Shown in pieces: positions 1-64,000 of a DNA stretch of 64,000 nucleotides (position 1 is its first letter; every line of letters starts with the position of its first letter). The notes under the pieces were generated by a model. The model ran no database searches. It worked only from the letters and a program-made list of their open reading frames with translations, and had not been told where the DNA came from. Location of the stretch: contig JAKPQE010000150.1 of NCBI GenBank assembly GCA_029572955.1, positions 48,614-112,613 on the forward strand, read 5' to 3'. The stretch comes from Pseudomonadota bacterium. Lineage in GTDB: Bacteria; Pseudomonadota; Alphaproteobacteria; Rhizobiales; JAKPQE01. Position numbers and translations under genes: made by a program.

Positions 1-990
1 GTGCTTTCCTCGGTCACCGGAACGGTGCTGTCGCGGGCCTGGTTCGGGGATATCGCCGCCTTCAAGGTGCCGCCCTACCAGATCACCTCCTATCTGGAGG
101 TGCCGGCCTTCGCTCTCCTCGGCCTCGTCGCCGCGCTCGTCGCGGTGCTGTTCCAGTTCGCCCTGATGGGCACAGACCGGGCGGCCCGCCACGTCAAACT
201 GCCGCTCTGGCAGCGCCCCGTGCTCGGCGGTTTCATCGTCGGCGTGATGGGCGTGTTCGCGCCGCAGATCCTCGGCGTCGGCTATGAGGCGACGAACGCC
301 GCGCTCTACAACTGGCTGTCGCTGCCGGTCATGCTGATGCTGATCTTCCTGAAGACCGGCGCGACCGCCATCACGCTCGCCTCGCGCTTCGGCGGCGGCA
401 TCGTCGCGCCCTCGCTCTATGTCGGCGCGATGACCGGCGGCGCCTTCGGCCTCATCGCCGCGGCCGTGGTGCCCGACATGGCCTCGAGCCAGGGGCTCTA
501 CGCGATCCTCGGCATGGGTGCGGTGGCGGCCGCTGTGCTCGGCGCGCCGATCTCGACGGCGGTGATGGTGTTCGAGCTGACCGGCGGCTACGCCCTCACC
601 CTCGCGCTGCTGCTCGCGATCTCGATCTCGACCGGGCTGATGCTCGCAATCCACGGCCGCTCCTACTTCCACTGGCAGCTCGAAATGCGCGGCCTCGTCA
701 TCAACGAGGGGCCGCACCGCCATCTGGTGCGCACGGTGAAGGTCGCGGCCTTCACGACGCCGCTCGGCGCCGACGGCGTGCTGCCCGACGGCATCGCGAC
801 GGCCACGACCCTTTCCCCGGGCGACACCCTCGAAAAGGCCCTGAGGGCTTTCGACGAATGCGGCGGCGCGCCGATCCCCGTCGTCGATCCGGCCCGGCCC
901 GACGAGCCGGTCGGCTATGTCGAACAGGTGCGGGCGCTCGCCTATTTCAACTCGACGCTGATCGAGACGAGCCTCGAGGAACACCACTAG
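1..990 (+). CDS. ClC-family chloride channel/H+ antiporter, 5'-truncated by window edge, C-terminal CBS-like domain
   Basis: Hydrophobic helices, ClC motifs GVGYE, GGGIVAPSLYVGA, APISTAVMVFELTG. Confidence 0.88.
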   Translation: MLSSVTGTVLSRAWFGDIAAFKVPPYQITSYLEVPAFALLGLVAALVAVLFQFALMGTDRAARHVKLPLWQRPVLGGFIVGVMGVFAPQILGVGYEATNAALYNWLSLPVMLMLIFLKTGATAITLASRFGGGIVAPSLYVGAMTGGAFGLIAAAVVPDMASSQGLYAILGMGAVAAAVLGAPISTAVMVFELTGGYALTLALLLAISISTGLMLAIHGRSYFHWQLEMRGLVINEGPHRHLVRTVKVAAFTTPLGADGVLPDGIATATTLSPGDTLEKALRAFDECGGAPIPVVDPARPDEPVGYVEQVRALAYFNSTLIETSLEEHH

Positions 991-1239
991 AGACGTTGGT
1001 CTTGTCACGGAATCGACGATCGGCCCGTCGTCTTCGTATTGGCGCGTTTGGCGACGGCGGACCGCTGTCCACTGCGCCTCGAAACGCGCTGGACGGGCCG
1101 ACAAAGCGATTCATGTTTCCAGGATAATCTTTTGAAATATCTACATATTCTATGAGCTGCCCGGCGGCCGGCCGCTTGTCGCGACCGGCTCCGGTATCGA
1201 TTCAACGCGGACTCGCAAGCCCTTGGCCGGGAATCGCTT

Positions 1240-2055
1240 TTACGCCGAGAGGTGTTCGCCGAAGAAGGCGAGCGTGCGATCCCAGGCGAGCTTGGCGTCC
1301 TCGGCGTCGTAGCGCGCGCCGGTCGGGTTGGCGAAGGCGTGGTTGGCCTCGTACCAGTTGACGGTGAGGCTCGCGGTCTTGCCGGCCTTTTCCATCTCGG
1401 CCTCGAAGCCCGATACCATCTCCTTGTCGATGTTCTGGTCGAGCGTGCCGAAATGGCCGAGCACCGGGCCCGCGAGCTTGCCGAGGTCGTCGGCCTTCCT
1501 GGCGACGTTGCCGTAATAGACGACGGTCGCATCGACCGGTGTCGCGATCGAGGCGTTGAGCGACCAGCCGCCGCCGAAGCACCAGCCGACGGTGCCGACC
1601 TTGCCGTTGCCCTTCTCGTGGCCGCGCAGATAGTCGACGGCGGCAACGAGCGTCGCGGTCGCCTTCGCCGGATCGACGGCCTTCATCGCCGCCATCGCCT
1701 CTTCGGCCGAGGTCGCGACCTTGCCGCCATAAAGGTCGACGGCGAGCGCGAGATAGCCGGCATCGGCGAATTCGCGGGCAACCGCCTTGATCTGGTCGTT
1801 GAGGCCCCACCATTCGTGAATGAGCACGAGGGCGCCGGCCGGCGCCTTCTCGGGGACGGCGAGGAAGCCGCTGCCGGCCTCGCCGAAAGTCACCGCCTCG
1901 GTGCGGGCCGCGCTCGCCGCGGCGAGTTCCGGATGGAACAGGATCGCCGCCAGCGGCAGGCTCGCCGCGCCGATCAGAAAGGCGCGCCGATCGGTTTCCG
2001 CCACCACGATCGGCGGCATGTCGTTGTGGGTGCCGCATCCGTCCAGGTCACACAT
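1240..2055 (-). CDS. Dienelactone hydrolase family protein, probable Tat substrate
   Basis: HEWWGLN, GWCFGG nucleophile elbow, HAFANP; N-terminal DRRAFL twin-arginine motif. Confidence 0.88.
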   Translation of the reverse strand: MCDLDGCGTHNDMPPIVVAETDRRAFLIGAASLPLAAILFHPELAAASAARTEAVTFGEAGSGFLAVPEKAPAGALVLIHEWWGLNDQIKAVAREFADAGYLALAVDLYGGKVATSAEEAMAAMKAVDPAKATATLVAAVDYLRGHEKGNGKVGTVGWCFGGGWSLNASIATPVDATVVYYGNVARKADDLGKLAGPVLGHFGTLDQNIDKEMVSGFEAEMEKAGKTASLTVNWYEANHAFANPTGARYDAEDAKLAWDRTLAFFGEHLSA

Positions 2056-2244
2056 CGCCGTTCGCTCTCCTCATCTGGGCAAAAGTCCCGCCTCATAGTT
2101 TTCTAGCGCGACAAGGTCGCTGCGTCATGGCCTCGCGGACCGGGAAGCGATCTCTTTTTCGTGAACACTGCCCCTGCAGGGACGCCGTCCCGTTGCTATA
2201 TTGTTCCTTCGTTCCAGAAGATTCGCGCCCGACCCCGAGGTCCG

Positions 2245-4581
2245 ATGTCCGAATTCGCCAGCTCCCCCCACCCCCGCCCCGGCGGCATCGCCGCGCGGGC
2301 GCTCGGCACCGGGGGCGCGCCCTATCTCGCCGCGCTCAATCCCGAGCAGCGCCGCGCCGTCGAGACGCTCGACGGGCCGGTGCTGGTGCTCGCCGGCGCC
2401 GGCACCGGCAAGACGCGGGTGCTGACGACGCGCATCGCCCACATCCTCGCGACGCGCTCGGCACGGGCGCACGAGATCCTTGCCGTCACCTTCACCAACA
2501 AGGCGGCGCGCGAGATGCGCGAGCGCATCGGCCAACTCGTCGGCGAGGCGGTCGAGGGCATGCAGTGGCTCGGCACGTTCCACTCGATCGGCGTCAAGGT
2601 CCTCAGGCGCCACGCCGAACTCGTCGGGCTGAAGCCGAACTTCACGATCCTCGACACCGACGACCAGATCCGCCTGCTGAAGCAGCTGATCCAGGCCGAG
2701 AACATCGACGAGAAGCGCTGGCCGGCACGCCAGCTCGCCGGCATGATCGACGGCTGGAAGAACCGCGGCCTCGGCCCGCAGGACCTGCGCGGTTCGGACG
2801 ACTTCGCCTATGCCAACGGGCGCGGCGCCGAACTCTACAAGGCCTATCAGACGCGCCTCAAGACGCTCAATGCGGTCGATTTCGGCGACCTGCTCGTCGA
2901 GATGATCCGGCTCTTTCGCGAGAACCCGGACGTGCTCGCTGCCTGGCAGAAGCGCTTCCGCTACATGCTCGTCGACGAGTATCAGGACACCAACGTCGCC
3001 CAGTATCTCTGGCTCCGCCTCTTGTCGCAGAACAACCGCAACCTTTGCTGCGTCGGCGACGACGACCAGTCGATCTACGGCTGGCGCGGCGCCGAGGTCG
3101 ACAACATCCTGCGCTTCGAGCGCGACTTCCCGGGCGCCGCCGTGATCCGGCTCGAGAACAACTACCGCTCGACCGGCCACATCCTCGCCGCCGCCTCGCA
3201 CCTCATCGCCCACAACGAGGGCCGGCTCGGCAAGACGCTCTTCACCGAAGGCGAGATGGGGTCGAAGGTCGAGGTCGCCTCGTCCTGGGACTCCGAGGAA
3301 GAAGCCCGGGCGGTCGGCGCCGAGATCGAGGACCTGCAGCGCGAGGGCCATGCCCTCAACGAGATGGCGATCCTCGTGCGCGCCTCGTTTCAGATGCGCG
3401 AGTTCGAAGACCGCTTCGTCACCCTCGGCCTCAATTATCGCGTCATCGGCGGCCCGCGCTTCTACGAGCGGGCGGAGATCCGCGACGCCCTCGCCTATTT
3501 CCGGGTGACCGCGCAGCCGGCCGACGACCTCGCCTTCGAGCGCATCGTCAACACGCCGCGCCGGGGCATCGGCGACGCAACCCTCTCCGTCGTCCACCGC
3601 TATGCCCGGGCCGAGAACATTCCGCTGCTGCAGGCCGCAAGCGACCTCGTCGAGACCGAGGAGCTGAAGCCGCGGGTGCGCAGCGCCCTCGCCGAGGTCG
3701 TCGCCATGTTCACGCGCTGGCGCGACCAGATGGCCCATCTGCCGCACACCGAGATCGCCGAGATCATCCTGGAAGAATCCGGCTACACCGACATGTGGCA
3801 GAAGGACCGCGCGCCGGACGCGCCGGGGCGCCTCGAAAACCTCAAGGAACTGATCCGCTCGATGGAGGAATACGAGTCGCTGACCGGCTTCCTCGAACAC
3901 GTCTCCCTCGTCATGGACGCGACCGAGGAAGCGGCGATCGATGCGATCAACCTGATGACGCTGCATTCGGCCAAGGGGCTGGAATTCGACACGGTGTTCC
4001 TGCCCGGCTGGGAGGAAGGGCTGTTCCCGCATCAGCGCGCCCTCGACGAGGGCGGTCGCTCGGGCCTCGAGGAGGAGCGGCGGCTCGCCTATGTCGGCAT
4101 CACGCGGGCCAAGCGGCGGGCGCGAATCCGCTTCGCCTCCAACCGGCGCATCCACGGCCTGTGGCAAACCACCCTGCCCTCGCGCTTCCTCGACGAACTG
4201 CCCGAGGCCCATGTCGAGGTGATCGAGGGCGGTTCGTCCTATGGCGGCTACGGCACCTATGGCGCCGGCGGCAGCCGCTTTTCCGGCGGCTTCGCGGGCG
4301 CCGAGGCGTTCTCCTCGAGTTACACCACGCCGGGCTGGCAGCGGGCCAAGGCCAATGCCGGCCGAACCGCCGGCGGGCGAACGCAGCCGCGCCTCATCGA
4401 AGGCGAACTCGTCGCCAAGAGCGTCGTCGAGACCGGCTCGGACTATGCGGTCGGCGAGCGGGTGTTCCACCAGAAATTCGGCTATGGCCGCATCACCCGA
4501 ATCGAAGGCAACAAGCTCTCGATCGACTTCGAGAAGGCCGGGTCCAAGAAGGTCCTCGACAGCTTCGTCGAGCGGCACTGA
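2245..4581 (+). CDS. uvrD: ATP-dependent DNA helicase UvrD/PcrA
   Basis: LAGAGTGKT, TFTNKAA, VDEYQD, NYRS, TLHSAKGLEF, EERRLAYVGITRA; start set at ATG 2245. Confidence 0.93.
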   Translation: MSEFASSPHPRPGGIAARALGTGGAPYLAALNPEQRRAVETLDGPVLVLAGAGTGKTRVLTTRIAHILATRSARAHEILAVTFTNKAAREMRERIGQLVGEAVEGMQWLGTFHSIGVKVLRRHAELVGLKPNFTILDTDDQIRLLKQLIQAENIDEKRWPARQLAGMIDGWKNRGLGPQDLRGSDDFAYANGRGAELYKAYQTRLKTLNAVDFGDLLVEMIRLFRENPDVLAAWQKRFRYMLVDEYQDTNVAQYLWLRLLSQNNRNLCCVGDDDQSIYGWRGAEVDNILRFERDFPGAAVIRLENNYRSTGHILAAASHLIAHNEGRLGKTLFTEGEMGSKVEVASSWDSEEEARAVGAEIEDLQREGHALNEMAILVRASFQMREFEDRFVTLGLNYRVIGGPRFYERAEIRDALAYFRVTAQPADDLAFERIVNTPRRGIGDATLSVVHRYARAENIPLLQAASDLVETEELKPRVRSALAEVVAMFTRWRDQMAHLPHTEIAEIILEESGYTDMWQKDRAPDAPGRLENLKELIRSMEEYESLTGFLEHVSLVMDATEEAAIDAINLMTLHSAKGLEFDTVFLPGWEEGLFPHQRALDEGGRSGLEEERRLAYVGITRAKRRARIRFASNRRIHGLWQTTLPSRFLDELPEAHVEVIEGGSSYGGYGTYGAGGSRFSGGFAGAEAFSSSYTTPGWQRAKANAGRTAGGRTQPRLIEGELVAKSVVETGSDYAVGERVFHQKFGYGRITRIEGNKLSIDFEKAGSKKVLDSFVERH

Positions 4582-4634
4582 AGGCCTCTTCCGGCCGCGG
4601 CACCGCTCGAACGCCACGTTCCTTCAATGACTTA

Positions 4635-4865
4635 CCCCCCTCACCCAACCCTCTCCCCCAAGGGGGCGAGGGCTTTTGGCGCCGTGCCGTTCGCACCACC
4701 TCACCCAAAGGCGGGCTGCTGACCGCGCCTTGCCGAATGGTCCCTCCCGGCACGCCGGGGCGCATGCGCCGTGCAAAACCAACCGACCTCCGAGGCGAGC
4801 GAGGCCGGGCTCGGACCTGCATCTTGCGTCCCCTCTCCCCGCCGGGGAGAGGGACAGGGTGAGGG
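4635..4865. repeat. Inverted pair of REP/RIME-like palindromic elements between convergent uvrD and aminopeptidase P genes
   Basis: CCCTCACCCAACCCTCTCCCCCAAGGGGGCGAGGG (~4638-4672) and the inverted copy CCCTCTCCCCGCCGGGGAGAGGGACAGGGTGAGGG (4831-4865). Confidence 0.8.
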
Positions 4866-4877
4866 TGCTGCGAGACG

Positions 4878-6689
4878 TCAAAGCGGCGCGGTCGCCGCGT
4901 CGAGCCAGACGCGGGCCGTGCCGTCGACGAGCGGCGAAATCGTCTCGCGCACGCGGCCATGATAGGCGTCGAGCCAGGCGCGCTCCTCGGCCGTCAGCAA
5001 CGCCACATCGACGAGGCGCCGATCGATCGGCACGACCGTCAGCGTCTCGAACGACAGCAGCTTCTTCTCGCCGCCCGCGACCTCCTCGGCCGGGCGGACC
5101 AGCACCAGGTTCTCGATGCGGATACCGTAGGCGCCGGTCTTGTAGTAGCCGGGCTCGTTGGAGACGATCATGCCGGGTTCGAGCTTCACCGAACCGGCCT
5201 TCGAGATGCGCTGCGGTCCCTCGTGCACCGAGAGGAAGCTGCCGACGCCATGGCCGGTGCCGTGATCGTAGTCTAGGCCGGCCTGCCAGAGCGAATAGCG
5301 CGCCAGCGTGTCGAGCTGGGCGCCGGTCGTGCCTTCCGGGAAGCGCGCCGCGGCAATCCCGATATGGCCCTTCAGCACGCGGGTGAAGCGGTCGCGCATT
5401 TCCGCCGAGGGCTCGCCGATGGCGACGGTGCGGGTGATGTCGGTGGTGCCGTCGACATACTGGCCGCCGGAATCGACGAGATAGACGCTGCCCGCATCGA
5501 GGACGCGGCTCGTTGCCCGGGTCACGCGATAATGGACGATGGCGCCGTTCGGGCCGGCACCGGAAATCGTGTCGAAGGAGAGGTCCTTCAGCAGGCCGCC
5601 GTCGCGACGGAACGCTTCGAGGCGCTCCGCCGCCGCGATCTCGTCGACCGTGCCCGGCGCCTCTCCCTCGAGCCAGGCGAGGAAGCGGACCATCGCGGCG
5701 CCGTCGCGGACATGGGCGGCACGGGCGCCGGCGATCTCGGCCTCGTTCTTGATCGCCTTCGGATGGGTGCAGGGATCGGCACCGGGAACGAGCGTCGCCC
5801 CGGCCGCCGTCAGCCGCTCGCCGATGGCATGGGGCGCGCCGGCCGGATCGACCAGCACCTTGGCACCGGCCTTGCCGAGCGCATCGAGCACGTCGGCGAA
5901 GTCTTGTGGCGCGCGGATTTCGGCGACGGTCTCGAGGTCGGCGGCAAGCGTCGCATCGAGCCGGGCCCGGTCGAGCAAGAGGCGCGGCAACGCCTTGGCA
6001 ACGAGCACGGCGAAGGCGAGCACCAGCGGCGTGTGCGGGACGTCGGTGCCGCGAATATTGAAGGCCCAGGCAAGCGAGGTCGGGTCGGTCAGCAGCGCCG
6101 CGTCGAGCCCCTTTTCGACGAGGATCGCGTCGAGCTCGGCAAGCTTTTCGGTCCGCGAGCGGCCGGCGAACTCCAGCGGGCGGTCGACGACCGGGCTTGC
6201 CGGCGGCGCCGGTCGATCGGTCCAGACCGCATCGAGCGGGTTCGCCGCCACGGGCACGAGGCTGGCGCCGGCCTTCTCGCAGGCGGCGGCGAGCTTCCTG
6301 ATTTCGTTGCCGGTATGGAGCCACGGGTCGTAGCCGATGCGGGCGCCGGCCGCGGCGTTCCTTGCCAGCCACTCGGCCGGCGGCGTGTCGACGAGGTGTT
6401 CGGGCGAATAGACCGCGACATCGACCTGGTCGCGGACCTGCAGCGTGTAGCGACCGTCGACGAAGATCGCCGCCTTTTCGACAAGGACGACGGCAAGGCC
6501 GGCCGAGCCGGAAAAGCCGGTCAGCCAGGCAAGGCGCTCGCTCGCAGCCGGCAGGTATTCGTTCTGGAATTCGTCGGCATGGGGAACGATGAAGCCGTCG
6601 AGCCCGACGCGCGCCAGTTCGGCACGAAGGGTGGCGGTGCGCGGGGCGCCGACACTCGGGTCGGCGATATCGTCGAAGCTCTGGAACAT
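4878..6689 (-). CDS. Xaa-Pro aminopeptidase (aminopeptidase P, M24B)
   Basis: DSGGQYVDGTTDITRT, HGTGHGVG, HEGP, EPGYY, GIRIEN; start at MFQSFDD. Confidence 0.93.
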   Translation of the reverse strand: MFQSFDDIADPSVGAPRTATLRAELARVGLDGFIVPHADEFQNEYLPAASERLAWLTGFSGSAGLAVVLVEKAAIFVDGRYTLQVRDQVDVAVYSPEHLVDTPPAEWLARNAAAGARIGYDPWLHTGNEIRKLAAACEKAGASLVPVAANPLDAVWTDRPAPPASPVVDRPLEFAGRSRTEKLAELDAILVEKGLDAALLTDPTSLAWAFNIRGTDVPHTPLVLAFAVLVAKALPRLLLDRARLDATLAADLETVAEIRAPQDFADVLDALGKAGAKVLVDPAGAPHAIGERLTAAGATLVPGADPCTHPKAIKNEAEIAGARAAHVRDGAAMVRFLAWLEGEAPGTVDEIAAAERLEAFRRDGGLLKDLSFDTISGAGPNGAIVHYRVTRATSRVLDAGSVYLVDSGGQYVDGTTDITRTVAIGEPSAEMRDRFTRVLKGHIGIAAARFPEGTTGAQLDTLARYSLWQAGLDYDHGTGHGVGSFLSVHEGPQRISKAGSVKLEPGMIVSNEPGYYKTGAYGIRIENLVLVRPAEEVAGGEKKLLSFETLTVVPIDRRLVDVALLTAEERAWLDAYHGRVRETISPLVDGTARVWLDAATAPL

Positions 6690-6806
6690 GGGCTCAAGTT
6701 GTAGAGCGAAGCGGCGGAAAATCCATCGGATTCTGGGCGCCGCGCCGGCCCATCGCCGCACGATCACGCCGCCCCGCACTCCACCGCTCGCCGGGTAGCC
6801 AACACG

Positions 6807-6835
6807 AAAACGGCCGGTGGAGCGCCGGCCGTTTC
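6807..6835 (-). terminator. Probable intrinsic terminator after recA
   Basis: AAAACGGCCGG-loop-CCGGCCGTTT hairpin. Confidence 0.65.
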
Positions 6836-6868
6836 CTCATCCGCCATCTGCCGCCATCCGGCGAAACC

Positions 6869-7948
<1,080 letters not shown>

Positions 7949-7998
7949 CGTCGCGATCCTTATTTCACAGGCGGCAAGCCGTTTCAAACAAGGCCAAT

Positions 7999-8081
7999 GT
8001 ACACATTTTGTTCTATTGCGCAAGGGGTCGGCGAACGATTTGACAAAAAAAGACTATTCAGACTTTGTTCAGAATTTGTTC
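7999..8081 (-). promoter_or_regulatory. Alphaproteobacterial LexA (SOS) boxes upstream of recA
   Basis: GTAC-N7-GTTC at 7999-8013; ATTC-N7-GTTC-N7-GTTC at 8056-8081. Confidence 0.85.
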
Positions 8082-8155
8082 CGGCACGTCGACGGGCAAC
8101 GTCGCGGCCGCTGCGAGCCCCGGTTGCCGGGCGAATCTCCCGCGTGCGATGCCGC

Positions 8156-11100
8156 TCAGTAGTCCCACTCGACCTGGACGCCGACCTTGCTCTTGCCGCC
8201 CGAGCCGACCTCGCCGCGCGCCTTGACGTTCTTCGTCACGTCGATGTCGACGGTGACCTTGCCGCTGTCGGCCGAAGTGCCCTTGCTGACGCCGAGATAG
8301 ACCTTGTCGGTGACGTAGCGGCCGGCCTTGACGTTGGCGCCGCCCTCCTCGTCGCCGGTGACCTCGAGGTCGTCGACGCCGAGGCCCTGGCGCAGGCGGC
8401 CGAGAAGGCCCGGCCCGCCCGAGAGCCCGCCGAGTTCGGCGGCGCTCGCAGCGAGCGATGCGATCTGCGCCGGCGACAGCTTGTCGGTCGTCTTGCCGAA
8501 GATCAGCATGGCCAGCACCTCCTCCTCGGGCAGCGCGGGCGCGGAGGAGAAGGCGAAGGTCGGGTCGCTGGCGCGGCCGCTCACCGTCACGGTGATGACC
8601 GCATCCGAGGTGTCCGTGGTCGCGACGAAATCGAGATAGGGGTCTAGGTCGCCGGAGAAATCGAGGGCGCCGCGCGAAAATTCGAGGCGCTTGCCGAGCA
8701 GCGACAGGCGACCGCGGCGCATCTCGAAGGCGCCCTGGGCAACCGGCGCCGAGGCCGGCCCGGTCAAGCGGATGGTGCCGCCGAGTTCGGTATCGAGGCC
8801 GCGACCGCGCACGAAGATGCGACCCGGCGCGTTGACGAGAATGTCGAGGAGGACGTCGGAGCTGCCGCCACCGCCGCCGGAACTCGCCCGCAGACGCAGC
8901 GCCTGCGCCTCGACGGCCTTCGGCGCGTTGCGATGCTCGACGTCGAGGACGGCGACGCTCGCCGGCAGCTTGTCGGGCACGGTGACGTCGACCTGCTGCA
9001 GATCGACCTTGCCGCGCGCCGTCGCCTGGCCGAGCAGCGGGCCGGAAAGCGCGAGGTCGGCCGAGAAGCGGGCGGTCACCAGCGTGCCGTCGGCATAGAG
9101 GCCGTCGCGCACGGCAAGGGTGATGTCGGCCGGATAGTCGCTGCCCGGCACGATGCCGACGCGACCCGAGGCGGTGAAATTGCCGTTCTTGCCGAGACTG
9201 CCGGTGAGCTTTTCGATCTCGACGCGGTCGCCGGCAAGGCGCAGCGCCGCCACGATGTCGGAGGCGGAAAGGCCGGAGCCCGGATCGCTGAAGCTCGCAC
9301 CCGAGGTCGTCACCCGGCCGCCGATCGCCGGCGCCGGCAGGCGGCCCTTTACCGACAGATCGAGGGCGAGCGTTCCGCCGGCGCGCGCGCCGCGTGCGCC
9401 GAGGCTGCCATTGGCGAGAGCGAGCGGCACGGCGCCGGTCACCTTGACATCGACCGGCTCGACCGAGCCGACCGGCGCGGTGCCGGTGGCGGTGACGTCG
9501 AGCCCGCCGCCGCCGACATGGATGTCGAGGCTGGTGCGCGGCCCGCGCAGCTCGCCCTTGCCGGCGATGTCGAGCGGCAGAAGGCCAAGCCCCCGCGTCT
9601 CGGCAAGCGCGGCCTCGCGCCAGTCGAGCCGCCAGGCGACGACCGGTGCATCGGCGGCGCCGGTGACACGGGCGTCGGCGGTGATGCGGCCGCCGGCGCC
9701 GAGCGCCGGATCGGCGATGTCGAGAAGACGGGCCGGCAGGTCGCGGGCGGCGACGTCGAGGGCGAGGATGTCGCCGGCCTTGCCGGAGACGGTGAGCGTG
9801 CCGCCGGAGACGTCGAAGGCCGCCGGATCGAGGAATTCCGCCCCTTCGGCAACGAGGACGCGGGCCGGGCGAACGAGGCGCAGGGGCAGCCCCTTCCAGT
9901 TGGCATCGAGACTCGACAGGCGGATTTCGGTGCCGCCTTCGGCGGTCGCGAGGATCGCCGCCGCATCGGCGCGGCCGTCCTTCGATCTGGCGGCAAGGGT
10001 GATCGCCGAACCGGCGTCGGCGGGCCGCGCCGCGAGGTCGAGCGTCTCGATGCGCTGCGTCCCGGCGCGCACGGCGCGGGCGGCGAGCGTGCCCTCGACC
10101 GCCGGGGCGGCGAAAGCGGAGGTGATGCGGGCCGAGAGTTCGGCCGAGCCGATGCCGGCCTTCGCCGTCTCGACATTCCGCGCCCGGCCGGCGAGGGCGA
10201 TCACCTGACCGCCGTCGGCGCCGCGGCCGAATTCGGCCCTGGCGGCAAGGCTGCCGGAAAGGTCGGCAAGGACGAGCGGGGCGATCTCGACGAGGTCGGG
10301 AGCCGATATGTCGAGCGGGCCGGTGACGATGCCGTCTGCGGCGATGGCGAGGCGGCCCTTGGCGCGGGCGGCGAGAATGCCGATGTCGATGTCGGCGACC
10401 GAGCCGGCGCCGTCCGGAACGATGCGGGCGGTGCCGCCGATGTCGCGGCCGTCGAGCTTGCCGGAAAGGGAGAGGTCGCCGGTCGGGCCCGGCATCTGCC
10501 CGGAGAGCTTCAGCGCCGCGCCTTCGAGCTTGCGGTCGCCGAAGCGGGCCGTGTCGGCGGTGATTTCGGCCGTGACGACAGGGGCCTCGGGCGTGCCGGT
10601 CACCGTCGCGGCGAGATCGACGGCGCCGGTGGCGGTCGGCTCGAGGCGGGCGAGATTATCAATCCGCCCCTTGGCGGCGAGGTCGACGGTCGCGCCCCAG
10701 TCGCCAGAAAGCGTCAGCCGCACGGCGGCGTTCGAAGCCGTGAGTTCATGGATGGCGAGGCCGCCCTCGTCGGTCAGATCGAGGACGAGGTCGAGCTTGT
10801 CGCCGAAGAGGCGATCGAGCGCCGCGGTGCCGGTCGCGAGGCCGGAAAGCGGGCCGGCGAGCGCCACCCGCGTCGCCGCGCCGTCGCGCGCGGCCGTTCC
10901 GACAAGCGCGGCGCGGATCTCCGAGCCGAGGCTGCGGCCGGCGGCGAAAGCGTCGGCGGCGACGAGGTCGAGCGTCAGGGTCGTCTCGTCGAGCACGGCA
11001 AGGCCCGGCGCGGCGCGACCCGACGCACTGACGGCAAGGCCGCCAACGCGGGCGTCGGGCATCGCCAGGCCGTCGCCGTCGATTTTCAGGCGCCAGTCGG

Positions 11101-12223
11101 TGCCGCCCTCGCCCGGCCCGGCGGAAAGATCGAGGCGCAGGCCGCCGATCGCCGCGGGCCGGTCGCCGAGGACGAGGCGGATCGGGCGATCGTCCGGGGC
11201 GGCGACGACGAGCGAGGCGGCAAGGCTCTCCGGCTCGCCGGCAATGAGCCGGCCACGGGCGTCGAGGGCGAGGTTGCGGGCGGAAAGGCGCAAGGCACCG
11301 AGATCGAGGCCGCCATCGGCGGGCAGTCCGGCATCGAGGGCAAAGGCGATGTCGCCGGCGAGGAGTTCGGCGACCGAGACCGGCGCGATGCCGTCGAGAT
11401 TGCCGGCAAGATCGGCGCCGAGGCGGCGGCCGCCAGCGCCGTCCGGGCGCAGGCGGAAGCTGCCGGCGAGCGCCTTGCGGTCACCGGCGAGAAGGCCGAG
11501 CGTTCCGTCGAAATCGTCGAGCGTGCCGGTGCCGCCGAAGTCGAGGGCGAGCGCCGGGGCATCGGGAATGCGCAGGAGGCCGGCGACGACGCCGCCGGCC
11601 GGTTCGGAGAGATGACCCTCGACGACGAGCCGGTCGGCGGCCGGGTCGGCATCGAGCTTCAGATCGAAGCGACCGCCGGGACCGTCGGTGCGCTCGACAT
11701 GAACCGTCGCAGCGAGATCGGCGCCTCCCCCGGCGTAGCGCAGGCCGGCCAAGCCGGAAAAGCTCGCGGCGACGCCGGCAACCGGCTCGGCGAGGCGAAG
11801 CGCGTGGAGATCGAGGCGGCCGAGCGAAATGTCGAAGGCCGGCGCCGCGCCGCCGCCCTCGTCCTTGCCCGGCAACGGCCGGCGGGCGACATCGATCGCG
11901 CCGATCTCGACATGGGAAACGTCGATACGACCGAGGAGCAGGGCCGCCGGCGACCAGTCGACGGCGAGGTCGGAAACGGCGAGCCATTCGCCGTCACGAT
12001 CAGCGACGGTGATCCGCCCGACCTCGAGGCTGAACGGCAGGAAGCCGCCAAGATCGCCGATCTCGACCTTCTGCGCCTCGCTGGAGGCAAGGCGCGAGGC
12101 GAGGCTGGCGAGGAGCGCGCGGCCGGGCGCGACCTGGAGAGCCAGCAGGACGACCGTCAGGAGGGCCGCCGCCGCCAGCGCGATGAAGCCGACAGTCTTT
12201 GCGATACGTCGCGTGGTCATCAC
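8156..12223 (-). CDS. tamB: Translocation and assembly module TamB
   Basis: N-terminal anchor, long Gly/Ala beta-rich body, C-terminal DUF490-like region (IFVRGRGLDTELGG, GRYVTDKVYL, EWDY); follows tamA. Confidence 0.9.
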   Translation of the reverse strand: MMTTRRIAKTVGFIALAAAALLTVVLLALQVAPGRALLASLASRLASSEAQKVEIGDLGGFLPFSLEVGRITVADRDGEWLAVSDLAVDWSPAALLLGRIDVSHVEIGAIDVARRPLPGKDEGGGAAPAFDISLGRLDLHALRLAEPVAGVAASFSGLAGLRYAGGGADLAATVHVERTDGPGGRFDLKLDADPAADRLVVEGHLSEPAGGVVAGLLRIPDAPALALDFGGTGTLDDFDGTLGLLAGDRKALAGSFRLRPDGAGGRRLGADLAGNLDGIAPVSVAELLAGDIAFALDAGLPADGGLDLGALRLSARNLALDARGRLIAGEPESLAASLVVAAPDDRPIRLVLGDRPAAIGGLRLDLSAGPGEGGTDWRLKIDGDGLAMPDARVGGLAVSASGRAAPGLAVLDETTLTLDLVAADAFAAGRSLGSEIRAALVGTAARDGAATRVALAGPLSGLATGTAALDRLFGDKLDLVLDLTDEGGLAIHELTASNAAVRLTLSGDWGATVDLAAKGRIDNLARLEPTATGAVDLAATVTGTPEAPVVTAEITADTARFGDRKLEGAALKLSGQMPGPTGDLSLSGKLDGRDIGGTARIVPDGAGSVADIDIGILAARAKGRLAIAADGIVTGPLDISAPDLVEIAPLVLADLSGSLAARAEFGRGADGGQVIALAGRARNVETAKAGIGSAELSARITSAFAAPAVEGTLAARAVRAGTQRIETLDLAARPADAGSAITLAARSKDGRADAAAILATAEGGTEIRLSSLDANWKGLPLRLVRPARVLVAEGAEFLDPAAFDVSGGTLTVSGKAGDILALDVAARDLPARLLDIADPALGAGGRITADARVTGAADAPVVAWRLDWREAALAETRGLGLLPLDIAGKGELRGPRTSLDIHVGGGGLDVTATGTAPVGSVEPVDVKVTGAVPLALANGSLGARGARAGGTLALDLSVKGRLPAPAIGGRVTTSGASFSDPGSGLSASDIVAALRLAGDRVEIEKLTGSLGKNGNFTASGRVGIVPGSDYPADITLAVRDGLYADGTLVTARFSADLALSGPLLGQATARGKVDLQQVDVTVPDKLPASVAVLDVEHRNAPKAVEAQALRLRASSGGGGGSSDVLLDILVNAPGRIFVRGRGLDTELGGTIRLTGPASAPVAQGAFEMRRGRLSLLGKRLEFSRGALDFSGDLDPYLDFVATTDTSDAVITVTVSGRASDPTFAFSSAPALPEEEVLAMLIFGKTTDKLSPAQIASLAASAAELGGLSGGPGLLGRLRQGLGVDDLEVTGDEEGGANVKAGRYVTDKVYLGVSKGTSADSGKVTVDIDVTKNVKARGEVGSGGKSKVGVQVEWDY

Positions 12224-12226
12224 AGA

Positions 12227-14167
12227 TCAGAACGACTGGCCGAGCCCGAGATAGACGGCGACCGGCGGATCGTCGGGTTCCTTGTCGAGCGGCACGGCCA
12301 CGTCGAGGCGCAACGGGCCGACCGGCGTCAGGTAGCGAAGGCCGATACCGGCACCGACCTTCAGCGGTTCGTCGAAGGCGGGCCAATCCTCGGCATAGAC
12401 CTGGCCCGCGTCGATGAAGGGCACGATGCCGATCTTGTCGGTGACGCGGATGCGGACCTCGGCCGAACCCTCGACGAAGCTGAGGCCGCCGATCGGATTG
12501 CCGCCCGAGGTCATCGGGCCGATGCCCTGATATGGGTAGCCGCGCACCGAACCGCCACCGCCGGCATAGAAGCGCCGGTCGGCCGGCACCGCCGTCAGGC
12601 CCGCCCCGGTGATGCTGCCGGCGGCGATGCGCCCGGCAAGGACGAAGCGACGGGATTCATCGATGGCGCGATAGGCCGAGAAGCTCGCCTTCGAGACGAA
12701 GAAGCTCTCGTCGTTGCGCAGGTCGACGATCGGCTCGGCGAAGGCGAGGGCATGGAAGCCCTTCGAGGGATCGAGCCGGTTGTCGCGGGTGTCCCAGACG
12801 AGTTCGGCCGGCGCGCCGATCAGCGTGTAGTCCTCGGTGCCAAATTCGTCCTCGATGCGCGCCTGCTCGATCTCGGCGCCGATCGAGGCCGAGAGCGTGT
12901 CGGAGAAGCGATGGTTGAGGCCGAGCTTGGCGGTCGCCGACCGGCTCTCGTAGGCGTCCGGCATCTCCTGCCTGAGGCGGGCTTCGGCCGTGAGGTCGGT
13001 GTCGGGATCGATGATGCCCGGCTTCACGAAGGTCACGCCGAGTTCGTAGTCGAGTTCGCTGGTATCGGCAGAACCGATGCGCGAGACCGAGCCCTCGACG
13101 CGGATCTGCTCGGCGCCGCCGAAGAGATTGCGATGGCCCCAATGGGCCTCGATGCCGGCGCCGTCGGTGTTCGACCAGGAAAGGCCGGCGCCGACGAAGC
13201 GGCGCTTGCGCTCGACGACCTCGATGGTGACCGGCACCGTGCCGTCGGGATCGAGCGCCACACCGGGCGTGACGCGGACCGTATCGAAGACCTCGAGGCG
13301 GCGCAGGCGCTCGCCTGCCCGCTTCAGCGCGGCCGGCGAATAGGGCTCGCCGACGGGGATTCTCGCCTGCGCCTTGATGATCTCGGGGTCCATCTCCTCG
13401 GCGCCACTGACCTCGACGCGGCCGAAACTGGCCAGCGGGCCGGGATCGACGGCGAGCACCAAGTCGACGGTGTGGGAGCGGTGATCGGCGACGACGTCGC
13501 GGCTCGTCACCCGGGCGAGCGGATGGCCGCGGTCCTGCCAGTCGGCAACCAGCCGGTCCTCGGCGCCGAGGATGAGGCTGGAGGCGGCGACGCCGCCGGG
13601 CGCGAGATCGTAGGCGGCCGGATCGGCGATCGGATCGCCCGCCCCTGCCCCGCCGGTAACGTCGATGCGCGTCTCGGAGAACGCAAAGGCCGGACCCGGC
13701 GAAACGCCGACGACGACGGGAACCAGCCCGTCCGCAGCGGTGGCGAGCGGGGTATCGGGCTCGATGCTCTCGATCGGCCGCCCGGCGACACGGATGTCGA
13801 CAGTGCCGCCGTAATAGCCGCGGGAATAGAGGCCGGCGACGATGCGGCCGCGATCGCCGCGCGCCCGGGCGAGCAGCGCCGCGGTGCCGGCCGGCGGCTG
13901 GTCCTTCTTGGCGACGAGCTCGGAGACGTCGGTGAGCAGCGCGGTCAGTTCCTCGTCGCCGCCGGCGACGTCGAGCACGGGCGCATAGCGCACCGCATCG
14001 GGCGGCAACGGCTCCTCGGCCTGCTTCTCGAAGAGCTTCCAGCCGAAGATTTCGAAGGCATCGGCGGGGAGCGGCGCGGACACGGCGATAGCCGCCGCGG
14101 CGCAAAGCACCACGGTGCGGCGCGCGCGGCGCCGCGACAGCCGGATGAGACGTCCGCCGGTCTTCAC
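12227..14167 (-). CDS. tamA: Omp85-family TamA
   Basis: POTRA-like repeats, RFYAGGGGSVRGY, GPLRLDVAVPL, C-terminal LGQSF. Confidence 0.92.
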   Translation of the reverse strand: MKTGGRLIRLSRRRARRTVVLCAAAAIAVSAPLPADAFEIFGWKLFEKQAEEPLPPDAVRYAPVLDVAGGDEELTALLTDVSELVAKKDQPPAGTAALLARARGDRGRIVAGLYSRGYYGGTVDIRVAGRPIESIEPDTPLATAADGLVPVVVGVSPGPAFAFSETRIDVTGGAGAGDPIADPAAYDLAPGGVAASSLILGAEDRLVADWQDRGHPLARVTSRDVVADHRSHTVDLVLAVDPGPLASFGRVEVSGAEEMDPEIIKAQARIPVGEPYSPAALKRAGERLRRLEVFDTVRVTPGVALDPDGTVPVTIEVVERKRRFVGAGLSWSNTDGAGIEAHWGHRNLFGGAEQIRVEGSVSRIGSADTSELDYELGVTFVKPGIIDPDTDLTAEARLRQEMPDAYESRSATAKLGLNHRFSDTLSASIGAEIEQARIEDEFGTEDYTLIGAPAELVWDTRDNRLDPSKGFHALAFAEPIVDLRNDESFFVSKASFSAYRAIDESRRFVLAGRIAAGSITGAGLTAVPADRRFYAGGGGSVRGYPYQGIGPMTSGGNPIGGLSFVEGSAEVRIRVTDKIGIVPFIDAGQVYAEDWPAFDEPLKVGAGIGLRYLTPVGPLRLDVAVPLDKEPDDPPVAVYLGLGQSF

Positions 14168-14513
14168 TTCGAACCCGTACTCCCCGTCGGAGGTCCGTGT
14201 GGGATACCAGAATGCGCCCGATATCTCGACACAAGATTAAGGCCCGGGGACGGCACGCGGAAGAAAAACAGAGTTTTTCCAGAGGCCTTTTGCCCGGCCG
14301 TGCCATCCTTGCAACGACGCGCCTTGCTGCGGCGAAGACGAGAATGGCTTGCGAATTGTTCTTGGTTATGTTCGAAACAATGAATAAAACAATTCGACCT
14401 CGCCGGCATCGAGTGCCGGCCGACGATTCCCGTCGCCGGTGATCGGTCGCGAGACCGCTTTGCCTGCCCTTTCGACGGCCGAACCGGCCGAAACGAGCAA
14501 GGAACACGGACCC

Positions 14514-15503
14514 ATGAGCGAGCAGACCGCGCCGCAGGCGCAAGCAGAAGCCGCCGAGCCGCGGCTGAAGCATTTCCCGATCAGCTTCTTTGCCATCGTC
14601 ATGGGCCTGTCCGGCCTGACCCTCGGCGTCGAACGCCTCGAAATGAACCTCGGCGCGTCCCATTCGGTGAGTCTCGTCGTCCTCGTCGTCGCGCTTCTCG
14701 CCTTCATCGTGATCGCGACGGTCTACGGCCTGAAGGCCGCGCGCCACTGGGACGCGGTGGTCTGGGAGTGGCACCACCCGGTGCGGATCGCCTTCTTCCC
14801 GGCGGCCAGCATCTCGATCATCCTGCTCGCCACCGCCGCGCTGCCGTTCAGCCCGCAGGTCGCCTTCGTGTGGTGGGCGATCGGCTCGGCGCTCCATCTG
14901 GTCGGCACACTGTCGGTGGTGTCGGCCTGGATCGGCCATCGCGCCTTCGAGACGCCGCACCTCAATCCGGCCTGGTTCATCCCCGCCGTCGGCAACGTTC
15001 TGGTGCCGATCGCCGGCGTCCCGCTCGGCTTCGTCGAGATTTCCTGGTTCTTCTTCTCGATCGGCATCCTGTTCTGGATCGTGCTGCTGACGCTGGTGTT
15101 CAACCGGCTGATCTTCCACACGCCGCTGCCGGAGCGCCTGTTCCCGACGCTCGTGATCCTCGTCGCGCCGCCGGCCGTCGGCTTCGTCGCCTATATGCGG
15201 CTGGTCGGTGAGGTCGATGCCTTCGCGCGCATTCTCTACTATGCGGGCGTCGTCTTCTTCCTCGTCGTCGCGCTGCAGTTCCCGCGGCTGCTGCGCCTGC
15301 CCTTCGCGCTGTCGTGGTGGGCCCTCTCGTTCCCGATCGCCGCGATCACCGTCGCGACGCTGCTCTATGCCTCGAAGATCGGCAGCCCGGGCCTCGCCTT
15401 CTTCGGCTACGCCCTGCTCGCGCTGCTTTGCATCGTGATCCTGGTACTGGCAGTGCGGACATTCAAAGCAATTCGCGCACATAAAGTGTGCGTGCCGGAA
15501 TAA
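14514..15503 (+). CDS. TDT/SLAC1/TehA-family anion channel
   Basis: ~10 TM helices, FFAIVMGLSGL, HPVRIAFFPA, NPAWFIPAVG, LSWWALSFP. Confidence 0.88.
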   Translation: MSEQTAPQAQAEAAEPRLKHFPISFFAIVMGLSGLTLGVERLEMNLGASHSVSLVVLVVALLAFIVIATVYGLKAARHWDAVVWEWHHPVRIAFFPAASISIILLATAALPFSPQVAFVWWAIGSALHLVGTLSVVSAWIGHRAFETPHLNPAWFIPAVGNVLVPIAGVPLGFVEISWFFFSIGILFWIVLLTLVFNRLIFHTPLPERLFPTLVILVAPPAVGFVAYMRLVGEVDAFARILYYAGVVFFLVVALQFPRLLRLPFALSWWALSFPIAAITVATLLYASKIGSPGLAFFGYALLALLCIVILVLAVRTFKAIRAHKVCVPE

Positions 15504-15514
15504 TTATCTGATCA

Positions 15515-15539
15515 GGGTCGGCGCCACGGCGCCGACCCC
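15515..15539. terminator. GC-rich hairpin after TDT gene
   Basis: GGGTCGGCGCC-AC-GGCGCCGACCC; no clear U-tract. Confidence 0.45.
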
Positions 15540-15785
15540 AGTTACGGTACGTAACAAATCGGACATTTTATTACTGACCAGTCTGTTTTCTAACATCCGC
15601 TACTTACCACCGGAAGCTACACAGCCAAACCACACGCACCGATATATAGTAAATTGTCCCAATACACGTTCATATCGTTTTTCCCTTATCCATGCCGCAC
15701 GACTATTGATGGGCGATTCGATTCGGGTCGAACCGCCGAGCTTTTTCGGACGCAGCCGCGTGCCGACAACAAAACAGGCAGAAAA

Positions 15786-16187
15786 ATGCCCGCCACGTTC
15801 CGCGCCCGACAGGCGCGTCATATCCATCCCGTCAAGCTTGTCGTAATCGCGTTCGCCGCCACCACCATAGGCTGCGCCGCCCCTGGCCTCGCCGACGAGA
15901 CCGATCACAAACGCGACCGCCTCGCCCACACCCTCGGCAAGGTCGTCAGAATCGCCGAACACTGTCCGAATCTCGAGATCGACGACCCGGTGCTCGATGC
16001 GGCGCTGGCAGAGGTTCAGATGGACGGCCCGCAGCTGCTCGAAAGCCACAGCACGGCCTTTCGCACGGGCTCGGAGACCATGGAGCGGGTGTTCGCGGCG
16101 CAGGAAGAGGCAATCGTCTGCAATGCGGCGAACGATCTCTTCGGCCCGCGCGGCTGGCTTCATCGCGGCATCCTGAAGGCGCGCTAG
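15786..16187 (+). CDS. Small hypothetical exported protein
   Basis: Signal-like hydrophobic stretch ending PGLA, two Cys in mature part; start uncertain. Confidence 0.6.
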   Translation: MPATFRARQARHIHPVKLVVIAFAATTIGCAAPGLADETDHKRDRLAHTLGKVVRIAEHCPNLEIDDPVLDAALAEVQMDGPQLLESHSTAFRTGSETMERVFAAQEEAIVCNAANDLFGPRGWLHRGILKAR

Positions 16188-16204
16188 CCGCGCCGGGCGA
16201 GCGC

Positions 16205-17571
<1,367 letters not shown>

Positions 17572-17575
<4 letters not shown>

Positions 17576-19440
17576 GAAGCCTCGCTCCTCTGGTCGGCGT
17601 CAGGCAGGATAATGGTGAAGGTGGTGCCCTTGCCGAGTTCGCTCTCCACCTCGATGCGGCCGCCGGCGTGCTTGACGATGGCACGGCAGATCGACAGGCC
17701 GAGGCCGGTGCCGCGCACGCTGTCGGCGCGGCGGCTCCAGAACGGATCGAAGATGCGGCTGATGTCCTCGGCGGCGATGCCGACGCCGGTGTCGGCAATG
17801 GCAAGGGCGATCTCGCCGCCGACGCGGCTGCCGGTGATGGTCAGCGTGCCGCCGCCCGGCATGGCATGGAAGGCATTCTGGACGATATTCAGAATGAGCA
17901 TGCGCATGTCGCTGTCGGACGCGATGACGCGCAGGCCCTCGGCAAGCTGGACACGGACCTCGACCTTGTGCTCGATCGCCTCGAAGTTGATCAGCGAAAT
18001 GATGTCGGAGGCGACCTCGTCGAGGGCGATGAGGCTCGGGCGGGCCGGCGGCATCGACAGCTTCAAGAGCCGGTTGGTCACCGCGATGCACTTGTCGATC
18101 TCGGTGTTGACGATGTCCATGTAGTATTTGGCGTCCGGATGCGCGTCGAGACCGACGCGGCGCTGCATGGCGCGGAAGCCGAGGCGGATCGAGGCCAGCG
18201 GATTGCGGATCTCGTGAGCGACGCCGGTCGCCAAGAGGCCGATCTCGGACAGCTTCTGCTCCTGGGAGACGGCCATTTCCTGCGACAGATCGCGGATCGC
18301 CTCGACGACGGCGGGCTTGCCGCCCTCGGCGTCGTAGAGCGGCGCGACCGAGACCTCGACGTGGAATTCGGTGCCGTCCGGCTTCACATGGCGGTGCCGG
18401 CAGGTGAACGGGCGGGCGGATTCATCGAACTCCACCAGCGGGCAGGTCACGAAGGTTCCCGCACAGGGCTCCTCGCGCTTGTGGCTCGAGGCGTAGCACG
18501 GCGCGCCGATCACCTCGGCCATCGGCATGCCGACCTGTTCGCAATAGGCCCGGTTGGCCTTGACGACCTTGTAGTCCGGGCCGATCACCCGCACGCCGTC
18601 CGGGATCGCGTCCATCAGCGCCTGCAGGAAGGCTTCGCGGCCTTCGATTTCGTCGAGGCTCCTCGCGATGCGCTCGGCCATGGTGTTGAACGAGCTGCCG
18701 AGGTCGGCGAGCTCGTCGTTGCCGGCGACCGGGGCGCGAACGGTGTAGTCGCCGGCGGCGAGCGCCCGGCTCGTTTCGGTCAGCGCGCCGACCGGCGTCA
18801 GCACCCAGCGGTGCAGCATCATCCAGATGCCGAAGATCGAGGCGCCGACAACGGCGAGGCCCGAGGCGCCGAGCACCAGCGCGCCGGTCAGCGCATCGTG
18901 CTTGATGCCGGCCGCGGCGTAGTCGACGACGAGAATGCCGTTGACCGGATGGTCGGCCATCGACCCGTGGCACTGCTGGCACGGCTCGCGGTTGTAGACC
19001 GGGTTGACGCTGCGCAGCACTTCCATGTTGTCGGCATCGGTGAGGAACGCGCTCTGGGCGTCGCGGATCGGCAGCGTGCAGTTCGGGCAGAGCCGGTCGT
19101 TGGTGCCGTCGTAAAGATGGCCGAGCAGGCTGTCGTTCGAGGCGAAGCGGACCTCACCGTCGGGATTGACGATCATCACCCGCAGGATGCGCGCCTGCTC
19201 GCCGAGGCGATGGACGATGTCGCGCAGACCGTCGAGGTCGCGCTTCAGCATGGCGTTCTCGAGCGATACCTGCAGCAGCCGGTTGACCTGGGCCGAGGCC
19301 TCGGCGCGCTCCTTGACGAGGCGGTTGTGATAGGCGCCGACGAACAGGGCGAGGAACACCACCGATCCGGCGATGAGCCCGACGGCCATCGACAGGATCA
19401 GCTTGCGTCCGAGACCGCCGTGGACTTCGACCACCCGCAC
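17572..19440 (-). CDS. Sensor histidine kinase: periplasmic CxxCH domain, HAMP, Cys-rich PAS, HisKA-HATPase
   Basis: Two TMs flanking CPNC and CQQCH; AHEIRNPL H-box; DTGVGI; GTGLGL; 4-nt overlap with regulator. Confidence 0.92.
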
Positions 19441-19447
19441 CCCTCCC

Positions 19448-19924
19448 CTAGCGGCTCGACCAGAGACGCATCAGCATCGTCTCCTCGGGGATCGAGCCGG
19501 CTTCGATGCGCAGCGCGCGCGGCATCTCGACCGGCACGTCGACACCAAAGATGACGATCGGCACGACGACCGGACGTTGCCACGGCGTCGAAAGGAAGCG
19601 GGCGAACCAGGTGCGGCGCTCGGCCGGCGACTTGGTCGACAGCAGCGCCTCGACATTCTGCAAGGCAAGGCCGCGTTCGGCGGTCTCGGCGGCGATCCAC
19701 TCGTCGAGCGCCTCGAGCGGTATGCGGCCGGCGGCCGCGCCGTGCCGCGCCATCACGGTGGCGCGGAAATCGACGAAGTCGAGGCCGGCGGCGCGGGCGA
19801 TGCCGTGCAGGAGTTCGGGCCGATAGTCCGGCAACACGATGACGAAACCGCCGGCATAGCCGTGGCGGTCGATCAGGTCGACGATCGGGCGGGTGAAGGC
19901 GGTCGGCTCGGTCCGGTCGGTCAT
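19448..19924 (-). CDS. Hypothetical cytoplasmic protein in molybdoenzyme cluster
   Basis: ATGA coupling to upstream polyferredoxin; ends just before kinase RBS. Confidence 0.7.
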   Translation of the reverse strand: MTDRTEPTAFTRPIVDLIDRHGYAGGFVIVLPDYRPELLHGIARAAGLDFVDFRATVMARHGAAAGRIPLEALDEWIAAETAERGLALQNVEALLSTKSPAERRTWFARFLSTPWQRPVVVPIVIFGVDVPVEMPRALRIEAGSIPEETMLMRLWSSR

Positions 19925-20994
19925 TCGAGCACCTGGAACAGATTGCGGTTGTGGTCGACGCGCCGGCAGATGCGGCAGGTGCGCTCGCCGGTGTCGCGCT
20001 CCTGCGGCTCGGCGAAGGGCGCGCCGCATTTCGTGCAGCGCCGGGCGACCAGCCGCAGTTCGGTGCGGCGCGGGCGGGCGAGCCGCTCGACGGTGATCGC
20101 CGCCTCGTCGCAGATGTCGACGCAGAGGCCGCAGCCGGTGCAATTGCCGGCGATGATGCGATAGCTCCAGCCGACGCCGCTGGTGCCGTCCATCAGCAGC
20201 GCGCGATGGCGGCAGATGCGCACACAGGCCTCGCAGGCGGTGCAGCGGGCGCCGTCGATCGCCGGCACGTAGAGCGACAGCGGGCTCTCCTCGACCGGCG
20301 CCGGGGCCGGGGCCGGCGTCGCGGCCTGCTTGCTGCGGGGCCTGAGAAAGGCCGTGAACAGCTCGCGGCGCTCGAGATGAGGCAGTCCGCCGGGCCGGTC
20401 GTTGCCGGAAAGGTCGCGGTGCCAGGTGTCGCGATCGAGGCGACGCACGAGGATCGGCTCGCTGCCGCGATCCTCGGCGAGCGCCCGGAACTCGCCGACC
20501 GCGTCGTCGAGACGCCGCCCGACGCCGCGCGGGCAGTCGTCGCAGGCGACGTCGGTGACGACGATGGTGCGCACCGAGTTGGCGTGGAGACGGGCAAGAT
20601 CACGCAGGCCAAGGGCATGCAGGCAGGGCATCACGGCCTCGTCGGCGGTGACCCCGGCCCGTTCGCAGGCGCCATAGGCATGGTCGCCGCCCGCCACCGC
20701 CCGCACCGCGAGGCCGCGCGGCAGCGACAGCGCCTCCTCGGGACAGGCCGGCAGGCAGAGACCGCAACCGTCACAGGCTTCGGTGTCGAGGCCGAGCCCC
20801 TCCTCGCCGAGCAACCAGGCACCGCGCGGACAGGCATCGACGCAGGCGCGGCAACTCGCCAGCGGGCTGCGCGCATGCACGCACCGCCCACCGTCGCATT
20901 CCGGCAGCACGGGGGCGGAAGCCCCCCGAAATCGCTCTTCGCTCGGCATTCCAGTTCCGGCTCCAGCCGTCGGGCTCGCGACCCGATCCGTCAC
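19921..20994 (-). CDS. Polyferredoxin-like 4Fe-4S protein (probable maturation/electron-transfer factor)
   Basis: CRACVDACP, CDGCGLCLPACP, CTACEACVRIC, CTGCGLCVDIC, terminal CxxC pairs; GTGA overlap with chaperone gene. Confidence 0.85.
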   Translation of the reverse strand: MTDRVASPTAGAGTGMPSEERFRGASAPVLPECDGGRCVHARSPLASCRACVDACPRGAWLLGEEGLGLDTEACDGCGLCLPACPEEALSLPRGLAVRAVAGGDHAYGACERAGVTADEAVMPCLHALGLRDLARLHANSVRTIVVTDVACDDCPRGVGRRLDDAVGEFRALAEDRGSEPILVRRLDRDTWHRDLSGNDRPGGLPHLERRELFTAFLRPRSKQAATPAPAPAPVEESPLSLYVPAIDGARCTACEACVRICRHRALLMDGTSGVGWSYRIIAGNCTGCGLCVDICDEAAITVERLARPRRTELRLVARRCTKCGAPFAEPQERDTGERTCRICRRVDHNRNLFQVLE

Positions 20995-21728
20995 CAGCTC
21001 GGGCCCGCACCTGGAAAATAGGTCGCGGGCTCGTCCGTTTCAGTCTCCTCTTGCGCCTCTTCGACCACCGGCTCGGGGCGCGGCAGGTCGAGCGCCTCGG
21101 CCAGGTAGTCGCGCAGCTCGTCGAGATAGGCGGCGATCACCAGGACGAGGCCACCATAGAACGGCGAGCGGCTGCGGCCGGAGACGCGCAGCGCGAAATC
21201 GCCGACCCAGCGCAGCGGATGCTCGTCGAGGAAGCGGGCGGCGTCGGCCGGCGCATGCGGCGCCTCGGCGGCGAAAAGATGCGCCAGGAAGGCGAGCTGC
21301 AGCCCGACGAAGTCCTCCGTGCGCCGGCTCCAGTCCTCGGCGGCAAGTCCGTAATGAGCATACCACTTCCGGATCTCGAACATCGGCCCCTGTCGCTCGA
21401 GATTTTCCTTGTCGAGCCAGACGGATTCGTTGGGCGAGGCCTGAAACGCATAGTTGAGGAAAATGTCGGCGTAGTCCACGGCGAGCCGATCGAGCGCGAC
21501 CGGGTCGACGGGGTCGCCGAGTTCGGCAAGGCCGGCATCGATCAGCCGGAAACCGTCGGCGGCCGCTTCGCTCGCCAGTTCCAGGCCGAGCCATCCGGAA
21601 GCCGGAACGGCCGCGAGCCCGGCGACTCGTTCGCCGTCGAGCTCGCGGTCGACCAGCGCGGCAAGGAGGCCGAGATCTGTCGACAGGATTTCGCGGACGG
21701 TGGCATCGAGGCCCGGTCCTGCGCTCAT
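20991..21728 (-). CDS. TorD/DmsD-family molybdoenzyme chaperone
   Basis: SPNESVW, EDFVGLQLAFLAHL, FLDEHPLRW. Confidence 0.85.
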   Translation of the reverse strand: MSAGPGLDATVREILSTDLGLLAALVDRELDGERVAGLAAVPASGWLGLELASEAAADGFRLIDAGLAELGDPVDPVALDRLAVDYADIFLNYAFQASPNESVWLDKENLERQGPMFEIRKWYAHYGLAAEDWSRRTEDFVGLQLAFLAHLFAAEAPHAPADAARFLDEHPLRWVGDFALRVSGRSRSPFYGGLVLVIAAYLDELRDYLAEALDLPRPEPVVEEAQEETETDEPATYFPGAGPSW

Positions 21729-21816
21729 GTCCTTTTCCTTCCCCTCATGGCAGACGCCGCCCGTCGGGCTTGCGGGCCCGGCGAGCGGTCGATCCGCATC
21801 GTCACTTCACCCGTCG

Positions 21817-22482
21817 CTATTCGATGATCGCCTTGGAGTGCGGCACGAATGCGATGGACGGGTTGGTCAGCTGCCAGTCAGCCATGTTGCGCACCCGGCG
21901 CACGACCTTGTCGTTCGGACCGATCGCCTTGGTCTCGTAAGATCCCTCGCGGATCTTCTCGATCGGGCCGACGTCGAGAACGCGCATCATGCAGGCCATC
22001 ACGCAATAGGGCTTGCGGCCGGCTTCGAGCTCGTCGATGCACATGTTGCACTTCACGACGGTCTTGGTTTCCGGGTTGTACTGCGGGGCACCGAACGGGC
22101 AGGACGCCTCGCAACGCCGACACCCGATGCACAGCGTCGAGTCGATGTCGACGACACCGTTGTCGGCGCGCTTGAAGATCGCCCCGGTCGGGCAGGTCGG
22201 CAAACACGCGGGTTCCGCGCAGTGATTGCACGACATGTTGACCTTGTAGGCGAACACCTCCGGGAAGCTGCCACCCTCGACATACTGGACCCGACGGAAA
22301 CGCGGTCCGGGTGGCAGGCCGTTCTTGTCCTTGCAGGCGATTTCACAGGCACGGCAGCCAATGCAATCGACGTTGTTGTGTACGAAGCCCCACTGCTCGT
22401 CAGGCACCACCGGCGTATAGGTGACGCGCTTGCGAGCCTTCACGGCTTCCTTGACCTTTGCCTTGTCCAATTCAGCGGCCAT
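21817..22482 (-). CDS. DmsB-like four-cluster [4Fe-4S] subunit
   Basis: CIGCRACEIAC, CNHCAEPACLPTCP, CIGCRRCEASCP, KCNMC...CVMAC; no signal peptide. Confidence 0.92.
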   Translation of the reverse strand: MAAELDKAKVKEAVKARKRVTYTPVVPDEQWGFVHNNVDCIGCRACEIACKDKNGLPPGPRFRRVQYVEGGSFPEVFAYKVNMSCNHCAEPACLPTCPTGAIFKRADNGVVDIDSTLCIGCRRCEASCPFGAPQYNPETKTVVKCNMCIDELEAGRKPYCVMACMMRVLDVGPIEKIREGSYETKAIGPNDKVVRRVRNMADWQLTNPSIAFVPHSKAIIE

Positions 22483-22506
22483 GGTCGTCGCTCCCTTCTC
22501 GCGCCG

Positions 22507-25068
22507 TCACATATCCCGCCTGAAGACATGGCTGCGCGCGGTGGCGAGCTTGTCCCAGACAGGGCGGTGATCGAGGTCGGATTTCTTGATATTCGCAAGC
22601 ACGGTGTTGTAGGCGAACGCGCCGGCCGGGCTCGGATTGTCCAGCGTGAGGAAATCCGGGTTGCCGGAACGGTCGACACCGTTCTCGTCGAGGTCCATCC
22701 AGGCGCCTTCATGAAGCACCAGGACGCCGGGCATGCAGCGCTCGGTGACATAGGCCGGAACCACCACCTTGCCGCGGTCGTTCCAGATCTCGCACATGTC
22801 GCCGGTCTTGATGCCGAGCTTCTTGGCGTCGGAGGCGTTGACGGTCACTTCCTGCTCGTACGTCTCGCGCAGCCACGGGATGTTGTTGAAGATCGAGTGG
22901 GTGCGCCAGCGCGGATGCGGGCTGATCATGTGGAACGGATGGTCCTTGGTCTTCGGGCTGTTCAGCGATTCCCAAGGCTCGATCCACTTCGGGATGTACG
23001 GGATCTCGTAACCGTACTGCGTCTTCGTCCAGTCGGTGATGTTGGCGAGCTGGCCCGACAGGATCTCGATCTTGCCGGAGGCCGTCTGGAACGGAACCCC
23101 CTTCTCGATCTGGTCGCGGAAGGCGACGTGCGGCTGCTCCTGCTTGAACTTGTAGACGCCGAGGTTCTTGAACTCCTCCCAGGTGACGTCGACGTGGCTG
23201 TGATGGGACATCTTATCCCACCAGGCAACGAGATAGGCTTCGTCGACCGGGTCGTTGTTCAAGAAGTACTCCCGCGTGGCGCGCGGATTGTACTGCGGGC
23301 CGAAGCCGAGACGGTAGGCGAGCTCGGTGAAGATCTGGAAGTCGGTCTTCGACTCGCCCATCGGCTCGATGACCTTCGGCCGGTGGATGTAGTAGTGGCC
23401 CTTGTACCAGGGCAGCGCCACGTCGTGCCGCTCGAAGTGAGTGGCCACCGGAAGCAGGTAATCGGCCCAGATACCGGTCGGCGTGATGGTGGAGTCCATG
23501 CACACCAGCAGGCTCTCGCTGTCCCCCTGGGACTCGAGCTTGCGGATGGCCTCGATCTCCTTGTTGATGTTGGTGAGCTGGTTGAACCAGTCCGATCCCT
23601 GCCAGAAGATGCCGCGAATGTTCGGCACGACGCCGTCGAGCTGGTCGTTGCGCGGCCACAGGCCGACTTCCTCGCGCTTCACGTTCGGATAGTTGAGCAC
23701 GATGTGGGCCCAGCGATCCGACTTGATCGAAGCGAACCAGACATTGGCGAACTGGTCGTAAGGATAGGCGACGGCCTCGGAATGCCAGCCCTTGCCGACG
23801 CCTTCGGCGCAGCCGCCGAGGATGCCGATATTGCCGGTGATGGACTGCAGGCCGGCGGCCATGCGGTTGTACTGCTCGCCATAGGCGTTGCGGCCCGGAG
23901 ACCAGGACGCCTTCAGCGCCGCAGGCTTCGTCGTCGCATACATATGGGCGAGCTTCTTGATGTCGTCGGCCTTGACGCCACAGATCTTCTCGGCCCATTC
24001 GGGGGTCTTCGGCGTGTCGTCGTACTTGCCGAGGATGTAGTCCTTCCAGTTCTCCTTGCCCTTTGCCCAGTCGGGCATGGTGCCTTCGTCGACGCCCTGC
24101 GTGAACTTGTCGATGAAGTCCTGGTCGTGGAGATTGTTGGTGAAGATGTAGTGGGCCATGCCGGCCATCATGGCGGCATCGGTGTTCGGCCGGATCGGGA
24201 TCCACCAGGCATCATAGGCGGAGGCCGAGTCCGTGTACTGCGGGTCGATCAGCACGAACTTGCAGCCGCGCTGCTTGGCGAGCCGCATGTAGTAGAACGT
24301 GTTGCCGCCGTGGAACGTGTAGGCCGGGTTCCAGCCCCACATGATGATCAGCTTGGAATGGGCGAACGCGTCGTCCTCGTTGCCGTCTTCGATGGTGCCG
24401 AAGGTCATGCGCGAGGAGAAGGTCGTGCCCTGATAGGACGGCACCGACCAGGACGAGGTGCGGCAGCCGAACATGCCGAGGAAGCGGCCGAGAAGGCCCT
24501 CGATCTGGTCGGACTTGTGCAGCACGCCGTATGACGCGCCGGCGTAGGACTGGTCGACCAGCGCCTGCGGACCGTACTTGGTCTTCAGGTAGACCATGCG
24601 CTCGGAGATCTCGGTGAGCGCCTGCTCCCACGAGATACGCTTGAACTTCGACTCGCCGCGCCGGCCGACCCGCTTCATCGGATAGAGCAGACGTTCGGGC
24701 GAATAGAGGCGCGAGCGATAGGACCGGCCGCGCAGACAGGCGCGCAGCTGGGGCTCTTCCTCGGTATCCTTGCCGAACTCGCCATCCTTCTGATAGCGGC
24801 CGTCGTCGGTCGAAAGGCGAACGATCACGTCACCCTTCTTGTGGGCGACCAGCATGTGGCGCGAACCGCAATTGTGGGCGCAGCTCGTCGGTACGGTGAC
24901 GAGATCGTCGTCGCGAGGGTAAGGCTCGTAGGCGAAGGCTTCGGCCTTTTCCTCGAAGCCCGGCATCGGCACGAGGCCGGCGGCGGCACCCGCCGCGCTC
25001 GCCTTCAGGAAGCTGCGCCGATCGAGAGTGACGGCGCTTCTCACCCGGTTTTGAAGGTCCTGTTTCAC
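22507..25068 (-). CDS. Tat-exported DMSO-reductase-family bis-MGD molybdoenzyme catalytic subunit (DmsA-like, substrate unknown)
   Basis: DRRSFLK Tat motif, CAHNCGSRH, RACLRGRS, RLLYPMKRVG, WIPIRPNTDAA, HPRWRTHS; GGAG RBS before GTG. Confidence 0.93.
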   Translation of the reverse strand: MKQDLQNRVRSAVTLDRRSFLKASAAGAAAGLVPMPGFEEKAEAFAYEPYPRDDDLVTVPTSCAHNCGSRHMLVAHKKGDVIVRLSTDDGRYQKDGEFGKDTEEEPQLRACLRGRSYRSRLYSPERLLYPMKRVGRRGESKFKRISWEQALTEISERMVYLKTKYGPQALVDQSYAGASYGVLHKSDQIEGLLGRFLGMFGCRTSSWSVPSYQGTTFSSRMTFGTIEDGNEDDAFAHSKLIIMWGWNPAYTFHGGNTFYYMRLAKQRGCKFVLIDPQYTDSASAYDAWWIPIRPNTDAAMMAGMAHYIFTNNLHDQDFIDKFTQGVDEGTMPDWAKGKENWKDYILGKYDDTPKTPEWAEKICGVKADDIKKLAHMYATTKPAALKASWSPGRNAYGEQYNRMAAGLQSITGNIGILGGCAEGVGKGWHSEAVAYPYDQFANVWFASIKSDRWAHIVLNYPNVKREEVGLWPRNDQLDGVVPNIRGIFWQGSDWFNQLTNINKEIEAIRKLESQGDSESLLVCMDSTITPTGIWADYLLPVATHFERHDVALPWYKGHYYIHRPKVIEPMGESKTDFQIFTELAYRLGFGPQYNPRATREYFLNNDPVDEAYLVAWWDKMSHHSHVDVTWEEFKNLGVYKFKQEQPHVAFRDQIEKGVPFQTASGKIEILSGQLANITDWTKTQYGYEIPYIPKWIEPWESLNSPKTKDHPFHMISPHPRWRTHSIFNNIPWLRETYEQEVTVNASDAKKLGIKTGDMCEIWNDRGKVVVPAYVTERCMPGVLVLHEGAWMDLDENGVDRSGNPDFLTLDNPSPAGAFAYNTVLANIKKSDLDHRPVWDKLATARSHVFRRDM

Positions 25069-25091
25069 GGCTTCTCTCCTTTATCCGACGC

Positions 25092-26036
25092 TTACTTTTT
25101 CAGCTGATAGCGCGGATCGGATTCGGTCGGGCGATCCTTGGCCCAGTCAGGCACGTCCGTGTCCATGCCTTCCCAGGCATGACGCGGATACGGATAGGAA
25201 ATGCGGTACCACTGGCGGCCGCCATGGCAGCCGTAGCAGACGTCGGAGCTCGACTTGCCCGCTTCCTCGATGGCTTCGGCGTTCAGGTAGCTGACCTGAT
25301 GGCGCACGGTGCGGAAGAGTTCGCCATGGCAGCTGAGGCAGCCATTGGGTTCCTCCGGGCTCTCGAGGTCGGCGCGGAACTCCGGCCAGGGCGCCGTTCC
25401 CATGATCTCGTAGGGATAGGAGCCGTGGCAGCGCAGGCAGGTCTCCGAAGGATTGACCATCTTGCGCAGCGTGAAAGGCTCGCTGCCGTTGTTCGAGGTC
25501 ATGTCCGCGGCGGCGACCGTCACATGCGGGCTTTCCTCGCGCGGGTCATTGCCCTGGTGGCAGAAATTGCACTGCAGGTTCATGACCTGCTTGGCGTAGT
25601 CCGAGGTCAGGTGGCGCTGGTGGAAGGTCATCTGCTCACCGGCGTAGGTATCGAGCGTCTGATACCAGGCGAGCGACTTCTCGGCCTCGACGCCGGCCTG
25701 CGACTTCGGCAGGACGTTGTCGGAAAGCACCTCCTGGTGGCACTTCAGGCAGTCCTCGTTGGACGCCTTGTCGATCGCCGGCTTGAAATGGATCGGATCC
25801 CAGCGGTCCCGATCGTAGCTGGCGGGCTTGGCGGCCGCGTCGGTCTTGGCCGGCGTGGCGGTCTTCTTGTCCGCGGCAGCAACGACGATCGCGCCGTCGG
25901 CCGCCACAGTCGATGACGCGCCACGGTCGGTCGGCACGTCGGAGACGAATTGCTGGCTGGCGGCATAGGCGCCCGCGGAGAGCGCCACAACGCCGCAAAA
26001 AGTCAGCAACGACTTGAGTTTCCTGTTCGATTTCAT
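25092..26036 (-). CDS. Periplasmic pentaheme c-type cytochrome
   Basis: Sec signal ending AYA; CLKCH, CNFCH, CLRCH, CLSCH, CYGCH. Confidence 0.88.
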   Translation of the reverse strand: MKSNRKLKSLLTFCGVVALSAGAYAASQQFVSDVPTDRGASSTVAADGAIVVAAADKKTATPAKTDAAAKPASYDRDRWDPIHFKPAIDKASNEDCLKCHQEVLSDNVLPKSQAGVEAEKSLAWYQTLDTYAGEQMTFHQRHLTSDYAKQVMNLQCNFCHQGNDPREESPHVTVAAADMTSNNGSEPFTLRKMVNPSETCLRCHGSYPYEIMGTAPWPEFRADLESPEEPNGCLSCHGELFRTVRHQVSYLNAEAIEEAGKSSSDVCYGCHGGRQWYRISYPYPRHAWEGMDTDVPDWAKDRPTESDPRYQLKK

Positions 26037-26141
26037 GGCCCCGGGCCTTTTCGCGCTTTGCCGCAGATGCAGTCCGCAACCCGGGGCCGACCGGCTGGCG
26101 GCCGGCCCCGAAATGCATTTTTTTCGTCACTTGGCGAGGGC

Positions 26142-27197
26142 TCAGTTGCCCGTCTGGTAGGTCCACTGGGTGCAGGACCAGTTGCCCGCACCGGACATGC
26201 CGCCCATGCCCGACATACCGGACATGCCACCCATGCCGGACATGCCACCCATGCCGGACATGCCACCCATACCGGACATGCCGCTCATGCCACCCATACC
26301 GGACATGCCGCTCATGCCACCCATGCCGGACATGCCGCTCATGCCGCCCATACCGGACATACCGCCCATACCGGACATGCCACCCATGCCGGACATACCG
26401 GACATGCCGCCCATGCCGCCCATGCCGGACATGCCGCCCATGCCGCCCATGCCGGACATGCCGCTCATGCCACCCATGCCCGACATACCGCTCATGCCGC
26501 CCATGCCGGACATACCGCCCATGCCGCTCATACCGGACATGCCGCCCATGCCGGACATGCCGCTCATGCCACCCATACCGGACATACCGCTCATGCCGGA
26601 CATACCGCCCATGCCGCTCATACCGGACATGCCGCCCATGCCCGACATACCGGACATGCCGCTCATGCCGCCCATATCGTTGCGGGCGCTCCACTGAGTG
26701 CAGACCCAGCCGGGGCCGGTGCCGCCCATGCCCGACATACCGGACATGCCGCCCATGCCGCCCATACCGGACATGCCGCTCATGCCGCCCATACCGGACA
26801 TGCCGCTCATGCCGCCCATACCGGACATGCCGCTCATGCCGGACATGCCGCCCATACCGGACATGCCGCTCATGCCGCCCATACCGGACATGCCACCCAT
26901 GCCCGACATACCGGACATGCCGCCCATGCCCGACATACCGCCCATGCCGCTCATGCCGGACATGCCGCTCATGCCACCCATACCGGACATGCCGCCCATG
27001 CCGGACATACCAGACATGCCACCCATGCCGGACATACCGCCCATGCCGGACATGCCGCTCATGCCGGACATTCCGCCCATGCCGCCCATACCGGACATGC
27101 CATCCATGCCGGACATGCCGCTCTGCGCGATCGCGGGCAGCGCCAGCGCACTGCCGAACACCATCGCGAGGGCTGCCTTAGAGATGTGCTTCAACAT
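26142..27197 (-). CDS. Secreted methionine-rich tandem-repeat protein (G-M-S/G)n with two WxCTQW motifs
   Basis: RBS AAGGGAGA, signal peptide MLKHISKAALAMVFGSALALPAIA, synonymous third-position variation in this frame, co-oriented with cluster. Confidence 0.85.
   Translation of the reverse strand: MLKHISKAALAMVFGSALALPAIAQSGMSGMDGMSGMGGMGGMSGMSGMSGMGGMSGMGGMSGMSGMGGMSGMGGMSGMSGMSGMGGMSGMGGMSGMSGMGGMSGMGGMSGMSGMGGMSGMSGMSGMGGMSGMSGMGGMSGMSGMGGMGGMSGMSGMGGTGPGWVCTQWSARNDMGGMSGMSGMSGMGGMSGMSGMGGMSGMSGMSGMGGMSGMSGMGGMSGMSGMGGMSGMGGMSGMSGMGGMSGMSGMGGMGGMSGMGGMGGMSGMSGMGGMSGMGGMSGMGGMSGMSGMGGMSGMSGMGGMSGMSGMGGMSGMGGMSGMGGMSGMSGMGGMSGAGNWSCTQWTYQTGN
26196..27116 (-). repeat. 9-bp coding tandem repeat in two blocks (44 and 54 Met codons)
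   Basis: CAT every 9 nt over 26727-27116 and 26196-26675. Confidence 0.95.
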
Positions 27198-27245
27198 TTC
27201 CATTTCTCCCTTGATCCTTGCCTGCATTTCCATCCTGTCCGGTGG

Positions 27246-27262
27246 AGCCGTCGACGCGCCAA
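27246..27262 (-). promoter_or_regulatory. Possible sigma-54 -24/-12 promoter for the Met-rich gene
   Basis: Minus strand TTGGCGCGTCGACGGCT: GG-N10-GC spacing, weak -12 element. Confidence 0.4.
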
Positions 27263-27373
27263 AACTCGGCCGGGCTCCGACCCGGAGGCACTCACGCCAC
27301 CGATCTTAGCGTCGGTGCGGCGCAATCGAACGACACTGCGATACCTGCTCGGACAGCGGCGAGGCCGCCTCGG

Positions 27374-27688
27374 TCACGAACCGTTGCCGAACCAGCCGCG
27401 GATGTCGTAGGGACCGGGCATGCCGGGGCGCGTGAACGGCGTGTACCAATCACCCTGGCGATCGAGGAAATTCAGCGACGGCGGATAGGGCGGTTCGACG
27501 CCCGTCAGCGCGTGCTGATACCAAGCCTGGTCATGTTTGACTTCGGTGATCGCCGGCGCGCCTGCGGGCCGTTGATCGGGTGCCGTTCCGGCAATGAATT
27601 CTTCCTCGGCGCTCCATGCCGGCAATGCACCAACGCACGCCGCACCGAGTATCGCCGCAATGACTGCAAGCTTCGTGGCCGATCTCAT
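27374..27688 (-). CDS. Small exported Pro/Trp/Tyr-rich hypothetical protein, first gene of cluster
   Basis: RBS GAGGGGG, signal peptide ending AWSA, IAGTAPDQRP...PFTRPGMPGPYDIRGW. Confidence 0.75.
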   Translation of the reverse strand: MRSATKLAVIAAILGAACVGALPAWSAEEEFIAGTAPDQRPAGAPAITEVKHDQAWYQHALTGVEPPYPPSLNFLDRQGDWYTPFTRPGMPGPYDIRGWFGNGS

Positions 27689-27817
27689 TTTGACCCCCTC
27701 GCCGTCGAATAGCTTCGACCGTCGAGTTCCTGCCGCCATCCGCCCCGCGGCTGAACCTTCGCGATCCGCAGGCTCAGTCGACCGCGAAACCCCGCAGGAC
27801 TCAAGACATTTCACGCT

Positions 27818-27928
27818 CTGCCAAACTGACATGGCCGGGGCTGGACCTCAGCATTCCAGCCATACCCGGCAAGGCGAAACGACTCCTGACAAACTGGCAT
27901 AAATTGCGATTTGTCGCGATCTGAGACG
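27818..27928. promoter_or_regulatory. Candidate activator binding sites upstream of molybdoenzyme cluster
   Basis: CTGCCAAACTGACAT (27818-27832), CTGACAAACTGGCAT (27886-27900), imperfect dyad TGTCGCGATCTGAGACG (27912-27928). Confidence 0.5.
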
Positions 27929-28034
27929 TTCTGCCGCACCTTTCGGAAGGGGTTTTCGGCGGGCAAAAACAGCTCCGGGGTCTCGCGGCAATGGCCGCAA
28001 AACCCCGGAAAACCTTCCATCTCGGGGAGACGTG

Positions 28035-30578
28035 CTACTCGCTCAGAGCCTTCTTCACGGCCTCGGCGAGCTGTTTCAGCGAGAACGGCTTGGGCAGGAA
28101 CGAGAAGGTCTCGTTCTCGCCGAGATTCTTGGCGAAGGCGTCCTCGGCATAGCCGGACACGAAGATGATCTTGAGGTCCGGGCTCTGCTTGCGCAGCTCC
28201 TTCAGCAGCGTCGGACCGTCCATCTCGGGCATGACCACGTCGGACACGACGAGATCGATCTTGCCCTCGGTTTCCGCCATCACCTCGAGCGCTTCGGCGC
28301 CGGTCGATGCCTCGTGCACGGTATAGCCGCGCGAGGCGAGCGCCCGGGCGCTGAAGGCGCGCACCTGCTCCTCGTCCTCGACGAGGAGGATGGTCGCCGA
28401 GCCGGTGAGATCGGCCGGTGTCGCCTCGGCCTTGGCCTTCTCGGCGGCCTGCTCGGCCGGGTCCGGGATATGCCGTGGCAGGAAGATGCGGAAGGTGGTG
28501 CCTTCGCCGAGGGTGCTGTCGGGATAGATGAAGCCGCCGGTCTGCTTGACGATGCCGTAGACGGTGGAAAGGCCGAGGCCGGTTCCCTTGCCGACGTCCT
28601 TGGTCGAGAAGAACGGCTCGAAGATCTTCTCCATCACCTCGGGCGTCATGCCGGTGCCGGTATCGGCGACCTCGATGAGGACGTAGTCGGCCGCCGGCAT
28701 GCCCTTGAGGCCGAGGCCGGCGGTCTCCTCCGCGGTCATGTTGGCGGTGCGCACCGTGAGCTTGCCACCGGTCGGCATGGCGTCGCGGGCGTTGACCGCG
28801 AGGTTCATCACCACCTGCTCGAGCTGGTTGACGTCGGCCTTGACCGGCCACAGGTCGCGGCCATGGACGACATCGAGGCTGACCTTCTCGCCGAGCAGGC
28901 GATTGAGCAGCACCGACAGGTCCGAGAGCACGTCGCCGAGGGCCAGCACCTGCGGGCGCAGGGTCTGGCGACGCGAGAACGCCAGCAGCTGGCGCACGAG
29001 GCCGGCCGCCCGGTTGGCGTTCTGCTTGATGTTCATGATGTCCTGGAAGGACGGATCGCTCGGCCGGTGGTTGGCGAGCAGCAGGTCGGAGAAGCCGATG
29101 ATGGCGGTCAGCACGTTGTTGAAGTCGTGCGCCACGCCGCCGGCGAGCTGGCCGATCGCCTGCATCTTCTGGCTCTGGGCGAACTGCAGCTCGAGGGCGC
29201 GCTGCTCGGTCGTCTCGATGGCGTAGACGATCGCCGTCTCGCCGTCCTCCTCGCCGTCCTCGACGCCGGAGACGAAGAAGCGGGCGCTGCGCTCGCGGTC
29301 GCCGGCGAGCGAGGCATCGACCGGCGGCACCTCGCCCTGCCCCTCGGCCGCCGCCGAGATCGCGGCGGCGAGCGCGGCCCGGTCGCGGTCGGCGACGATG
29401 TCGAGAAGCGTTGCGTTCTCGCGATCGACGAGGCTGCCGAAGAGGCGGCGGAACGGCGCATTGGTGCGGCCGATGGCGGCATTCTGGCCGACGCCGGCGA
29501 TGGCGATCGGCGTGTTGTTGAAGAAGCGGGCGAATCGCACCTCGGCGGCGCGCAGCGCTTCCGAGACGTCCTCGCCGGGCGAGCGGTTCAGCACCAGCGT
29601 GCGCGAGGCGCCGGCGCGCCCGTCGGCGGCCATCGGCACGCGATGCAGCAGGCGCACCGGGAAGCGCTGGCCGTTGCGTTTGACGAAATCGATGTCGATG
29701 AGCTCGGTGCGGGCATCGCGGGAACCCGGAATGCCGGCGAGCAGCGCCGCGCCGTCGCCGCTGACGATGTCGGCAAGGCGGATCGCGCCGCGGGCGAAGC
29801 GGGCGAGATCGTAGCCGAGCCAGTCGGCAAGGGTCGCGTTGAGATAGACGATGCGACCGGACGGGTCGGCCGACAGGTAGCCGGCCGGCGCGTGGTCGAG
29901 ATAGTCGATCGCGTTCTGCAGCTCGAGGAAGAAATTCTCCTGCCGGGCGCGGTCGCGGGTGATGTCGGCGACCTGCCAGGAGGTGAGCGCGTGGCGTTCG
30001 TCGCCGAGCGCCGTCGGGCGCATCGCCACGCGATACCAGCGCCCGCCCTCCTCCGCCTCGCCGGCGTCGCGGCCGGAGAGCGGTACCGACAGGCGCACCT
30101 CCTCCTCGGCGGCACGGCCGTCGCGGGCCGCCTGCAGGAGGCGGTAGACGACATCGGCGGCGTCGGGATCGCGCGAGAAGACGCGCTCGACCGAGCGCAC
30201 GTCCTTGGCGCTGTCGGCGTCGATCATGTCGCCATAGGCGCGGTTGGCGTACATGATGCGGCCGTCGGCGTCGGTCATGACGACGCCTTCCGGCATCGAA
30301 TCGACATAGGCGCGGGTCAGGTCGTCGCGCAGCGGACGGCCGGCAAAGCGGATGAGACCGACGGTCATCGCCGCCAGCATGACGACGCCGATGACGGCGA
30401 GCAGCGACAAAAGGCCGAGCGCCCAGGGCTCGGCGGTGTCGCGCTCCATCACCGCGAACAGGACGCCGGCGCCGCCGAGCACGGCGGCGAGCAGCAGCAG
30501 CATGCCGACATTGCCCGATTTCACCGGCCGGTCGATGATCGGCCCGGTGCCATCGATCTGTCCTTCGCCCGTGGTCAT
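28035..30578 (-). CDS. cckA: Cell-cycle hybrid histidine kinase CckA
   Basis: TM pair, PAS domains, [22 protein letters not shown]-terminal receiver; downstream of flhB. Confidence 0.93.
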
Positions 30579-30703
30579 TGCCCTGTTCGTCCCTCGTCCG
30601 CGGCGCTTCGGCCGCGTCGTCCCCACTCGACCGGCCGGCGCCGAGGATGGAGCGGGCGGCCCGAAAGATCAATGTCGCTCCCGCGTCCGCGGGGACACCA
30701 CCC

Positions 30704-31783
30704 TCACCCGGCCTGCCAGTCGACCTTCCGGCGCAGCCGCATGACGTAGCCGATGACCTCGGCGACGGCCTTGAAGTGCTCCTGCGGGATTTCGTCGTCG
30801 AGTTCGACGGTCGCGTGCAGGGCGCGGGCCAGCGGCGCGTTCTCCACAACCGGTACCTGATTCGCCTCGGCGATTTCGCGAATCTTGAGCGCCGTGGCGT
30901 CGACGCCCTTGGCGACGCAGATCGGCGCCGGCATGCCGCTCTCGTATTTCAGCGCGACGGCGAAGTGGGTCGGGTTGGTGATCACCACCGAGGCCTCGGG
31001 CACCTTCTGCATCATGCGGCGACGGCTGCGTTCCATGCGGACCTGGCGCAGCTTGGCCTTGATGGTCGGATCGCCTTCCATCTGCTTGTACTCGTCGCGC
31101 ACCTCCTTGATGGTCATGCGCTGGCGCTGGTGCCAGCGTTGGCGCTGCCAGAGGAAGTCGAGGCCGGCAACGACGGTGAGGACCGCGACGACGCCGCCGA
31201 GCAGCTTCAGGGCGAGGTCGCGGATCATCGGCATCAGCGCGGCGAGGTCGGCCGTCAGGATGGTGTCGAGCCGGTCGCGCTCGGGCCACAGGATGACCAC
31301 CATCAGGGTCGAGACGATCGACACCTTGACGAGGCCCTTGAGGAAGTTGACGAGGCTTTCCTTGGAGAAAAGCCGCTTGAAGCCGCTCAGCGGCGAGACC
31401 TTGGAGAGCTTCGGCGTCAGCGGCTCGACGGTCCAGACCGGCTTGTGCTGGACGATGTTGCCGGCCGCGGCGGCGATCATGAACAGCAGGAACGGCAGCA
31501 GCATGGCGCCGATCACGCCGAGGCCGAGGCCGAGCCAGAGGCGGCGGAGGCCGCCGCCGTCCATCGGGATCGAGTGGGCATGCTCCATGACGCCGCGCAG
31601 CGTCGCCGTCAGCCCGGTCGCCATCGACGGCGCGAGGGCGGCGACGAACAGCGCCGCGCCGGTGATCACGAACCAGGAATTGACCTCCTGGCTCTTGGCG
31701 ATGTCGCCGCGCTTGTGCGCATCGTCGATCTTCTTTTGGGAAGGTTCTTCTGTTTTTTCCGATTCGTCGGGTTCGTCGGCCAT
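30704..31783 (-). CDS. flhB: Flagellar export protein FlhB
   Basis: EKTEEPS, NPTH autocleavage motif. Confidence 0.96.
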   Translation of the reverse strand: MADEPDESEKTEEPSQKKIDDAHKRGDIAKSQEVNSWFVITGAALFVAALAPSMATGLTATLRGVMEHAHSIPMDGGGLRRLWLGLGLGVIGAMLLPFLLFMIAAAAGNIVQHKPVWTVEPLTPKLSKVSPLSGFKRLFSKESLVNFLKGLVKVSIVSTLMVVILWPERDRLDTILTADLAALMPMIRDLALKLLGGVVAVLTVVAGLDFLWQRQRWHQRQRMTIKEVRDEYKQMEGDPTIKAKLRQVRMERSRRRMMQKVPEASVVITNPTHFAVALKYESGMPAPICVAKGVDATALKIREIAEANQVPVVENAPLARALHATVELDDEIPQEHFKAVAEVIGYVMRLRRKVDWQAG

Positions 31784-31796
31784 GACGCGCGCTCCG

Positions 31797-32558
31797 CTAG
31801 TGGACGACGAACCTGCCGAGCAGCATTTCGACGTGGTCGAGGTACCACATCATCACCGCTCCGATCAGGAACATCAGAAGAATGAAGCCGACCATGATGC
31901 TGGCCGGCATGGCGATGAAGAAGATCTGCAACTGCGGCATCAGCCGCGACAGAATGCCGAGGCCGAGGTTGAAGATGAGGCCGAAGACGATGAACGGCGC
32001 GGCGATCTGGATGCCGATGACGAAGGTCTCGGTGATCGTGCGCAGCGCCGCGGCGCTGAAGTCGCCGACCGGCCAGGTCTCGCCGGGCTGGAACATCGTG
32101 TAGGAATCATAGAGTGCCGCGAGCACCAGATGGTGCAGGTCGGTGACGAAGATCATCGTCAGGGCGAGGATAGTCAGGAAGTTGCCGATGATCGCGCCCT
32201 GCTGGCCCTGGCTCGGATCGACGCTGAGGGCGAAGCCGAGGCCCATCTGGAAGGCGATGGTGGTGCCGGCGGTCTGCAGCGAGGTGGTGATCATGCGGGC
32301 GATGAGGCCGAGGCCGAAGCCGATCATCAGCTCGCCGGCGAGCGCCGTCAGGACACCGGCGAACGAGGCCGGCATCGCCGGATAGGCACGGCTGACGGCG
32401 GGATAGAGCACCAGCGTGATGGCGAGGGCGAGCGACAGGCGGATGCGCGCCGGCATGGTGCGCTCGCCGATCGCCGGCATCAGCATGACGAGCGTGCCGA
32501 GCCGGGCGAACATCAGCATGAAGAGAAAAGCCGTCTGAGGCAGCAGCGAGATCGTCAT
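31797..32558 (-). CDS. fliR: Flagellar export protein FliR
   Basis: Hydrophobic, FQMGL, RLMPQLQIFF; position. Confidence 0.94.
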   Translation of the reverse strand: MTISLLPQTAFLFMLMFARLGTLVMLMPAIGERTMPARIRLSLALAITLVLYPAVSRAYPAMPASFAGVLTALAGELMIGFGLGLIARMITTSLQTAGTTIAFQMGLGFALSVDPSQGQQGAIIGNFLTILALTMIFVTDLHHLVLAALYDSYTMFQPGETWPVGDFSAAALRTITETFVIGIQIAAPFIVFGLIFNLGLGILSRLMPQLQIFFIAMPASIMVGFILLMFLIGAVMMWYLDHVEMLLGRFVVH

Positions 32559-32580
32559 CGCCCTTCCCCGTCCCTCACCT

Positions 32581-32847
32581 TCAGCCGCCGGCGACGATGC
32601 GCTCGGTCAGGCGCGCCATCAGGCCGGCGAGCGCCTGGCCCATGAACGGCAGGGCGAGCAGCAGGGCAACGAAGATCGCGACGATCTTCGGCACGAAGAC
32701 GAGGGTCATTTCCTGGACCTGGGTCAGCGCCTGCAACAGGCCGATGCCGACGCCGACGAGCAGGCCGACGAGCATCGGCGGGGTCGCCACGACGATCATG
32801 GTGTAGATGGCGTCGCGCGCGATATCGACGACTTCCGCTCCGGTCAT
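32581..32847 (-). CDS. fliQ: Flagellar export protein FliQ
   Basis: QALTQVQEMTLVFVPKI. Confidence 0.96.
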   Translation of the reverse strand: MTGAEVVDIARDAIYTMIVVATPPMLVGLLVGVGIGLLQALTQVQEMTLVFVPKIVAIFVALLLALPFMGQALAGLMARLTERIVAGG

Positions 32848-32872
32848 GGCGCCTTCCTCGCGCGCCGACGGG

Positions 32873-33193
32873 TCAGATCGGCATGCGCATGATCTCTTCG
32901 TAGGCGGCGATCACCTTGTCGCGCACCGTGACCATGGTCGACAGCGCGACCTCGGTCTCGGCGACGGCGGTGACCACGTCGACCACGTCCGCCTTGCCCT
33001 GCGCCGCGGCCAGAGCCTTCTGGTCGGCGACCTTGCCGGCCTCGACCACGTCGCCGATGGCCTGCTTGACCATCGAGCCGAAATCACCACCGGCGTCGCC
33101 CGTGGCCTTGGCCGCCTTCTCGTTCCCGGCGAGCTGATTCGCCAGTCTTCCGACGGAAGAATACGCCTTGGCGGCGGAAAGTGGCGTGGTCAT
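32873..33193 (-). CDS. fliE: Hook-basal body protein FliE
   Basis: VRDKVIAAYEEIMRMPI. Confidence 0.95.
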   Translation of the reverse strand: MTTPLSAAKAYSSVGRLANQLAGNEKAAKATGDAGGDFGSMVKQAIGDVVEAGKVADQKALAAAQGKADVVDVVTAVAETEVALSTMVTVRDKVIAAYEEIMRMPI

Positions 33194-33239
33194 TCCTTCG
33201 CTCCCCGTTCTGGTGCGGTGCCCGGCCGGCGATCAGCGC

Positions 33240-33650
33240 TCAGGCGCGCAGGATGTCGAGCGTGCGGTCGATCATGCGGCGCGTCGCCGTGATCAGGTTG
33301 AGGTTGGCCTCGTAGCTGCGCTGCGCCTCGCGGAAATCCATCGCCTCGACCATGGTGTTGACGTTGGGCAGCTTGACGTAGCCCTTGGCGTCGGCGGCCG
33401 GGTGGCCGGGGTCGTAGCGGGTGCCGAAGTCGCTCTGGTCGCGCTCGATCTTGCCGAGGCGCACGGTGTCGGCGCCGAGCTCGCGGTCGAGCGCGGTCTT
33501 GAAGGTCGGGATCTTGCGCCGGTAGGGGTCGGCGCCGGGCGCGTTGCCGGTCGAATCGGCGTTGGCGAGGTTTTCCGAAATGACCCGCATGCGTCCCGAC
33601 TGGGCCCTGAGGCCGGTCGCCGCCACCATGATCGAGCGCAGGAATTCCAT
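33240..33650 (-). CDS. flgC: Basal-body rod protein FlgC
   Basis: SENLANADS, YDPGHPAAD, PNVN, RSYEAN. Confidence 0.96.
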   Translation of the reverse strand: MEFLRSIMVAATGLRAQSGRMRVISENLANADSTGNAPGADPYRRKIPTFKTALDRELGADTVRLGKIERDQSDFGTRYDPGHPAADAKGYVKLPNVNTMVEAMDFREAQRSYEANLNLITATRRMIDRTLDILRA

Positions 33651-33671
33651 GGGCTAACCCCTTCAGATCCG

Positions 33672-34082
33672 TCAGGCGCCGCGGCCGATCGCGGTCTTGA
33701 TGAGGCCGAGACCGCGGCTGTAGAGGGTCGCAACCGTCTGGTAGTCCATCTGGTTGGCCGTCACCTTCATCATTTCTTCCTCGAGAACGACCCGGTTGCC
33801 TTCCGGCGTCGTTTCGAAATCGGTGATCCGCCGGGTGTCGAAGGGACCGGCGCCGGACGGCGGCCGCGTCGCGAAATGCGCCGCATCGGTGCGCAGCGCG
33901 GTGACGCCCTCGACCTGCGCGGCCTTGACGTGGCTCTCGAAGTCGAGCGGCTTCAGATCGTGACCGCGATAGCCGGGCGTATCGGCATTGGCGATATTCT
34001 CGGACAGCACCCGCTGGCGCGCCTCGTGCCATTTCATGCGGGTGCGCAGGGCGGAGAAGATCGGCAGATCGGTGATCGCCAT
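33672..34082 (-). CDS. flgB: Basal-body rod protein FlgB
   Basis: ENIANADTPGY, GNRVVLEEEM. Confidence 0.95.
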   Translation of the reverse strand: MAITDLPIFSALRTRMKWHEARQRVLSENIANADTPGYRGHDLKPLDFESHVKAAQVEGVTALRTDAAHFATRPPSGAGPFDTRRITDFETTPEGNRVVLEEEMMKVTANQMDYQTVATLYSRGLGLIKTAIGRGA

Positions 34083-34119
34083 GGTGGCCGCGTCCCCCAC
34101 GATGGGTGATTGCTGAATG

Positions 34120-34262
34120 CGGCAAATTCTGCAGGGTGTATGGTTAATCAAAGGTTAATCGTGTTAACGCTGCATTTACCGTTCGGGGCGATGCGGCGCC
34201 CCATGGCGAAAGCCTGTGGAAAAGACGGCAAGGGGAGACCCCGTGGTCGGCAGTTTTTGCTG
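34120..34262. promoter_or_regulatory. CtrA box and two ftr-like sites in flgB/fliO divergent region
   Basis: TTAA-TCAAAGG-TTAA at 34144-34158; CGGCA-N5-TGC at 34120 and 34248. Confidence 0.75.
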
Positions 34263-34320
34263 ACTGGCGTTAACCTGCCGGTTGGGGTAACCCGCCGGGA
34301 AAGCGAGGGGGCCGGACAGA

Positions 34321-35607
34321 ATGGGTGACTGGATGATCGAGACTTTCGGCGAGGGCGGCGCCAGGGCAGCGCAATTCATTTTCGCCCTCATCTTCGTCCT
34401 GCTTCTGATCGCCATCGGTGCCTTCCTGCTCAGGCGTTTCGCAGCCGTGCGCTTCGGGGCGACCAGCGGGCGCAGCCGCCAGCCGCGCCTCGCCATCATG
34501 GACGCCGCACCGATCGACACCCGCCGCCGGCTGGTGCTGATCCGCCGCGACAACATCGAGCATCTCCTCCTGATCGGCGGCCCGAGCGACGTCGTCGTCG
34601 AGCAGAACATCGTGCGCGGCTATCCCGCGACGATGCCGCAGCCGCGCGTCGGCGCGCCGCGCCGCCACGGCGCCGAGCCCGAGGAGCACGGCGAGGAGGC
34701 GGCCGCCGAGCCGGCGCCGCGCCACGCCGCGGTCGAGCATCGCCACGCGCCCGAGCGGCCGGCGCACCGGGCCGAGGAGCATCCGCCGCGGGCCCGCCAG
34801 GAAGAGCTGAGGCCCGACGCCCTCCACCGCCTCGACGACGCGCTGCGCCACCACGACCAGAGCCCCGTGCCGCCGAAGACCGAGCCGGCACCCGCCGCCG
34901 CGCACGTCCACGCGCCGGTCCCGCCCGCCGCACCGGCGCCCGCCGCCGCGCACGTCCACGCACCGGTCCCGCCCGCTGCACCGGCGCCGGCCGCCGCCCA
35001 TCCGCCGCGCCCGGCGCAACCGCCACGCCCGCAGGCAACGCCGCCAGTCATGCCGCGCCAGCCCGCCGCACCGCGGCCGAGCGAGCCAGCAGCGCCAGCC
35101 GCACCCGCCGTTGCCCATGCGCCGGAGCCGAAGCCGGCGAGCCCCTTCCGCTTCCCGTCGCGCATGACCGAGCGGCCGGCCGGCAGCCCGCCGCCGCAGC
35201 CGCCGTCGCGCGGCAGCCTGCTCGGTGCCTCGCGGGCAACGCCGACCCTGGCGCCGCCGCCGGTTCCGCCGCAGATGCCCGCGACCGCACCGGAGCCGGC
35301 ACCCGCACCCGCAGCGAAGGTCGAGATCGAACCGGAGCCGATCGAGCCGATCGCCGCTGCGCCGGCGCCCGAGATGGCCGCCACCGCGCCGGCCTTCAAG
35401 ATCGAGCCGGAGCCCGAGGCCGAGCCGAAATTCGAACTCGCCATCGAGCCGGAACCGGAACCGGAGCCGGAGGCAGCGCCGGAGCCCGCGCCTGCGCCCG
35501 TCGAAGAGGCACCGCAGCCGGCCAAGGCCAAGGCGCCGACCATAGAGAGCCTCGAGGACGAAATGGCCAAGCTCCTCGGCGAGATCGCCGGGCAGCCGCC
35601 GCGATGA
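34321..35607 (+). CDS. fliO: FliO-like protein with long Pro/Ala-rich C-terminal extension
   Basis: TM then RRRLVLIRRDNIEHLLLIGG; ends SLEDEMAKLLG; upstream of fliP. Confidence 0.8.
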   Translation: MGDWMIETFGEGGARAAQFIFALIFVLLLIAIGAFLLRRFAAVRFGATSGRSRQPRLAIMDAAPIDTRRRLVLIRRDNIEHLLLIGGPSDVVVEQNIVRGYPATMPQPRVGAPRRHGAEPEEHGEEAAAEPAPRHAAVEHRHAPERPAHRAEEHPPRARQEELRPDALHRLDDALRHHDQSPVPPKTEPAPAAAHVHAPVPPAAPAPAAAHVHAPVPPAAPAPAAAHPPRPAQPPRPQATPPVMPRQPAAPRPSEPAAPAAPAVAHAPEPKPASPFRFPSRMTERPAGSPPPQPPSRGSLLGASRATPTLAPPPVPPQMPATAPEPAPAPAAKVEIEPEPIEPIAAAPAPEMAATAPAFKIEPEPEAEPKFELAIEPEPEPEPEAAPEPAPAPVEEAPQPAKAKAPTIESLEDEMAKLLGEIAGQPPR

Positions 35608-36362
35608 GTGCCAAGGGCCGCGGCCTGCCGGCCCGGCGCTTTCTCCCGGCCGCCCTCGCCTTCCTGGTGCTGGCGGTCGGATTTCCGGCAGCAGCACAGG
35701 ACATCACCCTCGGCTTCGGCGAAGGCACGACGCTGACCGAGCGCGCCGTGCAGCTGGTGATGCTCGTCACCGTGCTGTCGCTCGCCCCTTCGATCCTCGT
35801 GATGGTGACCTCGTTCACCCGGATCGCGGTAGTGCTGTCGCTGCTCAGGACCGCCATCGGCCTGCAGACCGCGCCGCCGAACGCGGTGATCGTCAGCCTC
35901 GCGCTGTTCCTCACCGCCTTCGTCATGGCGCCGACCTTCCAGCAGGCCTATGACGAGGGCATCCAGCCGCTGATCGACGGGGCGATCGAGCCGGACCAGG
36001 CGTTCGAGCGGGCCTCGGCGCCGTTCCATGCCTTCATGCGCAAGCATGTGCGCGAGAAGGACCTGCGGCTCTTCATCGATCTCGCGCGCCAGCCGCCGCC
36101 GGAGACGCCCGAGGAAGTCAGCCTCAGGATCCTCGTTCCGGCCTTCATGATCTCGGAGCTGCGCCGGGCGTTCGAGATCGGCTTCCTCTTGTTCGTGCCG
36201 TTCATCGTCATCGACCTCGTCGTCGCCTCGGTGCTGATGTCGATGGGCATGATGATGCTGCCGCCGGTGGTGATCTCACTGCCGTTCAAGCTGATCTTCT
36301 TCGTTCTGGTCGACGGCTGGAATCTGGTGGCGGGCAGTCTGGTGGAGAGCTTCGGGACCTGA
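35604..36362 (+). CDS. fliP: Flagellar export protein FliP
   Basis: TSFTRI, PPN, PAFMISEL, MGMMMLPP, LPFKL, DGW. Confidence 0.97.
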   Translation: MSAKGRGLPARRFLPAALAFLVLAVGFPAAAQDITLGFGEGTTLTERAVQLVMLVTVLSLAPSILVMVTSFTRIAVVLSLLRTAIGLQTAPPNAVIVSLALFLTAFVMAPTFQQAYDEGIQPLIDGAIEPDQAFERASAPFHAFMRKHVREKDLRLFIDLARQPPPETPEEVSLRILVPAFMISELRRAFEIGFLLFVPFIVIDLVVASVLMSMGMMMLPPVVISLPFKLIFFVLVDGWNLVAGSLVESFGT

Positions 36363-36387
36363 GGCCGGCGCGGCGGCGTCCCCGGCG

Positions 36388-39300
36388 TCAGCCCTTGTTG
36401 CCGACTCCGGCCGGCAGGGCCGAACTGCCGATCTCGCCTTCGACGAAGCCCTTGCGGTATTCGGCAAGGAACGCCTGCAGGCGGTCGACAGCGCCGATCT
36501 CGGCGATGATCGACTGGAATTCGACGCCCTGCGCCTCGATTGGCCCGGTGACCACGTCGAAGGCATGGGCATGGGCGCCGCCCGCCATCTTGGCCGCGTA
36601 TTTGCCGTGCAGCCGGTCGAGGCCGATGCGATCGTCGGCAAGGGCATAACCGATCGCGGCGCGCAGCACGTCGAAGCGCTGGTCGTCGTCGAGGGCCCGG
36701 TCGCCTGACCAGGATTCGCCATACATGCGCTCGATCTGCTCGGCCGCCTTCTGCCACTGCTCGCCCTTCCAGAGCACGTCGGCGCGAACCCGGTCGACGT
36801 CGGCGCCGACGAAGGAGCGCAGGAGGTCGAGCGCAATGTCGGCGCGGCCGGTCTCGCCGAGGGCGACCGCCTCGACGATGCGGCGGCGACGCTCGAGCGT
36901 CTTGGGCAGCTGCGCCTGGCGGGTGCGGTGGATGGTCCTCAGGGCCTCGGCCGGCTTGTGATCGGTAAGATAAATGACGGCGAGGTCGGCGGCGACCTCG
37001 GCCCGTGCGGCGCCCTTCAGGCGATTGTCGACCTGATGGGCGAGCAATTCCTCGGCCGGCTCGAGCAGATCGACCGAGACCAGACGGTCGGCGAGACGGC
37101 GCACCATTTCGTCGCCGCGCCGCCCGACGGGCGTCAGCTGGCGGTGGTCGTAATAGAGCGCCAGCGCCGCGAGCGGCTCCATGTTGTCGGCCTTGCCGTT
37201 GAGATAGAGGTCGGCAAAGACCGTCGACATCTCGTCCTGGATGAGGCGCGTGGTCTTGTCTTCCGGCGCCGCGATCATCGCCGAGCGCATGGTGGTGAAG
37301 GCGTCGCGGTAGCGGCCCTTGTCGACATAGAGCGAGGCCAGCATCCCGAGCGCCTTCAGCTCGGTCTCGTCGCCGCGCCACACCGAGGACAGCGATTCCA
37401 GCGCCTCGATGCCCTTGACGGGGTCGAGCACGCCGTCGCGCTTCATCTGGGTGAGCTTGCGCAGCTCGGCCTCGGCGGCGAGCGGACGCGGCGCGGTCTT
37501 GATCACCCGGTCGTAATAGCCGAGGGCCTCGTCGGTACGCCCGGAGGCGTCGGCGATACGGGCGCGCAACAGGTCGTAGCGGGCAACGCGCTCGTTGCTG
37601 ACGGTCGCCGGATTGATCTCGGAGAGATAGCCGGTCGCCGAGGCGAAGTCGTTGATCTCGACGGAGGCCTGGGCGGCGGCGAGGTTGACGTCGGTCTGCA
37701 GGGCGAGCGGATAGGAGGCGAGCACCGTCTCGACATCGGGCATCAGGCGGCGCACCTCGAGCCAGTTGTGCATCTGCTCGTGGGCGAGCACGCGCCAGAC
37801 CTGGGCGTCGGCATTGCCGTCGAGCGCCGGGTCGGCGAGCGCCTTGTAGGCGTCGATCGGACGGTGCGCCATGACATCGGCGGCGCCGAGCAGGACGCGA
37901 TAGTCGGCGTCCTCGTTGATCGCGGCCGATTCGGCGCCGGTCATGCCGAGGATGCCGATCGCCTCGTAGGCAAGGCCGTTGGCGAGGTAGAAGCGGGCGA
38001 GATCGAGGCGCGGCTGGTCGCGGTTGCCGGCCTCGGCATTGGCGGCGGCGTGCTGGAGATCGCTGAGGCGATTCTGGAAGTCGCCCGGGCTTGCCGGCTG
38101 CCAGGCCCGGAAATCGATGAAGCCCGGTCGCCCGAGCTCCTCAGGAAGCGGTGCCGTGATGGCGGCGGACCTGCCGCTGGCGTTCGACAGCGTCAGGCCC
38201 TTCGGCCTCGATATGGTGACGATGTCCGCCTCGATACCGGCTTTCAGATCGTCGACCGAGGGGATCACCGCGATGCCGTGGGCCGAAGGCAGGACCTCGA
38301 AATCGACGAACCGCAGGGGCTTGATGAAGCCGCGCGGCGGGCCGAGCGCGGTGACGACGGCGATGCGGTCGCCGACGGTCGGATCCTCGATCCAGTGCAC
38401 CGAGCCGGCATTGGCCAGCGGCACGCGGACGATGGCGCGGCCGTCCGGCTCGGCGGAACGGTCGATGTCGAGCGGGCGGCTCGGCGCCAGCACCATCTCG
38501 CCGATGGTGACGATCCAGCTCGGGCCCTCGCTGCCCATCGTGGTCAGGCGCGGCTGGTCGAAGGTCATGCGGATCGACTGGGAATTGCCCGAGCGGGTGA
38601 TCTGGCTGTCGACGACCATGTCGGAGAGATCGTTGCGCACGGCGCGCAGATCGATCGGCAGGCCGCTGTCGAACACGATCCAGAGATCGGCGCCGCGCCG
38701 GAAGACGGCGGCCGGCGTATCGTTGTCGAAGGGAAAAACGAGGCGGATGGTGCTGCCGATGCGCCGCGTCTCGACATGAACGTAGTTCGGCGCGACGCTG
38801 CCATGGTCGGCCGTGTCCTCGCGGGGCGCCGGCTCGGGCGCCGCGGCGACTTCATCGGCCGCGATATCGGCCGCCGCCTCAGAGGCCGGTGCTGCCGGCG
38901 CCTCGACGGGCTTCGACTTTTCGGCGACGGCGACGGGCGCTTCCGGCTCGGCCGGCATGTCGGCGGTCTCGGCGGCTGCGGGACGCGGCGCCGGGCTGCC
39001 GCCGAGCAGCGGGCGCTCGGTCGTCGTCACGTCGGCCATCGGCGCCGTCTCGTCGGGCTCGGCGACCGCGCCGTCGGTCCGGCCGCGGGTCACGATGCGG
39101 GCATCGGCGCCACCGGCCATGCTGCCGACCGCGTCGGAAATCTGCCTCTCGACGTCCGGCCGCTCGGCCGCGAGCGCCGGATTGGCGACGTCGACGACAT
39201 AGGCCTCGCCGTCGCGGAAGGCGCGGACATCGGCGGAGGGATCGACCTTCAGCTTGATCCGCAGCCCCTTCTCGCCATTCTCGCCGGTGATTTCGTCGAC

Positions 39301-40017
39301 GAGCGGCGGCATGTCGGAGCGGATCGGACCGAGGTCCGGGTCGGCGAAAACGTCGAAGCCGATGGCGACGTCGCCGCCGTCGCGGGCGAAGGCCGGCTGG
39401 AACGGCACGTTCCAGACGAAGGCGAAACGGGTGAAGGTCGGCTGGCGGCCAACCCGCACGTCGACCTTGGGCTCCTTGCCGTCGAGCAGCTTGGCGCGCT
39501 CCTCGGCGCGCGCCTTGTCGGCGGCTTCCTGGGCGCGGCGGGCGAGCTCGGCGACGACCTCCTCGGGCAGGCCCGGCGGCAGGCCGGTCCAGTCGTAGGG
39601 CAGCAGGTCGATGAACAGCTTTTCGCCCGCCTCCATGGTGTTGACCCGGACGGCGCGGGCGAGCGCGAAGCGCAGCGCCTTGTCGTTGGGATCGGCGCGG
39701 GCGACGGTGATGTACTCGCCAAGGCTCAGCGTCACCCGGTCGACACCGGCGGCGATCGGCTCGTCGAGCTTGACGACGAGGACGCCGTTGTTGACCTCGG
39801 CATTGTAGCCGGGCAGCGTCAGGCGGCCCTCGAAAGTCAGCACCAGCCGGCCGAATCCCTCTTTCATCGCAACGGCTTCGACGTCGACCCGCTGCTCGGC
39901 GAGAGCGCCGTGGCCGATCGGCACGATGAGGCTGAGGAAGAAGGCGAGCAGGACCGCGCGCAGGGCCATGAAGCACCTGCGTCCGATCGCGCCGAGGGGC
40001 ATTGCCGCCTTCACCAT
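36388..40017 (-). CDS. Large exported TPR-like flagellar-associated protein
   Basis: Signal peptide, helical-repeat C-terminal half, position after MotE-like gene; start uncertain (39969-40047). Confidence 0.75.
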   Translation of the reverse strand: MVKAAMPLGAIGRRCFMALRAVLLAFFLSLIVPIGHGALAEQRVDVEAVAMKEGFGRLVLTFEGRLTLPGYNAEVNNGVLVVKLDEPIAAGVDRVTLSLGEYITVARADPNDKALRFALARAVRVNTMEAGEKLFIDLLPYDWTGLPPGLPEEVVAELARRAQEAADKARAEERAKLLDGKEPKVDVRVGRQPTFTRFAFVWNVPFQPAFARDGGDVAIGFDVFADPDLGPIRSDMPPLVDEITGENGEKGLRIKLKVDPSADVRAFRDGEAYVVDVANPALAAERPDVERQISDAVGSMAGGADARIVTRGRTDGAVAEPDETAPMADVTTTERPLLGGSPAPRPAAAETADMPAEPEAPVAVAEKSKPVEAPAAPASEAAADIAADEVAAAPEPAPREDTADHGSVAPNYVHVETRRIGSTIRLVFPFDNDTPAAVFRRGADLWIVFDSGLPIDLRAVRNDLSDMVVDSQITRSGNSQSIRMTFDQPRLTTMGSEGPSWIVTIGEMVLAPSRPLDIDRSAEPDGRAIVRVPLANAGSVHWIEDPTVGDRIAVVTALGPPRGFIKPLRFVDFEVLPSAHGIAVIPSVDDLKAGIEADIVTISRPKGLTLSNASGRSAAITAPLPEELGRPGFIDFRAWQPASPGDFQNRLSDLQHAAANAEAGNRDQPRLDLARFYLANGLAYEAIGILGMTGAESAAINEDADYRVLLGAADVMAHRPIDAYKALADPALDGNADAQVWRVLAHEQMHNWLEVRRLMPDVETVLASYPLALQTDVNLAAAQASVEINDFASATGYLSEINPATVSNERVARYDLLRARIADASGRTDEALGYYDRVIKTAPRPLAAEAELRKLTQMKRDGVLDPVKGIEALESLSSVWRGDETELKALGMLASLYVDKGRYRDAFTTMRSAMIAAPEDKTTRLIQDEMSTVFADLYLNGKADNMEPLAALALYYDHRQLTPVGRRGDEMVRRLADRLVSVDLLEPAEELLAHQVDNRLKGAARAEVAADLAVIYLTDHKPAEALRTIHRTRQAQLPKTLERRRRIVEAVALGETGRADIALDLLRSFVGADVDRVRADVLWKGEQWQKAAEQIERMYGESWSGDRALDDDQRFDVLRAAIGYALADDRIGLDRLHGKYAAKMAGGAHAHAFDVVTGPIEAQGVEFQSIIAEIGAVDRLQAFLAEYRKGFVEGEIGSSALPAGVGNKG

Positions 40018-40111
40018 CACTCTCCAAACCGGCCGGTCACCCGTCACGCGCCCTCGCGCGCGAAGCGGACGAGCCGCACAGGAACCCGATCGAGAGCCTA
40101 AATGCCATGGC

Positions 40112-40126
40112 TTAACAGGCTGTTAC
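40112..40126 (-). promoter_or_regulatory. Imperfect CtrA box
   Basis: TTAA-CAGGCTG-TTAC. Confidence 0.55.
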
Positions 40127-40252
40127 GGATCGCCGGCGGCGGCCCTTGCCGGGTCGTCGGAAATGCCTTTTCCGGTCCGCCGGCAGGGCGGCAAAAGAGC
40201 GCGCGATCGCACCCCGCCGCGCGCCGTGCCGGCGCCGCAGGACGGCAGCCCG

Positions 40253-41113
40253 TCAGCTCGCGCCCGGCTGGATCGGCTGGCCCTCGATCTTGGGAAGCAG
40301 GCGCGGGCCGTCGTCGGGTTTCGCCACGCCCTTGCCCTGGGTGGCGAGCTCGACGGTCAGCCGTTCGGCCGCGTCGGGCGACATCTGGGCGAGGATCGGC
40401 GCCATCTTGCGCGGATTCATCTGGCGGGCGAGATCGACGAGAATTTCGATCGAGAGGCGATCGAAGACCTTGGCGGCGTCCTTGGGCTTCATCGTCTCGT
40501 ACATCGAGATGAGGCGGGCGAGCTCGGCGGCGCGCTCCTCCTCCTTCTTCTTCTGGGCCGCGCCGAGTTCGTTCTCGAGGCTCTTGAGCTTGCCGACCCG
40601 CTCCTCGAGGCGCTTCTCGGCCGCCTGGAGCAGGGATTCGCGCAGCTTCAGCTGGGCTTCGCGCTTGTCGAGCTCCTTGCGGCGGTCGCTGAGCCGCGAC
40701 AGCAGCGCCTGCTCCGACGAGGACCGGCCGTTGGGATCGAGCCGTTCGCCGAAAACCGCAGGCTCGGGCGCGGCACCCTCGCCCGGCATGCCGCCCATGC
40801 CCGTCATGGCATCCATACCGGCCATGCCGGTCATGCCGTCGGCCGGCGGCGGCACCGCGGCGGGATCGGCGGCCGCATCCGGCGCGGCGGCGACATCGGC
40901 AGCGAGCGGCGCCGGCGTTCCACCGGCGGGAGCGGCCTCTCCGGCCGCGGCATCGGCGGCGGCGGCCTCGGTCCTGGCGCCGTCATTGGCGGCGCTGGCG
41001 CCTACGGTCCCGCTCAGCACGTAGCCGCCCTCGCCAACGAGCGCGATCGTCTTGAGGACGAGCAGCGCCGTGGCGGCGAGCGCAACGAGCGGGATGAGGC
41101 GGATCTGCGTCAC
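40253..41113 (-). CDS. MotE-family flagellar protein
   Basis: Coiled coil, YETMKPKDAAKVF, MNPRKMAPILAQM. Confidence 0.8.
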   Translation of the reverse strand: MTQIRLIPLVALAATALLVLKTIALVGEGGYVLSGTVGASAANDGARTEAAAADAAAGEAAPAGGTPAPLAADVAAAPDAAADPAAVPPPADGMTGMAGMDAMTGMGGMPGEGAAPEPAVFGERLDPNGRSSSEQALLSRLSDRRKELDKREAQLKLRESLLQAAEKRLEERVGKLKSLENELGAAQKKKEEERAAELARLISMYETMKPKDAAKVFDRLSIEILVDLARQMNPRKMAPILAQMSPDAAERLTVELATQGKGVAKPDDGPRLLPKIEGQPIQPGAS

Positions 41114-41502
41114 GCGGCTTGTCCCCTGCGGACCCGGCCGAGATCACCGAAACGGCCGGCGGGCTCGCTCACCCGACCCGCCTCGGTGATGCGGGCGATT
41201 CTGTTCATCAGAGACTCGCCCGCGTCGAGCTGTTCGGCAAGGTCGGCGTTGAATTTCTCGGCCTGGCGCAGGCGATGGGCCAGCGTCTTGTCGCAGTCCG
41301 ACGCCGTCGCCTTGAGGCCGATGATGGCGCGCTCGGCGATCTCGGTCGCCGTGACGAGTTCGGAGATCGTGGCGCGCAGGTCCTCCTCGTTCGCCCGGAA
41401 CATCTTCAGGCGCCGGTTGAGGACGATGCAGTAGACGATGGTCAGCACGAGAAGGACCGCAACGAGGCTTTCGACGATCATTCCGAGGGGAAGCGGGCTC
41501 AT
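41110..41502 (-). CDS. Single-TM coiled-coil flagellar protein (PflI/DUF6468-like)
   Basis: TIVYCIVLNRRL, ATEIAERAI; directly after fliM. Confidence 0.7.
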   Translation of the reverse strand: MSPLPLGMIVESLVAVLLVLTIVYCIVLNRRLKMFRANEEDLRATISELVTATEIAERAIIGLKATASDCDKTLAHRLRQAEKFNADLAEQLDAGESLMNRIARITEAGRVSEPAGRFGDLGRVRRGQAA

Positions 41503-42671
41503 GCGACCTCCGAGCGTGACGACACGGCCTTCTCGAAGGCCGCGAGGGTTGTGCGCGGGCGCCGCAGGTCGCGGTTCACCCGAACGGATATGTGCTTGTC
41601 GATGCGGCCGATATTGCCCTCGGTCAGGGACACGTCACCGCATTTCAGAAGGACCGGATCCTCGGGACGGGCCTCGAAGACGAGGGTGTCGCCGATGTTC
41701 AGCTTCATGATCTCGCCGAGCGGCATTTCCTGCTCGTAGAGCACCGCGTCGACCTCGATGTCGGCGGAGTAGATCTCGGTGGCGAGATGGCCTTCCCAGA
41801 TCGGGTCGCGGCCGAACTTCTCGCCCATGAACTGCTGCAGCAGCAGTTCGCGGATCGGCTCGATGGTGGCGTAGGGCAAGAGCATCTCGATCTTGCCGCC
41901 GCGATCTTCCATGTCGATGCGCAGCTCGACGAGGATCGCCGCGTTGGCCGGCCGCGAGATGGCGGCGAAACGCGGGTTGGTCTCCAGACGCTCCAGCGTG
42001 AAATCGACCGGCGAGAGCGGCTGGAAGGCATGCTGGGCGTCGGCCAGCACCACCTCGATCATGCGGCGCACGAGATTGCTCTCGATCGTCGTGTAGGGCC
42101 GGCCTTCGACGCGGACCGCCTGGGTGCCGCGACGGCCGCCGAGCAGCACGTCGATGATCGAGTAGATGAGGTTCGAATCGACCGTGAAGAGGCCGAAATT
42201 GTCCCACTGCTCGGCCTTGAAGACAGCCAGGATCGCCGGCAGCGGGATCGAGTTGAGATAGTCGCCGAAACGCACCGACGAGATCGAGTCGAGCGAGACC
42301 TCGACGTTGTCGGAGGTGAAGTTGCGCAGGCTCGTCGTGGTCAGCCGGACCAGCCGGTCGAACACGATCTCGAGCATCGGCAGGCGCTCGTAGGAGACGA
42401 GGGCCGAGTTGATGATGGCGCGGATGCCGGAGGTGTCGGCGCCGATATGGTCGTCGAGATTGAAGCCGAGGAGATTGTCGATCTCGTCCTGGTTGAGGAT
42501 GCGGTCGGCGCCGCGGCTCGAGGCCGAGACGTCGGGCTCGGAGTCGTCGATCATCGCGGCCCATTGGGCCGCCATATCGTCGTCGACCTCGCGACCGTCG
42601 CCTTCGGCCTGCTCTTCCAGGGCCGCTCCCCACAAGGAGGCGAGATCTTCGTCGTCTTCGTCGTCGGCCAT
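41499..42671 (-). CDS. fliM: Flagellar motor switch protein FliM
   Basis: RILNQDEIDNLLG, YERLPMLEIVFDRL, ETNPRF. Confidence 0.95.
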   Translation of the reverse strand: MADDEDDEDLASLWGAALEEQAEGDGREVDDDMAAQWAAMIDDSEPDVSASSRGADRILNQDEIDNLLGFNLDDHIGADTSGIRAIINSALVSYERLPMLEIVFDRLVRLTTTSLRNFTSDNVEVSLDSISSVRFGDYLNSIPLPAILAVFKAEQWDNFGLFTVDSNLIYSIIDVLLGGRRGTQAVRVEGRPYTTIESNLVRRMIEVVLADAQHAFQPLSPVDFTLERLETNPRFAAISRPANAAILVELRIDMEDRGGKIEMLLPYATIEPIRELLLQQFMGEKFGRDPIWEGHLATEIYSADIEVDAVLYEQEMPLGEIMKLNIGDTLVFEARPEDPVLLKCGDVSLTEGNIGRIDKHISVRVNRDLRRPRTTLAAFEKAVSSRSEVA

Positions 42672-42683
42672 CGCGCGGGTCCG

Positions 42684-43196
42684 TTACTGAACGATGATTT
42701 CGCGGAAGAGGATGCCGTCGACCTTGGCCGGATAGACGGCGACGTTGATGCGGCGCTGCAGCTCCTCGCGCAGGCGGAACAGCCCGGCGGAGCCCTCGAA
42801 ATCGGTGGTGCGCAGCTCGCGCAGATAGACCTGGAAGGCGTCGAGCACGCGCGGCATGTTCGGCTCGATCATGGCGATCGTTTCCTGATCGGCGAGTTCG
42901 AGCGACACCTTGAGGCGCAGATACTGATCGCGCGCCGTGGCCGAGACGAGGTTCACGGTCATTTCCGGCAGGTCGTAATAAACGACGGGCTTGGGCGCCG
43001 GCCCCTGATCGACGATCTCGGCGCCACCGCCGATGAGACCGAACCACCAGGCGGCACCGCCGCCGCCGACGCCGAGCACGAGGAGCGGCGCAACGACGAA
43101 CAGAAGGATCTTCTTCAGATTGAAGCCCTTCTTTTGTTCTTCGCCGCCCTCGCCTTCTTCGGCTTCGGCTTCGACCTTGTCTTCCTCGTCAGCCAT
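42684..43196 (-). CDS. fliL: Flagellar protein FliL
   Basis: TM with GGGG, VNL, YLRELR, GLFRLREEL. Confidence 0.92.
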   Translation of the reverse strand: MADEEDKVEAEAEEGEGGEEQKKGFNLKKILLFVVAPLLVLGVGGGGAAWWFGLIGGGAEIVDQGPAPKPVVYYDLPEMTVNLVSATARDQYLRLKVSLELADQETIAMIEPNMPRVLDAFQVYLRELRTTDFEGSAGLFRLREELQRRINVAVYPAKVDGILFREIIVQ

Positions 43197-43259
43197 CACC
43201 CGGCCTTTCGCAGGTTCAACCTGCTCTTTTCACCTCACTTTTTTCTAAAGAGCGCATGG

Positions 43260-43407
43260 TTAACGAAAGGTTGCCAAACACCCCTCGGGCGGCAAAATTT
43301 GCCTGGCTGGACTTGCCCAGGGCAGCTTCTTCCCGCCCCTTCGGCCCACCTGATATCCCGTAACCTATTGTTTTTACATACATCGTTGGCTTGGCACGGC
43401 TTCTGCT
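43260..43407. promoter_or_regulatory. fliL/flgF divergent control region: CtrA-like site, ftr-like site, sigma-54 promoter
   Basis: TTAA-N7-TTGC 43260-43274; CGGCA-N5-TGCC 43290-43303; TTGGCACGGCTTCTGCT 43391-43407. Confidence 0.8.
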
Positions 43408-43473
43408 AACCTTCGAAGGCGGATGCAGCACGGGGAGGTGCGGCGTCCGGGAGAGAACCGAGGTCACAAGACG

Positions 43474-44211
43474 ATGGAGAATGCCCAGATCATCGGGCTG
43501 TCGCGGCAGGTCGCCCTGCGGCGCGAACTCGACGTCATCGCCAACAATCTGGCGAATCTCAACACGACCGGATTCCGGGGGGAATCGGTCATGTTCGAGG
43601 AATATCTGATGCCGGTGGCCGAGATGGATTCGTTCCGTCAGCCGGACCGCCAGCTTTCCTATGTGCTCGACCGGGGCACCTTCCACAATTTCGACCAGGG
43701 CAACGTGGTGACGACCGGCGCGCCGCTCGACGTGGCGCTGCAGGGCGAAGGCTTCTTCGTCGTCCAGGCGCCCGAGGGCGAACGCTACACGCGCGCCGGT
43801 TCCTTCGCCATCGACAACACCGGCACCCTCGTCACCCTCGACGGCAAGCCGGTGATGGGCGAAGGCGGCACCATCGTCTTCGGCCCCGACGACGTCGACA
43901 TCGCGATCGCCGGCGACGGCACGATCTCGGTCGGCGGCGAGGCCCGCGACCGGCTGCGGGTCGTCGAGTTCGCCCAGCCGCAGCTTCTCGAAAAGGTCGG
44001 CGAGAATCTCTTTTCGGGCACCGGCGGCGCGCCGGCCGAACGCACCCGCGTCATGCAGGGCGCGCTCGAGAAGTCGAACGTGACCGCCGTCGCCGAGATC
44101 AGCCGCATGATCGAGGTCACCCGCACCTACGAAACCATCTCGCATCTCCTGGCCAAGGGCGCGGACCTGCGCTCCAAGGCCATCGAGAAGCTCGGGACCA
44201 CGAATGCCTGA
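43474..44211 (+). CDS. flgF: Basal-body rod protein FlgF
   Basis: ANNLANLNTTGF, YTRAGSF, LEKSNV. Confidence 0.93.
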   Translation: MENAQIIGLSRQVALRRELDVIANNLANLNTTGFRGESVMFEEYLMPVAEMDSFRQPDRQLSYVLDRGTFHNFDQGNVVTTGAPLDVALQGEGFFVVQAPEGERYTRAGSFAIDNTGTLVTLDGKPVMGEGGTIVFGPDDVDIAIAGDGTISVGGEARDRLRVVEFAQPQLLEKVGENLFSGTGGAPAERTRVMQGALEKSNVTAVAEISRMIEVTRTYETISHLLAKGADLRSKAIEKLGTTNA

Positions 44212-44256
44212 GGGCCCGCTCCGGTTCGGCCGGCTGAATTCTGAGGAGATCGGACG

Positions 44257-45045
44257 ATGAAGGCACTCCACACCGCCGCCACCGGCATGATGGCGCAGGA
44301 GCTCAGCGTCGAGGTCATCGCGAACAACATCGCGAACATGCGCACCACCGGCTTCAAGCGCCAGCGCGCCGAGTTCCAGGACCTGCTCTACGCCAATCTG
44401 CGGCGTACCGGCGCGGCCACCTCGGACGCCGGCACGATCGTTCCGGTCGGCGTGCAGATCGGCTCGGGCGTGCGCACGGTCGCGACGCCCCGGGTTATGA
44501 CCCAGGGCGGCGTCACCACCACCGAGCGCGAACTCGACCTTGCCCTGCGCGGCGAAGGCTTCTTCCGGGTGCAGCTTCCCGACGGGCGCACCGGCTACAC
44601 CCGCGACGGCTCGTTCGAGCGCGACGCGGAAGGCAACCTCGTCACCGCCGACGGCTACATCGTCGAGCCGGGCATCACCATTCCGGGCGATGCCAACAGC
44701 ATCACCATCAGCGCCCAGGGCCAGGTGCAGGCCTATGTCGGCACCGACACGACGCCGACCGATCTCGGCCAGGTCGACATCGCCCGTTTCGTCAACAAGA
44801 CGGGCCTCGAATCGATCGGCGACAATCTGTTCGTCGAGACCGCCTCGAGCGGTCCGGCGCAGGTCGGCGTGCCGGGCGATGCCGGCTACGGCACGCTGCT
44901 GCAGGGCTACCTCGAGGATTCCAACGTCGAGGCGGTCACCGAAATCTCCGACATGATCGCGGCCCAGCGCGCCTACGAAATGAACGCCCGCGTGATCAGC
45001 GGCGCCGACGAGATGCTCTCGTCCACCGCCAACATCCTGCGCTGA
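44257..45045 (+). CDS. flgG: Distal rod protein FlgG
   Basis: ANNIANMRTTGFK, FQDLLY, YTRDGSF, QRAYEMN. Confidence 0.96.
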   Translation: MKALHTAATGMMAQELSVEVIANNIANMRTTGFKRQRAEFQDLLYANLRRTGAATSDAGTIVPVGVQIGSGVRTVATPRVMTQGGVTTTERELDLALRGEGFFRVQLPDGRTGYTRDGSFERDAEGNLVTADGYIVEPGITIPGDANSITISAQGQVQAYVGTDTTPTDLGQVDIARFVNKTGLESIGDNLFVETASSGPAQVGVPGDAGYGTLLQGYLEDSNVEAVTEISDMIAAQRAYEMNARVISGADEMLSSTANILR

Positions 45046-45056
45046 AGGTGAGAGCC

Positions 45057-46037
45057 ATGACCATGCTGCGCAATCTCCTCCTCGGCGGCGCCCTCGGGCT
45101 CCTCGCCGTCGTGCCGGCCGCCGCCGAAGGCTTCGTGCCGCTGCTCAAGCCGCAGGTCACGGTCGCCGCCGAGCTCGTCACCGTCGGCGACCTGTTCGAC
45201 CACCCCGGCCTCAAGGCCGAGACCGCCGTGTTCCGCGCGCCGGACATCGGCACCCGCGGCACCGTCAGCGCCGAGGCCGTGGCCGGTGCGATGCGCGCCG
45301 CCGGCATCACGAGCTTCGATCTCGGCGGCCTCACCGAGGTCTCGGTCACCCGCATGAGCCGCACCATCGGCGCCGAGGAATATGCCGATTTCATCGCCGA
45401 TGCGATCGCCGCCGCCGCCGGCATCGCCGACCGGCGCCGCCTGTCGATCGCCTTCGACACGGCGCCGGGCGACACGATCGTCAATCCGAACCTGCGCGAA
45501 GTGCTGAAGGTCGTCGGCCTCAACTATTCGCGCATCAACGGCCGCTTCGAGGTCGTGGTGCAGCCGAGCCGGCCGGGTGCCGAAGCCGAGCGCTTCACCG
45601 GCACCGCCATCGAACTCTTCGAGATCCCGGTGCTGACCCGCACGCTGTCGCGCGGCGACGTCATCCGCGCCGGCGACATCTCCTACGAGCGGGTGCCGCG
45701 CAACCGGCTGCCGCGCGAGGCGACGGCGGATCTCGCCGACGTGATCGGCCTCGCCGCCCGCCGGCCGATGGCCGCCGGCACCCCGGTCGCCGCCGTCGAC
45801 TTCCGCGCCCCGACCCTCGTTCAGCGCAACGAGACGGTGACGATCCTCTACACGATCGGCGGCATGAACCTGACCGCCCGCGGCCAGGTGCTCGACAGCG
45901 GCAGCAAGGGCGACCTCGTCTCGGTCCGCAATGTCCAGTCCAAGAAGGTGATCCAGGCGACCGTCACCGGCTCCGGTACGGTTTCCGTCTACAGCGCCGG
46001 CGGCCGTGTCGCCGCCGTCGCGGGAGGTGTGCAATGA
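45057..46037 (+). CDS. flgA: P-ring formation chaperone FlgA
   Basis: Signal peptide, SAF-like C-terminus; between flgG and flgH. Confidence 0.88.
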   Translation: MTMLRNLLLGGALGLLAVVPAAAEGFVPLLKPQVTVAAELVTVGDLFDHPGLKAETAVFRAPDIGTRGTVSAEAVAGAMRAAGITSFDLGGLTEVSVTRMSRTIGAEEYADFIADAIAAAAGIADRRRLSIAFDTAPGDTIVNPNLREVLKVVGLNYSRINGRFEVVVQPSRPGAEAERFTGTAIELFEIPVLTRTLSRGDVIRAGDISYERVPRNRLPREATADLADVIGLAARRPMAAGTPVAAVDFRAPTLVQRNETVTILYTIGGMNLTARGQVLDSGSKGDLVSVRNVQSKKVIQATVTGSGTVSVYSAGGRVAAVAGGVQ

Positions 46038-46786
46038 TCCGCGTCCGTTTCGCCCCGATCGCCGTCTGCCTTCTCGGCGCGAGCCTCCTTGCCGGCTGCG
46101 GCACCGTCGACAAGCTGAAGGATGTGGGCCGCGGCCCGCAGCTCTCGGCGATCGACAACCCGGCGACCCAGCCCGGCTACAAGCCGGTGCAGATGCCGAT
46201 GCCGGCGCCGGAAATGGCGACCTACAGCCCCAATTCGCTGTGGCGGACCGGCTCGCGCGCCTTCTTCAAGGATCAGCGCGCCCATCAGGTCGGCGACATC
46301 CTCACGATCCACGTGGCGATTTCCGACCAGGCCAAGATCGACAACGCCACCAACCGCAAGCGCTCGGCGAGCGAGGACTGGGGCGTTGCCGGCAATCTCG
46401 ACAGCCCGCTGGTCGAACGCTGGCTGATGCCGGACTCGACCTCGGCCTCGACCGTGCTCGACTCGACCTCGGGCGCCACCACCACCGGTTCCGGCTCGGT
46501 CAAGCGCTCCGAGCAGGTCGATACCAACATCGCCGCCGTCGTCATGCAGGTGCTGCCGAACGGCAATCTCGTCATCGAAGGAAAGCAGGAGGTCCGCGTC
46601 AATTTCGAAATTCGCGAGATGATCGTCGCCGGCATCGTCCGTCCGGAGGACATCGCCGCCGACAACACCATCGAGTCGACCAAGATCGCCCAGGCCCGCA
46701 TCTCCTACGGCGGCCGCGGCCAGATCACCGACGTGCAGCAGCCCCGCTACGGGCAGCAGGTTCTCGATATCATCCTGCCGTTCTGA
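46034..46786 (+). CDS. flgH: L-ring protein FlgH
   Basis: Lipobox LAGC, FFKDQRA, VLPNGNL, GIVRPEDI. Confidence 0.96.
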   Translation: MIRVRFAPIAVCLLGASLLAGCGTVDKLKDVGRGPQLSAIDNPATQPGYKPVQMPMPAPEMATYSPNSLWRTGSRAFFKDQRAHQVGDILTIHVAISDQAKIDNATNRKRSASEDWGVAGNLDSPLVERWLMPDSTSASTVLDSTSGATTTGSGSVKRSEQVDTNIAAVVMQVLPNGNLVIEGKQEVRVNFEIREMIVAGIVRPEDIAADNTIESTKIAQARISYGGRGQITDVQQPRYGQQVLDIILPF

Positions 46787-46821
46787 TCCTCCCCTCCCCA
46801 CCAAACGGAACGGCAAACAGG

Positions 46822-46856
46822 AACGTGGCCCCGGTTTCTCTCCCCGGGGCCACGTT
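46822..46856. terminator. Hairpin terminator between convergent flgH and dksA
   Basis: 13-bp perfect stem AACGTGGCCCCGG/CCGGGGCCACGTT. Confidence 0.7.
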
Positions 46857-46901
46857 TCGTTTCGTCGCGATGTCTTGCGTTGTGGGAACGACCGGTGCCG
46901 C

Positions 46902-47330
46902 TCAGTCGTCGCGATAGACCCGCTCGCGGCGCTCGTGGCGCTCCTGGGCTTCCAGCGACAGCGTGGCGATCGGCCGGGCGTCGAGGCGCTTCAGCGAGAT
47001 CGGCTCGCCGGTTTCCTCGCAATAGCCGTAGGTTCCATCCTCGATCCGGTCGAGCGCGGCCTCGATCTTGGAGATCAGCTTGCGCTGGCGGTCGCGGGCG
47101 CGCAGCTCGATGGCGCGGTCGGTTTCGGAGGATGCCCGGTCGGCGAGATCCGGGTGGTTCTGGTTGTCATCCTGCAGGTGCTGCAGCGTCTCGCGGCTCT
47201 CCTTGAGGATGTCGTCCTTCCAGGAATTGAGCTTGGCGCGGAAATACTCGCGCTGGCGCTCGTTCATGAAAGGCTCGTCGTCGGTCGGATGATAATCCGC
47301 TTCGATCTCTGCAATCATGTGCGAACCCAT
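46902..47330 (-). CDS. dksA: RNA polymerase-binding factor DksA
   Basis: PDLADRAS, RDRQRKLISKI, YGYCEETGEPI, RLDARP. Confidence 0.95.
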   Translation of the reverse strand: MGSHMIAEIEADYHPTDDEPFMNERQREYFRAKLNSWKDDILKESRETLQHLQDDNQNHPDLADRASSETDRAIELRARDRQRKLISKIEAALDRIEDGTYGYCEETGEPISLKRLDARPIATLSLEAQERHERRERVYRDD

Positions 47331-47570
47331 TCTGCTCCAGACTCGAATTGGCGCGGAATATAGCGACACCGACCGCCTACGACAATACGTGCGGGGGGTC
47401 GCTGTGGCGCCTCATTTGCATTTATTTATCAATGTTTTATGACAGCTTCCGGAGTTCGCTGCAGCGCCAGATTTCTTTTTGCGGCGCACCATTTCCGGTT
47501 TCGTCGACCGTCGCGGCGGCGATTGTCGGCAGCGCGACGCCGTGTCGCGGCACCGGAGCCGCCGTCACGG

Positions 47571-47987
47571 TCAGCGCCCGAGCTTGGCGAGTTCGACGCG
47601 GGCGCGCAGCTCGATTTCGGCGAGCAGCGCGTCGAGCTTCTCGTCGCCCGTCGCGTCCTGCTGACGCTCCACGACGACGAGCAGCCGGGTCAGCCGCTCC
47701 GGCGAGACGCGGCCGGCCAGAAGGTCGAGTTTCAGCTGCTCGAGAATGTCGAGAATGTCGAAGCCGCGGCGCACGGCGCGCTTGCGGCCGGTCAGCGGAT
47801 CCTCGACGCCCTGCAGCGCGAGCAGCGCGTCGATGCCCTGCAGGCCGCGGGTCGCGCCGGCGGCGGTGCTGCGCTGGGTTTCGGCCTGTTCTTCCTCGAG
47901 CGTGAAGAGGCTGCCGCTGCCGGCCTTGCGACGCCCGCTCTGGGCCGCACCGACCGCATTCAGTCGACCGGGTCCGTTGACGTACAT
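47571..47987 (-). CDS. fliX: Flagellar assembly regulator FliX
   Basis: IDALLALQ, EIELRARVELAK; divergent from flgI. Confidence 0.88.
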   Translation of the reverse strand: MYVNGPGRLNAVGAAQSGRRKAGSGSLFTLEEEQAETQRSTAAGATRGLQGIDALLALQGVEDPLTGRKRAVRRGFDILDILEQLKLDLLAGRVSPERLTRLLVVVERQQDATGDEKLDALLAEIELRARVELAKLGR

Positions 47988-48090
47988 CGTGCTCCTGCCC
48001 TTTCACCGCCCGCCATCTGCGAGATATGGGGCGCAACGACCGGATTCGGCCGGTTCGCGGCCCATTTCAGGCATGCTTTGGCCGGCATGG

Positions 48091-48250
48091 TTAAGAGAAG
48101 GTAAACGACCCGGCAGGATTTGCCGCCCGGGGCGGAAAATACCGCCCTCCCCGAGCCCGGCGGGGGTCGCGCGGAGATTCCGGAAAATCCGGCAAGCCCT
48201 TGAGATTCCTTCCCGACGCCCTTCCACAGGGGTCTGGCATGGCTCTCGCA
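48091..48250. promoter_or_regulatory. fliX/flgI divergent control region: CtrA-like site, ftr site, sigma-54 promoter
   Basis: TTAA-N7-TAAA 48091-48105; CGGCAGGATTTGCCG 48111-48125; CTGGCATGGCTCTCGCA 48234-48250. Confidence 0.8.
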
Positions 48251-48293
48251 TGGCGGATTGCGAGAGAACGTGTCGCCGGTGGGGGCGAAAACA

Positions 48294-49457
48294 ATGAACT
48301 ATGACAAGACGCTGGCTTTCGCGGTGCGGGGCGTCCGCTTCATCGGCGCGCTCGCGACCGGGCTCGCCGCGGTGGGCATCGCCATCGCGCTCACCGTCCA
48401 GACGGCGGCAGCGGCCTCGCGCATCAAGGACATCGCCGACGTCGAGGGCGTGCGCGAGAACCAGCTCATCGGCTACGGCCTCGTCGTCGGCCTCAACGGC
48501 ACCGGCGACGGCCTCACCAATTCGCCCTTCACCCTGCAGAGCTTGCAGGCGATGCTGGAACGGCTCGGCGTCAACACCCACGGCGCCAAGCTGAAGACGG
48601 CCAATGTCGCGGCCGTCATGGTCACCGCCAACCTGCCGGCCTTCGCCACCCAGGGCACCCGCCTCGACGTCGCGGTCAGCGCCCTCGGCGACGCCACCAG
48701 TCTCGACGGCGGCACCCTGCTCGTCACGCCGCTGCTCGGCGCCGACGGCGAGGTCTATGCGATCGCCCAGGGCACCGTGGCGATCGGCGGTTTCGTCGCC
48801 AAGGGCGATGCCGCCTCGATCACCAAGGGCGTGCCGACCACCGGCCGGATTTCCAACGGCGGCGTCGTCGAGCGCGAGATCGACTTCAAGCTGGCGACGA
48901 TGACCACCGTCCGGCTCGCCCTGCGCAACCCGGACCTCACCACGGCGCGCCGCGTCGCCATCTCGATCAACGAGCTGATCGGCCAGCCGGTCGCCATGCC
49001 GACCGATCCGGCGACCGTGCGCCTCGATCTGCCGAACGGTTTCAACGGCAATATCGTCGACCTCCTGACCGACATCGAGCAGCTCGTCGTCGAGCCCGAC
49101 CAGCCGGCCAAGGTGGTGATCGACGAGCAGTCCGGCATCATCGTCATGGGCCGCGACGTGCGCGTGAACACCGTCGCGATCGCCCAGGGCAATCTCACGG
49201 TGACGATCTCCGAGACACCGCAGGTGAGCCAGGCCGAGCCCCTCGCCCCCGGTGGCGCCACCGTCGTCGTGCCGCGCACCCAGGTCGACGTCAACGACGG
49301 CAGCGGCGCCCAGCTCGCGGTCGTTCAGGAGGGCATCACCCTTCACGAACTGGTCGACGGGCTCAACGCCCTCGGCATCGGCCCGCGCGATCTCATCGCC
49401 ATCCTGCAGGCGATCAAGGCCGCCGGCGCCCTCCAGGCCGACATCGAGGTGCTGTGA
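48294..49457 (+). CDS. flgI: P-ring protein FlgI
   Basis: RIKDI, NQLIGYGLVVGLNGTGD, ILQAIKAAGAL. Confidence 0.97.
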   Translation: MNYDKTLAFAVRGVRFIGALATGLAAVGIAIALTVQTAAAASRIKDIADVEGVRENQLIGYGLVVGLNGTGDGLTNSPFTLQSLQAMLERLGVNTHGAKLKTANVAAVMVTANLPAFATQGTRLDVAVSALGDATSLDGGTLLVTPLLGADGEVYAIAQGTVAIGGFVAKGDAASITKGVPTTGRISNGGVVEREIDFKLATMTTVRLALRNPDLTTARRVAISINELIGQPVAMPTDPATVRLDLPNGFNGNIVDLLTDIEQLVVEPDQPAKVVIDEQSGIIVMGRDVRVNTVAIAQGNLTVTISETPQVSQAEPLAPGGATVVVPRTQVDVNDGSGAQLAVVQEGITLHELVDGLNALGIGPRDLIAILQAIKAAGALQADIEVL

Positions 49458-49759
49458 TGACCGCCGCCGCGCTTCAGCTTTCCCTCGCCGGATCGAACGC
49501 CCGGACCGCCGCGCTGCCCGACAATGTCGCCAAGGCGCGCGCCTCGGCCGAGGAATTCGAGGCGATCTTCCTGTCGACCATGCTCTCGGAGGCTTTCCCG
49601 AAGACCGAAGAGACGCCGTTCACCGGCGGTCAGGCGGAAGACACCTGGCGCGGCTTCATGATCGACGAATACGGCAAGGCGATCGCCAAGGGTGGCGGTC
49701 TCGGCCTTGCCGATCACATCCAGCGCGAGCTTCTCGCCATGCAGGAGGCGTCCCGATGA
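49457..49759 (+). CDS. Rod-binding protein (short FlgJ-like)
   Basis: AEEFEAIFL, GGLGLAD; no muramidase domain. Confidence 0.82.
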   Translation: MTAAALQLSLAGSNARTAALPDNVAKARASAEEFEAIFLSTMLSEAFPKTEETPFTGGQAEDTWRGFMIDEYGKAIAKGGGLGLADHIQRELLAMQEASR

Positions 49760-50256
49760 CCCCGCCGAACGGCACTCCCGCCTCGCCCGTCCTCGAGAAC
49801 GCGCCGGTGATGCTGGTGACGCGCGCCGATGCCGAGCAGGTCTGCGAGCGCATCGTCGAGACGATGAAGAAGCTGCAGGCGCTGATCCTCGACGAAACCC
49901 GCCTCTTCAAGACCGGCAAGATCGCCGCCGCGAGCGAGCTTGCCCTGGCCAAGTCGGAACTCGCCCGCCAGTATTCGTCTGACATGCGGTTCGCCAAGGA
50001 CAATCAGGCGCTGCTCTCCAAGCTGGTGCCGGTTCAGGTCGATGCGATCCGCCGCCTGCACGAGACCTTCCGTGGCGAGCTGCAGGTGAACCTCGCCGTC
50101 ATCGCCACCGCCAAGGCGGTCTCGGAAGACCTGGTGCGCGGCGTCTCGAACGTGATTTCCAAGGCCGAACGGCCGCAGACCTATGGCGCCCAGGGCCGGA
50201 TGGCCGGCACCACGGGCGCACCGCGCCACGGCATCACCGTCAATCGTTCGCTGTAG
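49756..50256 (+). CDS. Hypothetical helical flagellar protein (FlgN-like)
   Basis: RBS GGAGG, ATGA coupling, C-terminal TYG motif. Confidence 0.65.
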   Translation: MTPPNGTPASPVLENAPVMLVTRADAEQVCERIVETMKKLQALILDETRLFKTGKIAAASELALAKSELARQYSSDMRFAKDNQALLSKLVPVQVDAIRRLHETFRGELQVNLAVIATAKAVSEDLVRGVSNVISKAERPQTYGAQGRMAGTTGAPRHGITVNRSL

Positions 50257-50585
50257 CGGTCGCCTCGCGCCCGACCACGGCGCCGGCGCACCGCAAGACC
50301 CGAGCACGGCACGCGCGGGGTCACCCCGGAAACGGGGCGGCCCCGCAATCGTCTCGGGCGCCCGCCGTTCATCGTGTCTTCACCACAACCTGGCGTTTCC
50401 GTGCACCGGGCGGTTCAAAACGCGGCCGCGATTCGGCCGCCAAGTTGTTGATGATTCGATCTTCTTGGCAATTCTCGAACCTCAGCAAGTCTAAGCATTC
50501 CGTTAATCGCGGATTCATTTCTCTGCCTTAGTATCGCCAGCATAGGTGTACCAGAAGCAGGAGGCTTGACGCCCAAGGAGGGGTG

Positions 50586-50972
50586 ATGGACGGCCTAAGC
50601 ATGAAGGGGTCGATGCCGGCGATGGCATATGCCACGCCGCGACCTACCGAGCGGCAGGAAAACGCCGCACAGACGGAACTTGCCGCGCCCAAGAGCGTGC
50701 CTCAGGCCGGCAAGATCGAAGAACATCAGGACATGGGCAAGCGCCCGCAAATGGCGCAGACCCAGAAGACCTTCGAGGTCGATCCGGAAACCGCGGAATT
50801 CGTATTCAAGGCGGTCGACACCCGGACGGGCGAGACGGTGAACCAGCTTCCGGCGGAGACGATCCTGAAGCTGCGCGCCTATGCGAAAGAAGGCGCCCAG
50901 CAAAAGGAAAGCCGGGTCCGGGAGCACGAGGACCAGGATCCGGAAAACGCCCACGTCGACCGCGAGGCGTGA
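50586..50972 (+). CDS. FlaG-like protein
   Basis: FKAVDTRTGETVNQLPAETILKLRAY; RBS AAGGAG. Confidence 0.7.
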   Translation: MDGLSMKGSMPAMAYATPRPTERQENAAQTELAAPKSVPQAGKIEEHQDMGKRPQMAQTQKTFEVDPETAEFVFKAVDTRTGETVNQLPAETILKLRAYAKEGAQQKESRVREHEDQDPENAHVDREA

Positions 50973-51010
50973 CCGAGCCCCGGCTTCGGCCAGCGCGATC
51001 GAGCTTCATC

Positions 51011-51045
51011 GAAAAGGCCACACGCCAACCGCGTGTGGCTTTTTC
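51011..51045. terminator. Intrinsic terminator after FlaG-like gene
   Basis: GCCACACGC-loop-GCGTGTGGC flanked by A and T tracts. Confidence 0.7.
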
Positions 51046-51321
51046 GTACGTCTCGCCTGCCCTGCCCTGCCCGGCCTTTTTCGGGCGTTACTTTCCGACC
51101 GGTCGTTATTCTTCACTCCGTTTTTGCAACGCCGCCGGGAAGGCTCCCGGAAACACCCGGAAACGATCTGTAAACCACTGCAATTATTTCAGAATTATTC
51201 CGCGAAAGATCGCAATTCGCGGCCCCGTATTAACCCGAAATTATGAGATGGGCCCGGATAGTCGGTGCGGCTGCAGGACGCAGCCATTTTACACATCAAC
51301 GCTCCTAGAAAGGGAAACGAC

Positions 51322-53286
51322 ATGTCCGATATCACTCTCTCCGCCGGTGTCCGCCAGAACCTGCTCTCGCTGCAGAACACGGCCGACCTGATGGCCACGA
51401 CCCAGAGTCGCCTGGCCACCGGCAAGAAGGTCAATTCGGCTCTCGACAATCCGACCAACTTCTTCACTTCGCAGTCGCTCAACAACCGCGCCAGCGATCT
51501 GTCGTCGCTTCTCGACGCCATGTCCAACGGTATGAAGACGCTCGAAGCTGCGGATAACGGCATCACGTCGCTGACCAAGACGATCGAGTCCATGCAGGCC
51601 ACGGTTCGCCAGGCCCGCCAGGACGCTTCGTTCAAGGCCACGTCCTATTCGCTGGACGACACGACCCTCGCGGCGGCCACCACGCAGCAGACGATCAGCT
51701 TCACGGGCGGCGAAGTCGGCAACACCGCCGTCTCCGTCAACCTGCTGTCGACCGTCGGCACCGGTGCGGCTTCGGCCGGTACCTACGCCGGTGGCGCGAT
51801 GACCGCGATGACGGTCGAAGCCGGCACGACTGCCACGGCCGGTACGTCGGTCGCCACGTTCGGCTCCGCCATGGACTTCGCCAACGGCGGCTCCAACGAC
51901 GGCTCGCTGGCGTTCGACATCGCGATCGATGGCGGCTCTGCCACCACGGCCACGATCACCTATGCCAACGTTGCGGCGGTCGGCAACAACGACGGCGTCA
52001 TCGACGACGAGAGCGAGCTGAAAGCCGCTGTCGACCTGGCCCTGACGGCCGCCGGCGTGACCGGCGTCACCACCAGCGCGTCTGGCGGTGCCCTCACCTT
52101 CACGTCCGACACCACCGGTGCCACGTCTGCGGTTGCGATCAGCAACGTTGCGGCCACCAACGCGACCGACACCTCCGGTCTCGCTACGGCCTCGGCGACT
52201 GCCGGTCAGGCTGCCGGTTCGTCCGACACCATCACCTTCGACATCGCCGTCGACGGTGGCACGGCGACCACGGTGACGATCGACAACTCCATCGTGGCCG
52301 GCGTTGGCAACAACGACTCCACGATCGATGACGCGGCCGAACTCGCCGCCGCCATCACTGCGGGCCTGACGGCTGCCGGCGTCTCCGGCGTGACCGCCGC
52401 GGACGATGGCAATGGTGGCGTGACCTTCACGTCGGCCACGACCGGTGCCTCCTCGGCCGTCGCGATCAGCAACGTCGCGGTGACCAACAACAACGCCACC
52501 ACGGCCCTTGCCGAGACGACCGGTCTTACCGGTGGTACGGCTACCGGCGGTGCCGACGCGGCCCTTTCGGTGCTCAAGACCGTCGATGCCCTCGTCTCCG
52601 AGATCAACGCCAACACCAGCCTGTCTGGCAAGGTCAAGGCCTCGAACGACAACGGCAAGCTGCGTCTCGAGAACCTGTCGACCACCGACCTCACCGTCAC
52701 GGGCGTCGGCTCGACGTCGGGCGAAGTCGACGGTTCGACCGGCACCTCGTCGATCAGCGGCAACACGGTGCGTCGCAACCTCACCAACCAGTTCAACGAG
52801 CTGCGCAACCAGCTCAACAAGCTGGCCAGCGACGCGTCGTTCAACGGCATCAACCTTCTGAAGGGCGACAAGCTGAAGCTGACGTTCAACGAAGGTGGCA
52901 CCTCGACCATCGACATCCAGGCCAAGGACTCGGACGGCAACGTTCGCGCCCTCGACACCACGACCCTGGGCATCGACGCGTCGACCGCGGCCGAGTTCTC
53001 CGACGACGACTCCCTCGACACCCGTCTCGCCGCCCTCGGCGACTCGTTGACCACCCTGCGCACGCAGGCTTCCGACTTCGGTTCCAATCTGTCCATCGTG
53101 CAGAACCGCACCGAATTCACGAAGAACATGATCAACACCCTGCAGACCGGTGCCGACAACCTCGTCCTCGCCGACTCGAACGAGGAAGCGGCCAACATGC
53201 TCGCCCTGCAGACCCGCCAGCAGCTGTCCTCGACGGCTCTGTCGCTCGCCTCGCAGGCCGACCAGGCCGTGCTGCGCCTCTTCTGA
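51322..53286 (+). CDS. fliC: Flagellin (654 aa)
   Basis: RLATGKKVNSALDNP N-terminus; ADSNEEAANMLALQTRQQL C-terminus. Confidence 0.95.
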   Translation: MSDITLSAGVRQNLLSLQNTADLMATTQSRLATGKKVNSALDNPTNFFTSQSLNNRASDLSSLLDAMSNGMKTLEAADNGITSLTKTIESMQATVRQARQDASFKATSYSLDDTTLAAATTQQTISFTGGEVGNTAVSVNLLSTVGTGAASAGTYAGGAMTAMTVEAGTTATAGTSVATFGSAMDFANGGSNDGSLAFDIAIDGGSATTATITYANVAAVGNNDGVIDDESELKAAVDLALTAAGVTGVTTSASGGALTFTSDTTGATSAVAISNVAATNATDTSGLATASATAGQAAGSSDTITFDIAVDGGTATTVTIDNSIVAGVGNNDSTIDDAAELAAAITAGLTAAGVSGVTAADDGNGGVTFTSATTGASSAVAISNVAVTNNNATTALAETTGLTGGTATGGADAALSVLKTVDALVSEINANTSLSGKVKASNDNGKLRLENLSTTDLTVTGVGSTSGEVDGSTGTSSISGNTVRRNLTNQFNELRNQLNKLASDASFNGINLLKGDKLKLTFNEGGTSTIDIQAKDSDGNVRALDTTTLGIDASTAAEFSDDDSLDTRLAALGDSLTTLRTQASDFGSNLSIVQNRTEFTKNMINTLQTGADNLVLADSNEEAANMLALQTRQQLSSTALSLASQADQAVLRLF

Positions 53287-53310
53287 TCGACGCATCAGAC
53301 GCGACAACAG

Positions 53311-53346
53311 GGGCGGGGCCGGCAACGGCCCCGCCCTATCCTTTTT
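53311..53346 (+). terminator. Intrinsic terminator after flagellin
   Basis: 11-bp stem, GCAA loop, T-rich tail. Confidence 0.8.
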
Positions 53347-53454
53347 CGGCCCCCGTCGCGGTGCGGAAACCGGTGCATTTGCAGTCCGTTAACCAAACGT
53401 AGCGAATTGGCCGGCTAGACTTCGAAGGCTAGTTGGCAACGGAGAATCACTGAC

Positions 53455-53898
53455 ATGGCGCTCAAGGTCGAGCTGAAGCCCGGCGAGCGGATCATCCTCG
53501 GAACATCCGTCGTCACCAACAGCAATCAGCGCACCCGCCTGTTCATCGAAGGCGATGCGCCCATTCTTCGTGAGAAAGACATTCTCACACCCAAGACCGC
53601 CGATACCCCGGCAAGACGGCTCTATTTGACCGTTCAGTTGATCTACCTCGGTGGAGATATCGAAAACCTGACGAAGACTTATTTCGAAATCGTCAGGGAT
53701 ATTTCGCGTGCCGCTCCGAGTACGTTGAAATACATCGATCGCATCAACAACGAGATGTTAACTGGGTGCTATTACAAGGCCTTGAAGGAAGCAAAGGCCC
53801 TGATCGGCTATGAAGAGGACCTCTTGAATCATGCAAAACAGAGCGGCTCAGACCTACGGACGCACGGCACAGGCCACCACGAATCCGCGCGATCTTGA
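53455..53898 (+). CDS. flbT: Flagellin translational regulator FlbT
   Basis: MALKVELKPGER, ILREKDI, YYKALK. Confidence 0.93.
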   Translation: MALKVELKPGERIILGTSVVTNSNQRTRLFIEGDAPILREKDILTPKTADTPARRLYLTVQLIYLGGDIENLTKTYFEIVRDISRAAPSTLKYIDRINNEMLTGCYYKALKEAKALIGYEEDLLNHAKQSGSDLRTHGTGHHESARS

Positions 53899-54199
53899 GG
53901 CCAGTCTGCTGATCAGGGCAGCCTCGAAGCTGCAGGGCCACAAGGACAATTACGCGGGGCTCACCGACGAGCTGCGCGCCTCGCTGCAGTTCAATCGTCA
54001 GCTCTGGACGCTGTTCACCACCTCGGTGACGCGCGAGGACAACCCGCTGCCGGCGGCCGTGCGCCAGAACATCGCCAATCTCGGCCTGTTCATCTTCACC
54101 CAGACGATTTCGATGATTCAGGAGCCGGCGCCCGAAAAGCTCAACGCGCTCATCGCCATCAACCGCGAGATCGCGGCGGGCCTGCGCGGCAATCCCTGA
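53831..54199 (+). CDS. flaF: Flagellar regulator FlaF
   Basis: PRDLEA, NRQLW, NPLP, LIAINREIAAGL. Confidence 0.92.
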   Translation: MQNRAAQTYGRTAQATTNPRDLEASLLIRAASKLQGHKDNYAGLTDELRASLQFNRQLWTLFTTSVTREDNPLPAAVRQNIANLGLFIFTQTISMIQEPAPEKLNALIAINREIAAGLRGNP

Positions 54200-54385
54200 T
54201 CCGACATCCGCCGACCGGTCAGCCAAGGCCCGCGCCGGGACGCCCGACGCGGGCTTTTCGCTGTCCTGGCGCGGTTTTCGGCGCCGGCCGCCGCCCGGCT
54301 CGGTTCAGCGCCGGCCCGTTGCACGCGCCTCGGTTGCTGCGACAGTTCGTCTTGTAGCCAAGGCGGCAGATACATATATCCTTCC

Positions 54386-54538
54386 GTACATATTCGAAAG
54401 TTCGCGAATAGGCCATCCGTCGTCATGTCTGGTCTGTTCGTGGATCTCCGATGGGTGGATCCCGTCCACCTTTCGGTCGTTTCGAATCCCATTCCTCCCA
54501 ACTTCGTTTGCCGGCGCGTCAGCGCCGGTTCTTTTTTG
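54386..54538 (+). ncRNA. Candidate small RNA
   Basis: CTTGTA-N17-ATATAT promoter-like motif (54351-54379), internal hairpin, CCTCCC motif, terminator CCGGCGC/GCGCCGG plus T tract. Confidence 0.45.
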
Positions 54539-54599
54539 TGGCAAGGGCATTGCCGCCCGCGGCCGACCGATGGCCGCTGCCCCTGCCCGTCCTTCCACG

Positions 54600-54631
54600 A
54601 AAAAGCCCCCGCGACAGGCGTCGCGAGGGCT
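54600..54631 (-). terminator. Intrinsic terminator after ilvC
   Basis: Minus-strand GC stem followed by T run. Confidence 0.7.
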
Positions 54632-54660
54632 CGCTTCTAGCGGCTGTTCGGCCGTCGCGA

Positions 54661-55806
<1,146 letters not shown>

Positions 55807-55910
55807 TCAACGGGGTTGTTGCCGGAAAGGTGCGGGAGGAAGCCGAATCTTGCCGAAAGACGGGGGCGGAGCGGCCCGATTTTTCGCGAACCGCAATCGC
55901 CTGCCTCGGC

Positions 55911-56651
55911 TCAAGCGCTCCCCGCTGCCCTGACATAGCGCTTCACCGTCTCTTCCATGCCCCAGATGAGCGCGTCGGCGGTGAGGCCGTGGCCGATCGA
56001 GACCTCGGCGATGAAGGGCGCCGCGGCGACGAGCGCCGGCAGGTTTTCGGTCGTCAGGTCGTGGCCGGCATTGACCTCGAGCCCGGCGTCCCTTGCCGCC
56101 TCGGCCGTCGCGACGAGCTTTTCGAGTTCGACGGCGGCGCGGGCCGGGTCCGAATGGGCGCCGCCATAGGGGCCGGTGTAGAGCTCGACGCGGTCGGCGC
56201 CGACGGCCCTGGCGAGCGCCGGCACGGCCGGGTCGGCGTCGATGAAGATCGAGATGCGCATGCCGCCGGTCTTCAGCCGGGCGCAGATATCCTTCAGCAG
56301 CGCCTCGTTGGCGGCAACGTCCCAGCCGTGGTCGCTGGTCGGCTGGCTCGGATCGTCGGGAACGAGGGTTACCTGATGCGGCCGGATTTCCTCGACGAGC
56401 GCCATGAAGCGATCGTCCGGATAGCCCTCGATATTGAACTCGCGGCCCGGATATTCGGCAACGAGCGCGGCGAGCGGCGCGACGTCCGAGCGACGGATAT
56501 GGCGCTCGTCGGGACGCGGATGAACGGTCAGCCCGTGGGCGCCGGCCTCGAGCGCGATGCGGCCGAGGCCGGTGACGCTCGGCCAGGGCAGATCGCGCCG
56601 ATTGCGCAGCTGGGCGATCGCATTGAGATTGACGGAAAGATGGGTCGTCAT
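55911..56651 (-). CDS. pdxJ: Pyridoxine 5'-phosphate synthase
   Basis: [38 protein letters not shown]. Confidence 0.95.
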
Positions 56652-56731
56652 CGCTCGCTCCCGGGATCGGTCATCCAGCCGGATCGCAGACCGGCCGGGC
56701 GGCGTCAATCCTTTTTTCGGACGGGGCGCCC

Positions 56732-57118
56732 TCAGTGGCCGCAGGAAAGCCCTTCCGGGTATCCCGGCAGGAACGCCGTCTCGCCGAGGACGAAGCGGAA
56801 GACGCCGGTGCCCGGCTGCAGGACGCCGCAGCCGATGCCGCCGGCGCCGTCGCGCACGAAGGAGAATTCGCCCTTGCGGTTGTCCGAGCAGGCGATCGTG
56901 CCCGCGCCCGCGCCGTTTATCTCGCGATAGCTGCCGGTACAGGCGGCAAGGCCGGAGAGCTGGACCTCGACCAGCCCCTCGCCCTTCCCCTCCCCGCGCA
57001 GGAGGCCATGGACCGCCTCGCCGTTCGACAGGAACTCGCCGCGGAGCGCCGCGTAGTCGGGCCCGGCGGCCATGGCGGGCGCCACGAGAACGAGAAAGGC
57101 GAGGCCCGCGCGGATCAT
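56732..57118 (-). CDS. Small exported Gly/Cys-containing hypothetical protein
   Basis: ATGA coupling to lpxB, signal peptide, CTGSY...CSDNRKG. Confidence 0.65.
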
Positions 57119-58281
57119 GCGCCGCGGCCCGCTTCCATCACCTCGATGACGATCCGCGCGGCGCGGGCGCCCGGCGTCTCGCCGCCCTCGAGGCGCATCG
57201 TCTCGTCGAGACGGGCAAGGCCCTGCGCCTGGCGGGCGCGTTCCGGGCTCGGGGCGAGCAGCGGCGCCAGTGTTTCGGCGAGCGCCGGCGGCGCGACCGC
57301 CTCGTCGAGGAATTCGGGAATGACGTTCTCGCCGAGGACGAGGTTCGGCAGCACCATCGAGGGCACGCTGCCGAGCCATTTGAGGCGGCGGGCGATGGGG
57401 TCGAGCTTGTAGATCACGGTCATCGGCACGCCGGCAAGGGCAAGTTCCAGCGTCACCGTGCCCGAGGCGGCGAGCGCGGCGTGCGCCTTGCGGAAAGCGG
57501 CGAATTTCGCCTCCTCGCCGGCAACGATCGTCGGCTCGACCGGCCAGTCGGCGGCGCGCGCCTCGATCTCGGCGCGCAAATGCGAGACAGCCGGCAGCAG
57601 AAGCTCGAAGTCGAGCCCCTTGGCGACGAGCAGGCGCAGCGTCTCGCCGATCGGCCCCATCAGCCGCGTCACCTCGCCATGGCGGCTGCCGGGGAGGACG
57701 AGGAGCGTCGGGCGCACGCCGGCGGCGCCGAGTTCGGCGCGTTCGCCCGGCGCCGGACGCAGCACGTCGAGGCGATCGCTCAAGGGGTGGCCGACATAGC
57801 TGCAGGGCGGGCCGGCGAGGCGCCGGTGCACCTCCGGCTCGAACGGCAGGATGGCGAGGAGATGGTCGACATAGGCCGCCATCTTCCTTGCCCGACCCGG
57901 CCGCCAGGCCCAGACGCTCGGCGAGACGTAGTCGACGATCGGGATCGACGGATCGGCCTTGCGCACGCGCTTGGCGACGTTGTGGGTGAATTCCGGGCTG
58001 TCGATGGCGACGATGACGTCCGGGCGCGCCGCGAGCGCTGCCCGTTTCGTCTGGCGGATGCGCTTCACGATGGTCGGCAGGCGGGCGAGCACGGCGGTGA
58101 TGCCGCCGACCGAGATGTCCGTGAGCGGGAAGATCGAGGTGAGCCCCTCGCGGGCCATGCGTTCGCCGCCGACGCCGGAAAAGCGCACCTCGGCGTCGAG
58201 CTGCTCTTTCAGCGCGACCATCAGGCGGGCGCCGAGCTGGTCGCCCGACTCCTCGCCGACGACCATGAAGACGTGGCGCAT
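57115..58281 (-). CDS. lpxB: Lipid-A-disaccharide synthase
   Basis: [34 protein letters not shown]. Confidence 0.96.
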
Positions 58282-58294
58282 CGTGCTCTCCCGA

Positions 58295-59173
58295 TCAGGC
58301 GCTCGCCGGCGCGGCAACGATCCCGGTGACGAAGATGCCGGCGGCATCGGCAGCCTTTATGACGGCGGGCCGGTCGACGATCATCACCCGGCCGGTCTCG
58401 ACGACGATGCCGGCAAGGTCCGCGGCGGCGACCGCCTCGACGGTGCGCACGCCGATCGCCGGCATGTCGACGCGCAGGTCCTGCTGCGGCTTGGCGCATT
58501 TGGCGAGGACGCCGGCCCGGCCCTTCCAGTTCAGCCGGCCGCTCGTGTGCAGCGCCGCTGTCCGGGAGACGAGGCCGTCGGTGCCTTCCACCCCCTCGAG
58601 CGCGACGGCGCGGCCGCCGACGGCGATCGCCGCCTGGCCGACGTCGAGGCGCCCGATGGTGCGGGCCGCTTCCATGGCGGCGGCGATGTCGGCCTCGTTC
58701 TTCCGGCCCGGCGCGATGCGCCCGATCGGGCCGTGGCCGGCGACGAGTTCGGGCGCGATCTCGTGGGCGCCGACGATGCCGATGCCGCGCGCCTCGAAGA
58801 AGCGGACGGTCCCGGTCAGCACCGTGTCGTCGCCGCCGATGACGATCGAGAGGATCTCCGGCAGGCTGCGGATGGCGCCGAAATCGAGGCGGATCGAGGT
58901 GAAATCCGGCCGGCGGGTGATGCCGCCGACGAGCACGGCCTCGCGGGCGCCGTGCCGGGCGATGAGATCGAACAGGCGGCCGATCTCGCCCCATTTGAGC
59001 CAGGCGTGCGGGAACGCCTCGATGCTCCGGTCGGCCTCGCCGACGATGCCGAAGACGAAGGGCGGGCGGCCGACGCGGCGGGCCGCCTCGGCAACGATCA
59101 CCGGCACCTGGCCGCCGCCGGCGATGATGGCGAGCGGGGCGCCGGAGGCCGGAGCGGCGGGCGCGTCAGTCAT
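58295..59173 (-). CDS. lpxI: UDP-2,3-diacylglucosamine pyrophosphatase LpxI
   Basis: DVGQA, EGVEGTD, QDLRVDMPAIG; between lpxA and lpxB. Confidence 0.92.
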   Translation of the reverse strand: MTDAPAAPASGAPLAIIAGGGQVPVIVAEAARRVGRPPFVFGIVGEADRSIEAFPHAWLKWGEIGRLFDLIARHGAREAVLVGGITRRPDFTSIRLDFGAIRSLPEILSIVIGGDDTVLTGTVRFFEARGIGIVGAHEIAPELVAGHGPIGRIAPGRKNEADIAAAMEAARTIGRLDVGQAAIAVGGRAVALEGVEGTDGLVSRTAALHTSGRLNWKGRAGVLAKCAKPQQDLRVDMPAIGVRTVEAVAAADLAGIVVETGRVMIVDRPAVIKAADAAGIFVTGIVAAPASA

Positions 59174-59176
59174 GGC

Positions 59177-59977
59177 TCAATCGTCGAGGCTGCGCGGCGT
59201 GCAGAGCGAGCGGCCGGACTCGGCGCGGATGAAGTCGACGACCTTCTGGACGAGCGGTTCGCCGGCGAATTCCCGGGCGACCAGCTCGACGCGCTCGGTC
59301 AGCGTCCCCTCTTCGGCGAAGAGCTTCTTGTAGGCGTGGCGCAGCGCATGGATGCGGTCGCGCTCGAAGCCGCGGCGTTTGAGGCCGACGATGTTGAGGC
59401 CGGCAAGGCCGCCGCGGGCGCCGATCACCGTACCGAACGGGATGACGTCGTTCTCGGCGCCGGACATGCCGCCGATGAAGGCGTGCTCGCCAATGCGCAC
59501 GAACTGGTGCACCGCCGAGATGCCGCCGAGGATGGCGAAATCGCCGATGGTGCAGTGACCGCCGACGGTGGCGTTGTTGACCAGAATGACGTGGTTGCCG
59601 ATGTGGCAGTCGTGGGCGACGTGGCTGCTGGCCATGAACAGGCAGTCGTCGCCGATCGTGGTGACGAGACCGCCGCCCTCGGTGCCCGGGTTCATGGTCA
59701 CGTATTCGCGGATGCGGTTGCGCGCGCCGATGACCAGCCGGCTGTTCTCGCCGTGGAACTTCAGGTCCTGCGGGATATGGCCGATGCTGGCGAAGGGGAA
59801 GACGTGGGTGTCGTCGCCGATCGTGGTGTCGCCGTCGACGACGACATGGGATTCGAGCACGACACGGTTGCCGAGGGTGGCCTTGGGGCCGATGACGCAA
59901 TAGGGACCGACGCGGCAGCCTTCGCCGAGGCGGGCACCATCGGCGACGATCGCCGTGGCATGGATCTCAGATGACAT
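59177..59977 (-). CDS. lpxA: UDP-N-acetylglucosamine acyltransferase
   Basis: Hexapeptide repeats, PQDLKF, HVAHDC, GLNIVGLKRRG. Confidence 0.97.
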   Translation of the reverse strand: MSSEIHATAIVADGARLGEGCRVGPYCVIGPKATLGNRVVLESHVVVDGDTTIGDDTHVFPFASIGHIPQDLKFHGENSRLVIGARNRIREYVTMNPGTEGGGLVTTIGDDCLFMASSHVAHDCHIGNHVILVNNATVGGHCTIGDFAILGGISAVHQFVRIGEHAFIGGMSGAENDVIPFGTVIGARGGLAGLNIVGLKRRGFERDRIHALRHAYKKLFAEEGTLTERVELVAREFAGEPLVQKVVDFIRAESGRSLCTPRSLDD

Positions 59978-59981
59978 CGGC

Positions 59982-60452
59982 TCAGTCCTTGTCGATGACG
60001 AGCATGGCGCTCAATTCGGCCTCGGCGACCTTCTGGCCGTCGACCATGGCCACACCCTGGTACCACCACATGCTGCCGCGGTTCTTCAGCTTGGTCAGGT
60101 GATACTCGACCGTGTCGCCGGGAACGACGGGCTTGCGGAACTTGCATTTGTCGATGGTCATGAAATAGACGACCCGCGGCACAGCCGAACCGGACGCGGC
60201 GAGCACGCACATCGCGCCCGCGGTCTGGGCCATGCCCTCGACGATCAGCACGCCCGGCATCACCGGCTGACCCGGGAAATGCCCCATGAAATGCGGCTCG
60301 TTGAAGGTCACGTTCTTGATGCCGACCCCGGATTCGTTGCCGTTGATGTCGACGATCCGGTCCACCATCAGGAACGGATAGCGATGCGGCAGAACCTTCA
60401 GGATATCCAGGATATCGGCGGTGCGAAGTTCGGTCTTGGCGTCGTCGGCCAT
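59982..60452 (-). CDS. fabZ: 3-hydroxyacyl-ACP dehydratase
   Basis: [26 protein letters not shown]. Confidence 0.97.
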
Positions 60453-60561
60453 GCCCCCGGCCCTTTCGTTTCTTCTCTCAGCGCGCGGGTGCAGCCTGGC
60501 GAGCCCGCGTCGATCCTTGTGGTTGGATGCCCGTCGCGGCGGCGCCGCGGGGCCGGCTCGA

Positions 60562-61620
60562 TCAGGCGCCCGCCTCGCCGTCCTTCTTGCCGCGCTCGGC
60601 GAGATGCTTCAGCGCGGTGATCTCGCGGAACCATTCGCGGACCGGCTTGGCCGGCGTGCCGCCCCAGCGGGCGCCCGGCGGCACGTCGCAGTTGACGTTG
60701 CTCGACGCGGCGATCTGGGCGCCCATGCCGATGCGGACATGGCCGACGATGCCGACCTGACCGCCGATCGCGACGAAATCCTCGAGCGTCGTCGAGCCGG
60801 AAATGCCGACCTGGGCGACGATCACGCAATGGCGGCCGATGACCACGTTGTGGCCGAGCTGCACGAGATTGTCGATCTTGGTGCCCTCGCCGACGATCGT
60901 GTCGCGGGTCGCGCCGCGATCGATCGTCGTGTTGGCGCCGATCTCGACGTCGTCCTGGATGATGACGCGGCCGACCTGCGGCACCTTCAGATGGCCCTGC
61001 GGCCCCATGGCGAAGCCGAAGCCGTCCTGGCCGATGCGCACGCCCGGATGGATGATGACGCGATTGCCGAGCAGCGCATGGATCAGCGTCGCGCCCGGGC
61101 CGATATAGCCGTCGCGGCCGACGCGCACGCCGGCGCCGACGACGGCTCCGGACGACACGACGGTGCCGCGCCCGACCTCGGCCCCGGCCCCGACGACGGC
61201 ACCGGGCTCGATGGTGGCGCCCTCCTCGATGCGCGCCGTGGCATGCACATGCGCCCCGGCGGCAACGCCCGGCTCCCCGGCAAAAGCGCCCTCGAGGCGC
61301 ACGGCGGCGGGAAAGAGCCGGGCCGCGACCTTGGCGAAGGCACGATAGGGCTCGGTGCTTTCGAGGACGACGGCACCGGCGGGGGCGCGCGCCGCGAACT
61401 TGCGCGCGACGATCACCACCGTGGCGCCCGTCGTTTCGAGCGCGGTGGCGTATTTGGGATTGTCGAGAAAGGCGAGATCGCCGGCCGCGGCCTGCTCCAG
61501 CGGTGCGACGCCGGCGATCGCCGTCGCCTCATCGCCGGCAACGAGCCTGGCGCCGGTCAGCTCGACGATCTCGGCGACCGTAACCGGGCCCATCGGGCGA
61601 AAGAATTGCGGATCGCTCAT
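60562..61620 (-). CDS. lpxD: UDP-3-O-acylglucosamine N-acyltransferase
   Basis: Hexapeptide repeats, [27 protein letters not shown]. Confidence 0.96.
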
Positions 61621-61643
61621 CAGGCGCGGCTCCGTACCAATGG

Positions 61644-61682
61644 GTCTTGAACAAACGTGTCTTGAACAGACGTGTCTTGAAC
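61644..61682. repeat. 15-bp tandem direct repeat (2.6 copies) upstream of lpxD
   Basis: GTCTTGAACAAACGT GTCTTGAACAGACGT GTCTTGAAC. Confidence 0.8.
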
Positions 61683-61831
61683 GCAATGAGCCGCCGAGTC
61701 TCCCCGGCGGCCCGCTTTTCGAATGCCGGAACCTAGAGACGCCACCGGCCGGACGACCGATCCCTTCCCTAAGTCGCTGTTCCCATGTCCTGGCAGGGCC
61801 CGACGCCGAAGCGCCGGGCAATTGCCGTGGA

Positions 61832-64000
61832 TCAGAAGTTGGTGCCGCCGCTGAAGCGGAAGACCTGACGCTGATCGTACCACTCCTTGGAGGTCGCGTG
61901 CGCGAAGTCGGCGCGCAGCGGACCGAAGGGCGACTTCCAGATGATCGAGCCACCGACCGACGAGCGGATGGCGCTGCTGTCGGCGACGTTGCCCGGGTTG
62001 AGCGTGCCGATATCGCCGACATCGTAGAGCGAACCGGCATCGGCAAAGACCGCGCCGCGCAGGCCGAGCTCCGGCGGCAGGCCCCAGATCGGGAACTGCA
62101 GCTCGGCGGTGGCCGACCAGAACACGGTGCCGCCGAGGGCGTCGCCGTTCGAGCCCGGGGTCAGGTCGCGCGGGCCATAGCCCGAGGAGTCGAAGCCGCG
62201 GATGGTCTCGCCGCCCTTGAAGAAGCTGTCCATGATACGGACGTCGTCGCCGCCGATACCGTTGATCATGCCGCCCTTGGCCTTGAGGACGCCGACGATG
62301 CCCCAATCCGGCACCAGCTCGCGATAGGCACGGCCCTCGACGGTGGTGCGGACGTAGCGAACGTCGCCGCCGATACCGGCGAAGTCCTGGGTCAGCTCGC
62401 CGTAGTAGCCGAAGCGCGGATCGCTCTTGCTGTCGCGGCTGTCCCAGACCAGCGAGTAGCCGGCCGACGAGACGATGGTGTCACCCTCGGCCTGCTTCAG
62501 GGCGAGCGAAGCCTCGCCGTCGCCGGCAGCGCCGTTCTTCAGCACGGCCGGGATGGTGATCTCCTGCTTGAAGAGCTGGTAGTTCACCTGCAGGCCGAGA
62601 TGCTCGGAGATCGGGAAGCCGAAGCGGATGCCGCCGCCGATGGTGTCGGAGTCGTAGGAATAGGTGTCGTTGTTGCCGACCACGCGACGGTAGCCGTCGA
62701 AACCGGCCGAGATGCGCTGGCCGAGGAAATACGGCTCGGTGAAGGAGATATCCACCGTGCGCTTGTCCTCGCCGCCACCGACGGCAACCTTCACGTACTG
62801 GCCGCGGCCGAGGAAGTTGCGCTCGGAGAGACGGACGTCGCCGATGACACCGTCGCCGGTCGAATAGCCGATGCCGAAGGAGAGCTCGCCGGTCGCCTTC
62901 TCGACGACGTCGACCATCAGGACGACGCGGTCCGGAGCGCTGCCCGGGGCGGTCGAGATGTTGACGGTCTCGAAGAAGCCGAGGTCGTTGAGCCGGCGCT
63001 GGGCGCGGTCGACCAGCACGCGATTGTAGGCGTCGCCCTCGCCGAGATCGAACTCGCGGCGGATGACGTAATCGCGGGTGCGGGTGTTGCCGCGAACCTC
63101 GATGCGCTCGACGTAGACGCGCGGGCCCTCGTCGATCGTGTAGGTCAGCGAGATCGTGCGGTTGTCGTAGTCGCGCTCGCCGCGCGGACGGACCTGCACG
63201 AAGGCGTAGCCACGCTCGGCGGCGGCGATGGTCAGGTCCTCGAGGGTCTTCTCGACCTCCTCGGCGCTGTAGGTCTTGCCGGCCTTGGTGCGCGCGGTGC
63301 GGCCCATCTCGTCGACATCGATCTCGGCCAGGGCCGTGTCGATGATGACGTCGCCATAGGTGTACTTCTCGCCCTCGTCGAGGGTGAAGGTCACGAAGAA
63401 GATGTTGCGCTCGCGGTCGAGATCGGCGACCGCGGAGACGACGCGGAAGTCGGCATAGCCGTGGTTGAGGTAGAAGCGGCGCAGGCGCTCCTGGTCGGCG
63501 GCCAGACGGTCCGGATCGTAGGTGTCGGTGTTCTTCAGGAAGCTCAGCCAGTTCTTCTGGGCGGTCTGCACGACGTCGCGCAGCTTGCCGTCCGAATAGG
63601 CCTTGTTACCGATGAAATTGATGCGCGCGACGGCGGTCTTCTCGCCCTCGTCGATCTCGAAGACGAGGTTCACGCGGCCGTCGCCGAGCTCGATGATCTT
63701 CGGCTCGACATGGGCGTTGAAGCGGCCCGAGCGGCGATAGCCCTCGAGGATGCGCTGGGTATCACCCTGCACCTTGGCGCGGGTGAGCACGGAACGCGGC
63801 TTCGATTCGACGAGGCCGAGCAGCGCGGCGTCCTTGAGCTTCTTGTTGCCCTCGAAATTGACGCGATTGATGGTCGGGTTCTCGACGACGTTGACGACGA
63901 GGGAACCGCCCGAGGGGGCGATGCGAACGTCGGAGAACAGACCGGTGGCGAACAGCGACTTCAGCGACGCGTCGATATCGGCGGCGCCATACGATTCGCC
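61832..64000 (-). CDS. bamA: Outer membrane assembly factor BamA (5' end outside window)
   Basis: POTRA domains, [32 protein letters not shown], terminal Phe. Confidence 0.96.

Follow-up and report, generated by a model that had tools for sequence, protein, structure and literature searches.

An X-Gly-Met repeat protein with predicted export, encoded beside a DMSO reductase-family molybdoenzyme in Proteobacteria

A stretch of 64,000 nucleotides from an alphaproteobacterium of the Rhizobiales (the window) encodes an X-Gly-Met polymer, poly-GM, that is predicted to be exported and intrinsically disordered and that carries 98 thioethers per chain. Its gene is the second of a conserved cluster that also encodes a periplasmic molybdoenzyme. 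The favoured, still tentative, explanation is that poly-GM is a high-capacity periplasmic methionine/methionine sulfoxide oxidant sink that the neighboring S-oxide-reductase-type enzyme would regenerate, in analogy with MrpX and MsrP. As part of this explanation, poly-GM may well be the dedicated partner of the co-encoded periplasmic DmsAB-type molybdoenzyme. A rechargeable methionine "sponge" is the most plausible role because the gene shares an operon with a sulfoxide-reductase-type molybdenum enzyme in many proteobacteria. The features of the region are collected in Table 1.

Table 1. Features of the poly-GM gene and its cluster (positions in the window)
Feature	Position	Strand	Remarks
Terminator-like hairpin and T-run 3' of the preceding hybrid kinase gene	27973..28010	-	
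u152, small Sec-exported protein (103 aa counted from MRSATKL; mature part about 78 aa)	27374..27685	-	First cluster gene
Poly-GM gene (P0001), 351 aa and stop	26142..27197	-	By translation
Poly-GM Sec signal peptide, residues 1-24, motif A-I-A/Q	27126..27197	-	Read from sequence
Poly-GM repeat block 1, residues 26-157, 44 X-G-M triplets	26727..27122	-	
Poly-GM island 1, residues 158-174	26676..26726	-	GGTGPGWVCTQWSARND
Poly-GM repeat block 2, residues 175-334, one Met and 53 X-G-M triplets	26196..26675	-	
Poly-GM island 2 and C-terminus, residues 335-351	26145..26195	-	SGAGNWSCTQWTYQTGN
14-bp G+C-rich hairpin in the 105-nt spacer between the poly-GM and cytochrome genes	26080..26112	-	Folding
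Pentahaem c-type cytochrome, 314 aa, five CxxCH, Sec signal	25092..26036	-	Pfam Cytochrome_C7 and related
Tat-exported Mo-bisPGD catalytic subunit, DmsA/YnfE-like, 853 aa	22507..25068	-	Pfam Molybdopterin, Molydop_binding, TAT_signal
DmsB-like four-cluster Fe-S subunit, 221 aa	21817..22482	-	Pfam Fer4_11
TorD/DmsD/NarJ-family Tat proofreading chaperone	20991..21728	-	Pfam Nitrate_red_del
Cys-rich poly-ferredoxin, 357 aa	19921..20994	-	Several Fer4 families
Sensor histidine kinase, HAMP-PAS-HisKA-HATPase	17572..19440	-	Kept in 63/80 loci
Sigma-54-dependent response regulator, NtrC/AtoC/ZraR type	16205..17575	-	Kept in 57/80 loci

Anatomy of poly-GM and its gene

The original prediction described a secreted protein of about 30% methionine with a three-residue periodicity, and the translation confirms this description. 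A 24-aa signal peptide (MLKHISKAALAMVFGSALALPAIA, followed by Q), which combines a Lys-containing n-region with a hydrophobic core and the cleavage motif A-I-A, precedes a mature chain of 327 residues. The Shine-Dalgarno sequence GGGAGA lies 7–12 nt 5' of the start ATG at 27197. The mature chain contains 98 Met (30.0%), 140 Gly and 63 Ser, in agreement with the statement that the remaining residues are mostly Gly and Ser. Only three residues of the mature chain are charged, with two Asp and no Lys, His or Glu, and the complete protein of 351 residues has two Pro. The Met-to-Met spacing is exactly three residues in 96 of the 99 intervals of the whole protein, and the 97 triplets of the assembled gene stand in register in two blocks. 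The 44 and 54 Met noted earlier at 9-nt spacing correspond to 44 triplets in block 1 and to 53 triplets and one preceding Met in block 2. The X residues are S (28), G (15) and D (1) in block 1 and S (32) and G (21) in block 2, the extra Met standing immediately before the latter. Chance is far exceeded by this pattern. Each block closes with a unique aromatic/Cys island of the W-x-C-T-Q-W type. The two islands, the gene cluster and the other open frames across the repeat had been overlooked in the original prediction.

AlphaFold2 modeling of the single sequence gave a mean pLDDT of 41.3 with no helix and no ordered repeat, and the notable secondary structure was confined to the two islands (strands 163–169 and 339–345). 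Together with the composition, the model supports the earlier term "disordered thioether polymer". Like the collagen-like proteins (PF01391), poly-GM has Gly at every third residue, and Pfam Collagen scores it at 32.1 bits, above the cut-off of 27.2. The collagen triple helix is stabilized by Pro-rich or charged X/Y positions and a trimerization domain, whereas poly-GM has only 2 Pro, 3 charged residues and neither a trimerization domain nor any other. The NCBIfam models Lcl and Scl2/SclB reach 39–40 bits against cut-offs of 325–500. The nearest Protein Atlas cluster, with a score of 0.89, has been auto-named collagen. The database name "collagen triple helix repeat protein" is misleading for poly-GM because the match reflects composition.

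The variation of third codon positions with G-M-(S/G) kept, as first described, is real. Gly is encoded by GGC (101), GGT (39) and GGA (1), and Ser by two codon families, TCN (TCC 37, TCG 6, TCT 2) and AGY (AGC 19, AGT 1). The 97 units are made up of 11 distinct 9-mers in which GG and ATG are invariant (97/97). Adjacent units are identical in DNA in only 3 of 96 pairs, and Tandem Repeats Finder reports matches of only 73–78% at periods of 18 and 27. Three antisense frames and sense frame 2 are likewise open over the repeat. Gly and Met are invariant in the coding frame only; in block 1, the antisense reading keeps Met at only 31 of the 44 positions. Exact DNA repeats inside the gene reach 61 nt at most, so the copy number would be resolvable by longer reads or k-mers. 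In three DNA runs, contigs assembled at k=31 matched both flanks with 0 differences and entered the repeat from both sides, no listed piece spanning it, and an assembly artefact, named by the original prediction as a possible refutation, is unlikely. In one RNA run, the contigs carried repeats of relatives, and none lay over the unique flanks of the poly-GM gene.

The gene cluster and its molybdoenzyme

The cluster comprises, in order, genes for u152, poly-GM, a pentahaem cytochrome c, a DmsA-like molybdenum enzyme, a DmsB-like subunit, a TorD-like chaperone, a ferredoxin, a histidine kinase and a sigma-54 regulator. The hairpin 3' of the preceding hybrid kinase gene is the upstream boundary of the transcription unit. 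No Pfam or NCBIfam match was obtained for u152, and in the Protein Atlas it matches unnamed clusters only. A tblastn search found u152 ahead of poly-GM in 49 of 80 loci, upstream DNA being absent from most of the others, and a profile search recovered 274 clusters. Fusions of the u152 domain are seen with the pentahaem cytochrome (P0200) and with class-I cytochromes c (P0192, P0213, P0132, P0207 and P0188). AlphaFold2 modeling with a 41-sequence alignment gave a pLDDT of 68.7 and almost no secondary structure. Going by its natural fusions, u152 is a cytochrome-associated module outside any named family.

The spacer between poly-GM and the cytochrome gene has a minimum free energy of -50.1 kcal/mol (z = -2.5 against mononucleotide shuffles). 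Strong hairpins 3' of the poly-GM stop codon were found in the 12 orthologues inspected, the shuffles of the spacer being the only control. The spacer hairpin is possibly a partial terminator or an mRNA stabilizer. The pentahaem cytochrome (weak NrfB-like and DmsE-like matches) and the DmsB-like subunit (TIGR02951, 191.9 bits, cut-off 214.1) are each kept in 79 of 80 loci. The chaperone, with TorD and DmsD matches under their cut-offs, is kept in 75/80 and the poly-ferredoxin, with weak NapF and NapH matches, in 59/80. No signal peptide or membrane helix is evident in the poly-ferredoxin sequence, and the protein is possibly a NapF-like maturation factor. Promoters of the -24/-12 type scoring at least 9 precede u152 in 33 of 50 orthologous loci vs. 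7 of 144 background windows. Upstream of u152 in the window itself, the best sigma-54 match is 7/11, which is no better than background, and a sigma-70 scan found no promoter. There is no DmsC/NrfD-type family match among the annotated ORFs at 16–28 kb of the window and no quinol dehydrogenase gene in the cluster. The gamma-type cluster has an additional monohaem cytochrome c.

The best NCBIfam model for the DmsA-like enzyme is TIGR02166 (DmsA/YnfE) at 603.3 bits, under the cut-off of 777.7. Its closest solved relatives are DMSO and TMAO reductases, the best being DorA (1eu1, about 238 bits). Ser211 is the aligned counterpart of the Mo-ligand Ser147 of DorA, and 69 of 80 loci have the motif WSVPSYQG. 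Tyr114 of DorA aligns with Tyr175, the motif of which is found in 76/80, and the position of DorA Trp116 is occupied by Gly. The first Fe-S motif reads C-x3-C-x3-H. With the Ser ligand, a Tat signal, a DmsB-like partner and a DmsD/TorD-type chaperone, the enzyme shares these features with DmsA/YnfE and is assigned by homology to the DMSO reductase family, S-oxide-reductase type, with poly-GM as a candidate substrate. In the superfamily that it shares with DorA and DmsABC (1eu1, 1dmr), the serine ligand, the Tyr114 equivalent, Tat export, the TorD/DmsD-type chaperone and the DmsB-like partner are held in common; in place of the DmsC anchor or the DorC-type membrane cytochrome, the poly-GM cluster has the soluble-looking pentahaem cytochrome and u152. 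Salmonella paralogues of DmsA were reported in 2026 as Moco-independent extracytoplasmic sulfate reductases (PMC13524816), and assignment of substrates by homology in the DmsA clade is unsafe for this reason.

In three genomes of Ca. Thiodiazotropha, the orthologous enzyme is the top match to the DmsA model at 614–629 bits (below the cut-off), vs. about 220 for the runner-up. Among published expression data, dmsB and dmsD are listed within the top 100 transcribed orthogroups (PMC12172469), and a "DMSO reductase" is described as very highly expressed, with a puzzling role, in the Ca. Thiodiazotropha symbionts of lucinid clams (PMC6872982; 10.64898/2025.12.05.692423). The enzyme match and these reports suggest that the cluster is expressed in relatives. 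The genome studied here also has candidates for other methionine sulfoxide reductases, namely one of MsrP type (PF00174 match), one MsrA and two MsrB, the sole PF00174 gene lying on another contig (C131). An argument from missing alternatives to the enzyme failed, since MsrP, MsrA and MsrB candidates are present.

Conservation and distribution

In all five order-level relatives and in 69 of 80 loci from alpha-, beta- and gammaproteobacteria, the orthologous enzyme gene is preceded by a poly-GM ORF. Eleven loci lack such an ORF, and in nine of them the upstream DNA is no longer than 2112 nt; a 6-kb upstream stretch devoid of poly-GM is seen in L052 and L079 alone, and L052 retains u152, the cytochrome and the enzyme. 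Among 41 relatives, poly-GM (match at E <= 1e-10) is found in all six genomes that carry the enzyme clade, defined by a DmsA orthologue at 75% identity or more, and in 1 of the 35 others; the six genomes represent five families. The exception is G035, with only 23–34% identity. No GM-rich ORF was found on the contig (C50) that carries a 36%-identical DmsA paralogue. A genome scan recovered at least 578 relatives of the enzyme. Among the carriers are Hyphomicrobiaceae, Paracoccus, Rhodovulum, Competibacter, Sedimenticola and Ca. Thiodiazotropha, and the cluster is frequent in bacteria from sludge and sediment that experience redox cycles. The scan also recovered it from cultured strains, namely Rhodovulum imhoffii DSM 18064, Paracoccus endophyticus, Paracoccus panacisoli, Sedimentimonas flavescens and Zhengella mangrovi.

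The comparison of repeat number among relatives proposed with the original prediction gave a range of 10–125 Met across 46 complete orthologues. All have comparable signal peptides, and the tail is frameshifted in one of the 46. Gly and Met are kept in these ORFs and X is variable (S 1450, G 997, A 79, D 76, Q 58, N 38 and others), which strongly supports the earlier view that selection acts on the peptide and that slippage alone is insufficient. An island motif of the W-V-C-T-Q-W-T-Y type recurs in the orthologues; the islands are variable and are absent from three of them (L026, L032 and L041). Frameshifted repeats in relatives, which had been named as evidence against the protein, occur in a minority only (L055, L093 and the same-genus genome G001). 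The poly-GM region of G001 is split over several frames and its dmsA gene is broken too, so that the breaks point to that assembly or operon and not to the family. In two loci with 100% identical dmsA DNA, poly-GM differs by an in-frame indel of 24 aa. Several complete orthologues lie on contigs of 0.77–5 Mb (L031, L035, L038, L043, L056, L067, L080, L081 and L089), and many contigs of this and other assemblies terminate within GM repeats. A metagenome scan seeded with a NapC-poly-GM fusion (P0005) gave 35 loci with matches to the GM tail only, and five of these (L110, L115, L118, L135 and L137) are the poly-GM/enzyme cluster. A literature search found no description of the poly-GM family, and exact look-up of six orthologue sequences gave 0/6 matches.

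Proposed oxidant sink and alternative readings

Among the functions listed by the original prediction, oxidant scavenging gains support because the operon holds an S-oxide-reductase-type molybdoenzyme. The condensate or gel that it also listed is a conceivable alternative. In the proposed sink, HOCl, chloramines, H2O2 and peroxynitrite would oxidize the exposed Met of poly-GM to Met sulfoxide and other envelope proteins would be spared. The Tat-exported enzyme would then reduce the sulfoxide back, with electrons that may arrive through the DmsB-like subunit together with the pentahaem cytochrome and u152. The tiny neighbors of each Met (Gly before, Ser or Gly after) and the disorder of the chain could let Met reach the deep active-site funnel of the Mo enzyme, and the two aromatic islands probably pair mutually or dock the polymer. 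We infer all four elements of this scheme, namely oxidation of Met in vivo, reduction by the enzyme, the electron route and the relevant oxidant. In SoxYZ, a Gly-flanked reactive sulfur sits on a swinging arm (GGCGG) and can thereby reach the catalytic centers of its partner enzymes, a molybdoenzyme among them. The likeness is an analogy only, as SoxY has one Cys at the C-terminus of a folded protein and poly-GM about 100 Met in a disordered chain. DorA, of the DMSO reductase family, is reported to reduce protein-bound Met sulfoxide and to favor the peptide QWGAGM(O)QAEED, where MetO follows a Gly (PMC7402097).

The closest described parallel in logic is MrpX of Azospira suillum PS, a periplasmic Met-rich peptide that is reported to be co-transcribed with the molybdenum enzyme YedY/MsrP, oxidized by reactive chlorine species and re-reduced (PMC4436054). 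As in the MrpX-YedYZ (MsrPQ) system, one operon encodes a Sec-exported Met-rich protein and a Tat-exported periplasmic molybdoenzyme of the sulfoxide-reducing type, and the proposed logic of a sacrificial Met sink recharged by an enzyme is the same (PMC4436054). The two are set apart here by published description and not by sequence comparison: MrpX is described as small, with 20% Met and 44% charged residues, whereas poly-GM has 351 aa, 30% Met, three charged residues in 327, X-G-M periodicity and islands (PMC4436054). The poly-GM system pairs a DMSO reductase (Mo-bisPGD) family enzyme with a DmsB-like subunit and a pentahaem cytochrome, whereas the MrpX system uses the sulfite-oxidase-family MsrP with the haem-b MsrQ. 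Regulation also differs, being by a sigma-54 two-component system in the poly-GM cluster and by SigF/NrsF in the MrpX operon (PMC4436054). The missing quinol dehydrogenase, the gamma-type monohaem cytochrome c and the fusions of u152 to class-I cytochromes would also fit an enzyme that donates electrons into the cytochrome c pool. Further points against the sink are the score of the enzyme below the DmsA/YnfE cut-off, the MsrP, MsrA and MsrB candidates, the GM runs elsewhere, the retention of the cluster without poly-GM in L052 and the frame breaks. Sulfur or Met storage and a sulfur-globule protein were rejected because they leave the link to the enzyme unexplained; the alphaproteobacterial carriers are not known to store sulfur globules.

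A non-redox role is unlikely. Poly-GM would be a flexible Met-bristle tether, scaffold or holdase, a mildly hydrophobic disordered spacer that gathers the cytochromes and the enzyme or binds unfolded or hydrophobic clients, with the islands as stickers. Several unrelated periplasmic proteins encoded in this genome have GM-rich runs as linkers or tails, namely a dihaem cytochrome c, a LysM-type protein, a lipoprotein and a Sel1 protein. The many periplasmic electron-transfer proteins with such linkers or tails include NapC/NirT tetrahaem cytochromes (P0005, P0008, P0030, P0064) and dihaem cytochromes c (P0011, P0025), and GM-rich runs occur outside this genome in NapC/NirT cytochromes, DsrE, CusB-like adaptors and multicopper oxidases. 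The GM motif is not specific to the enzyme because of these occurrences. The cytochrome-fused module u152 is a neighbor, and the layout is one of stickers and spacers in which the islands form the only modeled strands. The (GGM)n tail at the C-terminus of GroEL, likewise a flexible, disordered Gly-Met tripeptide repeat, is a known functional element (PMC11978752); it comprises about a dozen residues in a folded cytoplasmic chaperonin, whereas poly-GM is free-standing and exported with 97 triplets. A tether leaves unexplained the specific tie of a free-standing chain of up to 125 Met to an S-oxide-reductase-type enzyme and the invariance of Met over any flexible residue, and the islands are missing in three orthologues.

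Binding of Cu(I)/Ag(I) or another thiophilic ion by the M-x-x-M array, which would buffer metal stress and perhaps shield the Mo/Fe-S enzyme, is quite unlikely. The spacing of Met at i and i+3, which is that of the known Cu(I) Mets motifs, is in poly-GM a trivial consequence of the repeat. Short GM runs occur in CusB-like RND adaptors (P0022, P0027, P0032; L138–L143) and multicopper oxidases (P0069–P0071; L133, L140). SilE is reportedly a disordered periplasmic Met/His-rich sponge for Ag+ (PMC5008109), and the Met-rich domains of CueO are reported to recruit Cu+ (PMC12041951). SilE/PcoE, the Met-rich regions of CueO and CopA, and CusF/CusB resemble poly-GM in being periplasmic, Met-rich and partly disordered with M-x-x-M motifs. 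In known Cu/Ag Met-rich regions, His, Asp or Glu serve as co-ligands and the genes belong to metal-resistance operons, whereas mature poly-GM has next to no such residues, and no cop, cus, pco or sil genes were found in the cluster or at 14–32 kb of the window. CusR and CopR are regulators of the OmpR type, and that of the cluster is of the sigma-54 NtrC type. The link of poly-GM is to a Mo enzyme, in 69/80 loci. Metal binding, an alternative in the original prediction, keeps a small probability, with copper genes absent from the cluster.

As an improbable alternative, poly-GM would not be the main substrate of the enzyme but would intercept a reactive by-product of the reaction that its operon partner catalyzes (e.g., hypohalous acid from a halogen oxyanion). 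The parallel is again MrpX, reported from a perchlorate reduction island as protection against hypochlorite from respiration (PMC4436054, PMC4623255). The enzyme has no substrate assignment, but its Ser ligand and its similarity are of the DorA/DmsA type and not of the type of perchlorate or chlorate reductases. Chlorite dismutase (PF06778) was not found in the 98.7%-complete genome, nor in the cluster, and (per)chlorate respiration is disfavored on that ground.

There is likewise a slim chance that poly-GM is more than an oxidant decoy and is the self-made physiological substrate of the enzyme clade, a rechargeable periplasmic Met/Met sulfoxide pool of up to 125 two-electron sites per chain. 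Charged and discharged by the DmsAB-type enzyme and its cytochromes, the pool would take up or buffer electrons when conditions change between oxic and anoxic. Such a substrate would explain the rank of an "anaerobic DMSO reductase" among the most abundant proteins of O2-respiring lucinid-clam symbionts and the frequency of the cluster in redox-cycling sludge and sediment bacteria. That the tract has no function, as a product of slippage or misassembly or as the complement of an opposite-strand gene, is scarcely credible: the frames open across the repeat (three antisense, one sense), the many contigs that end inside it, the DNA-run contigs that do not span it and the several frames of G001 speak for this view, but 46 complete orthologues have signal peptides, several of them on contigs of 0.77 Mb or more, unique islands are conserved, Gly and Met are invariant in one frame only, the DNA of the repeat is degenerate with limited exact repeats, and dmsA of G001 is broken as well.

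Poly-GM is invisible to tryptic proteomics because it has no Lys and one Arg. The family has further blind spots, in that short-read assemblies break at the repeats, almost every one of the six frames is open across them and databases auto-name the protein collagen. A natural disordered polymer of 30% Met with sticker motifs is of material interest for redox-responsive gels. If poly-GM were the self-made substrate of the enzyme, the two would form an enzyme-polymer redox pair without a described counterpart. If the oxidant sink proposed here is correct, a DMSO reductase-family enzyme and an extreme poly-(X-Gly-Met) protein would constitute a second, mechanistically distinct periplasmic Met oxidant sink, and would offer a testable answer to the role of the highly expressed "DMSO reductase" described in lucinid-clam symbionts (PMC6872982; 10.64898/2025.12.05.692423).

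An exported protein of X-Gly-Met triplets

The poly-GM gene starts at 27197, with a GGGAGA Shine-Dalgarno sequence 7–12 nt upstream, and residues 1–24 read as a standard Sec signal with Lys residues, a hydrophobic core and A-I-A before the following Q. The mature protein of 327 residues contains 98 Met (30.0%), 140 Gly and 63 Ser, together with three charged residues and no Lys. Spacing from Met to Met is exactly three residues in 96 of 99 intervals. The original prediction of a secreted protein of about 30% Met with three-residue periodicity and a 24-aa signal thus describes a real feature, and its counts and coordinates were correct. Block 1 consists of 44 X-G-M triplets and block 2 of one Met and 53 triplets, each closed by a unique island: GGTGPGWVCTQWSARND after the first and SGAGNWSCTQWTYQTGN after the second. 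An AF2 model from the single sequence had a mean pLDDT of 41.3. Its only strands of more than three residues were at the islands (163–169 and 339–345; block-mean pLDDT 63), a low-confidence hint that the two may pair, with block 2 looped out between them.

At the DNA level, Tandem Repeats Finder reported 73–78% matches. The 97 units comprise 11 distinct 9-mers, with 3 identical pairs among 96 neighbouring pairs. Every one of the 97 units keeps GG and ATG; the third position of Gly codons is C in 69, T in 27 and A in 1, and Ser is encoded by both TCN and AGY, so that third positions vary while the peptide is kept, as had been proposed. This degeneracy marks the repeat as old and not as a recent product of slippage. 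The antisense reading gives M/I-P-D/P/L with Met at only 31 of the 44 positions of block 1, and residues are therefore invariant in the proposed frame only. The repeat also reads open in each of the three antisense frames and in one other sense frame (frame 2), and automatic annotation could pick the wrong strand or frame here. Spurious long ORFs translate to, e.g., MPPMPDIPDM... and HGRHVRY...

The gene lies within a 135.8-kb contig. The longest exact repeat inside the gene is 61 nt; assembly with any k larger than this should get through, which makes the assembled copy number plausible. In three DNA runs (sludge-type metagenomes), k=31 contigs showed 0 differences to both flanks and entered the repeat from each side; no repeat-spanning piece was found among the listed k=31 contigs. 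Beyond this gene, GM runs recur in other envelope proteins of the source genome: a dihaem cytochrome c in which they form linkers, a lipoprotein, a LysM-type protein, a Sel1-repeat protein, and another secreted, free-standing poly-GM chain of ~115 aa. In five cases the run reaches a contig end, which indicates that such repeats break this assembly.

Gene cluster and co-distribution with the molybdoenzyme

The nine cluster genes lie on the same strand in the order listed, bounded upstream by a terminator-like site 3' of the preceding kinase gene.

Features of the window and of other sites discussed (window positions unless a contig or locus is named)
Feature	Position	Strand	Remark
u152	27374-27685	-	First gene; small Sec-exported protein, no named family
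Poly-GM ORF	26142-27197	-	Second gene; 351 codons + stop
Hairpin	26080-26112	-	G+C-rich, strong
Pentahaem cytochrome c	25092-26036	-	Third gene
Mo-bisPGD enzyme	22507-25068	-	Fourth gene; Tat-exported
DmsB-like Fe-S subunit		-	Fifth gene
TorD/DmsD-family chaperone		-	Sixth gene
Cys-rich ferredoxin		-	Seventh gene
HAMP-PAS histidine kinase		-	Eighth gene
Sigma-54-dependent response regulator		-	Ninth gene
TehA/SLAC1-family anion channel	14439-15503	+	Just past the regulator, opposite strand
flhB (Bac_export_2), fliR (Bac_export_1)	30704-32558	-	Upstream of a hybrid kinase; unrelated to poly-GM
Spurious ORF over repeat	26170-27309	+	
Spurious ORF over repeat	25636-26694	-	
Other GM-run sites, source genome	C79:234-905, C79:31612-31887, C97:33771-34331, C130:28395-29723, C2:8317-10245, C68 start, C175 end, C107 end		
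Extra monohaem cytochrome c, Ca. Thiodiazotropha	L100:10086-10472	+	128 aa; between chaperone and ferredoxin
Variant poly-GM, L025	G004:C1 13298-14215	-	

Poly-GM is linked to the enzyme as tightly as the enzyme's own subunits. Of 40 order-level relatives, 5 have close enzyme orthologues (75–93% identity), each with a Met-rich X-G-M ORF upstream of it. Scanning one genome for each species gave at least 578 relatives, of which the best 80 (78–83% identity) were analysed. These came from alpha-, beta- and gammaproteobacteria, carriers including Hyphomicrobiaceae, Filomicrobium, Paracoccus, Rhodovulum imhoffii, Ca. Competibacter, Sedimenticola and Ca. Thiodiazotropha. Among these best 80 loci, poly-GM lies upstream of the enzyme in 69, and the cytochrome is present in 79, DmsB in 79, TorD in 75, the kinase in 63, the ferredoxin in 59, the regulator in 57 and u152 in 49, the last count being limited by the upstream DNA available. 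The 69 poly-GM ORFs comprise 46 complete with signal peptide, 19 truncated at a contig end, 3 N-interrupted and 1 frameshifted. Of the 11 loci without poly-GM, nine have no more than 2112 nt of sequence upstream; L052 and L079 alone lack it despite 6 kb. A poly-GM search of 41 relatives gave matches in all 6 genomes that have the enzyme clade and in 1 of the 35 that do not, the six carriers spanning five families, with related genomes not independent; the lone outside match (23–34% identity) is probably a different Gly-rich protein. Ca. Thiodiazotropha loci have their kinase and regulator genes upstream, encoded on the other strand.

In 33 of 50 loci, vs 7 of 144 background windows, a sigma-54 -24/-12 promoter precedes u152 by 34–124 nt; no good match was found upstream of u152 in the window itself. 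The hairpin directly after the poly-GM stop codon, within the operon and before the cytochrome gene, occurs likewise in the 90 nt after the stop codon in the 12 orthologues inspected (loci within L026–L042), and may raise poly-GM mRNA above enzyme mRNA as an attenuator or stabiliser.

A u152 profile built from 41 orthologues and searched against 1.84 billion representatives matched 274 clusters, mostly of 90–150 aa. The protein is a conserved module of ~78 aa in the periplasm, marked by the motif DQGxWYTPFxxPGMTGPYDIRGWH, and no Pfam family was found for it. Natural fusions occur with a pentahaem cytochrome (P0200) and with class-I monohaem cytochromes c (P0192, P0213, P0132, P0207, P0188), so u152 belongs with the electron-transfer chain and not specifically with poly-GM; its retention at L052 without poly-GM fits this. 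In the class-I fusions it stands at the C-terminus, and it also occurs free-standing and tandemly duplicated (P0073). Candidate roles for u152 are a docking module, or a haem or metal ligand through its conserved Met/His.

The enzyme and candidate functions of poly-GM

The top family model for the enzyme is DmsA/YnfE (603 bits, below the 777.7 cut-off), and the closest solved structures are Rhodobacter DMSO reductases and TMAO reductases. Aligned with DorA, the Rhodobacter DMSO reductase, the Mo-ligand Ser147 corresponds to Ser211, Tyr114 to Tyr175 and Trp116 to Gly; the Ser and Tyr motifs are kept in 69 and 76 of the best 80 orthologous loci. By these sequence features it is assigned to the S-/N-oxide reductase type. 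Its first Fe-S motif (residues about 60–75) reads C-x3-C-x3-H, where DmsA-type enzymes have a third Cys in place of the His. DmsA paralogues have been reported as Moco-independent sulfate reductases, and the motif may bear on the Fe-S-centred catalysis claimed for them (PMC13524816).

The original prediction read poly-GM as a disordered thioether polymer, with oxidant scavenging, metal binding, Met storage or a redox-switchable gel as options; the gene context sharpens that interpretation, which is supported in part. Tentatively, poly-GM would work in a Met/Met-sulfoxide cycle with the adjacent enzyme, the likeliest reading because enzyme type, tight linkage and two precedents converge. In one, the periplasmic Met-rich peptide MrpX, whose gene shares a transcript with that of the Mo enzyme YedY/MsrP, is reportedly oxidised by reactive chlorine and subsequently reduced again (PMC4436054). 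DorA has been reported to reduce protein-bound MetO, with Gly before MetO in the preferred peptide (PMC7402097). The G-M-S/G design would let single Met side chains thread into the enzyme's deep funnel.

Three rivals stay alive, since the enzyme scores below cut-off, DmsA paralogues are reportedly sulfate reductases (PMC13524816), the cluster has no quinol dehydrogenase gene (so that gene content does not fix the direction of electron flow), the source genome has other Msr candidates, and GM runs also form the linkers or tails of unrelated periplasmic proteins there and elsewhere. This recurrence favours a tether or holdase, which is unlikely but the strongest of the three. Some of those proteins are copper proteins, in keeping with a metal sponge, a still less probable reading. 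A by-product scavenger is the most doubtful, its perchlorate-type version being weakened because no chlorite dismutase was found in the source genome. NapC/NirT-type membrane-anchored tetrahaem quinol dehydrogenases of other organisms (P0005, P0008, P0030, P0064) carry C-terminal poly-GM tails of ~80–100 residues, which could be an independent fusion link of poly-GM to respiratory electron transfer.

With regard to expression in relatives, a DMSO-reductase-like gene has been reported among the most expressed genes or proteins of lucinid symbionts, alongside aerobic oxidases (PMC6872982; PMC12172469; 10.64898/2025.12.05.692423). The enzyme orthologue is by far the best DmsA-type gene of Ca. Thiodiazotropha, and we infer that these reports concern the poly-GM cluster. 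In X15, an RNA run from a marine-sediment metatranscriptome, 26,046 short contigs matched the GM repeat (window 26111–27120) at 90–99%. Translated, the loose ends of these contigs give GQWVWMPS and GYFKITP, island motifs of gammaproteobacterial members. This is a weak hint that such relatives are transcribed, in a library that may contain DNA and whose depths are not rankable.

The poly-GM family and known systems

The 46 complete members are 82–435 aa long (median 260) with 10–125 Met (median 65), and X is S 1450 times, G 997, A 79, D 76, Q 58 and N 38, among others. Most alpha- and some beta- and gammaproteobacterial members have islands of the G-W-V-C-T-Q-W-T-Y type; those of Thiodiazotropha, Sedimenticola and Chromatiaceae read G-Y-F-K/Q-I-T-P-Q-G-Q-I-F-F-Y-P-A (usually twice) with G-Q-W-V-W-V-P. 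Many end in W-T-P-P or a Lys-rich tail, three of the 46 have no islands and 12 no Cys. At L025, X is Y, P, R or G (GMYGMYGMPGMYGMGGMRGM...) and the island GHWVWVPAG is Cys-free; gene order differs there, poly-GM sitting upstream of two u152-like ORFs.

Repeat number, which had originally been proposed for comparison among strains, ranges widely among these orthologues, and two loci with dmsA DNA 100% identical over 2501 nt differ in poly-GM by an in-frame 24-aa repeat insertion, so copy number drifts with the frame kept. Intact long ORFs on contigs of 0.77–5 Mb argue that short reads as such do not account for the extreme repeat count. Frameshifted repeats in relatives, named beforehand as counter-evidence, do occur in a minority: at L055, in the tail of L093 (counted as complete) and in G001, a genome of the same genus. 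In G001 poly-GM lies in several frames and the DmsA gene is also split, so either its operon is decaying or its assembly has indel errors.

Among known systems, MrpX-MsrPQ would work alike, but poly-GM departs from MrpX in size, charge, enzyme partner and regulator, the membership features tested. By sequence motif, its nearest known counterpart is the (GGM)n tail of GroEL. Matches to Pfam Collagen (32.1 bits) and a collagen-named Atlas cluster reflect the regular placement of Gly, one in every three residues; judged by Pro content, charge and NCBIfam scores, the protein does not match a collagen. No description of the family or its enzyme link was found in the open-access main texts searched. 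Overall, the poly-GM system is widespread and has so far been overlooked, owing to its lack of tryptic sites, its assembly-breaking repeats and a misleading database name.
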